Shown: one piece after another, positions 1 through 64,000 of the stretch
Position numbering within the stretch: the first letter of the stretch is position 1
Layout: each line of letters starts with the position of its first letter
Assembly: GCA_002104905.1 (NCBI GenBank)
Contig: MCFE01000236.1
Coordinates: forward strand, 1-64,000
From: Basidiobolus meristosporus CBS 931.73
Lineage: Eukaryota; Fungi; Basidiobolomycota
DNA length: 64,000 nucleotides
Direction: 5' to 3'
Position numbers and translations under genes: made by a program
The notes under the pieces: model-generated
Database searches by the model: none
What the model was told of the DNA's origin: nothing
The model's input: only the letters and a program-made list of their open reading frames with translations

Positions 1-190
1 CTATATTTCCACAAATGAATTGCTGGATTTCGCCAAATATGTAAATATAAGGTAGCATAGGTTACTGAAGTATATTGAGTACGTTTAGTGTCAAAGTGCT
101 TGGTTATCTTGGAGTAGAAAGGTTTAAAAAGGGTTCTCAGGTGATCTATTTCCTGAAGTCTTACAGATAATATATCATGCTGGTAATACT

Positions 191-2693
191 TTAGAGTTTA
201 GAAGCAGTTGCTTCCTTGCCAGCACTTTCGGTGCAACGACCCTCCTTTAGACGGGCCTCCATTTTGCTCAGCTCTTCTTTCAACTCATTCGGAAAATGTT
301 CACCAAAGATCGAGAAGTATTCCCTATTCTCCTGTACTTGATTTGCGAAAGAATCCCGATTGACGCTCAAGAGCTCTGACATCACTTCAGGGGTCGCTTC
401 TTTTTCAATTCCTGAAAGGTCTAGTGATGTGGGTTTGGGAAGATATCCAATGGCTGTTGCCTGAGCCTCAGATTCAGGGTTTTCGATGCGTTCGACAATC
501 CACTTTAGAACTCTAAATTGAGGCAAGTGTAAATAATACACGAAATATGAAAAGTAGATCGGATTCCTTCTCTGACCGTGAATTGTCCCCAAAGCCTGGC
601 CAAAGGAATTTTCCATTTGATCCTTTGCGGAACCAATTTACATGAAAGATCGCCGGAAGCTGTGTTGGATCAGGTACGGATTTTCCAAGTGTAATCCAGT
701 GCCTAGTAGAATAGAGGGCTCGATTATTGGATTCTTTCCAAGCTGTTGAAGGCTAACCACTTACTTGAAGTAGTCACCCATATTGTATCCACAGAACGGT
801 AACATTGCAAATGGATCATGCCTTACTCTCCCAATATCAGTACCTTCAGCAGCAGCCGTCTTTTCACTCGCTACACATGCTCCCAACAAGACACCATGAT
901 TCCAATTCAAAGCTTGGAACACTAGTGGGATCGTGTGCTCACGCCTACCTCCGAAAATGATAGCGGAGATGGGAACACCATTTGGGTCTTCCCAGCGTGG
1001 GTCTTTTACTGGGCATTGGGATATGGATGCCGTAAAACGTGAATTCGAATGCGCTAATGGCTCTTTGCGTACCGGTTCCACATCGCTCTTTTCCCATTCT
1101 ACACCACGCCAATCAATTATTTTACCAGAAGGAGGCTGTTTAGTCATTCCTTCCCACCAGACATCGCCATCTTCTGTCAACGCTACATTCGTGAATATGG
1201 TATTGCTGCGTATAGTTTCCATCGCATTAGGGTTGGTTGAGCTAGAAGTACCAGGTGCTACTCCGAAAAACCCAGCCTCAGGATTTATTGCATACAGACG
1301 AGAGTCCTTTTCGTTGATTCTCATCCAGGCAATATCGTCACCTATCGTTTCTATCTTCCATCCAGGTAAGGCTGGTTCCATCATTGCTAGATTAGTTTTT
1401 CCACACGCGCTAAAAGCGAATAAAGGCATCAATAACGATCCAGACCATGTCTCGTCTGTGGATTTACCTGGGGAAAGCGGCTGCAACATAATACTTCTTT
1501 CCCTCGGGGCTCGTTAATCCTAAGATTAGCATATGCTCCGCCAATGTTCCTTCGTCCCTTGACATTACTGAAGCGATACGTAGAGCGAGGCATTTTTTGC
1601 CCAATAGAGAATTGCCCCCATACCTATGTATGCACTGTAAATTTCTACTCGAAGAGACACATTGTATTTCTAAATACCCTGAACCGAAGCTCCAGATTTC
1701 TCTTGTTTCGGGGAAGTGGACTACTTTACGCTCTGGAATATTACAAGGCCAAAGAGAATCCTCTTTGCCATTTGGAAGTGGACATCCCACTGAATGTATA
1801 CATGGAACGAAGTCTCCATTATCTCCTAGCTGATCCAAAACTTTACTGCCCATACGAGTCATTATGCGCATGTTGGCCACAACAAACGGCGAATCCGTAA
1901 TTTGAACACCTATTCTCGCTAAAGGCGATCCGATGGGACCCATGCTGAACGGTATCACATACATCGTGCGCCCTTCATCACAACCATAACCTCATTAAAT
2001 CGGGATGAAGTACGAGCAGAGATCGACATGTTTTGCTTACCCTCCATGCATCCATTGAAGTTTTTCGCCAACTTGGCTCTCATGTCCTCGGGATTGACCC
2101 AATTGTTTGTGGGGCTGAAATGTGCAAGCAGATACTTTAGCGACAAGTATACAGCATATGATTCTAGGGATCTCACAAACCCAGCATCCTCTTGGTTCTT
2201 CGAGCATATAAATGTGGAATCCTCTGCTCTAGCAACATCAGCCGGATCCGTGCGAGTTAAGTATGAGTTTGGTCGTTTAGATGCATTCAATGGTATCATG
2301 ACTCCGCGCTTGACTAATGAGTCAACCAGAGTCTTATACTCTTTTTCTGAGCCATCAACCCAATGAACCTTGGACGGCTTTAGTATTCTCTCATGTTTCG
2401 AGACCCATTCTTTGAGTTTTTGATTGCCACCAGTATAGTAAGTGCGGAGAAATTTGGAATGTAGTGATCGACGACCCTGAATTCTAGTGGGCTTTGTTGA
2501 TCGAATCATCCCACAAGATAATGGTTAACAGCAGCCGCAAATCTCGATGATTAAAGGACGTACTTACCACTACTCCCCTTGGCATGCTTGAATGCAGGCT
2601 TACTGGAACGATATTCCTGGAACTTTCCTGTTACTAATGAAGGCTTCAAGATGGCATACAGAGCACCTGGAGGACCTACCTTAAACGCAGCAT
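191..2693 (-). CDS. PCK: Phosphoenolpyruvate carboxykinase, GTP-dependent type, probable mitochondrial presequence (multi-exon)
   Basis: Spliced ORFs 1955-2509, 1464-1964, 761-1489 and 191-616 give GTP-PEPCK motifs: [37 protein letters not shown]|[49 protein letters not shown]. The 5' exons were inferred from GT/AG sites: ATG at 2693, giving [34 protein letters not shown]. Confidence 0.93.
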
Positions 2694-4993
2694 TTTGGGT
2701 TTCACAGTACTGTAAATACGATAACAAACAAATGATCGTTCGAGGAGAGCAGGCTATGGCTGAACAGGTTGATATTTGTACAATAAAATGTAGACCAACT
2801 TTCTTTGCTTATGGTGACAAAGGCTCTGCGTAGTCCTGTGTCAGCCGAGATAGTGGGTTGAAAGAAAGAGGAAAGGAAGAGAGAGAGTTCTGACTTGGAT
2901 GCGTTGGCTGTGAAAGACCCGCACGACCTATTTATTCAATTATGAAAGCGAAACCCTAGCCCATTAAATCAATCGAATTCCGGAATACAAAGAATATCGG
3001 CAACCCAAGGACATGTCTCCTACCTTTCAACAGATATTTGGAGTGAATTGAATGTCTCTCTATTTTCGTTGGGCGTAAGGTTAGGAAGAAATCGGAGAAA
3101 TGCAGTGTAGATTAGGCGAGAGGCGAATTTGGCCTGATTCACCAGGGAACACAACGTGTGCGTGTGTGCGGATGCCATTTGAATGGGAGAATATCCAGCA
3201 GTGGGTTTAGGCTCAGCCTTGGGTACATTCCCGTTTTGGAGTGCAGCCACTTTGATGCACCGGATGATTCATTTCACAAGGCTACGCATCAACAGTCAGG
3301 GAAACATTGAGTGGTACATGTGAAGAATTATCACGAGGTGGGAAATAGCATTCGGACCTATGCAGTATGGTGCCTTCAAAAAATACTAATTTGAGCAGAT
3401 AATAACGGATTAAACTCAGGGGATTATCACCAATGCTCTAGTGATGTAAAAGGGGTCTGTTAGTAGCTGATGTTCAATGGATCACATCGTTGTCATATGA
3501 TTCCAAGACAGGACGATTAGTCTTTGGAATACCACAAATGAATTTGTCATATAAGGTACCGTCGAAAGGGGCTACGAGTAGGATGGCGGACGGATAGATA
3601 TTGGACTGGTCTTAATTGTGAGAAGGGATGAACAATTCTACACGGGGTGTTTCGACTGGCATAGATGAGTGGTGAGAGTATTGCCAAATCTCGCCACATT
3701 CCTTTCACGATGCGGACACCAAGCGTGTGTTGGATGACCGATGGGCCATGATTGGTAAACAAATGTCTTTATTGATCATGTCACCTTCGGAGTTCCGATT
3801 TTGTGCTTCAAAGGCCACTGATTATCTGATCCTTAGCACATTCAGGAATTCATTTTAAAAATACATAGTGCGTACCCTGCTGTTGTTCTGATTAAACCCT
3901 GGTTTCTTGGGAAATAAAAGCAGCGGTCACACCTTGGAGACACATGAAAATAGCAGATCCGCACTATTGTCTGACATCCCAAAGCAAGCCGATGTGAATG
4001 GACAAACAAGGTAGCTGATTTCAGGCATACTTCGCTCTGCAATGGAATGAATTCGCGATCGCTAGGATTTGATCCTCCTATAGGAGCCATCCTAAGGCGT
4101 CTGGTATTGACCCAATCCTCCGACATGTTAAGTGTCACGGTATTGGTAGGCTAATACTACTTCTGATCATCGACTTCGTGCAACCGGCTATGCTACTAAG
4201 GAAACTTCCATCCACAAAAGAAGTCAAAGACTGAGGGGTCTTCCCAACCCAAGCTGGATTGCATTCTTTCCCTGATGAAGCAGTCGTGCAATGGTTGATG
4301 CTAGACCACTCGTCTTACTCACCCTTCACGATACCAAGTCCAGGCTTCAAGAAGAGGGTCTACGCGGTGTCTTTTCTTGATTAACCAACACTTCCTACCC
4401 GCTTTGCTAGGTGAATCCTAGGGTTCGAGGCTGTATAGCTTCACAAAGTTTCTTTATTACGTTATATGCTGCTTTTCTCGGTGTAGATCCTAACTAGTGT
4501 TTTGTGATTCTGCGTAACCCTTGGCTGCTTGGAAATTCTATACTTGATTGTTCTTGTCAGGGTTACCTTCGCACTACGTTAAAGGGACGGTTAGCAATAA
4601 GAAAACCAAACTTGACTTGACAGACTCGAAAGCAAATAGTGCGTTTTTCACATTTATCATATATTCATTGTGGATCTGCGAAAGAGGGTACAAGTTTCAT
4701 AGTAATATTTTTCTTTTCTTTCCTACACACAACCTCTCGATACACGTTGGAGCTCGACTTTAGACTTCATCCAAGCTTTTGCCAAGAGAGATGAGACAAC
4801 AAGTTTCGCCTATTGGTTGAATTCTGGTCAAATCAATCGAATGTTTTCCGAACAGTATAATAAAATAGAAGCCCATTTCTCGGACTGGTGACGTGAATCT
4901 CGTGTATTGATGTTTATACATGAATTAATTGCTGTTTGCGCCTGATTTCTTAATATTATTTAGTTATCGTAATTCTCAACTCTAATTCTTAAA

Positions 4994-7858
4994 ATGTCTG
5001 AGCAACAGAAAGCCAAAAATTTTCGCAAACCTTCGTTGAAGACAAGTCGAAATCCGAAATTTAGAGAGCAGTCCGAAGGCTCATTCACTCCGCAGTATGA
5101 TGCCACCAGTTGGCAGAATTGGTCAGCGAAAGGGAATTCGGAAATTTCTTCGGATGAGGTTGTATCGAGCATCATCAAAAGCCAACCCGACAAGCCCGTC
5201 GAAAGTAGTCTCACCCTTCAACACGTAAATCTTCTCGAGGGTACTAACGCGAACGTTTCAGATCTGAATTCTAGAAAGGAATCTATTAAAACACCGGATG
5301 GTCCACTTAACCACGGTTATTCATCGGATCAGAAGATTAGAAACACGATGCTACTTAGCACACAAGCAGGAAGGCTATTATGCGTTTCCAACATTAGAGG
5401 TGGGGCTGTCTGACTCTACATCATACACCTTTAAAAGCGTACTAATCTCTCCACCGTTTGATCTATACAGGCAATTACTCTTTCCTTAATCAGCTAATAA
5501 AAAGCCACGAGGCTGTAGCAGTTTTACACTGTGGAGAATTCGGAATTCACGGTAACTACCTTCAGTAAAGTCTTTTTCACCCAAGGTAACCAACATGGAA
5601 ACTTTAGATACCGAGAGCTATGCTCGAATGTCAGAGAGGTAGAGAACGCCTATGTTGCGATGCTATGGCCTGACAATAGATATTAAACCATTTGTCTCCT
5701 CAGCTCCTTACGGAGCGTTATCAAGTATAGTCCGTTACTGTCCAAAGAAGACAAAGCGGAATTAAACAATCTGCCCATAGAAAGTCTGCGTAAGCAGCCA
5801 GCCTGTCTCGGGCTCTCGCAATTTCCCGCCGCACTCTCCGGTGCATTCAAATTTGATGCACCTGTCTTCACAATTCATGGTGTTCACGAAGACCCTGCTG
5901 TTCTACGCAAATTGCTTGACGAGACGATCACCATCCCACAATTACATATTTTACACTGTGGAGGTAGCAACACGCTCGAGATCGGTGGGAATAGAATCCG
6001 CTTGTTGGGAATTTCTGGCGACTATTCACCTCAACAATTATTTGCCCCCGAACGTAAAGTCCAAATCCAATTACTCTCACGTAAATGCGTGTGGTCATGT
6101 GCACTAACATTCTCTTAGGTCAAACTAGCGACTTATTCGTCAATCTTGTTCGAATTGGAAAGCTTATGGAGACCGCACAAAAGGTAATGCTACCAGAATC
6201 CCTTCATCTCACCAAGCAAGCTCACTGATTATTTTATCAGGTCTATGACCCATCTGAGGTTCGAATCCTGATGATGACGGCCTCGCCAACCAAGCATACC
6301 GTTTTAGCACAACTGGCACACACACTCAACGTAATTATATTCCCACTCGATTTCAATGCAAACCCATCTAGATATTAACCTGTCCCCAGGCGGACTACAC
6401 TATTGCCCCAGAAGAATCTGCCCAGTATTGCATAAGCTATAACGAGACATCAACCTTGTCAGATCCTAAAGCTTATCACGAGAAACTGATCAAAGCCCGC
6501 TCAGCCTTAATGGGGCTATGGGAAAAGGCACGCGTGGACATCGAGAAGGATTATAGGTAACCATCACTCCCAATACTTCGCCTGGCTCAACAGTGTGCTA
6601 ATCTTATCTCCCCATCAGCTCCCAAGAAATTCAATGGATCAAGCATGGCCTATCCGCCTTGAATGATCTTCCCGAAACCGAAAGTCTCTTGGAACGCTTT
6701 TGGGCGTTTGGGTTGCCCGAACTGACGAAGGGGTCTTTGATTTTGGACATTTCGGATGGCTTCATCGCTGCCGAAACCAAATCCACAGGTAAGTTTCGGT
6801 CACAATCTGTAGATTTCAATGTGTACTCACGCTTCCTTCAAAGGCATATATTTTGGACATCGTCTGAAGAATGCTTTCATGCTGAAGCCCAAGGATTCTG
6901 CTATTAGCAACGTTGTTACCAACGGGATTCAAAAACCAAGTAATGCGACAGCGAACCATTTAATTAACCTCTCCACATCGGCTAATGATCTATGTGCCTT
7001 CTAGTGGACAACGAGGTTTCGAAGCCGACTTTGAACCTCCAAAATGAACCCGTATCGGTTGCATCTACCGACCTTAATGGAGGCGCCCCAAAACAAGAGA
7101 ATAACGCTACAACCGAAGAGCAGAAGGGAATTTCCAGCTGGGATGATGTTGTGGCGGACGAAGTGGGTCAAATGAACTGGGATGAGCCAGTATTTGATGG
7201 GCCGATGAACTGGGATGAGGATTTGCCAGAAAACATCTCAAAAGGCCACATGATAGATTGGAGTGAAGATGTGTACGAGGAAAATGGCAGCTGGGTCGAC
7301 TTGAACCCTCCAAGTGGTACCACTGCTGCTTCTGTAGATCCCGTACCGGCAAAACTCGGCGCGGATGATGCGACGAAGAGCAACAAGCTAGGAATGGGAG
7401 CCAGCGCGAGCGTTTGGGCAGACTCGGAGACTGCAAAATCAAGCACCACATCTTCTGGGGAGCCTTACACGCTGTGGGTTGGTGGATTTAACAAAATTCC
7501 GTATACTGAAGAGGATGTGAAGAGCATCTTCGGAAGTTTGCGGAATTCAATCAGCCAAGTGAAATTGGTGCACGATCGTCACACTGGACAACAACGAGCA
7601 TTCTGCTTTGTTGATTTCAAGGATGCCGATAGCATGGAACGCGGACATAGAAAAGATGGATGTGAATGGAACAACGGCATTCTGAAGATCAACAGAGCTG
7701 AACACCGTGAACAAACCTTTAGCCGACCTCGCGTACAAGCCAACACATCCCGACGAACTGATGGACATTATGACGATACTGATCCCTCCAGGACATCATA
7801 CCGAGGACGTGGAAGATCGAGAGGTCGTGGTAGAGGTCGTAACTTCTCATTCGACTGA
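4994..7858 (+). CDS. DUF2433-family degenerate calcineurin-like phosphoesterase fused to an acidic Trp-repeat linker, RRM and RG tail (multi-exon)
   Basis: Manual splicing gives RLLCVSNIRG|NYSFLNQLIKSHEAVAVLHCGEFGIH|DTESYARMSE..KYSPLL..APVFTIHGVHEDPAVL..RLLGISG..VYDPSEVRILMMTASP..ADYTI..SYNE..LILDISDGFIAAETKSTG. This follows the fungal DUF2433 family segment by segment (recalled). The last exon has an RRM (TLWVGG; RAFCFVDF) and RGRGRSRGRGRG. Confidence 0.8.
7172..7219 (+). repeat. Direct 15-nt repeat ATGAACTGGGATGAG (MNWDE x2, 33-nt period)
   Basis: Identical copies at 7172-7186 and 7205-7219 inside the acidic linker. Confidence 0.9.
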
Positions 7859-8962
7859 AGGCTGCACACCACCTGCGTACGCATCAACCATTTTCATCGT
7901 TTCTCCTGTGTAGTTATCACTCAAATCTACGCTTATTTCGATCCTGGAGTCTGATCCTTGCAATACTTGAATTTATCAATCATTCATTAAATTTAACAAT
8001 TTTCCAACCTCGAAACGGATGAAAACACATCAATCTGACATCTACAAGAATAGATCCATTAAATTGACATGCTGTATAGGCCAGCGGTCATTCATTCATC
8101 TGGAATCATTTGTCTAACTGATCTAAATAAATCCCGACTTATTTTTACATCAAAACCCAGACGCATCGAATCCAGACCTGGAACATCAACAGTGCCACTT
8201 CGATTAGCGACTACTGCAATAACTGACCGCTCCAATGCCAAACCCAGCATGGCAAACTTCTAGCTGGTGCTCCAGCTGGGAAAGCTGGCTTTGCCACCAC
8301 CCCCAAATTGAACCAAGACCACATCTTTTTCTTGTTTGGAGCAACCAGCTGTGCTGCCCGCCATGTATTTTCGTGTAGATTTCGTGCGACCTGGAAGCCA
8401 CGTCATAAATCGCTAAGATGAATCTACCGCCGCGACATTCATGTATGGATACATTGTAAACTATAATCTACGGTAGATAACCACACCATCACAGAAATTG
8501 ACCATCGTGCTGGCACTAGTTCCGTTTTACCAATCCGACCACAACTATGCTGGCACCATGCATCTGTAGGATCTGATGCATCATTCTTTGCCTGGTACCG
8601 AATTTGACAAGGTCGATAATGGTCACTCACTACTCTAAAATAGTACCACCTCACAATAATCAGCTGTTGGCTTATGACTTGTTCCTTCATGAGACGGTCA
8701 CTAGATAAGTATGAGACATTTTGTTGTGCCATGTTGCTTGGAGCTCATTCAAATTGATCTTACATCATGGCGTCCCACAGCGGGCTCTGGTCAATGGATT
8801 CAGTCGAACTAAAACAAACAAATTGTTGGATTCTTGATTAAGCCTGACAACCAACAAAATCATGAATAGTGAATTTTTTTTAGGACTCGCGCAGCACAAA
8901 AAAAAAGTGTTCGCTTCGTTCGTGCGCATCATCATTAGTAAAAATTCGAGGGGCGAGCGCCC

Positions 8963-8970
8963 TCACGTGA
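8963..8970. promoter_or_regulatory. TCACGTGA palindromic E-box upstream of RAD23
   Basis: Exact palindrome ~75 nt upstream of the RAD23 ATG; function inferred. Confidence 0.35.
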
Positions 8971-9045
8971 TGGCACAAATACTCTATATTTGTCGAAAAG
9001 CAACTGCCAACCAATTCAACTTATTCAACTGGCACAAGGGTCGAA

Positions 9046-10555
9046 ATGAAGCTTACTATCAAGACTTTACAGCAGAAACAATTTCAAATAGAGGTGGAGC
9101 CGGAGGATACGGTAAGGAACACCTCCTCTGTGACAAACAGCTCTCCATCCTAATTTAACCACCCTCTGTTGCTGGGAATCATCAGGTCTTGACTCTGAAG
9201 GGAAAAGTTGAACAAAGCCAAGGCTACCCAGTGGCCCAACAAAAACTGATTTTTTCGGGTATTTTTCTGTTTATTATCTTGCGTTGGCGCGTTCTGGAGC
9301 TAGCTCGATAGCTTACACATTCTTTTACGTTTCGAACCGCTACAGGCAAAATTTTGGTCGATGATAAGCTAGTTTCGGAATATAACGCCACTGAACGAGA
9401 TTTCATGGTCGTCATGGTGTCAAAGGTACCGGTAAATCATAATATTCCGTTCGAATTATAGTCTTCTGGCGAACCTATGTTAATTTTACTCTAGCCCAAG
9501 GCACAAGCTACTGCGTCGAATGCTACAGCTCCCACCCCGGCCACACCCGCCCCACCTGCTGTTCCAGTTCAAACCCCCCAAGCACCTACTCGAAATACCC
9601 AGCGCCAAGCCAATACCGAAGACAAACCCGATGATACACCAGCCCCCAAGCCAGTCTCTAACAGTCAGGAGGATACTATGGTAGACGAACAATTGGGTAT
9701 GACCTTCGAGAATGTGTTTATATTGATCAATCTTAAATAACCTTCATAACGCTATAGCCACTGGCCCTGAGTATGAAGCAGCTATCTCACATATGCTGGA
9801 GATGGGATTTGAACGAGAAAAGATTACGAGGGCCATGCGCGCCAGCTTCAACAATCCTGATAGAGCCGTAGAGTACTTGATGAACGTTCGTTTGGCTTTA
9901 AGTGTTCATCGTTGATTAGTAGAGGCCTAACCAGGTGTATCTTAGGGCATTCCGGAACAGCCTCAACGCGAGAATTTGCCTACCCACCTTCGTAATGACC
10001 CTCAGATATGTGATCCCTCCTCAATGCAATTTTAACACGCTACCCATGTTTTAGGTCAACCCCAAAACCTCTTCACTGCAGCAGCTGAACATGCAGCCGC
10101 TATGGAAGACCAAGATGAGGACGATGCTGACCTTTCGTTCCTAACTGGACAGCCACAATTCCAACAGTTGCGCCAACTGGTCCACCAGAACCCCGAGCTG
10201 CTTCAGCCCTTATTACAACAACTCGGGCAAGCCAATCCCGAACTTCTGCAATTGATCAACGAAAATCAGGATACCTTCTTCCAGCTATTGAGCGCGGACA
10301 ACGACGATATGGATGACGACGAAGACTACGACCCTGAAGATCCAGAAATGCAATACATCCATATTTCTCAGCAAGAGAAAGAAGCCATAGATAGGGTAGG
10401 TCCTTGGTAGAGTGACCAGGCTTGTCACGTAGCTAATCCATTTCTATCAGCTGGTTGCTTTAGGGTTCGACCGTGAGACCGCCACCGAGGCATATTTTGC
10501 CTGTGATAAAAACGAGGAGCTAGCGGCCAATTATTTGTTTGATAGTGGATTTTAA
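9046..10555 (+). CDS. RAD23: UV excision repair protein / proteasome shuttle Rad23 (UBL-UBA-XPC-binding-UBA, multi-exon)
   Basis: [22 protein letters not shown]; QQKLIFSG; [27 protein letters not shown]; [29 protein letters not shown]; [14 protein letters not shown], then stop at 10553-10555. Confidence 0.96.
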
Positions 10556-11130
10556 ACCTCATACCTTCATAGCCACGCCACCCACCCCATTATGTAATCA
10601 TAAAACTTACCTGCAGTACGCCAATGACTTCAAGTTGAATTTTCTTCGATGTTCATCAGTGCTCACTAGTAAACGCAAGCGCCCTGCAGTTTCCCCATGC
10701 CACTGATCAATAAAATCATAGATTACTTGATTCCTAATGGATCCTGTCTGTATTTACTAGTCGATATCGAGGATCGATCGGTGTGGCCCGCCTGGGTGGT
10801 CCAACTAGGCCAATAAATTCTCAACAAATCGGCCTCTAGTTACAGTTCAGCATCAGGTATTTTTTCAAACATTTGTATTCATTTAATCCGGTCCCAAGTG
10901 GCAAACGGCCATCCTCTTGGTTGAAGAAGGATTGGATGGCAGAAAAAAACCATCATCAGCGTCCGGATCTCGAACTCACAAAACAATCTCTAATCACCCA
11001 TAAGCGTACTCCCCTCTCGATTCTGACAAATAGCACTGGTTGTTGTTCATTGGAAGAAAGCTGCTTAAGAACATGGAACATGCGTGCCCGGAACGAAAAA
11101 TCAATGAAATGGTAAAAAAAATTCGCTCGA

Positions 11131-11138
11131 TCACGTGA
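11131..11138. promoter_or_regulatory. TCACGTGA palindromic E-box upstream of RPL36
   Basis: Exact palindrome ~125 nt upstream of the RPL36 ATG, next to an A-tract; function inferred. Confidence 0.35.
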
Positions 11139-11263
11139 CACGCAAAAAAAGGCTCCCCATGGTGGTTTGGAAGCTTTATGACCATGAGTGATGCCTCGTA
11201 GATTGCTCCTTCTCTTATTTCTTCTACGACGAAACGCATTTTTCGTTTGAAGAGTTGCTAAGC

Positions 11264-11672
11264 ATGGCCGTTACTCAAAAATCTGGAATCATCCTTGGTG
11301 CTAACCATGGTCACATCACCACTCGTCGTGAATTGAAGGTCAAGCCTTCCCACAAGAAGGGTGTAAGTAGTCGTAAATCAACTTAATGGATGGATAGGCG
11401 TAGCATCCGTGGATACCCCTACCTAGATCAATTGCTAATCCCGGTCGTTTCACTCTCAGGTTGCCTCCAAGCGCGTCAAGTTCGTCCGTGAAATCGTTCG
11501 CGAAGTTGCCGGATTCGCCCCATACGAGCGTCGTATCATGGAATTGTTGAAGAACTCCAAGGATAAGCGTGCCCGTAAGCTTGCCAAGAAGAGACTTGGT
11601 ACCTTCATCCGTGCCAAGGCTAAGGTCGAGGAGATGTCAAATGTTATCGCCGAGTCTCGTCGTGCTCATTAA
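11264..11672 (+). CDS. RPL36: 60S ribosomal protein L36 (eL36), two exons; absent from ORF track
   Basis: [33 protein letters not shown]|[59 protein letters not shown]; GTAAGT...CAG intron at ~11363-11459. Confidence 0.97.
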
Positions 11673-12869
11673 TTCCTTCTCTAACCTACCCCTTCGATAC
11701 ACTTCAAATTCAAAAATAAAGAATTTCGTTCGCATTCGATACTGACCCACTACATTATACTACCAGTGGATATGTGTTATTAGCCAGCAATTTAAAGCCT
11801 CAAATGAGAAGTGATAAACGCAAGAGTTGAACCAAGATTTCTCACCATGATACACTACGAAGAGCCTGCACAATCACATCAAGAGTCCTTAAAATATCAT
11901 AATATTCCAAATCTGCATTGAAAGAATTGTTTATCACACCACAGAAATTGTTGCGCATACCTTGTGCTAGATGAAAGTGAAAATCCATATACATAGGTAT
12001 GATGTCGATCAGAGATTTGGAGTGTACCTTGCCTAATGTTTAGATAACTGTTGACTAAGTAGATCTGATCACTTCCGGATAGCGAATTTTCGTGTAGTGG
12101 TGATCCCATCCAACTTGTGAATTAGTCAATTTGTATGAATTAAGAACAAACTGATTACGCTGAGTATTTGGGAATTGCTAAGGTAGTGATAGATGATAGC
12201 CAGGGTGATTAGATTACCAAAATTTCTGTTTGATCAATTGTTTGATCGTTTATCACGACATGGTGTAATTTACTAATCGGAGATACCAAAATCAACATAA
12301 CTACGTAAATAACATCGTGGTAAACAAAGCACCCCATTATCCGGCTATCGCACATATCGGAGTTGCCAACATATGAATATGGACAGAGGGATACCATTTC
12401 AGGTGCGATATCAATATCGATTATGATCTAGGATTTCCATAAAATGTAGGGTTAAGGATAAGAGATTCCCGGCCAGCATCGATAGTAAGATTTGCAAGCA
12501 AAATAATTTTTTTATGGTGCACTTACATTAATGATCCACCAATGAGCTACCCCCATTTATCATCAATGCATCCAAAATAGGTAAATCCGCATGATGTATC
12601 TTGTTCCCATAACTAGTTAATCCACCTCACACTCCACTGTGTTGACACTTTGAAAGATAGGATAATGCATCCTTTTTAGGAAGCACGGGTTTTGCTAATC
12701 GCCAGCATCAAAAAAATTTGGTCCGCAGACTGGCACAGCTAGGATTCGAGCAGATAATGATACTAAACATGGAAATTCTAAAGTGGGTGACATTGTCCAG
12801 AGGTCACTTCCACAGCACTATAAATAAAGGGAGCGTTCATGCTTTTAGGGCATCTGTCAATCATTTACA

Positions 12870-13939
12870 ATGACTAGAAAAACTCAACTCAATATTGTCT
12901 TGGATCAAGATACCTTCTACAAAGGCTACAACGGAACCGGCGATCACATCCTCAGTGGAACCTTGATATTTGCTCCAAACTCCACTATCAAAGTGAACAA
13001 AATCAGTCTTCAATTCGAGGGAAGATACACCGTTGCTACCACTTCAGGTAATTATTCACATTTGCGTCATTCGTTTGGTCCCGTTCTCTAACGTTAAACC
13101 TTATCATAGATATTCGTAAGAATGAAACAATCTTCTACCGCAAGGAATGGTCCTTCCTTAACACTGCTACCAGCCAAACATTTAAGAGCGGCCAGATTAA
13201 CACTTACGACTTCACCCTGGCCATGCCTAGGGATTTGCCCGAGAGCGTAAAGTCTGAATCTGGATCAATCCAATACAAATTCAAGGCTGTGGTTGACACA
13301 ACCTTGTTGTACTCCAAACTCAAGGCGGAGAAGCCTGTCCATATTTGGCGCTACGCTGATTCTCTGCTGACCCCCCGCCATATCACTCACTTGGAGCAAG
13401 AATGGGAGAACAAATTATCCTGTCAATTTACCATTCCAAACCTGCGATTCTCTCCTGGAGACGAGTTTCCGCTACAATTGCAACATGAGATCACGGACAA
13501 CACGAGGCTGGACAAAATACTCCTCGCGGCTTGTCTATTAAAGCAACGTATTGTATACAAGTCCCCGAAGAATCCAAACCAGGTGGTCAGAGTGGCCGAA
13601 AAGAAGCTGGACATGAGCTGCGTTTGGTTCCGCGAAGAGCGAGTAAATAACCAGAAAGTTCTCATGGTTAAAATCCCCTCCTCGCTCAAGGTTTATGATT
13701 CCAACAACGAGTATATCGAAGTGTCCCACCGACTTGAAATCCGTATTGATGTCAGCTTCAAGGGAAAGTTGTCCAGTGCTCACTTTGAGCTCCCTATTCT
13801 TGTGGCATCGCCAAGTCTAGGTGCTGACGAAGAGTTGCCTAGCTATACTGTTGTACCATCGCCACCATCTTATGAGTGCTCCATGGAAACTGCCTTGGCT
13901 CCTCCTCATTACTCTACCATCGTCAACACTGCTGCTTGA
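12870..13939 (+). CDS. Alpha-arrestin (arrestin N/C domains with C-terminal PY motifs)
   Basis: LSGTLIFAPNSTIKVNKISLQFEG; YDFTLAMPRDLPESVKSESGSIQYKFKAVV; HRLEIRI; tail LPSY, PPSY, PPHY. One intron at ~13048-13109. TATAAATA at 12819-12826. Confidence 0.85.
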
Positions 13940-14385
13940 ATACCTCACACCCTCATCAACTATACATACATAGAGCATGTCCATTTGGACCATAGATATA
14001 GATATTGTAACATAGAATAATAAAAAAATACTCATGTTGATCATACTTTTTCCAAGTCCCTTCACTTTTTGACCATTCTAGGAATGTTCATTCCTTCCAT
14101 ACGTTCTACGCCCCTCGATTTAGAAAGGGATCTTGAACGAAATTTACTTGATTCGGTCAATTTCGCCCAGATCGGAGCTGGGAAACGTTTTAATTTATAC
14201 ATTAACTAGTATGACATTTGTTACATAAATGAAAAAGAAATCAAATGCCGATGGTTCATATTGGGTAGCCTCAAGCCTCGAGCCACGTTTTGCTGGTTCA
14301 ACCTTTGGGCGGTGATATTAATGATGAGTAATGAAGGTCGCTTGAATGGCGATAGAGCGGCTTATTCTAGGGAAGAACCACTTCC

Positions 14386-17300
14386 TTAGAAATTTCCTTG
14401 CGGCGGTCGCTGCTGTTGAGGGTAGCCATTCCATTGGTCAAGGTGGGGTGGGGGTTGTTGGTGGTATTGCTGTTGCGGAGGGGGAAGTTGCTGGCCTTGT
14501 GTTACAGCTTGAGGTTGATATTGATTACCTACAAGTTGTTGTGGTGACGTCCCTTGTTGCCACCCTTGAGGGGGTGGATTTACGTAACCACTGGGGCCTT
14601 GAGGTGGTGAAGGGTTATAAACCTGTGGCTGATAGCCGTGTGGATTTGGTGCGGTTTGGAATTGTTGCTGAGGGTTTGAAGGTTGATATTGTTGGGCAGG
14701 TATTTCATAACCTTGTGCATGACGTTGTGGATAATTGGCATAATTATGTTCTTGCTGTTGTTGTTGGAGCTGTTGTTGATATTGGGGAGGTTGCTGGACT
14801 ACTTGGCCGGTTGGTCTTCCTTGGTAAGCATATTGCTGCTGTTGTTGTCCAATTGGGGCTTCTCTCAACCTTGGGTCTTGAGTAGGTTGTTGATTTTGGG
14901 GCTGTCCGTGATACTGTTGATACTGTACCTGCTGTGGTTGATAGCCTTGTTGGGGTGGAATCTGTGACGTAGACACGTAGGAATTATCAGAACCACCAGA
15001 CACTGTAGCAGGATTAGGTGGCTGATAAGGGGATGAGACAACTTGCGCAGTTGGCCCATTGCCGTAAGTATATTGGGGATGCGAATTTTGACTTCCTTCA
15101 TGATACATATTTGGACGTGCATGTTGTTGCGGTGGCTGTTGAAATGACTGTTGTTGTAATGCTGGATTGTATTGAGACTGTTGAGTACGTGGATCATAGT
15201 ACTGCTGAGGATCAGGCCTTGGGGCAGCTTGGTTGTCGAAGCCTTGATACTGAGGTTGTTGAGGGGGCGGGCTACGAATGGGTTGACCGGCTGGATTCAT
15301 TTGCTGGCCTTGAGGCGATTGCTTTAACTGCAAATCATAATTAGATGGTTGTCGCTGTAATCCCGGCTGTCCCTGAGCTGGAATAAGCGCAGACCCACCA
15401 TAGCCTGGATATTGGTTAGGTTGAGGATTTTGATTAGGGTATTGTTGTTGGACCGGTTGTGGGGGACTGGGATTATATTCCTGACGTGGCGGCAAATTTT
15501 TCTGATATTGCTGCTGAGGCTGCCATCCATGTGTGTTTGCCTGGGGGCTGGTGAGATTCTCTTGAACCTGTGTCTGCTGTTGTGGATATCCATACCCAGC
15601 TGCACCGGAATAATTCTGAGGTTGTGCCGCCTGCATGGATGGTTGTTGATGCTGTGGTTGCTGTTGTTGGTATGGGGATTGACCGTAGGTGTACTGTCCC
15701 TGGTACACGCCAATTGGGGTTTGGGCGTTGCGGTCAATTACGGGGGATGGCTGTCTAGGCTCAACGATATCCGGAGATTGAATATTTGCATGTGGATGCT
15801 GGGGTGCCGGTTGTCTCGGTCCCCTAGCCTGAGGGTCCTGATTAGCATAAGGAGATGGCTGGTAGCCGCCAGGGATCATGTTGGGCTGACCAGCTGGTCC
15901 ATAGGCTGCATTCATTGGTGGGGGATTTTGGTTCACAGGTGGGAGGTATGAGTTATGGTGATCCGTTTCTGATCCATAGGACGGAGTTCTAGCCATGGGC
16001 GCATGTACATTTTGAGGTGGCGGATAATACGCATTCTGCTCTTTGTCCGAGCCATAGGAAGGCGTTTTACAAACAGGGTTTTGGGCCATGTTAGCGCCCA
16101 GAGCGTTTGGTGGTGGTGAAAAGGTAGGACTGTTGCTAGAGTAATCGGATTGGTTGCTATACCTCGTGGGCACCTGATTAGGTATAGGTGCTTGCATGGG
16201 AGGATGATTGTAGGGCACTTGAGGTCCAGGAGCAGTGGCATAAGAAGTTTGGCTTCTCTCATTGTGAATATTCAGACGATTGACTTGATCATTAAGCTTT
16301 TGGATGGCCGCATCTGCATACATATTTGTCTCTGCAGGATTCATTGAAGGATTTTCAAAACGACGTTGATCACGGTTCCGTGGAACATCTTGGTGTTTCT
16401 CCAGCTGTTCTCTTAATGCTTGATGCCCCCGCTCGGTTTGATTTCCTTCAATCGATTGAAGCAAAGATTGCCTCTCTTGCTCACGATCGTAAACCATCCT
16501 TCTGGCACTGGCGTTAAGATCCATAAGAATATCGTGCAGGTCAGCATAGAACTGGATGCCCTTTCTATAGGTATACACGATTAGATTTAAAAATAAGGGT
16601 CAATAGATAAGCTTGGATTTTACGTACCTTACACCATTCTTGATATCCAAGTAGCCGTTTGCTGCAAGACGAAGTTTGTTGATCACCTCATCTCTCTTAG
16701 CCTCAGCATTATCCCAAATACGCTGAACTCGTTTGGCTTCGGCCCCCTCCATCAAGGCTTTAAAATATCCGGATAACTCTTGAACAGTTGCCTGCTGGTG
16801 TTGAACTGTTACAGCGATGCGATTTTGGTGCCCTTTGAATTTTTCCAACTCAGTGGCGAACAACTGAGATTCGACATTAGGTGATTTTTTGTTCAAGATT
16901 AAAAGGTGGGAGATATCATCATCTTGGATCTGTAGGTTATCAAATGTTAGCTATCGTATAGGGTACTGATAGAAAATAACGCAACATCAACCTTGTTCTT
17001 TAGATCGTCAAGAGTTTCTTGCCTTTCCTTTCTGAACTGTCTTAATCTCTCAATACAGTTTTCAATATTCACTATATTGTCCTCGATTCCGTTGTCCGCG
17101 CCATTATCTGGTAGAGAGCTCTCAACCGAATTAACTCCTCTACCAGAGCCAGACCCAGTAGCACTGGAAACTGCCTCAGCAAACATTTGCTCCAATCTAT
17201 CACTATGCTCTCCTTGGCGAAGTACTTCAATGGAGGCGTGTAGTTCTTCGAATCTTGAAATCAAGGATCTATCAGAAGTGATGGCTTTGTCGAGAGCTTC

Positions 17301-19059
17301 ACGATGGGTTCGGATATCTTGTCTGAAACTAGCTGTAAGTGTACTAGAGGATGTCTGAGTCCAAAGATCTCCAAATTTGACCTGCCGAACGCATTGAATA
17401 TTAGCTCATAATACTGCAATGTAGTAATCAAAATGCACCATACTCGCATAGCTTCGTGATCACGCTGTTCTTGGTCTAGAGAAACTGTGACATCATCCAG
17501 AATCTCCTTGGCTTTACCGCGGAGTCCTTCAAGGGTAGCGACAAGCTCGCCAACCATCCCCCTCTCATTCTCTTCTTGGCTGATCATCCTGGCCCATTCC
17601 TTGACTTCGGGAGTGCTTTGAGCAAGGGAGGAGATGAATTTATCGCCATTCGAATTACTGTTCTTGAACTTTTCGATGGATTGGGGAAGCTGCATGAACG
17701 ATAGAGCGGCATCAAGCTCCCCGTTAGCAAGGTCTACTTTTTCCGTCTCTTTGCGAAGGATTTTTGACTTTTCCTCGGAGTAGAGAGAAGCCGATTCATG
17801 AACAGACAAAGGAATCAATCTTTGGAAAATATCGACTCCAATAACCTTTTGAATTTCGTTAGGGCCGTAAAGCTCAGAAATCGGAATGGGCTTGACAGCG
17901 TTTAACTTGTCAATGGGTTGTAGCACATCAACGTTAGGAATAGTATCATGATAAACCAGATCGTTATCTTTAGTGGCTGACAATAATTTCTCGGAAATGA
18001 TGGTCTGGGATGATTTGGTGATATCTTGGAGGGCGGTTGCAGCATCTGGAGGGATCGATGTTAAGGAAGGCGTAAATCCGTTGGCGAATGTATTCGCTAA
18101 TTTCACAGCTTCTTTGGCATTTGTCTCTGCGTAAGTAAGGCGAGCTACAACTTCGCCGTATTTGTTCTCAGCTTCACATGCTAACGCCTTTTGGTATTGA
18201 GCCATCGCTTGATAATGCTTTTGCTTGGCCTGAACAATTATTTCTTTAGCCATTACCATCTAAATCAAATTATACTTCGTTTACTAGACTTACCTGGCAA
18301 AGCGTGTACCACCAACGACTCAAAGCAGTCTTCGCGACTCCCTCATTCATAGCATCAACAATTGATCCATAAGACCAAGACGCTTGACTTGCCAACTTTG
18401 CGAGAAGTGCATCTTTCTTCTTCTCACTAAGACTTTTTTCGAGGAAACATTCTTGAGCTTGTGAAAGCATAAGCTGAGATAGTATTTTAACGATATCCCG
18501 ACTGAGATCGGTTGAAGGGGCATGGAGAAAATTCTCATTAATATAAGTGAACATTCCAGCTGACGCTTGGAAATTGTTAAAAGCTTGCTTCAGCCCTTCA
18601 GGATCGGAGCGGGCTTGAGAAGAGGCGATTGCGGATAGAGTTGAGGCCATATTGAATATGGTACATGCCTTCTCATAAGCTAGTGAGAACTGGGAAGTGG
18701 CCTTTCCTGTAAAGGAGTCACACCTAAAAAAAGGAAAGACATATTAGGAAGCTGTATGCGACAAAACCTTGATAAGAATATTACCAAGTAAAGGAGATTT
18801 TAATATTATTTTCATCCACTGGAAAGCGCAAGTCGAGCAATTCCAATTGGCCATAATAACGATAGAGCAAATCTCTCCCTGTAGTATCTTTCCCAGCACC
18901 GCGCATGTCTTGGCGCAGTTTATTAATGGTGTTAACTTCCTCCAGATACTTTTCCGGGTCATCTTGATAGTTGCTAGCGATATATTTCTTCAAAGGAGTA
19001 GCCCAATCGACCTCTTCTGTCCGCTTACTAGGGACGTGAATACAAGGAGATTGGATCAT
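14386..19059 (-). CDS. BRO1: Bro1/ALIX-family ESCRT accessory protein (Bro1 domain, V domain, long Q/P/Y-rich tail)
   Basis: KRTEEVDWATPLKKYI..LRQDMRGAG..LLYRYYGQLELLDLRFP; LAYEKACTIFN; AGMFTYINENFLHAPSTDLS; LSQAQECF; SVHESASLYSEEK; YTYRKGIQFYADL. Five or more GT-AG introns. Confidence 0.94.
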
Positions 19060-19948
19060 TATCTTTCGGGTATATAACTTTCTCGAAGACTTTGCCTTTT
19101 CTTGAACTGTATGTGAGAAAAAAGGAATAGAGCTCCTTCTTCAATACGCAACTGTTGTGGAAAATAGAGAAACAAACTGTAACCAAGGTTGACGAACATA
19201 ATGCTAACTCTCCAGCTAATCAGATTGATCCTATTTTGAAACAAATGCTATTACGTGGAAATTATTATGGCATTCGTTTTTATATTCGCCTTCAATGATA
19301 GAACACTCTTCCAATTTAGGGGAATCTAGTAAAGCAGACATGGCCACACGACTTTGTACTTCATGTAAATGCTGATTTGTACACCATATCCCTAGGAAGG
19401 ACACATACTAACACTAGCATCAATTGAGACTAAACAACTAGTTACTACTAATTTCGAACTGTTCCTGAGCTCAAGAATGGAATAAAAAAAGCTTAATTCT
19501 AAAAACTTTATTGATCTGGTGATCATAATGAAATACCAGGTATCCTGATGTTTAGTGAATCTAATCGGTTAGCCATCCCCATGCAGCGGGGAGATTCTGG
19601 CTTCAAAGAAGCGGAATTAGTGGTACTGGGTATAAACTTGTGCAATATGATGATTATACCTTGGGGCTTACGTGTCTACCAAGATAGAATATGCTAGTTA
19701 GATAAACTTGGAATGGTAAATCCTAAGTGAACTAGACCCAGAGTGGACCATTCCCATTTGTCGATCTCCTTTACTGTTATGTGGTATCTTTACAGATACC
19801 TCTACCGTATCGAATACGTCAACAATACTGAACCACGTGATCGAATGATGACGCCAAAGCTTGTATATAACAATGGCAAGCCTGGTAAATCGGGTGAAGT
19901 TAACGAAGGGTTCTTAAATTTCACGCTCATTGAAAGTATAACAGTAAA

Positions 19949-21098
19949 ATGTCTTGGTCCGGAAAAGCAGTTCAAATTGTACAAGCCGAAGACGGTTCGC
20001 CTGACCAGATCATCCTAACTCACCCAGAAGGAGCTACAACAACCATTAGCTTGTATGGTGCTACAGTTACAAGCTGGAAAGTCAAGGATGTTGAAAGACT
20101 CTTCGTCAGGTTGGCTTTAAAAATTGTTGGGTATTTGAGGGATCCTATTCTAATCGACTCTAATTACCTTGTAGCCAAAAAGCCATTCTCAACGGTACTA
20201 AAGCTATTCGAGGCGGGTTAGTATCTATCTATATGCTTTATATGTATCAAGAGCTAATGTTTCATTAACAATAGGATTCCACTCGTATTCCCCAATTTCG
20301 GCAAAGCCGAGGCACCTAATCCAGCCTCAGGTCTCCCACAACATGGATTTGCTAGAGTTACTCGCTGGCAATGGCTTGGAACTGTGGTTGGTGCCGAAGA
20401 TGAAGTTAAAGTCCGCTTTGGTTAGTTAAAGTGTTGACGTTAAAATAACGATGAAAAAACTAACCAATTTCCTACTTAGGTCTGAATGATGTCCAAATCG
20501 GCCCTGATTTCCGAAGCATCTGGCCATTTGCCTTCGAACTTGTTTACACCGTTACCTTGAAAGTTGATACCTTGGAAACTACCTTGACCGTTAAAAACAC
20601 CGAGTCTGCTGAAAGCAAGAAATCCTTCGACTTCACCACCCTACTTCATACCTACTTCCAAGTGCCTGTAAGTTTCCTCGTTTAAACAGACGTCGCTCGA
20701 GTTTACTGATTTTTTTGTCGAACCAGGACGTAACCAAGGCCTCGGTCAGTGGGTTGCATGGCTACAAATATACCGACAAAGTCCAGGGTGTCGAAGCCAG
20801 TGAGGAGCGTTCCACCATTCAAGTCGATTCTGAAGTTGACAGTGTGTACAAGAATGTCACCTCCCTTGAGATAAAGCTTGACGATGGTAACGGAAAGGCG
20901 TTGTTAATCAAGAAGAACAACTTGGATGATACCGTAGTTTGGAACCCTTGGATTGAAAAGGCAAACGGCATGGCTGACTTCGGTGATGATGAGTACAAGA
21001 ACATGATTTGTGTTGAGTGCGGTACTGTTGTCAACCCTGTCAAGTTGAACCCTGGTGAAGTATGGGAGGGTGGACAAGTTATCCAAGCTGCTTTGTGA
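19949..21098 (+). CDS. Glucose-6-phosphate 1-epimerase (aldose 1-epimerase family), multi-exon
   Basis: ISLYGATVTSWK; KAIRGG|IPLVFPNFG; LPQHGFAR; FTTLLHTYF; DTVVWNPWIEKANGMADFGDDEYKNMICVE. Confidence 0.92.
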
Positions 21099-21380
21099 AC
21101 CGATGCAAGCACTGTTGCCTCTCGTTTATGATGACTGGAGAATTTCACATTTATTCATTTGACATCTGCTTTATTTCGTCTCATTCAATGTAGATACCTA
21201 TTTTCAGTGGAAATCTGACTGCCAAATTATAATAAATGAACAATTTACTTCATATAATGAGCAACAAAACTACAAGTAATGCTGTTTGCTAATAATTGAT
21301 AATAATTATCTTGTGCTGAATATAATGGTGTATGGCATCCTAATTTAAATTGAAAGTTTTGTACAAAATATTGGTTTTCT

Positions 21381-24063
21381 CTAGTTCCAAAATTCTTGGA
21401 CTGAATATATATTACGTTGCCACATGTTAGCAGGTAGCCCTTGCTCTCGAAGGTAGGTTCTTTTGCAAAATTCTCGAAGTAGCAGCATTTTCTTAGGTGT
21501 TCTCTCCAACGCAAATTGCAGGTGAGCCTCAAGGGTACGGTTTTGTTCAACCTGTGATACTCTGTGTTCACTCGATGAGGTAGTGACATTCTTAACTGGC
21601 AAAAGTGATATATACAGGTCGTTTAGATTTCGGACTTGAAAGATTTGCTGGAGTATGGCTTCGGAAAATACAAAATGAAAGAATTCCCGGTAAATGAACG
21701 AGCCATTACGAATAAGCAGCTCAGAAACCCATTGGAGTTGCTCAGGCAACTGCTCCTCTACAAACTGAATCAGCACCAAGAGATCCCCTATCAAATCGTG
21801 ATTAAAGCCGCTTTCTTCGATTTCGCTCACATACAAAGCTGTTAGATTTTTTAGACTGCGGCTCAGAAATTCATGCGTAGACACTGGTCGAAGTCGAAAC
21901 TTGGAGGATTGTTCAAGATCGCAGCGTAAGTCACTGAATTCAGGTGCCAATCCCGAATATATTATTGGGAACAGATACTTGCGAGCAATCTGATAGCGGA
22001 TTAGCAACACGCTGATGGGTAAGGCAATTGAAACACTGGTACCTTGTGCTGGCCCATATGTTCGCTAGTCAAGCTAAGCGAATAGAGTAATCGAAAGTGG
22101 TATAGAGGGTGGTATAAGACTGAAGCCCCATCGGTAATCTCGTTTTTCTCTCGCCACCTAGCTTGGCATCTATCTGACAATGTTCGATAAAGACTGTGTG
22201 AATCCGAGTAACGTTTCTATATACAAGAGGCGTTGTGAGAACCACGAAAAGTTTTTGAGATACATATTCGCTCTTACCTCCATCAGATGAATATCCGCTC
22301 TGCACAATAGAATCGCATTCACAATGTGGAAGGGTAAGGACCAATTGTTGAGTACATCTTCCAAGACCCCTTCACCAGTGCTCTCTAGTAGGTTGAGAAG
22401 CTCCTGTGCCTTGCGCAATGTAACAGTGGTCTGCACTGTTAATTTCATGTTATCTATTTGTACAAAGCCATTTAGTTTCTCGGCGGACAATCCATTGACA
22501 TCCAGAACTTTACCCTCTTGTGACGATGTTTGAGCGCTCGCTTCAGTTGGATTGCCTGCCACCGCCCCTTTTGATTTCTGCTTGCTCTTTGTGAATTTAC
22601 CAATTTTGGCTTTCTTGGACTTCTTTTCCTGCTTCGAGGTACCAACCGGGATAGAGCATTCTAATAAATCTCAAGGTTAGACAAGAGCTTCAGGGCATGC
22701 TCCGAACTTGAGCTCACCATTGAGTTTCTCCGGATTGAATATTAATGACTGGTATTCGAAGCATATTTGGGTAAAGCAGGTTGCCAAAAACAGAGATTTA
22801 AAGGGTGGAGGTAAATTCGTCTTATCCAGAAGAACCGACTCTAGGAGAGCATCTGGAAACAAAAGATTGGAGTTCTGATCAGGTTCTATTGTGGCGATTG
22901 TACTAGCAAGATTTGTCTAAATCAGTATTTGTACAAGAAATGCCAGTTTCATGAACTTGAGTCACCATTGTTCGGGAAGAAATCCACATTGTTTGAACAC
23001 ATGTACCATCGATTGATACATAGTTTTCCATTCAATCTGTGCAACATAATAGGCTTGATGAAGTCTCATCCATTGCAGCAATTGCTCATATGACGGTGAG
23101 CTCTGATTGACCGGATCTGCATGGGAATATTTGGCTTTCGGATCACATCGCACTTTGTACATGAAAATTTGGGGCAAAACTCCGTATACTAAAAGGGAGC
23201 TTTAGAAAAACTGGTGCAAATAAACATCAGAAATGTCTTACTAAAGAAGCGCCGGTAAATGTTTACTGGAACCAAGGGCGCATTTTCCTTTTCAGCCCTA
23301 ATCACCAAGTCAGCGGCAATCAACTGGAGAAACAAAAAATCAGAATCTGAGGTACAGCATACGACTTTGTGAGCGTACCCCGTGCTTGAAGGCCAACTCA
23401 GGAAATAAATAGCCAAGATATGCCAATATACGGGCAGCATCAAGTAGTCGGTTCGTTGAGAAGTAGCAGTCTTACAGAGAACTCGTCAGTCAAAAGGAAA
23501 CTGAATAACACACTATATAAACCATAGTACCTGCTACTTCAATCAGCAACTCCTTTTGTATAGCACTCGGCATCCGACGAAATAATTCTTGTATCCCCAT
23601 AGAAAGAATTATCAGTGGTCAACGTGACGGGGGATAAATTATTTGCCAAAGCTTACCTGCTTGGTTTTCGTTCGACCCGAGTAGAACAGAATGCACTATA
23701 TGGCATACTAATTTCTTATACTTCTCCTCGTAGTTGTGTTTCAACCTCCTTGAGAAAAATTAACATCTTAAGTCAGGTCCAATAGTCATGATTACTTACA
23801 GATGAGTCAAAACATGCAACGCTTTCTCGAAGTTTCTTTCGGCAAGGGTTAAATCTAATAACAGTAGCTTCAGAAATGTAAACATCCCGTCAAAAAGTCT
23901 AGTCTGATAAGCTGAGTTAAAGACTAACTTGGACTTCAAAGACTGCATTATATTCATTCACTAGCGGAATGAGCTTCAGTTTAGCTAAATCGGTCACGCC
24001 ATTGTCCAAATCCTTTCTGATATTTTCTAAACAGTAGCGTAAAGTGTTCTCCAGAAGAGGCAT
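21381..24063 (-). CDS. INTS10: Integrator complex subunit 10 homolog (multi-exon; fragmented in ORF track)
   Basis: Spliced translation aligns with recalled human INTS10 at both ends. N-terminal: ELFRRMPSAIQKELLIEVA ~ SLFETLPGRVQCEMLLKVT; LGYLFPELAFKHG ~ LRRFPETVVQHG; PVNIYRRFFIYGVLP ~ PVNCFRKLFVCDVLP. C-terminal: NGSFIYREFFHFVFSEAILQQI ~ [28 protein letters not shown] ~ VLHRFC. The start could also be 24096; middle exons are approximate. Confidence 0.78.
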
Positions 24064-24740
24064 AGTCCTATGGTGAGCATTCAGAAATAGGCTCATTTGA
24101 TGTGAAGGGCTCTTTTAAGAGGGCCGGGAAATTAGGAAAATATCATTATCACTCGCCGATAAAATTGGAGTGCCAGATAAGATCGATCCGACTAAACAAG
24201 CATTAAATTTATAATGCATAATCTGAATCTGTAATCTGATATGGCAAGTTGTGTCCTCATAATGGAAATTTCCTGCCTGCTTACAAACCACGTCACACCA
24301 GTGGGCTCCCACCTAAAAACTATTTAATACTGACTCATAGCAGCGGCTTACATAACCAATGTCTGAAACAGATGAGAAATAGAAAAATTAGAAACAGGTT
24401 TTCACACCACATCAGAACTATATGACAAATATACGACATGGTAGTACTGGATCCTCATTTGTTAAGGATAGTCTACTCACCCTTTCTTACATCTCTCAAA
24501 TGGTATTACGTCTTCAGATGTGATACCAGCTATAACCCTAACCCTTAGGGAAGTCCAATAAGATCCACGATCACACCCAATTGTTCCGAATCTACCCCAT
24601 CGGAGAAAATAAATGGAAATGAGATCAGGACCGTTTATCAAAAAGGACACTTGGATGTATTACATAATTAAGACAAACAAAACTAGTTAAAATATTTGAG
24701 ATCAATCATCATGAAATATCATGGTGTGAATAATGTGGGA

Positions 24741-26016
24741 TTAGGCATCAGCCTTGAACTGGATCTCGCGGCTATCATTAATTGCACCTACAACCTTGCT
24801 CTTCTTGATGGAAGCATTGTAATTGCGGCAGTCGTTGGAGACCTGGATCTTGGGAATGGCAACGCATTTTCCAATCACCTCGGAATCAATGTTCAATTTG
24901 GCGTATACGTTAGCATACCGGCCACCATTCTTGGAAGCGAAGGCTTGTTGTGCGTAGTAGATTTGCATAAGGGCAAAGCGAGTAGGGTAGTTTGGATCTT
25001 CAACAAATGGAACAGAAGTGTCAGTGGTATCCTTGAACTCAACATGACCCCAAAGGTCAGGGTTGGTAGGATCATTGGAATATTGTGGAGTCCAGGAGAA
25101 CTGATATTTCGTGGAAACTTCATGGCGTCTCTGTAATGACTGAGTGTTGGCAACCGGTGGAATTCCGAAGAAGAGAGAGGCAGTGCTAGTGGTATTGGAT
25201 TGATCTGGCAGAGGATATACGGAGGTTGGGTTATATCCGGTACGCAAAAAGTTCATGTTTTGGTATGCTGGAACACCTTCTACATCGCGTTTGCTGGAGT
25301 GCTTATTGGACAGGAGGCTCTTGTGGAGCTTCCATTCGACGGACCAAAAGCCTCCTTTGACTTTACTCCATCTTGGGTCATTGACCTTACCATTGGTGAA
25401 CACTTTGTACTCAAATTTAGATTGAATGTCCCATGGCTTGCCCACCCCGTTGTTACTGGGAGGTTTGTCATAAATCAAAGCCTCATACAACCCCAAAGCA
25501 TTCATCTTGATCACCTTTAGATTACGACTGGTGCGATCGGCATCAAGATAGAATTGGAAATCATTGTCGTCCCATTCTAAAACAAATCTTAGTTAATTTG
25601 AAACCCCGTCCACGGCAGCGCGAATTCTTACTTTGCCCTTCGTAATATTTGGTCTTGGCACGAATGACTTCCTCATCGATTTGAGCACCAACGTAAATAT
25701 AGTCCGAATCAAACATAATCTAGATTGCGATTAGTAACCGGCTTTAGGTATCTAGTCGAGATTCATTTACCTTGACGCGAGTGTTCATCATTGAAGGAGG
25801 GGGTGTACCAGCAGGCCCCTGAATATTACCAAAGTTATCAGTCCATGGCACCTTCTGCCAAGCCTCATCATCAAGTTTTCCATCCAGGATAATAGGGCCA
25901 GTAGACCGATAAGATACGTGAGTTTTGGGTGAAGGAACCTTACAGGTGTTATTGCCCAAAGACGAAGCAGCAACACCCAATACTACAAAGGATTGAAGGA
26001 CTTCGGATAATCTCAT
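24741..26016 (-). CDS. Secreted carbohydrate-binding family 9-like (DOMON-like CBM9) protein, three exons
   Basis: Signal peptide MRLSEVLQSFVVLGVAASSLG; IILDGKLDDEAWQKVPWTDNF; NTRVK|IMFDSDYIYVGAQI; DDNDFQFYLDAD; MNALG; WSVEW; C-terminal FALMQIYYAQQAF. Introns at 25720-25770 and 25577-25631. Confidence 0.78.
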
Positions 26017-27346
26017 GATATGCTATGGATGTGAGGGATGTTCAAGGTGTCAATGGTTTACTAAGGAGTATGAATAGATTTGCTCTGTTACAATAGTGCA
26101 GAAAGAGGAGCGAATGTACCGACGGCCAAGCGTCTGTAAAATGAAAGGATAAATGAATAAGGATATCAGTGGTCGTGAACGTTGGGACCTCAAACATATT
26201 TAAGCTTATAGCCCAGTGGGATCGCAGTTTGCTCTATTGCTAAAGAAAACTAGTATCATTACTTTGAGTTCGTCCCAAAACCGGTCCAATATAAATCGTG
26301 CAACCAGCAATGGTATTTCAATCCAATGCAGCAGACAAAGCGTTGAATAGATCGCTATCATAGGCTTTGCTGCAACTCTTCTCATTTGATTTGTTGATCT
26401 CCTTAGCATTTTTGTAGCCAATTACAAACCCCAGCGATTGGTTACTTTCGGCGCCGTCCATATTGCAATTAGGAAGTAATTTATGATACAAGCTGTTGCT
26501 AAATGCGGACTGGGATTCTATTATTCTCAGGAACAGTTACCCACAGATACCATTAATATCCAAAGGGACAAGTAGCAGTGATCGCCATGTTTAAAACTTG
26601 GACTATCGATAGCTCGCTAAGCACTCCGAGGTCTTTTGTGGATATTACATGATTCTATGGGTATCACCTTGAATAATTTGTACTACCAACTTCAATGGGA
26701 CTCTGCAGCTGCGTAGTTTTCTATGGAAGCTCCAGACGGGTGTTCAGATCAATTTTCTTACTGCACTTAACCTTCATTCAGAAGTCTAATGATTTGTCTA
26801 AGTGTTTCAGCTGTTTCTGAGGATACTGGGAAATCTAGCTTAAATGAGATAACCTCCTATCGTACCACTCCACTTTTATTATGCCAATCCTATGTTTGTT
26901 CTAATATCCATATGCATTACTGATACATATATGTTCATCCTTGCCACCCATCCGATTGCAACTAAGATTACTACTTTAATTGGGCCCGTTTATCTTGCAT
27001 GCCGTCGGCTAGATGCTTGGGTGATGATAGTAAGCCCATTTAGAACATAGTTTTTATATAGTCAATCCTCTAATGCACGAGTCCTTTGTGGGTACCCCAG
27101 ATGTCTATACTGCCTTTTGTAGTTGATGTACAATTTCATCAGTCAGTGCGCCAGCATAGTGGTTTTTCCCTAAACGTCGTATTAACTAATAGTTGCATCT
27201 AGGCATATGAAATATGTGCTAGTTTGTTACAATCTACATCTCCATGAACAGCATAGAAATGTATATTTATTATATGAACCGTATATTAGGATAACGCTAG
27301 GCAAAACTATTCTTGATCATAATGGATTTGTGAGAAGGTAACAAAT

Positions 27347-28165
27347 CTACCAAGGAGTGGATTTGTTGGTGTTTGGATTGCGACCAGGTAACATCTTCAA
27401 CGGTGTCTTGGAGTATGGTACAGCGTTAATAACAACGTTCGTATTCCACCCCTTCTTTTCGAAAGGTGCACGCGAGTTCTTGTTGTTAGGATCCCAGCAT
27501 CTGTTCCACTTGCAAACTCCCAATCTATCACCCCAGCCAATAGCACAAAGCTGCTTGCTAGGGTTACGAGGATCGCCGCCTTCAAATGCAGCGCCTTGCT
27601 TGGTGCCCTTTGGACCACCTTTGACAATAATATCTGAACAAGAGTAGAAGTCCCCATGTCCTTGCATGGAGCCGTACCATGACCATTGAAGAGTCCATTC
27701 GCCATCGTCCAACCACTTGGGAATATTGATGGCAGTGTTGCAATTTTTAGTATTGCCGCCTAATTTGTCATTGTTGTTTTTGTCACTTTGGCCGCGACAT
27801 CCAGGTCCGGCTTCGTAACAGGAGTATTTGTGAACATTGTTGTCGAATTCACTTGCACTATCAGACTTGGAGGTTTTGGCGAAAGCAAGACGAATAAAAC
27901 CACCAGGATGGTTGTTGCGTGCCCAGGAAACACTGATCTCCTGACCTCTCTGGAATACAGCACGCTTATTCATAGGAGTTACAACGATGCTTTCGCAGGG
28001 ACCGTAGCATTTCTTGGGATTTGAGCCCGTGAATGTCTTTCCATCTAAACGGCATTGACCTTGTCTAACTCGCGGATCGGGTCCAGTAAGGTAGGAGTGG
28101 CCTTGAACGTTGATGGAACAAGCAAGTGAGACGATTGCAAGAGTGATCAGATTTTTCCCCCACAT
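27347..28165 (-). CDS. Secreted putative lytic polysaccharide monooxygenase (His-brace, AA10/chitin-binding type-4-like), intronless
   Basis: The first in-frame ATG is at 28165 (the ORF track starts at an upstream TTG). A 22-aa signal peptide ends ...NVQG and is followed by H-S-Y-L-T-G-P-D-P-R. Second His in WARNNHPGGF; GEWTLQWSW; GDFYSCSDIIV. TATAAA-like element ~115 nt upstream. Confidence 0.75.
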   Translation of the reverse strand: MWGKNLITLAIVSLACSINVQGHSYLTGPDPRVRQGQCRLDGKTFTGSNPKKCYGPCESIVVTPMNKRAVFQRGQEISVSWARNNHPGGFIRLAFAKTSKSDSASEFDNNVHKYSCYEAGPGCRGQSDKNNNDKLGGNTKNCNTAINIPKWLDDGEWTLQWSWYGSMQGHGDFYSCSDIIVKGGPKGTKQGAAFEGGDPRNPSKQLCAIGWGDRLGVCKWNRCWDPNNKNSRAPFEKKGWNTNVVINAVPYSKTPLKMLPGRNPNTNKSTPW

Positions 28166-30318
28166 ATTGAGAAAGGATTTCAAAGTGAAGTAATTCAGTT
28201 AATGGAAGTGGCCTGCACTAAGAGGATGAGGTTTTCAATGACCAGAAGTGAGATACTGAAGACATAGCGACGCCGTACTTTATATTCCGTCAAGGTCAGG
28301 GCCAACTCAAAGCATATCAAGAGATAAGTGAAGATGGTAATTAATATTGTACCACCGTCAGCGGATAACTACCATAACCCTTTCTAGATGAAATCAAGTA
28401 TTTCCTAGGATATGGTCCGCTAAGAAAGTCCGGTATCACCACTAATACATTAGTTGTTGTACTACTTCTTGATAATCCATTGAGTACCAGCGATTTTCTT
28501 GCAGTTCGATAACTTATGCAAGGTTAATTGGTTAGGAAAGAATGATGCCACTACTGCAGATAGCTATGGCTCAAGGAGATGTAACGTTTGGCATAATGTA
28601 ATTGGCGTTATTTTTAGGGTCGCATTTCACACAGTAAATTGCACAACGACTTCTGTTTCGTACAAGTGATTGAAGCCATATGCAGACACAAGGAATGCAA
28701 TAGTGGGTAAACGAATAAGACACCTTCTGTCAAGGGCAGTCCGCATACTAAATATCTTTGTTCCCAGCCATTATCATTATCCCTTTGACTACTTGTTTAA
28801 ACTAGGGCCTGTACAACCATATTAGTTTTTCCAGTTATAGACCAAGTCTCCAAGAACATTAATTTTCGGCGTCTAAGGCTGATGACAAGGGCCCTAACCA
28901 GCTGTGACACCTACACTTCAACATAAAGCACTCGAGATTCTGGGGGGGTTAGCCAATTACGCATGATATATTAAGGGTTAAAACCAAGAATTCTGGATAT
29001 TTGAGGAATACAGCCGTACTGTATGGACTGAATACTACTCTTATGTTAAAGTCAATGCTGCAGCAGATATGAAGTGATTCATTTGTGCTTAATGATCTCT
29101 GTTGGCGCATAAACATTTAGGTTGGTGGATGGTTCATATTTGACCGGCAAAAATCCCGTTGTACATTCGCAACTAACACAACACCCGTGTGTGTAAGGGA
29201 TCAGATCTCCTGAAGAAACTGGCGAAATTAGCACAAATCTCAAGTAGGTAAACAGCATTTGGAGGAGTTGGATGAAGACCCCAGTTAATGCGAAAACGTT
29301 TTCATAGATGCTAATCGCATGGCTCATTGTGGTGGTAGTACTTCATATCACCTCTTTATGGCACTTGGCCTGATAGCCCCATCACATTCTGACAATTCAT
29401 CTAGTACATTTACAAAAAGGTCGCATGGATCAAGGAAACGCTAATCTACAGGTTGTCTAAATCCGTAGTGCATTGAATGAACACACAAACAACGACACTA
29501 CTGTTAATAGTAGTGACGTGCGAACCGCCGTCCGACTACATATTTATGCGGCAGTCGAGTGTTTGATTGTCACTGGGAACATGGCCTCCCTTCATAACAG
29601 TCTGTCGAGGATGGTTATCAGTTTGCACGAGCCTTTATTTTGATCATCCGCCAATCTTAAATATGCTCACATGATTGACTAGCTTTATGCAGCAAGCTAG
29701 AAAGTATCATGATGGGTGTACAACTGCATGAAATCTGTGGCTGTAGTGTAAGCACTGAGACCTATGCACGAACAATATGTGATATCTTCATATCTAATGC
29801 CACCCGACTCGACGATACTCCTGTCAGTTTGAAGTCATTGTAGTTTCTAATATTTTCAGGCATTTTACCTTATAGGGAAGACTGGGCCAGCAAAGCTGAT
29901 GCTGCAGCATAGATGAAATGCTTCAGTATCTGACCTGATAGCGCATTGTTGATGATCGAAGCTGTATCAAGTATAGATCACATCTCTTGTTACAAGCAAC
30001 CAAAGATACATGGATCGATATCACATAGTGTGTAGTCTATCCATTCGCCAATTACCGTATACGCATATTCAAGGCATTGTTGTCGAATGTGATATAGTAA
30101 ACATCTCAAAAACATGCTTAGAAGTCACCTTTTTATTCTCTATAGAGTGGACTGTTCACTTGGATATAACGAGAGGAGAAAAATGTTTACTTCGAAGAGC
30201 ACAAACTTCAGCGCAGATTTATACAGTTGGACTAGAACAAGTTTTAGCTGGTGGTCAAAGAAAAACCTGAATTGTAAATATCTGACATTGTCAAGTAAAA
30301 GGTGACTGAGACAGTCCC

Positions 30319-30759
30319 CTATTTATCCTTAGGTTGCGAGTAGAGCCCCGTGGAGAACGTTCTTGCCCCAACCCACCCCCATTTGAAAGTCACCTCGTTC
30401 GCACAGATTTCTCCAAAGCCCATAAACACCCCGCTTAAAAAGGGCAAAAACAGGTTAAATGCAAAGATTTTAAGAATGGCGAGCAACCGTGGATGACGAT
30501 AGAATGGCACAATTGCCGTGGTGCTCTCGACCTGCTTAACAGAGGGTTTCGCTAGTGGGAAGTCCGAGGGTAGATCAACAGAGCCATCATCAATTTCGCT
30601 CTCTAATTCCTCTATTTCGGCTATCGATTGTGTCTGGATATTTGAACTGGAAATTGAAGTCGACCTGTTATTTGCAAAGGATGCCGTGGTCAAAACGGAA
30701 CTCCTTTGAAAGGTAGCAGATGGCTGAAGAATAGACGCAAGCGATGGTCCAGAAGACAT
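30319..30759 (-). CDS. MIM1: Mitochondrial outer-membrane import protein Mim1 (TOM13)
   Basis: FNLFLPFLSGVFMGFGEICANEVTFKWGW matches the Mim1 transmembrane signature. Acidic N-terminus. First ATG at 30759. Confidence 0.85.
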   Translation of the reverse strand: MSSGPSLASILQPSATFQRSSVLTTASFANNRSTSISSSNIQTQSIAEIEELESEIDDGSVDLPSDFPLAKPSVKQVESTTAIVPFYRHPRLLAILKIFAFNLFLPFLSGVFMGFGEICANEVTFKWGWVGARTFSTGLYSQPKDK

Positions 30760-31068
30760 GTTGTGGGAACTGGGATTTCCTTGAGGAGGAATCAAATTCT
30801 GAATTTTAATATTACCATTGTGGAGGTTGGTCAGTACGTGTTAAACAGAATAATCATACGCTGGACCATTGATTTCTTGAAATCAGCAATTTGTTGACTT
30901 TATTTATGTTCCCATTATACAACATTCGTAACACGTTGAATAATCACATCCATTTGACTGGGGTATAGATCAAATGTATCGTGAAAATTTAGACTGTTGA
31001 GGGAAATTGATAAGTGCCTATCCACTCCGAGGCATATTCCTTCCCGTTGCTCAATTTAGTCACGCAGG

Positions 31069-31326
31069 ATGTTTGGACTTCTGAATCGTGCACTCACTAC
31101 CGCCAGTCCTATAATTAGGAGCAGCCCCTCTTTAAACACAATGTTTTTTGAACAAATCCGCCAAAAAAGTCAGTTCGCCATAGGAAAGAAGGGAAAAACT
31201 GCCAAGCTCAAGGCCATGCTCAAGGTAAGTCTGTGGCCCAAGTACGCTCAAGGTGTCTTATGGAATAACCGGCATTCCTTTTTATAGGCTAAGCAAAGAA
31301 GACTAAGGAAAGGAAAGACCAATTAG
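31069..31326 (+). CDS. 64-aa basic protein with predicted mitochondrial presequence (two exons)
   Basis: ATG at 31069, GTAAGT donor at 31225, TAG acceptor ending 31287, stop at 31324-31326. Product: MFGLLNRALTTASPIIRSSPSLNTMFFEQIRQKSQFAIGKKGKTAKLKAMLK|AKQRRLRKGKTN. Confidence 0.65.
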
Positions 31327-31540
31327 ATGTGCTTAACTGGACATCTAGATTTTTCTTCGCATTTATCATGTCCCTTTAGCATTACTCGTCAGCTTACACA
31401 CCAGTTCAGCAAGTTGTTTGACATACTCCACATGTAACAATTGGATTCTGTCATGCCAGTAACTTTTATTAGATGTCGAAGTATCTATATAAATAAGGAT
31501 AAAACGTATCATTCAGAACTTATAAAGGGGCATCGTTTTA

Positions 31541-33537
31541 CTATTCATGCTTCGAATTCAAATCCTCGTTGTTCACTATGTCTCGAGCCTCCAAAAGCTT
31601 CAGAATTTTCATAATCATGGTTTGATTGGACTTTTGCAACTCCACCAAAGCTTGGATTTGTTCAGTCAAATCAGGATGTTGATTATCATTGCCCAGCATA
31701 GAGTAATCACGATTGGGATCCAGGGGATCTGGAGTAATGGTACGAAAGGCATCCATTTGAGTGAGGTCAGATACTAGAAACCCTATGTAAATAACAAAGT
31801 GTTGCTGATGTTAGCACTAAACTCTTACTGGAGTATCTTCGCACCGGCCCCAGTGGATCCTGCTCCTGGTTGGTTTCACCATTCGGAAGCTATTATGCAA
31901 GTTAAACAGGAGGCACCAAAAGCAAGTTCTTCTGGGCTTACCCTTTGGTTGGGTCGATGTCTTTTGGTATAATCCCAAACGACGGTGAAATGACGGCCAA
32001 CAATAATGGATGGGAGGGCAATGAGCTACATGAACATTGAGTGTCTGTTGATATCCAAATGGTATACGATGGTTGGCCTTACCAAAATGCCGCACATCAT
32101 AACAGGAAACGATATCAGCTTCCCAATAAAGGTTTCTGGGACCATATCACCTACGACATTTACAATAAGTACACGTCAAAGCATGGCATGCATAGGATCT
32201 AGGCCTACCGTATCCGGTCGTGGTTAAAGTCACAATGACATACCAAAAGGAAGCAGGGATGCTGTCGAAATTGCTACATAAAACCCATCTATGAATAGAA
32301 TTGCCGAATCTACCCTCAGCAGGCTTCGATACCTTGGCCCACCACTAGAAGTGACGAACATCTTTTTTTCTTCGTCCCAAACCCCTAACGTATGTTATTT
32401 AGGCTAAGTATGCGAGGGACTGATGGTGTGAAGTGACCTTACCTCTCTCTACAAAATAGATCAAGCTAGAAAAGACGATGATTGTCAGCATGAAAAAAAG
32501 GAAAAGTGCATATAAAGCATCGGAGCTCTTCTTGAAGGCAATGAGCAAAACCTCGATGGAGAGCTTGGTTTCATCAAACAACGTGAATACATGGATCCCT
32601 GGCCTTCGTTTACAAACCGTTTACCTGAATGAGCGACGAGTACTTGAAAACGCGAAACGCTCGAAACAAGCGAAATAATCGAAGTATAGTAAATCGGAAT
32701 TCGTAGGACTGCAATGACAGAGAGAGCCATATCAATACTATAGTGTGCCCTCGTATCTTACAGATCCTTTTCTTACCGCATCACGTCGTAGAATCAGCTC
32801 CACGTAATAAGGTGCAATGGCAACAACATCGATGATCGAAAGTGGCGCTATTACTTGGCATCAGTACTTATCATTGGGAGCGCTACAGTGATAACGGTAC
32901 CTATAATGAATTGCAGCAGCTGCTCTCGAGAGTCGGAATGTGCGTAAAATCTCAGAATATACTCAACAGTAAACAGAAACACGATGGTAGTTTCAAAATT
33001 GAACCTGATATTGCGTTAATTCAGGGTGCAACTAGACTTGAGCGGGACTGAAAATACCATAAAGATGTTCCCGCGTAGTGAAAAGCAGGGATGGTCTCCA
33101 CCGTAGATACAACTGTGCTCAAGACAATCATGAATGAAACAAACACGTTAACTACGAAAGCAGCCGGGGTGGAAGAGGGGTCTTCGAGTAACAGGTAAAG
33201 CTTCTTTCTCAATCCATCCTATTATGAAGGCTTAATTTCAAAAGGCAGTCTCTGGTGAGGGTCAAGTTCATGTTTATACCTTCATGAAATCGGCAGCAAT
33301 ACTCATGGCACTACGACGTGAGGCTTCGTTATCCTCAAAATCAAAAGTCTCCATATTGTTGACCTCAGTCTCAGCTTCGTCAATCTCAGCTACGCGGGCA
33401 GATGATTGCGAGGTAGATTGTCTACTTATAGAACGTCTGTAATAAGGCGTTGTTGTATCATCGGTTTGTATCATTTGCGAAGTGGAAGATGACGATATAT
33501 TCTGCATTTCTGGTATATTAGCATAGCTTTTAGTCAT
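31541..33537 (-). CDS. Voltage-gated potassium channel, 6TM Kv-like, without a T1 domain (multi-exon)
   Basis: S1 LYLLLEDPSS..FVSFMIVLS; S2 FTVEYILRF; S3 IIDVVAIAPYYVEL; S4 LRLFRLFRAFRVFK; S5; pore FDSIPASFWYVIVTLTTTGYG|DMVP; S6 CGIL|LIALPSIIVG. Confidence 0.92.
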
Positions 33538-33910
33538 AAAACTAGTCTCTACCCCTTTAGTTTAGTATATCGTTGGATTGTGCCACATGCTTTGGGCGGG
33601 AGATATACAGTTATGTCAGAGCTAGAAATGCTACATTTAAACTTGGGAATTCTGAAATTGAGATATTTACATTCATGCTCGTTTGGAATCAGATCATATT
33701 CAAATTCCAGTATTATCAATTTATTTATACTTCTATGGACTGCTATTGGCTTCAAATGCGAGCATTACTATGGTACAATGCCTCTGTGCTACCTATTCTA
33801 TTGAGTGTTTTGCTGACGAGTATGAAATTTCCATCTGGCAATGCTGCCCTAATTATTTATCCTTTCCCTCAAAACAGGCTAAATTTCTACACCTCCTAAA
33901 GCCCATTGAG

Positions 33911-34786
33911 ATGGTAAACTCACCCCATTTATCATTTACGTTTCACCGAGCTAATGTTTGCTTCTAGACTACCTCCAGTAATAAGCAAGCTATCTCCAAG
34001 GAAGAATGGTCAGAAAGACTTGATAAGGTTCAAGTAAACAAGCAGTACGTCAACATTATTTGGTTTACATTCACCCAAACACTTACCGTGTAAATTCTTC
34101 ATTTTCCAGTGATCTAAATAAACTTGTAATGAATTACTTGGTGATAGAAGGCTACAAGGATGCCGCAGAGAAATTTAGCCAAGAGTGTGGCCTTTCACCC
34201 AATATTGATCTTACCTCAATTGAGGATAGGATGAATATCCGCAATGCTGTGCATTCTGGGGATATAGGCGAGGCCGTGGAGAGAGTCAATGATTTAGATC
34301 CCGAGGTTTGTAATACAACCATAATAACCACAATAATAATTGAAGAGCTAGTTCGACTTGTAACCCTTGAATAATATGTAGATTTTGGATACCAATCCCA
34401 AACTCTTCTTCCACCTGCAACAGCAAAGATTGATTGAGCTGATACGTAAGGGGAACGTCGATGAGGCCCTCGAATTTGCCCAAGAGGAACTAGCGCCGCG
34501 TGGTGAGGAGAATCCAGAGATGTTGCAGGAACTTGAACAAACAATGGCTTTACTTGCATTCGAAGACCTCAACAAATCTCCAGTTGGTGAACTTTTGGAC
34601 CATACTCACCGCCAGAAAACTGCCAGCGAGTTAAACGCAGCAATTTTAACCTCACAGAGTCAAGACAAAGATCCTAAACTCCCCGGTCTACTAAAAATGT
34701 TAGTCTGGGCTCAAAACCAACTTGACGAAAAAACCAACTACCCGCGTATAAACAATTTTATGACGGCTGAATTAGAAGGTCCTTGA
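33911..34786 (+). CDS. GID8: GID/CTLH complex subunit Gid8 (LisH-CTLH-CRA)
   Basis: ATG|intron|TTSSNKQAISKEEWSERLDKVQVNK|DLNKLVMNYLVIEGYKDAAEKF; LFFHLQQQRLIELIR; ELEQTMALLAF; RQKTASELNAAIL; LKMLVWAQ. Confidence 0.93.
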
Positions 34787-35248
34787 AACTCATAACTACG
34801 CGGTATTGTATTTAATTGATTTAGCAAACTTCCATCAGTCTTGTAATATTATCTATACACTTCTCTTCAATGTCGAACACTCTTTTCTCATGCTCTTATC
34901 GTTGGCCACACTGCTGTCTGTAACAAGTAAAGTATACAAAGGACGAAATGATTTCTACAGATAGTCGAGTCTGGAGACTAAACTTCCTGATCTTGCTCTA
35001 GTATATGTGATTCTCGGCACCGAGTTTTTTGTGAATGTTCGTTATGATAGCATGTATGCGTAGAACATGTGCTATCGCACTGTATGTGGTTTGTAGAGGT
35101 TGGTGACAATATATATGGACAGGCAGGGTGACTTCGATGTAACAGGGAAGCGTGTTCATACTGCAGATTTGACGCTTGAAGGGGAACCACACTATGGCAT
35201 GGAACAGGTTTATTTAGAGATATCAATATGCTATAGGAATAAAGAAGG

Positions 35249-35708
35249 TTATGCTACACTTTCGTACTTCTTGTTTTCGCCACGAAGTCGCATCTTCATT
35301 TGATCAACAAGATAGTCTATCGCCTGAATAGAGTCTTTTCTGTGAGGAGAAGAGATGGCAATCATTCCACTTTCTTCTCCCGCAGGAATACGACCAATTC
35401 GATGATACATTGCAATATGAATCAAATCCCATTTTTGACGCACCTCTTGGGCCATTTCCAGCATTCTTGCCTCCATCACTTCGGGATCACCTTCAAAACT
35501 AACATAACTTATATCCTTGTCTTACATGAAGGGTTACTTATGTTACTGTTTACTCAAAAGAATCTTACGAAACGTTAATACCTCCGGATTTCCCTCTCAC
35601 AAATCCCGAATATGTGCTAACAGCACCTGCACTTGGATCCTTCACCAAAGAGGCAATTTCTTGAGGCGCAAATGCTTGATCACTAGTTAGAACTTTGATA
35701 TGATTCAT
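35249..35708 (-). CDS. Molybdopterin synthase large subunit (MoaE/MOCS2B)-like, divergent
   Basis: VKDPSAGAVSTYSGFVRG; IAMYHRIGRIPAGEESGMIAISSPHRKDSIQAIDYLVDQMK. One intron at ~35521-35581. The 3' end is uncertain (possible extra exon to 34978). Confidence 0.75.
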
Positions 35709-36060
35709 TATGCCTGGTCACAATTTGCCAACGTATTTTTATATATTTTATCAATTTGAGGATCAGTCATTGCACCAGTTGATGTTGCACGGGCAGATTG
35801 CTGATGGAGTGGAGATCGCTTTGAATGAAGTGCAGATTCTTTTTTTAACCTGTGAATTTTGGCGCTACAAGGTAATCAACAAAATGAGATCGCTAGCAAT
35901 TCTATTTGATTGCCTCATCTCTAATTTCATGAGCACAGCCAATCAAACAAAATTCTTTTCTGGAACGTCATCTTTCTGCCTGGCTGTTTCGTAATCGTGT
36001 AGATATTTTCTCCCTGAGGTGTGAGAAGTTTGTTCGTACATTGCATTAGTTTAGATTAGT

Positions 36061-37376
<1,316 letters not shown>

Positions 37377-37888
37377 CCCAGCCTACCACTGTATTCTCTG
37401 ATTGTAAAGAAGGAAAATAAATACAATTAGTATATATTATTTAAGAGAGTGCGCATTCTTCGTGGGGCTGTTGTAGCGGCAGGTATTCACATAGAAATCA
37501 AGTTAGGGGAAGTGAGATTTCGGTGTCCCTCAAATCGTCTATGGAGGAGTGGTGTGATTGTAGCACCAATCCACAACGAACCAATCCGTTATTTCCTCGT
37601 CATAGAGGGAGGGCTTGGTTGTCAGGATATCTTCATGATTTGATCCATGGTCACTGTGCATAGGAGGTAATAATTGTCTGATAACGTGTCTACGACTATT
37701 GCATAATTGGCAAATAGTTAGCCGCTGCGTGACCGCATATCTTTCATCTTGACTTCACTTTCCAAGTACATCTTCTTTGATTAAACGTTGTCCATATCCC
37801 CACTCTACTAAACTGAGCTGTACCTAGCGTTTCTCTACTTCGGATTGTAGTTCCATAATACAGTATATTCCTCACTGTAGTCGCCTAA

Positions 37889-40426
<2,538 letters not shown>

Positions 40427-41033
40427 GCGCCAGATTCCACGTACAATATTTAATCTAACGAATTCCTTAGTGATACTTCACCTAGCTTAGCACTATCCCA
40501 TCATTTAAGTCAAATAAAGTGAGCCTTCAAAATACACGTGATCATCTAGCCCAGGTGAAAGGTCCGAGACGAATAGACTCCCCTACATCTGGGTAGAAGC
40601 CCGTCTTTTAATGATACAATGCATCATACATGTAACGAGGGGTAACCACTACAACTACAGCTAGAGGGTAAGATAATAAGACGATTTCTTTTATCGAAGA
40701 AAGTCGAACCAGTTAGTGAATTCGATGCTTATTTACACCAGGGAAGGGAGACATAAGGTTGGGTTATAGATGAGGAACTGAATAAAAAGGCAAGTGGAAA
40801 GAATGTTGAATGAACGCACTGATTGGGAAAGGAAGTGAGACATAGTAAAAATAAATCAATAAATGGTAAAGTGGTAAGTGGAGGTTTTCGAAATCGTTCG
40901 ACGAAGGATTCCGAAGAATCATGGTGGATGGATTTGACCTGAATGGCGGGACTGCATTCCTTCAATCTATCCATAACCAATAGTAGAGCCTGGTTGGGTG
41001 AAGTGGAGCAAATTAAAGTGTATTCTATAAGAA

Positions 41034-43393
41034 TCATTTGACGCTAGACTTTCGAAATTGTGGGTTGGTGGGTCCAGTTTGTGGTGCTTTGAACTTGATC
41101 TCCGCAAGCAGACAGATGTGGCTGAGGGTGGGATTGGTTAGTAAAAGCACCGCCTTTGAATCTGGATCAAATACATACTCGGATGGGTTTTGAGCATTCG
41201 GGAAGCCGACATTTCGTGAGACATACTCTGCATCCAGCCCTCCCAGCAGTCCATTGACCGACAACATTCCAGTGCTATGCCAAATGTAATCAATAACACC
41301 GGTAAAGTGAGCAGTGAAGTTGGTGAATGGTAGCTCTCCAATTTGTGAATAGGCGCTTCTAAGAGGGATTTTGTGCGCCAGCCCCTTGGAGGTGAACTTG
41401 CCATAGTTATGATCGACCAAATCTTCATGATCACAAGTCACGGAGCCTCTGGATAAAAACTCGCAAACACCAGATGTAGGCGAAGAATTGAAATCGCCAC
41501 AGATGAGAATGGGAAGCTTGCTGATGTCTTTGTAGCCCAAGCGGTAGCTCTTTATCCATTCACTTCCGTGTCGTGTGATTTCGTTCATGAGCATGCTGAC
41601 CTGGATTAATTTTACGTCGGCGAATGTGGGATCCCAGTGTATATGGGCATTCGCTACCAGTAATTGCTGCTTGCTGTCTTTGGTTTCCAACAATGCTAAT
41701 CCTGATATGTTATCCTTCGTCATGAACCGATTGAAGAAATCCTCGGTTTTTTCAAAGTCTGGATGCTTCATGGCCACTTGCGTGAATTCAACGATCTGCT
41801 TATCTAAGATGTTGAACCTATATGGAATACATTGAGAAGTCTGTTTCACGGCCTCATCCCAACAATATACGTACATTGAGGATTTAAAGAATGTTGCACA
41901 GCCATCTACGGATTTCCGCTCCCATTCGCTCATGGTCTTGGCTCTACTCTTGACCCAGAACACACTATCATAATCCGCCTGTTTCAGCTGTTCGCAAAAG
42001 AATTCCTCATATTGAGAGGCCTCAACTTCCTAGACTCACTTGCTGTTACTTTCGTATAGTTTGATAGTTGCATACTCCAATAGTAACTTGCCTGTAAACA
42101 AAGGATGTCCGGATTATAAGAGAGGATTTCTTGCAAGATTAGATCTTTCCGGTACTCCCATTCAAGGGCCCAAGAGGGGGTATAGCCATATTGTTGTGAG
42201 GTGGCGTATTTTTCACTCAAGATGTTGTATGTCAAAATGGTAAATACATCTGTTGGAGGTTAATCGAATAACGGTCAGAATTTAGGCTGTAAGGCTAGCA
42301 TCAGAAATCGACTTGCCACTGTTATCTTGCTCCCCAGCATCGCTTTTCTCGCTCTCAAAAGTGAGCCATTCTCTTTCGGGTGGCGGAAGCGGCGCTGAAG
42401 AGAAATGTTACTGATTTAGCGCGTACTACATATTCCCTGTTGTAACATCATACCCGGGCAGTTATCTCGTAGATAGGCAATTAATTCAGCAATGCCATCT
42501 TTATACAGGATTGACATGAGTGGTTCTTTTATAGGGTTTCCCTCCAAACCAAGATTCTCCAGTTGGTACAAGGTACCAAGCTGCGGCGGCAGAGTCTCTA
42601 GTAGGTTGTCAAACATAAATAGTTCCTTCAAATTGATCAGAAATCCAAGCTCCGCGGGGACTGAGGTCAATTTGTTTCCCGAAATATCCAAGTGCGTGAG
42701 GTTTCTTAACCGACGAATCTCCGGAGTCAAAAAAGTGAGATTATTATGGTTGAGGTAAAGAGTAGTTAGGAACTGGTAGCTGAACAACTCTGTGCTCAAG
42801 TTCTTGAGGCCCATTCCACCAATATCCAGTACCGTCCATTGGTGACCATGCGTCCCATTTTTCCCGTTTTGCTGCTTATCTTGCGCTCTTTTCGTCAATC
42901 CGTTTATCGCTACTGTAGGATTGTTTGGGTCGGTTATGGTAATAGGATTACTATAGGCCGTAGAGCGTGATAATGCTGCGGCAGTTCTTGCATGGTGATG
43001 AGAACTGGAAGATTGTCGTGATATTTGGAGATAATTGATTTGATGCTGATGATGAGCAGTTGTAGCTGTTGGTAATGATGATACCATATTCAGCATGCTA
43101 TTGCTGTTAGGAGCTTGAGCATTCAATGACTGCGAATGTTGATTCAAAGAGATCCCAGGATTGAGCAGTGAGTTTTGGGATAAACTCATTTGACCGGAGT
43201 ATCTTGGAAGCATACTAGAGTACAACTGACTAGAGCCGTTGTACGAATTCATAGCTGGGGTTGGTGAAGTAGATGGTGATGGAGTATGATTGGATGAACG
43301 AATCGGACTACCATTAGTGTAAAGGAATTGCGATTGCATAGGGTGGCTAGAATAGCCACTATACCCATGCAACAGGTTATCCTTATCATTCAT
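41034..43393 (-). CDS. CCR4: Ccr4 deadenylase (low-complexity N-terminus, LRR, EEP nuclease)
   Basis: LRRs (LYLNHNNLTFL, LDISGNKLTSVP, LGLEGNP); MTYNILSEKYAT; CLQ|EVE; NAHIHWDP..DVKLIQV; ICGDFNS; IDYIW; PS|DHI. Confidence 0.96.
42030..42091 (-). other. Non-canonical GC-AG intron in CCR4
   Basis: CAG|GCAAGT...CTAG|GAA restores the conserved CLQ-E motif. No in-frame GT donor lies nearby. Confidence 0.8.
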
Positions 43394-44470
43394 TGCTTCA
43401 AACTGATCTGGGTAAAATATTTGTTACAGACTTATTAGTTCAAAAATACCAAACGCCATCTCTTTTCATTAACAACAAGAGTAAAGATTAAACCCTCACC
43501 TAGAATAGTGATGTCAAATTACAGTCCATATATCAAAGCACAAAGGTCACCTGAGGTGATTGTGGTACATAGCATAGAAGTATAGAAACTAGATGTTAGA
43601 AGGGATTTGATATTTCATGCTTGAAATCGAACGTGCAGCAAAACAACTCTTGTGACAACCGATATTTTCTTACCTTTATGTAGGGGGGTTTACTTTAGAA
43701 TGAAAGTGTATTTCAAAAAAGAGAGCTTTGAACTTTGGACAGACTTTTAAAATGAAAGGAAGAGAAGGGAAACACCGTTAGTGATAAAAGGGATACACAG
43801 GAACTTCAGGTCAAATTAAAGCATCAGTATGCTAGACTCTTTGGAAATCGATACTTTCGCAATGGATTTGATGATATTCTGGGACATTATCCAACCTGGA
43901 TAAATTCCTGGAATATCGATAAAATTGTAATCAGGCTCATCAAAAGATTACGTTCCCCTTTATTCCTTTAGTAGGCATTTTTCCTTTGTGCAACACAGAT
44001 TCAACAGACAGAAGCCGTGAGTAAAAAATCCTAACAAAAACAAAGCGGTCTAGTATGTAACCTGTAGGTATTGTTCGCCTTTACGGAATGCAGTACAATA
44101 GGGTTGGTCTGGTATACGGTTGACACGTAGTTATCCGGTACGTATCAAATTGGCTGTATTTCACAAACATCAATATTGGGCACGCTTTGATTAATTCAAC
44201 TTCACGCCATAAGCAGGGTTGCAATAAAAACTGGAATGCATGAGATCAGCTGAAAAGTGAGTGAGTAATGGTGGGCTTATTCAAATGCGGGGTGATAATC
44301 TATACGATATAATCACATAGAAATTACGATCAAATCAGAAGCGAGTTTGACGTTTCCCCAAAAAACCTGGAGATAATCAAATTTTTGAGCGGTGGAAGGG
44401 ATTTATGTGAAGACCAACAGAGGCTGCGTTCTGCACTTTGATTTACTTACCTCTTACCCTCTGCTAAATC

Positions 44471-44896
44471 ATGCTCAGATTCACCGCTCTTCGACCAATT
44501 GCCCGTTCTATCGTGGCTTCAAGCGTTACCAGAACTGCTTATCCTTCGGTCTATGGCTTCTCTCGCTTTTACTCCGCTGGTGCTCTTTCTCGCTCTGACA
44601 TTGAGAGCAGAATTTTGGATGTTTTGAGGGGTTACGACAAAGTCGATCAAAGCAAGGTACTCTTCACCTGTTTCCCCCCTATCTGTTAAAATTAAGTATG
44701 TTAACCTTCATACATTTAGCTGAACGCCCAATCCCACTTCAACAAGGATCTTGGCCTTGATAGTCTTGACACCGTCGAGGTTGTTATGGCTATTGAAGAG
44801 GAGTTCTCAGTTGAGATCCCTGACAAGGATGCCGATGAAATCAAGACTGTCGGCCATGCTATTGATTATATCACCAAGCGTGAAGATGCTCACTAA
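44471..44896 (+). CDS. ACP1: Mitochondrial acyl carrier protein (NDUFAB1-like), two exons
   Basis: Arg/Ser-rich presequence; [15 protein letters not shown]; [20 protein letters not shown] phosphopantetheine motif. Intron at ~44657-44719. Confidence 0.96.
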
Positions 44897-45224
44897 GCTC
44901 TAGCACTTGATATACGCACATGTAAAATCTATCCTTGCCACATTACAACAATTCAATAAACCATTCACCTTCTACAAAGTAGAGGCGGCCCCCGGTGGAT
45001 ATATAACTGCCTTTGTAGAAACGCAACTCAAAGGAAAGAGGCGAGATTGTAACAGAGTGATTACAGATGGAAACTTTTTTACCATTTATCAAACAAAAGA
45101 GGGAGGGAAAGTGAGAGCATGTCATGCGAGTCAAAAGATCTACGTTATAATAACAATGAAAATTGAGAATATAGTCAAATGCAACCATTTTACAATCGTG
45201 TAATTACGTAGGGAGTATTCTAGC

Positions 45225-46829
45225 CTATTCATCATAAAAACCAATACGTCTACCATGTAGCTGACGTTGCTTATTCATCTCTTGAGACCTTGACTTTGAT
45301 AGCTCCGAATTTTGAGATACAACGTAGCTAGGCGGATGGTGGCCTTCACCTTCAATATCTGGAGTGAAGGAGACCTCGAATATATCATGTAGAAGTTCAT
45401 TATGTTGGAAGTGGACATGAAGCCCTTCAGCTAGTGCTTCACGAAAAGCGTTCAACTGTTTGATTTCGCTCCAGCCGCTAAAGGTGATAACTTCTCCGTG
45501 AAATTTCAGTTTCACCTCGGGGGCTTCATCATCCTCGATGAAGCTTACGATGTCTCGAAAAGCAGAGCGTTGGGTAGAGCGATCCTTCTTTGAACGACGC
45601 TTGCTACCATCTGTAGCGAGCATGTTCAGTGAAATAAGAAGGTTATCCATTCTATCGTATCTGAATGGAGCATCCTAGTGCATAGAACGTGCTATGGTTA
45701 ATGTACATCCAAGGGAATGGTCATCGCAGGCTAAATATTTGGGGTAGAACTCACCGATTCACTGCTCAAAACCTCGATCATCAAGGCAATATTCTCTCCG
45801 CTAGAGACGCGTAGTTCCATAGAAGAAGATTCCAATAGTCGAGTCATGATAGGCATCGTACTACATAGAGTGATTAATGGTTGGTACTGGTAGCATGTTA
45901 ATCGCAAGACACTCACCTATCGAAAATATCACGAGTAACGCGTAAGCTCCCATCAAGCGTAGTATATAGCAAGCCATGGGCATTTATAGCACTCGCAATA
46001 GCTTGAGGTGTTTGATGGGAATCTTTAAATATGGTAGTAAGCATGTCCATAAGTTTCAAGGTTTCCTCCTCATCAGAGCTAGCAACAAAGCATATCATGG
46101 ATAGACAATTTATAGCCTGATAGTAACGGTTAATCATATATATATATGTATGTTGAGAGCTTAGATACAGAGAATACTTACAGCAGATAGAACGTTGCCG
46201 TCAGTGACGTTAGAAATAATGGTCTTTAGAATGGGCGCAAAATCACGATACAAGTCCTCTTCATCTGCTCCAAGCGTGATGAAACAAAGTGCAATCACTA
46301 TCACGGATGCAAGTACACTTGTTAGTCCCCTGTTGTGGCGAAGTATAACCGAGAAAAATACCTCGAGCAGATAAGATTTTCTCCTGGACACTGGCGGATT
46401 TTTTAATACATTTCTTGAGAGCGTCCATAGTAGTATTACGCTGTAAAGTCAGATCCTCGTTAAGATATCTGTGGCTCAAAAGTTTGGCAAGCCTTAAAAG
46501 AGCAGTCTCGCGAGTGCTATTATATGGTGGCTCAGAATATGGCTCAACAGTTACAGAGTGCATATAACCACTTACGTTGTTCTTTTCTCCGATAAGTCTT
46601 CTATGCCCTTCTTTAGTTCATCGCTCCAATCTATGATGGTGAGGTCGTCCTGGAAACTTGCGAGCGAATCCAAAGTAGAATCAGACCCCTCCGAGAGGCC
46701 GTCTTCATCTAAATCAGAAGCATGCCGACTGCCGGCTGGGGTGGTTGCACGACTAGAAGCCCTACTGGAGGCACGACTAGAGCTCTTGACGGCTTTCTTG
46801 AGTAAATCCTTTGGAGATAGGTGTGTCAT
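45225..46829 (-). CDS. IFRD (interferon-related developmental regulator) family protein, multi-exon
   Basis: IEDLSEKRTT|TRETAL; KKCIKK; AHGLLYT; IALMIE; KRRSKKDRSTQRSAFRDI; FREALAEGLHVHFQHNELLHDIF; RSQEMNKQR. Confidence 0.88.
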
Positions 46830-48133
46830 ATTAAATGCAAGTAGTTGAGAATACTCTAAACCAAAAAAGTAGTATTCCAAGTCAGAACTTTATATACTCG
46901 CCAATACACTAGAAAAGGAAATGCAAGTAGAGAAGTGTCAGTTTGGATTCCCCAAATTTTATATGATAGAAGAGTTACACTCAGCAAAAATTTCGACGTC
47001 ATACCAAAAGGAATTTCCTAATTATGAACAATCGCTTGCTGAGTGATCGAATGTTAGGATCAATGACATTCCAGTAACAGTCCACTTGCTCGAAAGTGGT
47101 CCCATTTCTAAATGCGGAACTGGGATGTTTTCTGCAGAAGGGCTTGACTGCAACTCATCAGGTGGTCATTGTGGAGTTGACAATTGGTTTGATTGAAAGA
47201 AAAATTGGGCAAAACTCGCTTCATCCCTCAATACTAACGTAATGTTCGTGGACTACATAAACCAAGTGATAAAACTGGTCTGTTCTCATGAAGCACCACC
47301 CACTAACGTGTTTATGCTGGATTGGCGGTGCCGATTATATTCCACGCAAAATGCAAGCTTCGCTTCACTGAGCAAAAATTCTCTCACGAAGATTGAACTG
47401 CTACTACATATTTATGCTTTCACGTGCCATCTGAAACGCTGTAATCTAGCCTCAACTGGCCGGCTAGGGATTCAGATTCATTGTGGGATGAGGGTAAGCT
47501 TGGTTCAACTGCTCCCCAATGTCAAATTAGCCATAGGCTGCTGATTGGTTTAGATTGAAGCTTTCGTTATGGACAAGACCAGCATCCCGCTAAGCTACAT
47601 TCTAGAGCGTCCCAAATGGATTATTAATAGTCCATGTAATATGACGTACTTTATAATTAATCGACACCAAGTTTCATTCTTCATGGATTGGTAATAGGCA
47701 TCGACTGCAAAAATCTTCCAGCTTCCACTATTGGTGTCTGCACTGCATGTGCCATGGCTGGTAGACGTGTATGAGTAACACTTCGTCATTTATGAAAGAA
47801 TTGTACTGAGTCAACGGCTGATGGATGATACTGCTAAGGTGATCAAACCAGTATCACAAATCGACGCTCGTCCAACAATGCTAGCAGGCCAATGTATAGT
47901 CCTGGTGAATATGTCAGGCGCATAATCATAATTGAACCAACATTTATTAATGAAAGGGAAAAGGGTGCATAAGAGAAAAATATACAAGAGACAACTGGAG
48001 ATTTATAGGCAGAAAAATTCATCCACTTCGTTAGTAACCCGAATAGGTTAGGGCTGCTTCCAAAGAGTATATGTACTCAATTTCTAAGATGCCATCGCAG
48101 GCTTGGTTAGGCTTTGTCCGAGATCTACGCAAC

Positions 48134-51100
48134 TTAAGAGCTGATGGATTCGATGTAAGCCAAAGCACGCTGCTTAACTTCTGTTTCGCTCTTCTCATCT
48201 CCGAATTTCTTCTCGTACGCCAACCATTTTTTGAAGAAAAACTTCATTTTCTTGGAAGATAGCTTCAAACTAGTGACTCGTTGGAAGAGACGACGGATGA
48301 TTGATTGATCGCCAACCCGGGTTTCCATGTCAAGGTAGATAGACCAGAGATCAACACGCTTGGGATAGTTACTCATGATACCTTCGAAAATGGTTCTACC
48401 ACGTTCAGGCTCACCATATTTGAATTCGAGTTGAGCAAACTTGGTGATGGTTTTGATGTGCTTCCTCTTGGCCAAGCTCTTCAGACTACGTTGCAGAAGT
48501 TCACGAGCAAGATCTACTTTACCTTGTTTCAAGTAAAAGAGACCAAAGTTTGTCCAAACCTTTGAGCTGGCGCCAAACTTTTTGGTGATGGTTTTGTAGA
48601 GCTGTTCAGCAAGGTCCAATTTATCGGAGCGCTCATAGATTTGCACAAGTTGGAGATAGATTTTCTTGGGCTCACACACTTGTGCGGCACGTTGAAAAAC
48701 TGCTTCAAGGGTTTCCTGAGTGCCAAACTTGTTTTCCAAATTCATCATGGCTACCCAAACGTTCATTCTTTCCTGCTCCTCACGGAAGTTGATGGCCTTG
48801 ATGGCTCGCTCTCCGATCTCGCGGGCCTTTTGGATTTCAGACAATTGAAGTTGGAAGGCCATATAGTTAATCCAAAGGTAGGACGAGTTGGGTGAGCCGA
48901 GTAGAAGTCGTTCATAGTCAGCTGCGACAGTGGGGGCAGAGTGGCCAAGCTCAGCAGTAACATCTACGGCCTCCGCCTTTTGGTTCTTCTTCTTCTTCTT
49001 CCTTTGGGTCTCATCATCGGAAGCATCGGAGTTATCGGAGTCACTGAGGTTCATCTCTTCCTTGCTTTCTTCGGTCTCGTCCCATTTGAATCCAGCGGTG
49101 GGCAAAACAGTGTCAACCTCCATTGCATCTACTTCTTCGTCACTTGGCTCATCATCGTCTTCATCTTCATCATCCTCGCTAGCATCACCCTCTTCGCTAT
49201 CCATTTCATCCTCATCCCCATCGTCTTCATCATCAGAAGCCTCGGCTTCAAGGTCGAGGAGGCTTTCGCCGGCTTCGTTTTCATCGTCCGAATCGTCTTC
49301 GACATCCATGGAATCCTCTAATTCCTCGTCCTCGCTGCTGTCAGACTCCATGTCGTCATCATTGAAGTAGGTGGCCTTGAGTCCGAAAGATACCTTTTTG
49401 TTTTCAGTGTCGATCTTCAAAATAACCGCCTTAACACGATCGCCGACAGAGTAGAGTTTGTTAAGGTCTTCAACCTTAGTATCCGACACTTCACTAATAT
49501 GGCATAGGCCACTAATGTTGCTGTCGTCGATTCTGATAAAGATGCCGTAGCTTTCGATGCGCTTGACGAAGCCCTTGATCTTCTCTCCCTCCTGGATATC
49601 AGCCAAGGTCAGCAAAGGAGCGACATTGGGATCTATTTGGGACTTCTTGAGGGAAAGTTCAACACGTTTTGCCGTAGGGTCAACTGCTAACACACGGGCA
49701 GTGACCAATTGACCAACTTTAACTTCGGTTTTCCACTCCTTCACAAAGGCATCGGAGATTTCCGAAATCTTCACGCGTCCAGCAATGTTGCGACTCAAGC
49801 TGACGAAACAGCCGTTGTCGTTGATATTTTTTATGTACCCACGGATGACACTGTTAACTTCGACTTGCTCGATCCCTTGAATTTGTGGGTCGACTGCCTC
49901 GATAGACTGATCGAAGTAGGAGGTTCTCAAAGAAAGGTCGATCTGGTGGTTTTGGGCATCCACAGCAAGTACGTGACATTTGACATACTGATCCTTTTTG
50001 AATTGTTTCAAAGGTTCTGGTACGTATGCGTCAAAGATATCTGTCATCCCGACTCGGCCAAACACATTCTTAGAGAGTTGGACGTTGAGGCCAGTAGGCT
50101 TAACGCTAGCAACACGGCCGATCAGAGAGGTGCCTGTCTTGACATCCTCAAAGGTATCAACAGGGCTTTTCTCCAGAAGAAGAGAAAGATCAAGGACATA
50201 CTTCTCTGTGTTGATGTCCAAAACATTGCAGCGCACCGCCATACCGGCAGTAAAATGCTTTGGAATGTTTTGTACGACTTCGATATCGTTGGATGTGTAA
50301 ATGGGAAGTACACGGCCACGCAAGTTGGGAGAGACATAGATCCACAGTCCATCATCGAGTGCCTTTTGGACAAATCCAGTCAACTCGGTACCTGCCTTCA
50401 ACTCTTCTAGTTGAGGACGACCAACCTCTAGTTTGTCTTGGGCTTTCATCTCGCTAGGCTTTATAGTCAATTCCACAACGGTCTTAGCGGCGGAGGTGCG
50501 GTGAGTGATAGGGAGATACTTGTGTGTCTTAGCGTCATGATATCCAATAACCTTGACATCAATGATAGATCCAGGTTTAAGATTCTTAAAGATGTGGGTC
50601 TTATCTTTGATGTCGTCAAACTGATCATAAATCTCTGAAATGTGTACTCTTCCCTTGATGTTCGCAGCCAAATTGATGTTGACCTGCAATTCTTTGATGG
50701 ATGCCACCTGGCCCTTAGTAATTCTCCCTGGCTGGTAGTCATCAAAGGTTTCGATAGTCTTGTCGAAAGGATCTTTAGCCAATCTAGCAAAGACGCCTTT
50801 AGCTGGCTTCACAGCAATCTCTTGACTAATGGTAGTCAAGACACGTTGGTGAGCACCTTTGATAATCTTGGATATAACAGCTTTCAGGGATTGTCCAGGC
50901 TTGTATCGGATGAATGGCTTAGCACGGTAATTATAAGATTTGGTTGATGCAAAAGCAATGAAGTTGCTATTGTTTGGAAGAGAAAGTACAAGGTAGTCCT
51001 CCTTTACAAGCTCTACAACACAATCTATCTGGCTCCCGCTTTTACTTGCGGTCTCCAACTTCTTGATGATAGCATTGGCTCCGCTCTTTTTCTTTTTGCC

Positions 51101-54040
51101 AAGATCGCCGGCAAACTTGGCTTTGTCTGCATCGCTGACGTGTTCACTTTTAAGAGTCAGGTCGTAAATCTTTTTCTCAGGATTGACGTCAAGGATTTTG
51201 CCGATTACGACGTCGCCAACCTTGGCAGTGACATCCTTGGTATGCTCGTTAGTTACAAAGCCGGACATGCCATCGTCAAGCTCAATAATCCACCCATACG
51301 GTAGCGTTTGCTGAAGCTTTCCTTGGACATATTCACCAGGATTAGAGAATTGCTCGGAATGTCCTTGATTAAGCTCTTCAAAGTATTCCTCGATGAAATC
51401 GCCACTCTTAGCATACGTAGCGTTGTCGATTGAAGTTTGGGACGGCTTCAAAGAAAGCTCCACTCTGCCTTCCTCAACGTTGACGGACGTTACGTTACAA
51501 AGGACCGTTTGTTGAGGAGAGAAATGATCAGCAGGTGCAGCGACAAATTGATCCGAGATATTGTTTTTGAAAGCAATGCCGCCAAAATCACCAACAAATC
51601 CCACGAACACAGCAAAATCGGTGACATTGCGTACATATCCAGGAATGATGGATCCAACAGAAACCTCGCTGGCTGACTTGGGCCATTGATTCTTTTTAGC
51701 TGCCTTGACCAATAAAGGCTTCCTCGAAACCATTGCGACACTCTTTTGCTCGTTCTTGGCGTAAACAACCATGTCGCTAATGGTATCTCCGACTTTGATG
51801 GAGCCAGTTATGCTCTTCAGAATGGATCCGAGATGGTCACTCAAATGAGCAACCGGGAGCGTGGCGCGAATGTTTGTGGGTTCGAGGATGAGATGAACTA
51901 CGTCTTGCAGAAGAGAGGTTACTTTCCCGGAAACGATTTCCCCGAGAGCAACTGCACTCATGTCGGTGTTACGCTCCTCCCTAGCGATAGCGCTAGAAGC
52001 TTCAGATTTGAAGCTTACGCGAAGCTGTTCACGCTCAGGGTCAACTGTCAACACACGGCATTTAACGACTTGACCGACATTGAAATGAGTCGTGGGATCC
52101 TTGATGAACGAGTCGCTCAACTCAGGTAGTGGTGCCAAAGCCTTGACATTGTTGAAGAAGGTGACAATACAACCGGTAGGCTTCACAGAAGTGATAACAC
52201 CGTGAGTAGACACACCAGGTGCAGCATCGCTATAAGACTTGACGATAGGAAGCTGAGAGTTGACGAGCGACTTCTTCAGAGTTAGGATCACCTTCCTCTG
52301 GCTGGCATCGGTGTGCAATACCCTGCACTTGACTTTGTCACCGGCCTTGAACTTCTTCTCGGGATGAAGGAGTTTGATGTCAGACATATGTATGGTTGGA
52401 ACAAACCCATTGATGGTAGAGCTGAACTCGATCAGAATACCGTTGTTGATAAGCTTATGGATTTTACCCTTAATTACTTCACCAACCTGTATATCATCAA
52501 CATTCAGATACTTCTCATCTAATACGGATTTTTGCATACTGAGCTGCAGTATGCCATCCAAGGAATCATAGCCAACAACTCTGGCTGGATGTTTGGAGCC
52601 GATCTTGTATTTACCGGAATGGCCGCTCAGGCTGGCAACGTGAGAATCGGAAAGGCGCGAGATATGCGTTTGACCAACAACACCTTTTACTCCGTCAATC
52701 TCGCACAAAATGCCAACTCCGGAATCAACTCGTTTGACGGTAACTTTGTCAAAAATCGTTCCCATAGGGATCATCTTGGCATCATCCTTCAAGTCGTATC
52801 CTGAAATTTGAGGTTGAGAAAGAGAGAGCACATGGGGAGCAAGCGACAGTCCGATAATTTTCTCATTCACCCCAAGGGACATGTATAGAATACGAGCCCG
52901 GATTTTCTGCCCGACCTTGAATGCTTTGGAGATGTCATCTTCACCTTCCACAACAAGGCCAAGATGGTTGAAATCAATGGTGCCGTCATAGAAGCCCATG
53001 AATTTACAAGTTATACCGTTAGGGTTGATTGCTGCAACCATGCCATTGATTAAGGTGGAAGGGATCAAAGAAGACATGTTGGACAACGTGTGACTTGGCA
53101 AAGCTTTGGCGACAATGTGAGAGTCGATGGTCATGTTGATGGTTCTATTGTTTTCAGAGACGCTTTTGATACTGCCAAGCACAACTTGTCCGACAGCTAA
53201 GGATTTCTCGGCGGTATCCTTCTTATGCAGAAACCCAGTCACGCCGTCAACTCCTGTCGACAGAAGGTAACCATGATCTTCGACACTTTGAACCGCGGCA
53301 GATAAGACCATTCCCTCACACAGGTCGTCCCTAGCGATACCAGCATTGACGGTGGATGGGTTCAAGCTGAGCTCGATTCGCCTTTTGGCTTTGGCACCCT
53401 TGTCGGACACGCCCTCCAACTTTGTGACTGAGCAATTTACATATTGCCCGACTTGGAATATCTCCTTTAAACTCGGAAGTTGGGTATCCACCATCTCCTC
53501 ATCATCGGAGTCTTCTTCGGCCTTGGCAGCAATCTCAACCAAGGTAGAAATGGCATCAGATATTTCGGTGATGGAAACGAATCCGATCAAGTGATTAGGA
53601 AGAGAAACCGTAACATCTAGCTCGTTGATTTGGGTTACAACACCCATCATGAGAGATCCGGTGGCCAAACGTTTGAAGTTCAAGATATCGATCTTCTTGG
53701 GTTTCTCGTCCTCTGCCTCCTTATCATTCGTGTTGGAAGATTTGGTTTTCTTCGATTTCTTGGAGGCTTTGACCTTTTTGCTGGGAGGCTCTTCGAGGCC
53801 ACTTGTGGTGTCGGAAAAAAGAATATCTTGGTTGACCTGTCTACTAATATCTTTGTATTCCAAAGGAGTCAAGCCGGTGCTCCCACCTCTAGGGAAGTCC
53901 TCGATAGTGGTGCTAGCAGGTTTTGCGGATTCGGCAACAGCTTTGGAGCCCTTCTCGGGTTTTTTATCCTTCTTATGGTCCTTGCTTGCGGGCTTGCCGA
54001 CGGTCGCGGTGTCGGTTCTCTGACGTTTTTGGTTGGCCAT
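48134..54040 (-). CDS. RRP5: rRNA biogenesis protein Rrp5 (tandem S1 domains plus C-terminal HAT/TPR), single exon, 1968 aa
   Basis: DFPRGGST N-terminus; many S1 repeats; acidic linker; [49 protein letters not shown]. Confidence 0.98.
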   Translation of the reverse strand: [1968 protein letters not shown]

Positions 54041-55341
54041 ATTATCGAGTAGTGCAAAGTGGAGACTTGGAAGCGGTGAATTTTTCCTCCGGTGGTAGCT
54101 GAAAATCTATGTAAGGATTTGTATACAAATGGTATATTCAATTGTCGAAGCGTGCGGGAGAGTCGTAACGCGACGTATTAACGTATATAGGAAGTCTATG
54201 TTCGAAGGATTCGAGAGAAGGTCTATCTAAGAGACTTTAAGCAATGGCGAAAGTAGCACCACAACACCCGCTCAAAAACAAGTCAAACAAGCACACTCAG
54301 ATCCACTCTATATCCAGTTGATTCCCAAAAGTGGCTGAGAAATTTAAAATAAAAAAAAATTCGAAAAGAAAAAAAATACAGAATGGAAAAAAAATCCCTC
54401 ATAATTAGGTTCATGTTTTGCAAGATTGGTTAATACATTGGAAATAAAAATAAACATTCCGCCCTGATAGATGAATGTTTGTTTATCATTGACCTCGATG
54501 ACCATCTGTGCTGTCCAACTAGTAATGTCGGAGGGTGTCTTTTTCCACAGTAACGAACACACCATGCTTGAAGATGGATGGTGTGACTAGAGCATTATGG
54601 ACCCTTGAAGTCTGATTTTTATACCCACTCTAAACGATGATAATCTTCATTCATGCATCAATAAATATAGAAATGCTGGTTTGACTACAATCAATCTTTA
54701 AGTCTTCGTTCACCTTTCTACTTCCAGGTTCAACAAAATAATGTTTTGACATAGGATGTGGAGACACAGTGGAGGGAGGCCTTGTTTTGGCCCTCCTGCA
54801 ATCTAAGGCACCGACAGGTACGCTTAGAATGATTCATGGACATGTTTTTGACTTGAGCCTCCATGGTGCGAAATCCCGAGCAACGGTACGTTTGTTAATT
54901 AGAGTCGCTAATCAGGATGAAGCAAATATGCCACCATGACTCAGAAATCGATCGCCAATATTCTCGCAAAACTCCTCCATGTTTTACTCAGCGATTAACC
55001 AAACATAGGTAGCTTTTTCTGTGAAATTGGTTCACATCATCCAATCATTCGATGATACTAATGCTGAAAACCAATACCCATTTTGACTTTTACGTCATCC
55101 GTTTGCATCAACAGATTTAGAAATTATCCAAAAGGCGTTTATTATATAAGTATCTTCTTAGTTTGGAGTCCAAGGCCTGCAAGCTTAGGTTTTTACTAAC
55201 CGTAAAGATACACACCATCTCAGATTCATATTATTTCTCTAAATAGCGGCCCATTATCTCTTCTATTCCGCCGTTGTATTAGGCTATTTGTATAGATTTT
55301 CTTGTCCTGAACAGCTATCTCTTACGTCCACCCTGTCCAGT

Positions 55342-57605
55342 ATGGCTGACGCTGACAATAACATTCTTGCTCCTGCCTCTGAATACTACACGAATGTGTC
55401 AGCTTCCAACAAGAAATTGCTGCGAAACAGAACCCTAAGCGCCGTAAGTTTTTCTCACCAACTACTAGGCCTACGGAGCCTAACCAGTTTTGAGTAGTCA
55501 AATTCCTCCAGATCACTAGCAGATACTGCAGATACATATCGCAGACGCAGAAGGGCCTCGCATGGTAGGTATTTGGTGCTTTCTTACTTCCTCTCATGAA
55601 TCAGCTTTAACCTTTCCAATTTCTAGATGAAAAAACCTCTAGACCTAGGAAGTTTTTGATCGACGTGGAGGAGACTTGGCAAACTATTTTATCTCAAGAG
55701 GATACAGATGGGGATTTTCAAATCACCGTTAATGATGTAGGGCCGAAGGTTCTTCAAGTAGGTACTGCACATTCCGGCGGTTACCTCAAGTACGATATTC
55801 GTGGGACGTACATGCTCTCAAATCTATTGCAAGAGCTTGCTTTGGCCTCAGATTATGGGCGTAAACATGTCGTCATTGATGAAGCCAGGTTGAATGAAAA
55901 TCCTGTTGATAGATTATCAAGAATGATAAAGCACCATTTTTGGGACGGGCTTACTAGACGCATCGACGCAGAGGGTTTCGAAATCATTTGTAAGGACCCT
56001 AAAAATAGAACCGCTAATCACAATCCTCGTATTTATGTCCCGTCCGGCGAAGACGAAACGTATGAATACTATGTCAATGCTTCTAAGAATAGGCCTCATC
56101 TCAACCTGGAGGTTGAGCGCCTTCCTGATATGATTACCCCCGAGTTCGTGCGTAGTATCAATAACAAGCCCGGGATATTGGCGCTAGCAATGGAGAAATA
56201 CCAGGACGAGAATGGGGATGAAGGCATGCGAGGTGTTCCATTCGTTGTTCCAGGCGGTAGATTCAATGAGATGTACGGGTGGGACTCTTACTTCGAATCA
56301 CTGGGCTTGCTCATTGATGGCAAGCTGGAGCTAGCCAAGGGCATGGTGGATAACTTTATATACGAAATTAAGCATTACGGCAAGATCCTCAACGCCAACC
56401 GTAGCTACTATCTTACTCGCTCGCAGCCCCCATTTCTGACCGATATGGCTTTGAAGGTGTACGATGCGCTTCCTCCATCCGATCCTGAAGGCAACAAGAA
56501 ATGGCTGGCCACTGCAATGGGTGCAGCTATAAAGGAATATCACACTATCTGGAACTGCGAGCCACGTTTAGATCCCAAATGCGGTCTTAGTCGCTACCAT
56601 CCGACTGGAGTTGGTATTCCCCCTGAAACTGAGGCCTCGCATTTCGATCATGTAATCGCACCTTTTGCGGAGAAATTGGGAGTCGATATAGAGACATACC
56701 AGAAGCTTTACAACGAGGGCCAAGTTATTGAGCCTGAATTAGACGATTACTTCATCAACGATAGAGCAGTGCGCGAGTCCGGCCATGACACAACTTACCG
56801 CTTTGAGAAGAGGTGCGCGTATCTTGCGACCATCGATCTGAACGCGTTGCTGTACAAGTACGAAATTGACCTAGGGGAAACCATCCAGAACATCTTCGAT
56901 GATAACCTCACTTTACCTGACGGCACAGTGGTAACAAGTGACTATTGGTTTGAACGTGCCAAAAGACGCAGAGCTTTGATTGATCGGTTTATGTGGAACG
57001 AAGAGAAAGGGCTCTACTTCGACTATGATACCCGCCAAGAGAAGCAAATTACCTATGAGTCCGTTACTTCGCTGTGGGCCCTTTGGGCAGGATGTTCATC
57101 CAAAGAGCAGGCGGAGAAATTAGTGAAGGTTTCCTTAGAGAAATTCGAGGTCACCGGCGGACTGGTGTGTGGTACAGAAGAGTCCAGAGGTGTTATTTCA
57201 CTCTCTCGCCCTAATAGACAGTGGGACTATCCCTTTGGTTGGGCCCCTCATCAAATGTTGGCCTGGGTTGGTCTCGAGAAGTACGGATACATTGATGATG
57301 CTCGTCGTTTGGCCTATCGCTGGCTATACACCATTACCAAATCGTTCGTAGACTTTAACGGAGTTGTCCCCGAGAAATTCGACATAGTTGGGATGACACA
57401 TCAAGTCAAAGTCGAATATGGCAACGTTGGTGTAGACTTCAAATACGTGCCTCGTGAAGGATTTGGCTGGATGAATGCTAGCTATCAACTTGGGCTTAGA
57501 TACCTGACCAGTCATATGCGAAGAGCTTTGGGCACGCTAAGCACTCCTGATTCGTTCTTCAAGCCTCATCCTCCCCAAAGCCAGTCACCTGATCTCGTTG
57601 AGTAA
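55342..57605 (+). CDS. NTH1: Neutral trehalase (GH37) with Ca-binding N-domain and PKA-type sites
   Basis: RNRTLSA|..RRRRRASH|DEK; [13 protein letters not shown]; [17 protein letters not shown]; [15 protein letters not shown]; [10 protein letters not shown]; [11 protein letters not shown]; PEKFD; EGFGWMN. Confidence 0.97.
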
Positions 57606-57999
57606 GATCTCAAAAGCTCTTCTAGCTGCTACCACAAAGATGCACATTCAACCGCTTCCGCGCTGAATAAACCCTACAAACATTAATATGTATTGCACAT
57701 TATCACTATCAACTGGACTTATCAATGGTGTTTCGGTGTGCAACCTAACACCAACACAAAATCTAAGTGGCCAAGAGCTATTGGTTGGATGGGTAATTTT
57801 TTTCGAATATGTCCAATCGAGTACTGGAAAAGGTACCAATGTCTCGGAGCCCCGTTGATATTTAAAATGCCTTTATGTTGAATGATTTTATGTGATGAAC
57901 CAAATTAGGATTCATATGAATATATGACAAATATTATTTGTTACAATAAAGGTAGCAGGATGAACTGAATGTAAACATGATTATCATATAGTAATACAA

Positions 58000-59062
58000 T
58001 TACCAAACTTGGTTCATGAATTTGAGAGAGGCCTCAACACCAAGGAAGCATGCCGCATTGGCAGGGAAAGCACGTAGCATAGCCGGGCCAAGACCACGGA
58101 ACAAGGCACTTGGGCCTTCAGTACGCATCAAGTGGGTGAAGACATCCATAACACCCTTGTAGGTTCCCTCGGGAGCAGTTTGGAGGCGGGATTTCAAGAC
58201 ATCAGGGGGCTAGCATATTGATTTGTTAGTTCAAACACTAATCACCATAAAATAGCAATAGACACTTACAATAGCGACAGCCCAGTTAGCCATACCAGCC
58301 AGACCACCAGCAACCAATACAGCCATGGGGCTGAGAGTATCAGGTCCGGTGTCACCGGATAGAGCGGCCTTGGCAAACTCGTATGCACCGAAGTAAGCAA
58401 CGGACCCGGGCACATCTCTCATCAAGGTAGCGCCAGTACCTCTGAACAAACTGCGCATTCCGCCTTCCTTGAAAATTCCAATAGCAGCATCAACTGGACC
58501 CTTGTATTTCTGGACACCTCCAGCGTCACCTTGGATTTGAAGAAGACACTTGATACGCTCGGTGGGGGCCATCAACAAAGTGGCAGGGATAGCAGAGAAA
58601 CCACCGGCAAAGAGGATTTGACCCATGCTGAGCTTCTCATTAGGATCCTGCAGACAACTGTTAAACCACCAAGCCTGTCACCACTCGAATACACCCACTT
58701 ACCAAACCAAGTGCCCATATTTGCAATTTCTTCCCCATGTCATATCCCCAGAAGCACGTAGCAAAGATAGGGGTAACACCAATTAGCGGAGTAGACATAC
58801 CGCGATAGAGACCACGTACACCATCGCGAGCAATGGTTTTCTTGAAGCAGTCAGCAATTCCGGTGTAAGTATTGGAGGTTTGAAGACGGACCTTGATTAG
58901 ATCAAGGGGATGACCGGCGGCAACAAGGCAAATACCACCAAAACCACCGGAAAGGAAGGATTTGACACCGGATGTGCCACCAGTAGCTTTGGTCTCCTCC
59001 TTAATCTCAACAGATTTCTCAACTAGCGAAGCAGGGCTGGGAAGAACTTGTTCAGTGCTCAT
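58000..59062 (-). CDS. CRC1: Mitochondrial carnitine/acylcarnitine carrier (SLC25A20-like), three exons
   Basis: [12 protein letters not shown]; [13 protein letters not shown]; [13 protein letters not shown]; [10 protein letters not shown]; [10 protein letters not shown]. Confidence 0.93.
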
Positions 59063-60893
59063 TATGAAAATTTACTTGGAAATAATGCCTTTGTGGACCC
59101 GGTAGAGTAGGAGGAAGAGAGGACACCAAAACCTTTGAATAGTTCGACCTTGTCTGATCGGTTTATATATGCCAGTTGGGAGGAGACACGGACCTCATTG
59201 CGAGCGAAGTAAGCTTGATCAATGGAATCATGACATGAGTATTTATCACATGGTCAATTAATCTTTATTATTAATATTTAAGCCAATAAGATTTCTGATT
59301 TGTCATTTGAACACGATTCACGTAATAGTAGCATCAATTGAAACAAGTACCTTGGTAGATTCATGCCGTTTTCCATGCTTTTTGGTATTCCCGAAGGTAT
59401 TAGCTGTTACTCGAAAAGTCGTTGTGCGCCGTGCGGCGAAGAAAAGAGTTAGTTCGTCGAATCTTTTGATTATACATGAGACATCCCATTGAGCGCGCTG
59501 GCAAAAAACTCAGACACCCATACGGATAAATCGGAACAGCATGACATCTGGTGGAAAATTAGGCGGGATATTGTTGGTGTCGTGGGAGTATGGAGGGCAC
59601 AATGCTTCGTCATGCTTCAAGTTGTGTCCACTGCCAGATGTCTGCCTGGTTATCATCCTCGCCAACCCTGGAGCAGCCTCGGAAATTCACGGTTGTAGCG
59701 ATTTCAGCCACCCAGACGTCAAAATCTACTAGATGAAGCTGAATTTTAGATCATCTACCAAGATGATATTGATGTATCATTCTTCATAAGGCAAAGCCCC
59801 TACAACAACTCTATTCATGTAACATCCTGAATCTCCAATGGTTCCTTTCATATATGGAACTGTTCAGGCAAATGCTAGGCCTTTATTGATTTTGGAGGAT
59901 TATCTTGAAATTGGTGGCACCGGCCGAGGGCAGCAAATAATGTTCTGAACAACTGGTCATCAACCCAGGCATCTTGTGTGACGGCCATCGTCGAACCTTA
60001 TTCACCGCTTTTCTGCCAGCCTCTTCGTTCCACACTTGCGCTGGTGGACAATCTTTAAACAAGAATGCCATCCATTCATGAAACGAAACGAAACGAGCTT
60101 TTGGTTCGACTATCTTATCTCCGAGATGTAACCAGTTAATTCATCCGAAGTGCACATGGTGCTCACTTGGTCATTTTCTGAATGCCACCGAGTCCGCATC
60201 CCATCCTGACAGCTGATCGGCTTTGGTTACCTATCCACATTGACGTCATAGGCCAGCATCCCATTGACCGAAGCGAATCTGGAATAAATGTGAGGAATTC
60301 TGGAAACAATGGAAAGAGTTGGATACTTGCGATTAGCTTTCAATCCAAGCCTAATCGACTGTTTTAGTAAGTGATCAGCTACATCTCCCCAATATTTCTG
60401 TGTAGAATGATGATTGTTAACAAGCCGGCCTATCCCACCTACAAATCCACCTAAACCATGATTAGCTTAAAATGTACTCATATTCGTGGGCTACACATTC
60501 AAAATTGCCCAAATTTATCATTTTATTGATATGTGTGGCATATTGTTGGATAAACAACATTGTGCAGAAAGGGGTTTTGCGATTTAGTAGTATAAGCTAG
60601 GAATTGCAATTTCCAAAAAGCGATGTTGTTGCCAAAATGACAATTATCTTCTAAAACTCGACTCAATTTGTAGTATTCCGCCTAAACATAATAGTCACAG
60701 CATATTGGGAGAATAATTTCCCAGTGAGTTCCTATGGTCTAGCTCATTTTTATCGTGAAGTTTTTCTGATATTTCTTTTCTGGGGTTATTATAAGGAGAT
60801 GGTATAAATTAAACGCCTCTGTGTGGATTTTCCTTGTTACCTTGGAACAGATATTCTTCTCTCAGAAGCCTCACTCACATCCGTACTACATTC

Positions 60894-61979
60894 ATGAAAA
60901 GCTTTACATCCAAAGAGCATCTGCTCTCCTTGATGGGTCTGTTGGTATGCTTTTCTTCGATAGGTGTTTTGATCCGCGTGGGTTTGGGCCTTGCCTTCAA
61001 ATACAAGAGTCAGCCAGTCTTTGGCCTTATCTATGCACAAATCGTCGGTTGCTTATTTATGGGTGCCGCTATTTCTAGACGTGCCACTATCATGAATTAC
61101 TATCCACCTCTGTATACCGCCATAACAACCGGGCTATGTGGATCGATTACTACTTTCTCCTCTTGGAACCTTGGTTTGTTTGAGGCCTTTGCAAATTATG
61201 ACCAAGGCTACGATCATGGTGTTGACAACGTAGGCGGTATCATATTAATTATAGACTTCGTGCCTGGTTCTCACACGTATTTCTTTCACTAGTTCCTATC
61301 TGCCTTGTCCATTATAATAATCACTCTTGGCATGTCGGTCGCAAGTTTGTTGTTTGGCAAATATATAAGCGAGGTGATTTTTGGCAAGGAGCCCGAAGAA
61401 CTTGAAGTACCAAAGACAGTTCGCGCTTACAGCGTCGGCGAGTTGTCCAGCAAAGATTATCTAGGTGTTGCCCTGGGTATAGCTACGTTAGTAGTATTCA
61501 TTGTAATCCCCAGCACGGTAAAGAATCAGCGAGCCATCACTTTTGCTGCACTCTTTGGACCAATTGGTAAGGAGATACCCATATCCATTTCTACACATGT
61601 CTTGCTGACACCTCCATTCGTTTTAGGAACATTCATACGCTGGCAATTGGCCCCGTTGAATGCCAAGCGACCTGGATTCCCTATTGGAACCTTTTTAGCC
61701 AATATGTTTGGGACAGCTATCTTGGCCTCCTTGAGCTTGATTACTCATGAAACGTCCAACATAACCTCATGCCAGATCCTAGCTGGTATGGCTGACGGGC
61801 TTTGCGGGTGCCTAACTACCATATCTACCTTTACCAATGAGTTGATCACTTTACCAAAACGCAAGGCCTTGATTTACGGATTCGTATCCCTCCTTCTAGG
61901 TCAAAGTCTGATGGTGCTGATTCTAGGAAGTTATCTCTGGACTAAAGGCGACCCCTGGGCAGCCTGTAGTACCCATTGA
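60894..61979 (+). CDS. FEX: Fluoride export protein FEX (two fused CrcB/Fluc domains), three exons
   Basis: GVLIRVGL; ITTGLCGSITTFSSWN; GTFIRWQLA; FPIGTFLANMFG; GLCGCLTTISTFTNE. First in-frame ATG at 60894. Confidence 0.92.
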
Positions 61980-62367
61980 GGATCGAATGGAGGAGTAAAC
62001 GGGAGTAACTTAGGTGTATGATTCCTTCTGTATTTCCAGCTACATTCAAAAGCAACAACATCCACACTCTCTAACTAAGAATTCCGTGATGTCAAGATAG
62101 ATTATTTTATAGATACACTTAGATAATAGTATTTTGCTAGAAGTAAAAGTCCGTTATAAATGTTTATGTTCGGTCAACAATTTTCCACTTTTCTGGATTT
62201 CCAATGGTTCCACCATTGATAAATCAAAATCGTTCTCTGATTAATTTCATAAGGTTGCACGAGTCAATCATAACTTGCATATTATTGGAATGTTTATTTT
62301 GTATTGTTTGTTAGTTCGATGTTACAGAATGGTGGTGACAGTATGTTTATACTACAGCAGACGATGT

Positions 62368-62979
62368 TTACCACCCTCTTGGTCCATTGTCGTATCCTGG
62401 CTGACCGCCATAACCTTGACCGTATCCTGGCTGGTTGCCATAGTTTTGCTGATACCCATAGCCAGGTTGGTTATTATAGCCTTGGTTGCCATATTCGTTG
62501 CCAGGGGCATTCTGGTAGTAGTTGTTTTGTGGAGGTGGTGCGTTGTAGCCTTGGTTGTAGCCTTGATTGTAACCCTGGTTGTAACCCTGGTTTCCGTAGT
62601 TGTTCTCGTAGACAGTCTCGTTGACGATTTGCTCATAACCGGTACCGCCCCTATATTTCTCGTCGGCCAGCTTGTGGGCCTGTGCTTGTGCATGGTGTCT
62701 GACCTTCTGAGCATCCATCCAGTCAAGACCCTTAGTTTCAATGAGTTTGTCGGCTTCGGCAGCAGCGAAACCGGCCAACATTTCCTTCATCAAAGAATGG
62801 CTGGGTTGTTCTCCAGAACGCCTAACGTGGTTTTCGTAAGCCTTCATCGCTTCGAAGCCGGCGGCTCCGGCAATGACTTCATGGGTCAGAGAGCTCTTAT
62901 GGTGCTCAGGGGTGTTATACACTTGTCTATGTGCATCCTCGCTATCTCCGAGGCCAAACAAACTTCCTAAGTCGAACAT
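62368..62979 (-). CDS. CipC-like / DUF3759 protein with G/Y/N/Q-rich repeat tail
   Basis: HKSSLTHEVIAGAAGFEAMKAYENH; HSLMKEMLAGFAAAEADKLIETKGLDWMD. First ATG at 62979, TATA-like element ~55 nt upstream. Confidence 0.9.
   Translation of the reverse strand: MFDLGSLFGLGDSEDAHRQVYNTPEHHKSSLTHEVIAGAAGFEAMKAYENHVRRSGEQPSHSLMKEMLAGFAAAEADKLIETKGLDWMDAQKVRHHAQAQAHKLADEKYRGGTGYEQIVNETVYENNYGNQGYNQGYNQGYNQGYNAPPPQNNYYQNAPGNEYGNQGYNNQPGYGYQQNYGNQPGYGQGYGGQPGYDNGPRGW
62542..62590 (-). repeat. ~4 x 12-nt tandem repeat encoding (GYNQ)n
   Basis: Forward strand: ttgtagcc ttggttgtagcc ttgattgtaacc ctggttgtaacc ctgg. Confidence 0.9.
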
Positions 62980-64000
62980 GGTTAATGATAGGGGGATATG
63001 TGAATGAGTTGAGAGTAGAGAACCATCGCCTATTATATAGTGGCTGCCACGTACCCTAAATTTAACGTGTTTACAGTACACAATCCGATTGGTCATCAAT
63101 TGAGGACTTGTCTTGGCAGCATCGATATTGTCGGGAATTCATGTAGCTATAATAACGGAATCCATCATTCGTTTGTTGCCCCTTGGCTCAATTACCGCCA
63201 AGTGCTGTTTGAAACACAACTCCCTTTCTCTATTCAGTAGTTCCATTGTTAACGTATTGCTAGATATGGAACTCCTGGATAGCCATATGACATTGTTGCC
63301 ATATTCGACGATGCAATCCTCTGGGATTTAGCATACTGATGGATTTACCGATTACGTGTCAGGTGGCTAGAAATTTCCACTTTTCTCATGGTAAAAATAG
63401 AACCATCACTTGGACTGTAACTATTCGCTCGAAATCGACCTCCCAGCTGGCCTATAGTGGGAGCAGGGTCGAATCAATAGTTTTCTAAAGAAGCACAGCA
63501 CCCATGGCTATATCGAGACTTCTGCGCTGCCATCCGCCATCCCTGTTTCTCTCGATTGTGGATCTGGGATATCACCTACGAAGGATGGTGCGTTGGTGGC
63601 ATTGCTGGAATGTGCTTCCAAGTAGAACACTCGACTCACTACCCGTGCTCATGCGGATTCAGAGTAGACCCTAGAGCCCCGGCGATTGGATGGGGCGTTT
63701 AGGTGAAATCATAACAGATCGCAAGTAGAACAGCAATCCATTGGGTTGATTCAGAACTGACACTAATAGAAAGATCTATCAGCACCGCGATGGTGACTAC
63801 TCTAGACCACTCAGTTGATTGATCAATCCACTCGACTATCAAGTCGCCATCGCCACCGTCGATTAATCGAATGACTCAACGCAATTAGATTGAAGCTTAA
63901 GCAATGGGCTGAGTGTGATGGATAAGAAGATAATTCCAAGTAACTTGTAAAATTATGATTGAAAAAAAGTAAAAAAAATACTTAGTATGAGTTTAGTTGC

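Follow-up and report, generated by a model that had tools for sequence, protein, structure and literature searches.

Each family of LPMOs has opened new biology and brought new industrial enzymes, and to our knowledge it is an open question which second-sphere residues render a histidine brace catalytic. Among the described families, AA11 is the closest in sequence to the protein analyzed here, and in structure little separates the other LPMO families in their distance from this protein. A Glu placed two residues ahead of an axial Tyr is a combination that has been called unique to, and invariant in, AA11 structures (PMC12186267), and dbCAN-based studies have reported an expansion of AA11 in Kickxellomycotina (PMC9866270) and its enrichment in the secretomes of Entomophthorales and Zoopagomycota (PMC11105155, PMC9391592).

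The gene described here lies in a 64,000 nt stretch of contig MCFE01000236.1 of Basidiobolus meristosporus CBS 931.73 (the window). Its product is probably a secreted, mononuclear copper enzyme of the LPMO type, from a large eukaryotic family distantly related to fungal AA11. The family has hundreds of members, is reached at cutoff by no Pfam or NCBIfam model and has no characterized representative. A missing Glu/Gln near the axial residue, at least seven Tyr/Phe switches and natural domain fusions make it a comparative series for copper-site tuning, and its sequence predicts a candidate chitin-attacking enzyme in Basidiobolus.

The gene, its product and its relatives

The gene is an uninterrupted minus-strand ORF that runs from an ATG at 28163-28165 to a TAG at 27347-27349 and encodes 272 aa. 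The original prediction was of an intronless gene with a set of listed motifs, and the intact single-exon ORF contains every one of them: VQG directly followed by HSYLTGPDPR, RNNHPGGF, WTLQWSW, QGHGDFYSCSDIIV, and FEGGD with three Cys after it. The features of the locus are as follows.

27347..28165, minus strand: complete single-exon CDS for an LPMO-like protein, 272 codons plus TAG (ORF list and translation)
28100..28165, minus strand: predicted signal peptide, residues 1-22, with a Val-Gln-Gly end (hydrophobicity and -3/-1 rule; same layout in relatives)
28097..28099, minus strand: codon of His23, the predicted N-terminal copper ligand and first residue (His1) of the mature protein (aligns to His1 of AoAA11 4mah)
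27908..27910, minus strand: codon of His86 (mature His64), predicted second brace ligand, in R-N-N-H-x-G-G-F (conservation among relatives)
27647..27649, minus strand: codon of Phe173 (mature Phe151), predicted axial residue (aligns with the AA11 axial Tyr motif)
27482..28099, minus strand: conserved family domain, mature residues 1-206 (core of the AF2 model, and family consensus through the three Cys)
27350..27481, minus strand: C-terminal tail of 44 residues (conserved between the Basidiobolus paralogues; one metagenomic relative retains part of it)

The N-terminus resembles a signal peptide: Lys4 precedes a hydrophobic core that spans residues 5-16 (Kyte-Doolittle mean >2), and positions -3 and -1 are occupied by Val and Gly. 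The cleavage site, as predicted from the -3/-1 rule and the hydrophobicity profile, would release a mature protein of 250 aa that begins at His23 and contains 10 Cys and 4 His. The family domain consists of an LPMO beta-sandwich core (residues 1 to ~170) and a Cys-containing extension (F-x-G-G-D, then three Cys) that is found family-wide and is part of the domain. HMM matches of the relatives mostly stop at profile positions 220-228, and the Basidiobolus-type tail comprises only the last ~44 residues. This tail has no Pfam match, recognizable module or hydrophobic GPI-type end, and its pLDDT is low; the C-terminus of the protein is hydrophilic. The Pfam scan found no carbohydrate-binding module, and indeed no relevant match of any kind at E values up to 10, while the NCBIfam scan returned one weak match, to SCE4755 (NF043005), which covers profile positions 27-145 of 146 and scores 22.4 bits (E 1e-4) where the cutoff is 75. 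The protein is thus captured by no model of either collection, in keeping with the unclassified status first ascribed to it.

A word-index homologue search with the single protein matched only two hypothetical proteins of B. ranarum, so an exhaustive search was needed, and 1.84 billion cluster representatives were searched by HMMER with a profile of three Basidiobolus sequences. This gave 427 cluster representatives at E ≤1e-3 and 242 at E ≤1e-10, and the window protein is not an orphan. The few named sources are Basidiobolus, Coemansia (Kickxellomycotina) and the red algae Pyropia and Neoporphyra; other representatives are EukProt entries, and the majority lie on short metagenome or metatranscriptome contigs. 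None has a precomputed Pfam domain. The family had been placed in early-diverging fungi; a restriction to these is not supported, as relatives are also found among red algae and EukProt protists and in many metatranscriptomes.

The predicted copper ligands are strongly conserved. A His aligns to His23 in 113 of the 117 relatives that cover this position, and in 101 relatives the conserved N-terminal His comes after a stretch that resembles a signal peptide and is directly preceded by a small residue. His86 (precursor numbering) is kept in 155 of 161 relatives, and the surrounding R-N-N-H-x-G-G-F is a hallmark of the family. Such conservation of both His residues, with a signal-like stretch before the first, places these features beyond chance. 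It also agrees with two proposals made from the single sequence, that His becomes residue 1 after VQG (by a cleavage predicted by rule, with a layout common to the 101 relatives) and that the His of RNNHPGGF is the second one. Cys176 (precursor numbering) is a Cys in 149 relatives. Across 151 relatives, position 171 is Gly in 101, position 172 is Asp in 108 and Glu in 16, and the axial position 173 is Tyr in 122 and Phe in 19.

The B. ranarum orthologue has the same length, shares 90% aa identity and is annotated as a single exon, and a second B. ranarum paralogue is 76-79% identical, varying with the alignment; tblastn found no paralogue inside the window. The lack of introns had been read as compatible with recent transfer or retroposition, and such a history would fit the single exon and the faint resemblance (E 1e-4) to SCE4755, a bacterial family. 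Recent acquisition is nonetheless highly improbable and is not supported by the locus. The window from ~20.5 to 32.2 kb is collinear with a B. ranarum contig, and the two coding sequences are 79% identical, with a saturated pS of 0.75 and a pN of 0.057, which indicates strong purifying selection across a long divergence. With a GC content of 0.47 and a GC3 of 0.48, the gene is inside the range that the window's other long ORFs span, and the adjoining TOM13 gene is likewise intronless. The existence of the second B. ranarum paralogue also argues against recent acquisition, as do the closest relatives, which are eukaryotic, and the SCE4755 score, which is far under its cutoff, with only 6 of 95 relatives matching that model at E 1e-3.

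Several features of the neighborhood can be noted. Directly downstream on the same strand (24750-26025, minus strand) is a gene of about three exons for a secreted protein, and the two genes are adjacent in both Basidiobolus species. The B. ranarum orthologue of this downstream gene (389 aa) has a weak CBM9_1 match, and a Pfam scan of the window copy, exon by exon, gave nothing significant. Just upstream of its LPMO-like gene, B. ranarum has a DAHP synthase gene and, further upstream, a BIR-domain gene; by tblastx neither has a counterpart anywhere in the window. The otherwise collinear region thus differs by gene-sized insertions or deletions (window positions 28230-30320 compared with positions 1694-3538 and 5768-6928 of the B. 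ranarum contig L001). Within the syntenic block, window positions 21381-24063, first read as an INTS10 homologue, match a 682-aa B. ranarum gene without Pfam matches.

Predicted fold and active-site surroundings

An alignment of 95 mature domains (A2) was used for the family profile, the tree and an AF2 model. The model has a mean pLDDT of 72.6, with core blocks mostly at 83-97 and a poorly predicted stretch of 75 residues at the C-terminus. Foldseek against the PDB returned LPMOs only, with AA11 first at E 2.6e-7. VIA-align gave Z scores of 11.4-12.1 for AA11 (best 12.1, 11.9 and 11.5), 11.4 for AA15, 11.0 for LaX325, 10.9 for both AA10 and AA9, and 10.7 for AA13, and every one of these alignments starts at model residue 1. 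The shape neighbors of the window protein in the ESM Atlas are also LPMO families. The predicted fold is unambiguously that of an LPMO which, together with the signal-like start before the His and the retained second His, bears out the original view of the protein as a His-brace LPMO candidate.

The maximum-likelihood tree of A2 has two well-supported clades. In the first, Glu96 and Gln138 (mature numbering) are almost invariant, and it holds the window protein, its B. ranarum kin, Coemansia, and the members bearing CBM18 and GH18 domains. In the second, to which the red algal members belong, residue 138 is Gly and residue 96 varies. This pattern suggests that the two clades have different active-site surroundings. 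Of the A2 sequences, 83 have Tyr at the axial position, 10 have Phe and 2 have Trp, and the tree requires at least seven changes there. Measured against the 85% consensus of the family, the window protein differs at two places only, Gly144 to Ser and Tyr151 to Phe. Judged from this alignment and tree, the Phe is a local, derived substitution in a Tyr-type family and not a mark of AA10 ancestry, so that its likeness to AA10 is convergent.

The motif at this site is Gly171-Asp172-Phe173, where most of the family has Gly-Asp-Tyr. Three residues upstream of the Phe is a His (Q-G-H-G-D-F) that in A2 is confined to the Basidiobolus sequences and that hmmalign places in 17 of 161 rows. The description of this second sphere as atypical, with a Gly two residues before the Phe and a nearby His, is therefore apt, the His being uncommon in the family. 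The conserved Asp beside the axial residue could be an extra copper ligand.

Domain fusions and proposed activity

Full-length relatives carry hevein-type Chitin_bind_1/CBM18 domains in six cases, a GH18 chitinase in three and CBM_2 in one. One of the CBM18-bearing proteins (P0004) is 47% identical to the window domain, and the GH18 domains of the three relatives are complete, with E values down to 5e-83. Other relatives have ricin-type lectin domains (one protein) or PKD/EGF or PAN modules, and in total 9 of ~14 informative fusions are to chitin-related partners. A combination of three domains is found in P0040 (L002 333-4880, also L003), where a 1515-aa ORF joins the family domain to a cupredoxin of the plastocyanin/azurin type (384-479) and a GH18 domain (770-1138). 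It is present in four contigs that come from separate samples, with the ORF spanning the contig like a transcript, as in metatranscriptome-type data. From its domain content P0040 may be a natural fusion of an LPMO, an electron carrier and a chitinase, and the cupredoxin, placed between the LPMO-like domain and the chitinase, would suit an oxidative step that is supplied with electrons and precedes hydrolysis.

The fusions to CBM18 and GH18 make a link to chitin plausible, as had been suggested for the window protein, and support a chitin-directed redox role. Arthropod remains and the guts of amphibians and reptiles are habitats of Basidiobolus. We infer that the substrate is most likely chitin, either dietary (arthropod cuticle, other fungi) or in the fungus's own wall.

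As a secreted copper enzyme of the LPMO type, the protein would act as follows. The signal peptide would be cleaved after Gly22 to expose His1, whose amino group and ring nitrogen would form a histidine brace with His64 around a single copper, and Phe151 would sit beneath the metal. An external reductant would bring the copper to Cu(I), and H2O2 or O2 would drive the oxidative breakage of glycosidic bonds within an insoluble polysaccharide, most likely chitin. The analysis itself shows an intact gene under purifying selection, an LPMO fold, homology to AA11, conservation of both His and of an aromatic axial residue, and fusions of relatives to chitin-related domains; the cleavage site, copper binding, catalysis and substrate are what we infer.

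Two other functions have to be weighed against this one. The protein shares with X325/Bim1 the fold, an N-terminal His brace and small size, and it might be a non-catalytic, LPMO-fold copper protein of that kind, with a role in copper capture or another cell-surface redox process. The Z score for LaX325 is at most one unit from those of true LPMOs, the window protein has no CBM and carries Gly where AA9 and AA11 have Gln or Glu, the acidic residue before the axial position (Asp or Glu in 124 of 151 relatives) could fill a fourth coordination site, and one distant relative has a faint match to BIM1-like_dom. This function is unlikely, however, as the window protein has neither sequence similarity to X325/Bim1 nor, in the Pfam scan, a match to BIM1-like_dom (PF20238), and the family profile found no X325 chain in the PDB even at E 10. 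Its hydrophilic C-terminus also lacks a GPI-anchor signal, and a hydrophobic C-terminal tail is seen in just 6 of 129 relatives. The fusions of relatives to chitinases (GH18), chitin-binding modules (CBM18) and CBM2 point instead to action on polysaccharides.

The second is that the enzyme is an active LPMO on a substrate other than chitin, such as cellulose, another beta-glucan, or polymers of its own wall during remodeling. The relatives with CBM_2, ricin-type lectin, PKD/EGF or PAN modules would be consistent with this, as would the variation in substrate preference among AA11 members (PMC12186267), and the window protein itself has no module that indicates a substrate. Such a specificity is rather improbable given the predominance of chitin-related partners among the informative fusions, some of them in the window protein's own clade, and an LPMO acting on chitin is the preferred reading.

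Comparison with known LPMO families

When the single protein was compared with the PDB, AA11 structures alone were matched, and weakly (E 0.013-0.03 over ~60 residues). The profile of the 95-sequence family was more sensitive, and its match to AoAA11 4mah (39.6 bits) covers chain residues 1-156. In this alignment His1 lies on His1, the second His (His86) on the histidine of H-G-G-G, which in AA11 structures is the second copper His, and the Tyr of the family on the axial Tyr motif. The AA11 references were AoAA11 4mah/4mai, AfAA11B 9exj/9hdg and AfAA11A 7p3u. The E values of the family profile were as follows.

AoAA11 (4mah): 5.4e-9
AfAA11B: 7.9e-8
AfAA11A: 6e-7
AA9 chains: mostly 1e-4 to 0.05, with two weaker (0.34 and 1.2)
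AA16 chain 7ze9, of the LPMO_10 type: ~0.02
AA15: 0.07

The likeness to AA10 consists of the LPMO fold (Z 9-11) and an axial Phe, which is found in many AA10 members. However, Pfam LPMO_10 (PF03067) is matched neither by the window protein at E ≤10 nor by 108 relatives at E 1e-3, and the AA16 chain 7ze9 is the sole LPMO_10-type chain found by the family profile. An AA10 identity was rejected for want of an LPMO_10 match. The AA10-like label first given to the protein has to be dropped, as the profile favors AA11 (5.4e-9 against ~0.02) and the Phe is lineage-specific.

With AA9 the protein shares the fold and the profile matches listed above, and a few relatives have sub-threshold matches to Pfam AA9 (best 1.4e-7), but the window protein has neither an AA9 match nor the His...Gln-x-Tyr motif, and the similarity is weaker than to AA11. 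The bacterial SCE4755 family resembles it in a weak, full-length profile match and in a language-model similarity of 0.90-0.91 in the ESM Atlas. Membership in SCE4755 was rejected because the score is under the curated cutoff; few relatives match the model, and SCE4755 is itself uncharacterized. AA18, a family cited to Santos et al. 2025, appears to be of the CelOCE type and unrelated. Searches of the literature found nothing on SCE4755, and those on red-algal LPMOs, AA19/AA20 and structure-mined LPMO families found no description of the present family. The 'LPMO14' of Voshol et al. (PMC5320794), considered as a candidate, is an Ascomycota/oomycete family with a different architecture. As a separate observation, sub-threshold matches to DUF7492 (Pfam) were seen in a Coemansia protein (P0027) and four other relatives (alignment A3). 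The ESM Atlas places DUF7492 mostly in Zoopagomycota, and from these matches it may be a further LPMO-like family related to that of the window protein.

AA11 remains the nearest of the described families, being the best match in both sequence and structure. His1, the second His (in H-x-G-G), the strand W-x-W and the motif aromatic-x-x-Cys all line up, and AA11 is likewise secreted, fungal and linked to chitin. The protein may then be a divergent member of CAZy AA11, already counted by dbCAN-type annotation, in which case it would represent a divergent AA11 subgroup of lesser interest; this is a realistic assignment but a rather doubtful one. AA11 apparently has no Pfam model (AA11-like clusters in the ESM Atlas carry no Pfam), so that the blank Pfam result does not by itself exclude membership, and the groups in which dbCAN-based studies report expansion or enrichment of AA11 include that of Coemansia, which carries members of the present family. 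Against it, the single sequence reaches AA11 chains only at the weak E values given above, structure-based identity to the window protein is 17-20%, and the profile match to 4mah indicates homology yet is far under typical within-family scores. The same profile reaches AA9 at 1e-4, which puts the family between families. Where AA11 has the Tyr-Glu pair, the family has Gly-Asp-Tyr and the window protein Gly-Asp-Phe; as Gly occupies the Glu position in this protein and two thirds of the family, a feature that defines AA11 is lacking despite significant homology.

It is tentatively proposed, as a serious possibility, that these proteins form a separate, unnumbered family of chitin-active LPMOs with a new second-sphere solution. 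Its features would be R-N-N-H-x-G-G-F, G-D-Y/F without Glu/Gln, and, in one clade, the Glu96/Gln138 pair. Its members would be found in zygomycete fungi, in red algae and in many eukaryotes that are uncultured, joined in some of these organisms to a cupredoxin and GH18 in one polypeptide. Unlike AA11, the family has its own R-N-N-H-x-G-G-F hallmark, a conserved Cys extension, and red algal and protist members. The LPMO fold and the histidine brace are known from described systems, and the window protein belongs to either an uncharacterized family or a deep subgroup of AA11 with an unusual second sphere.
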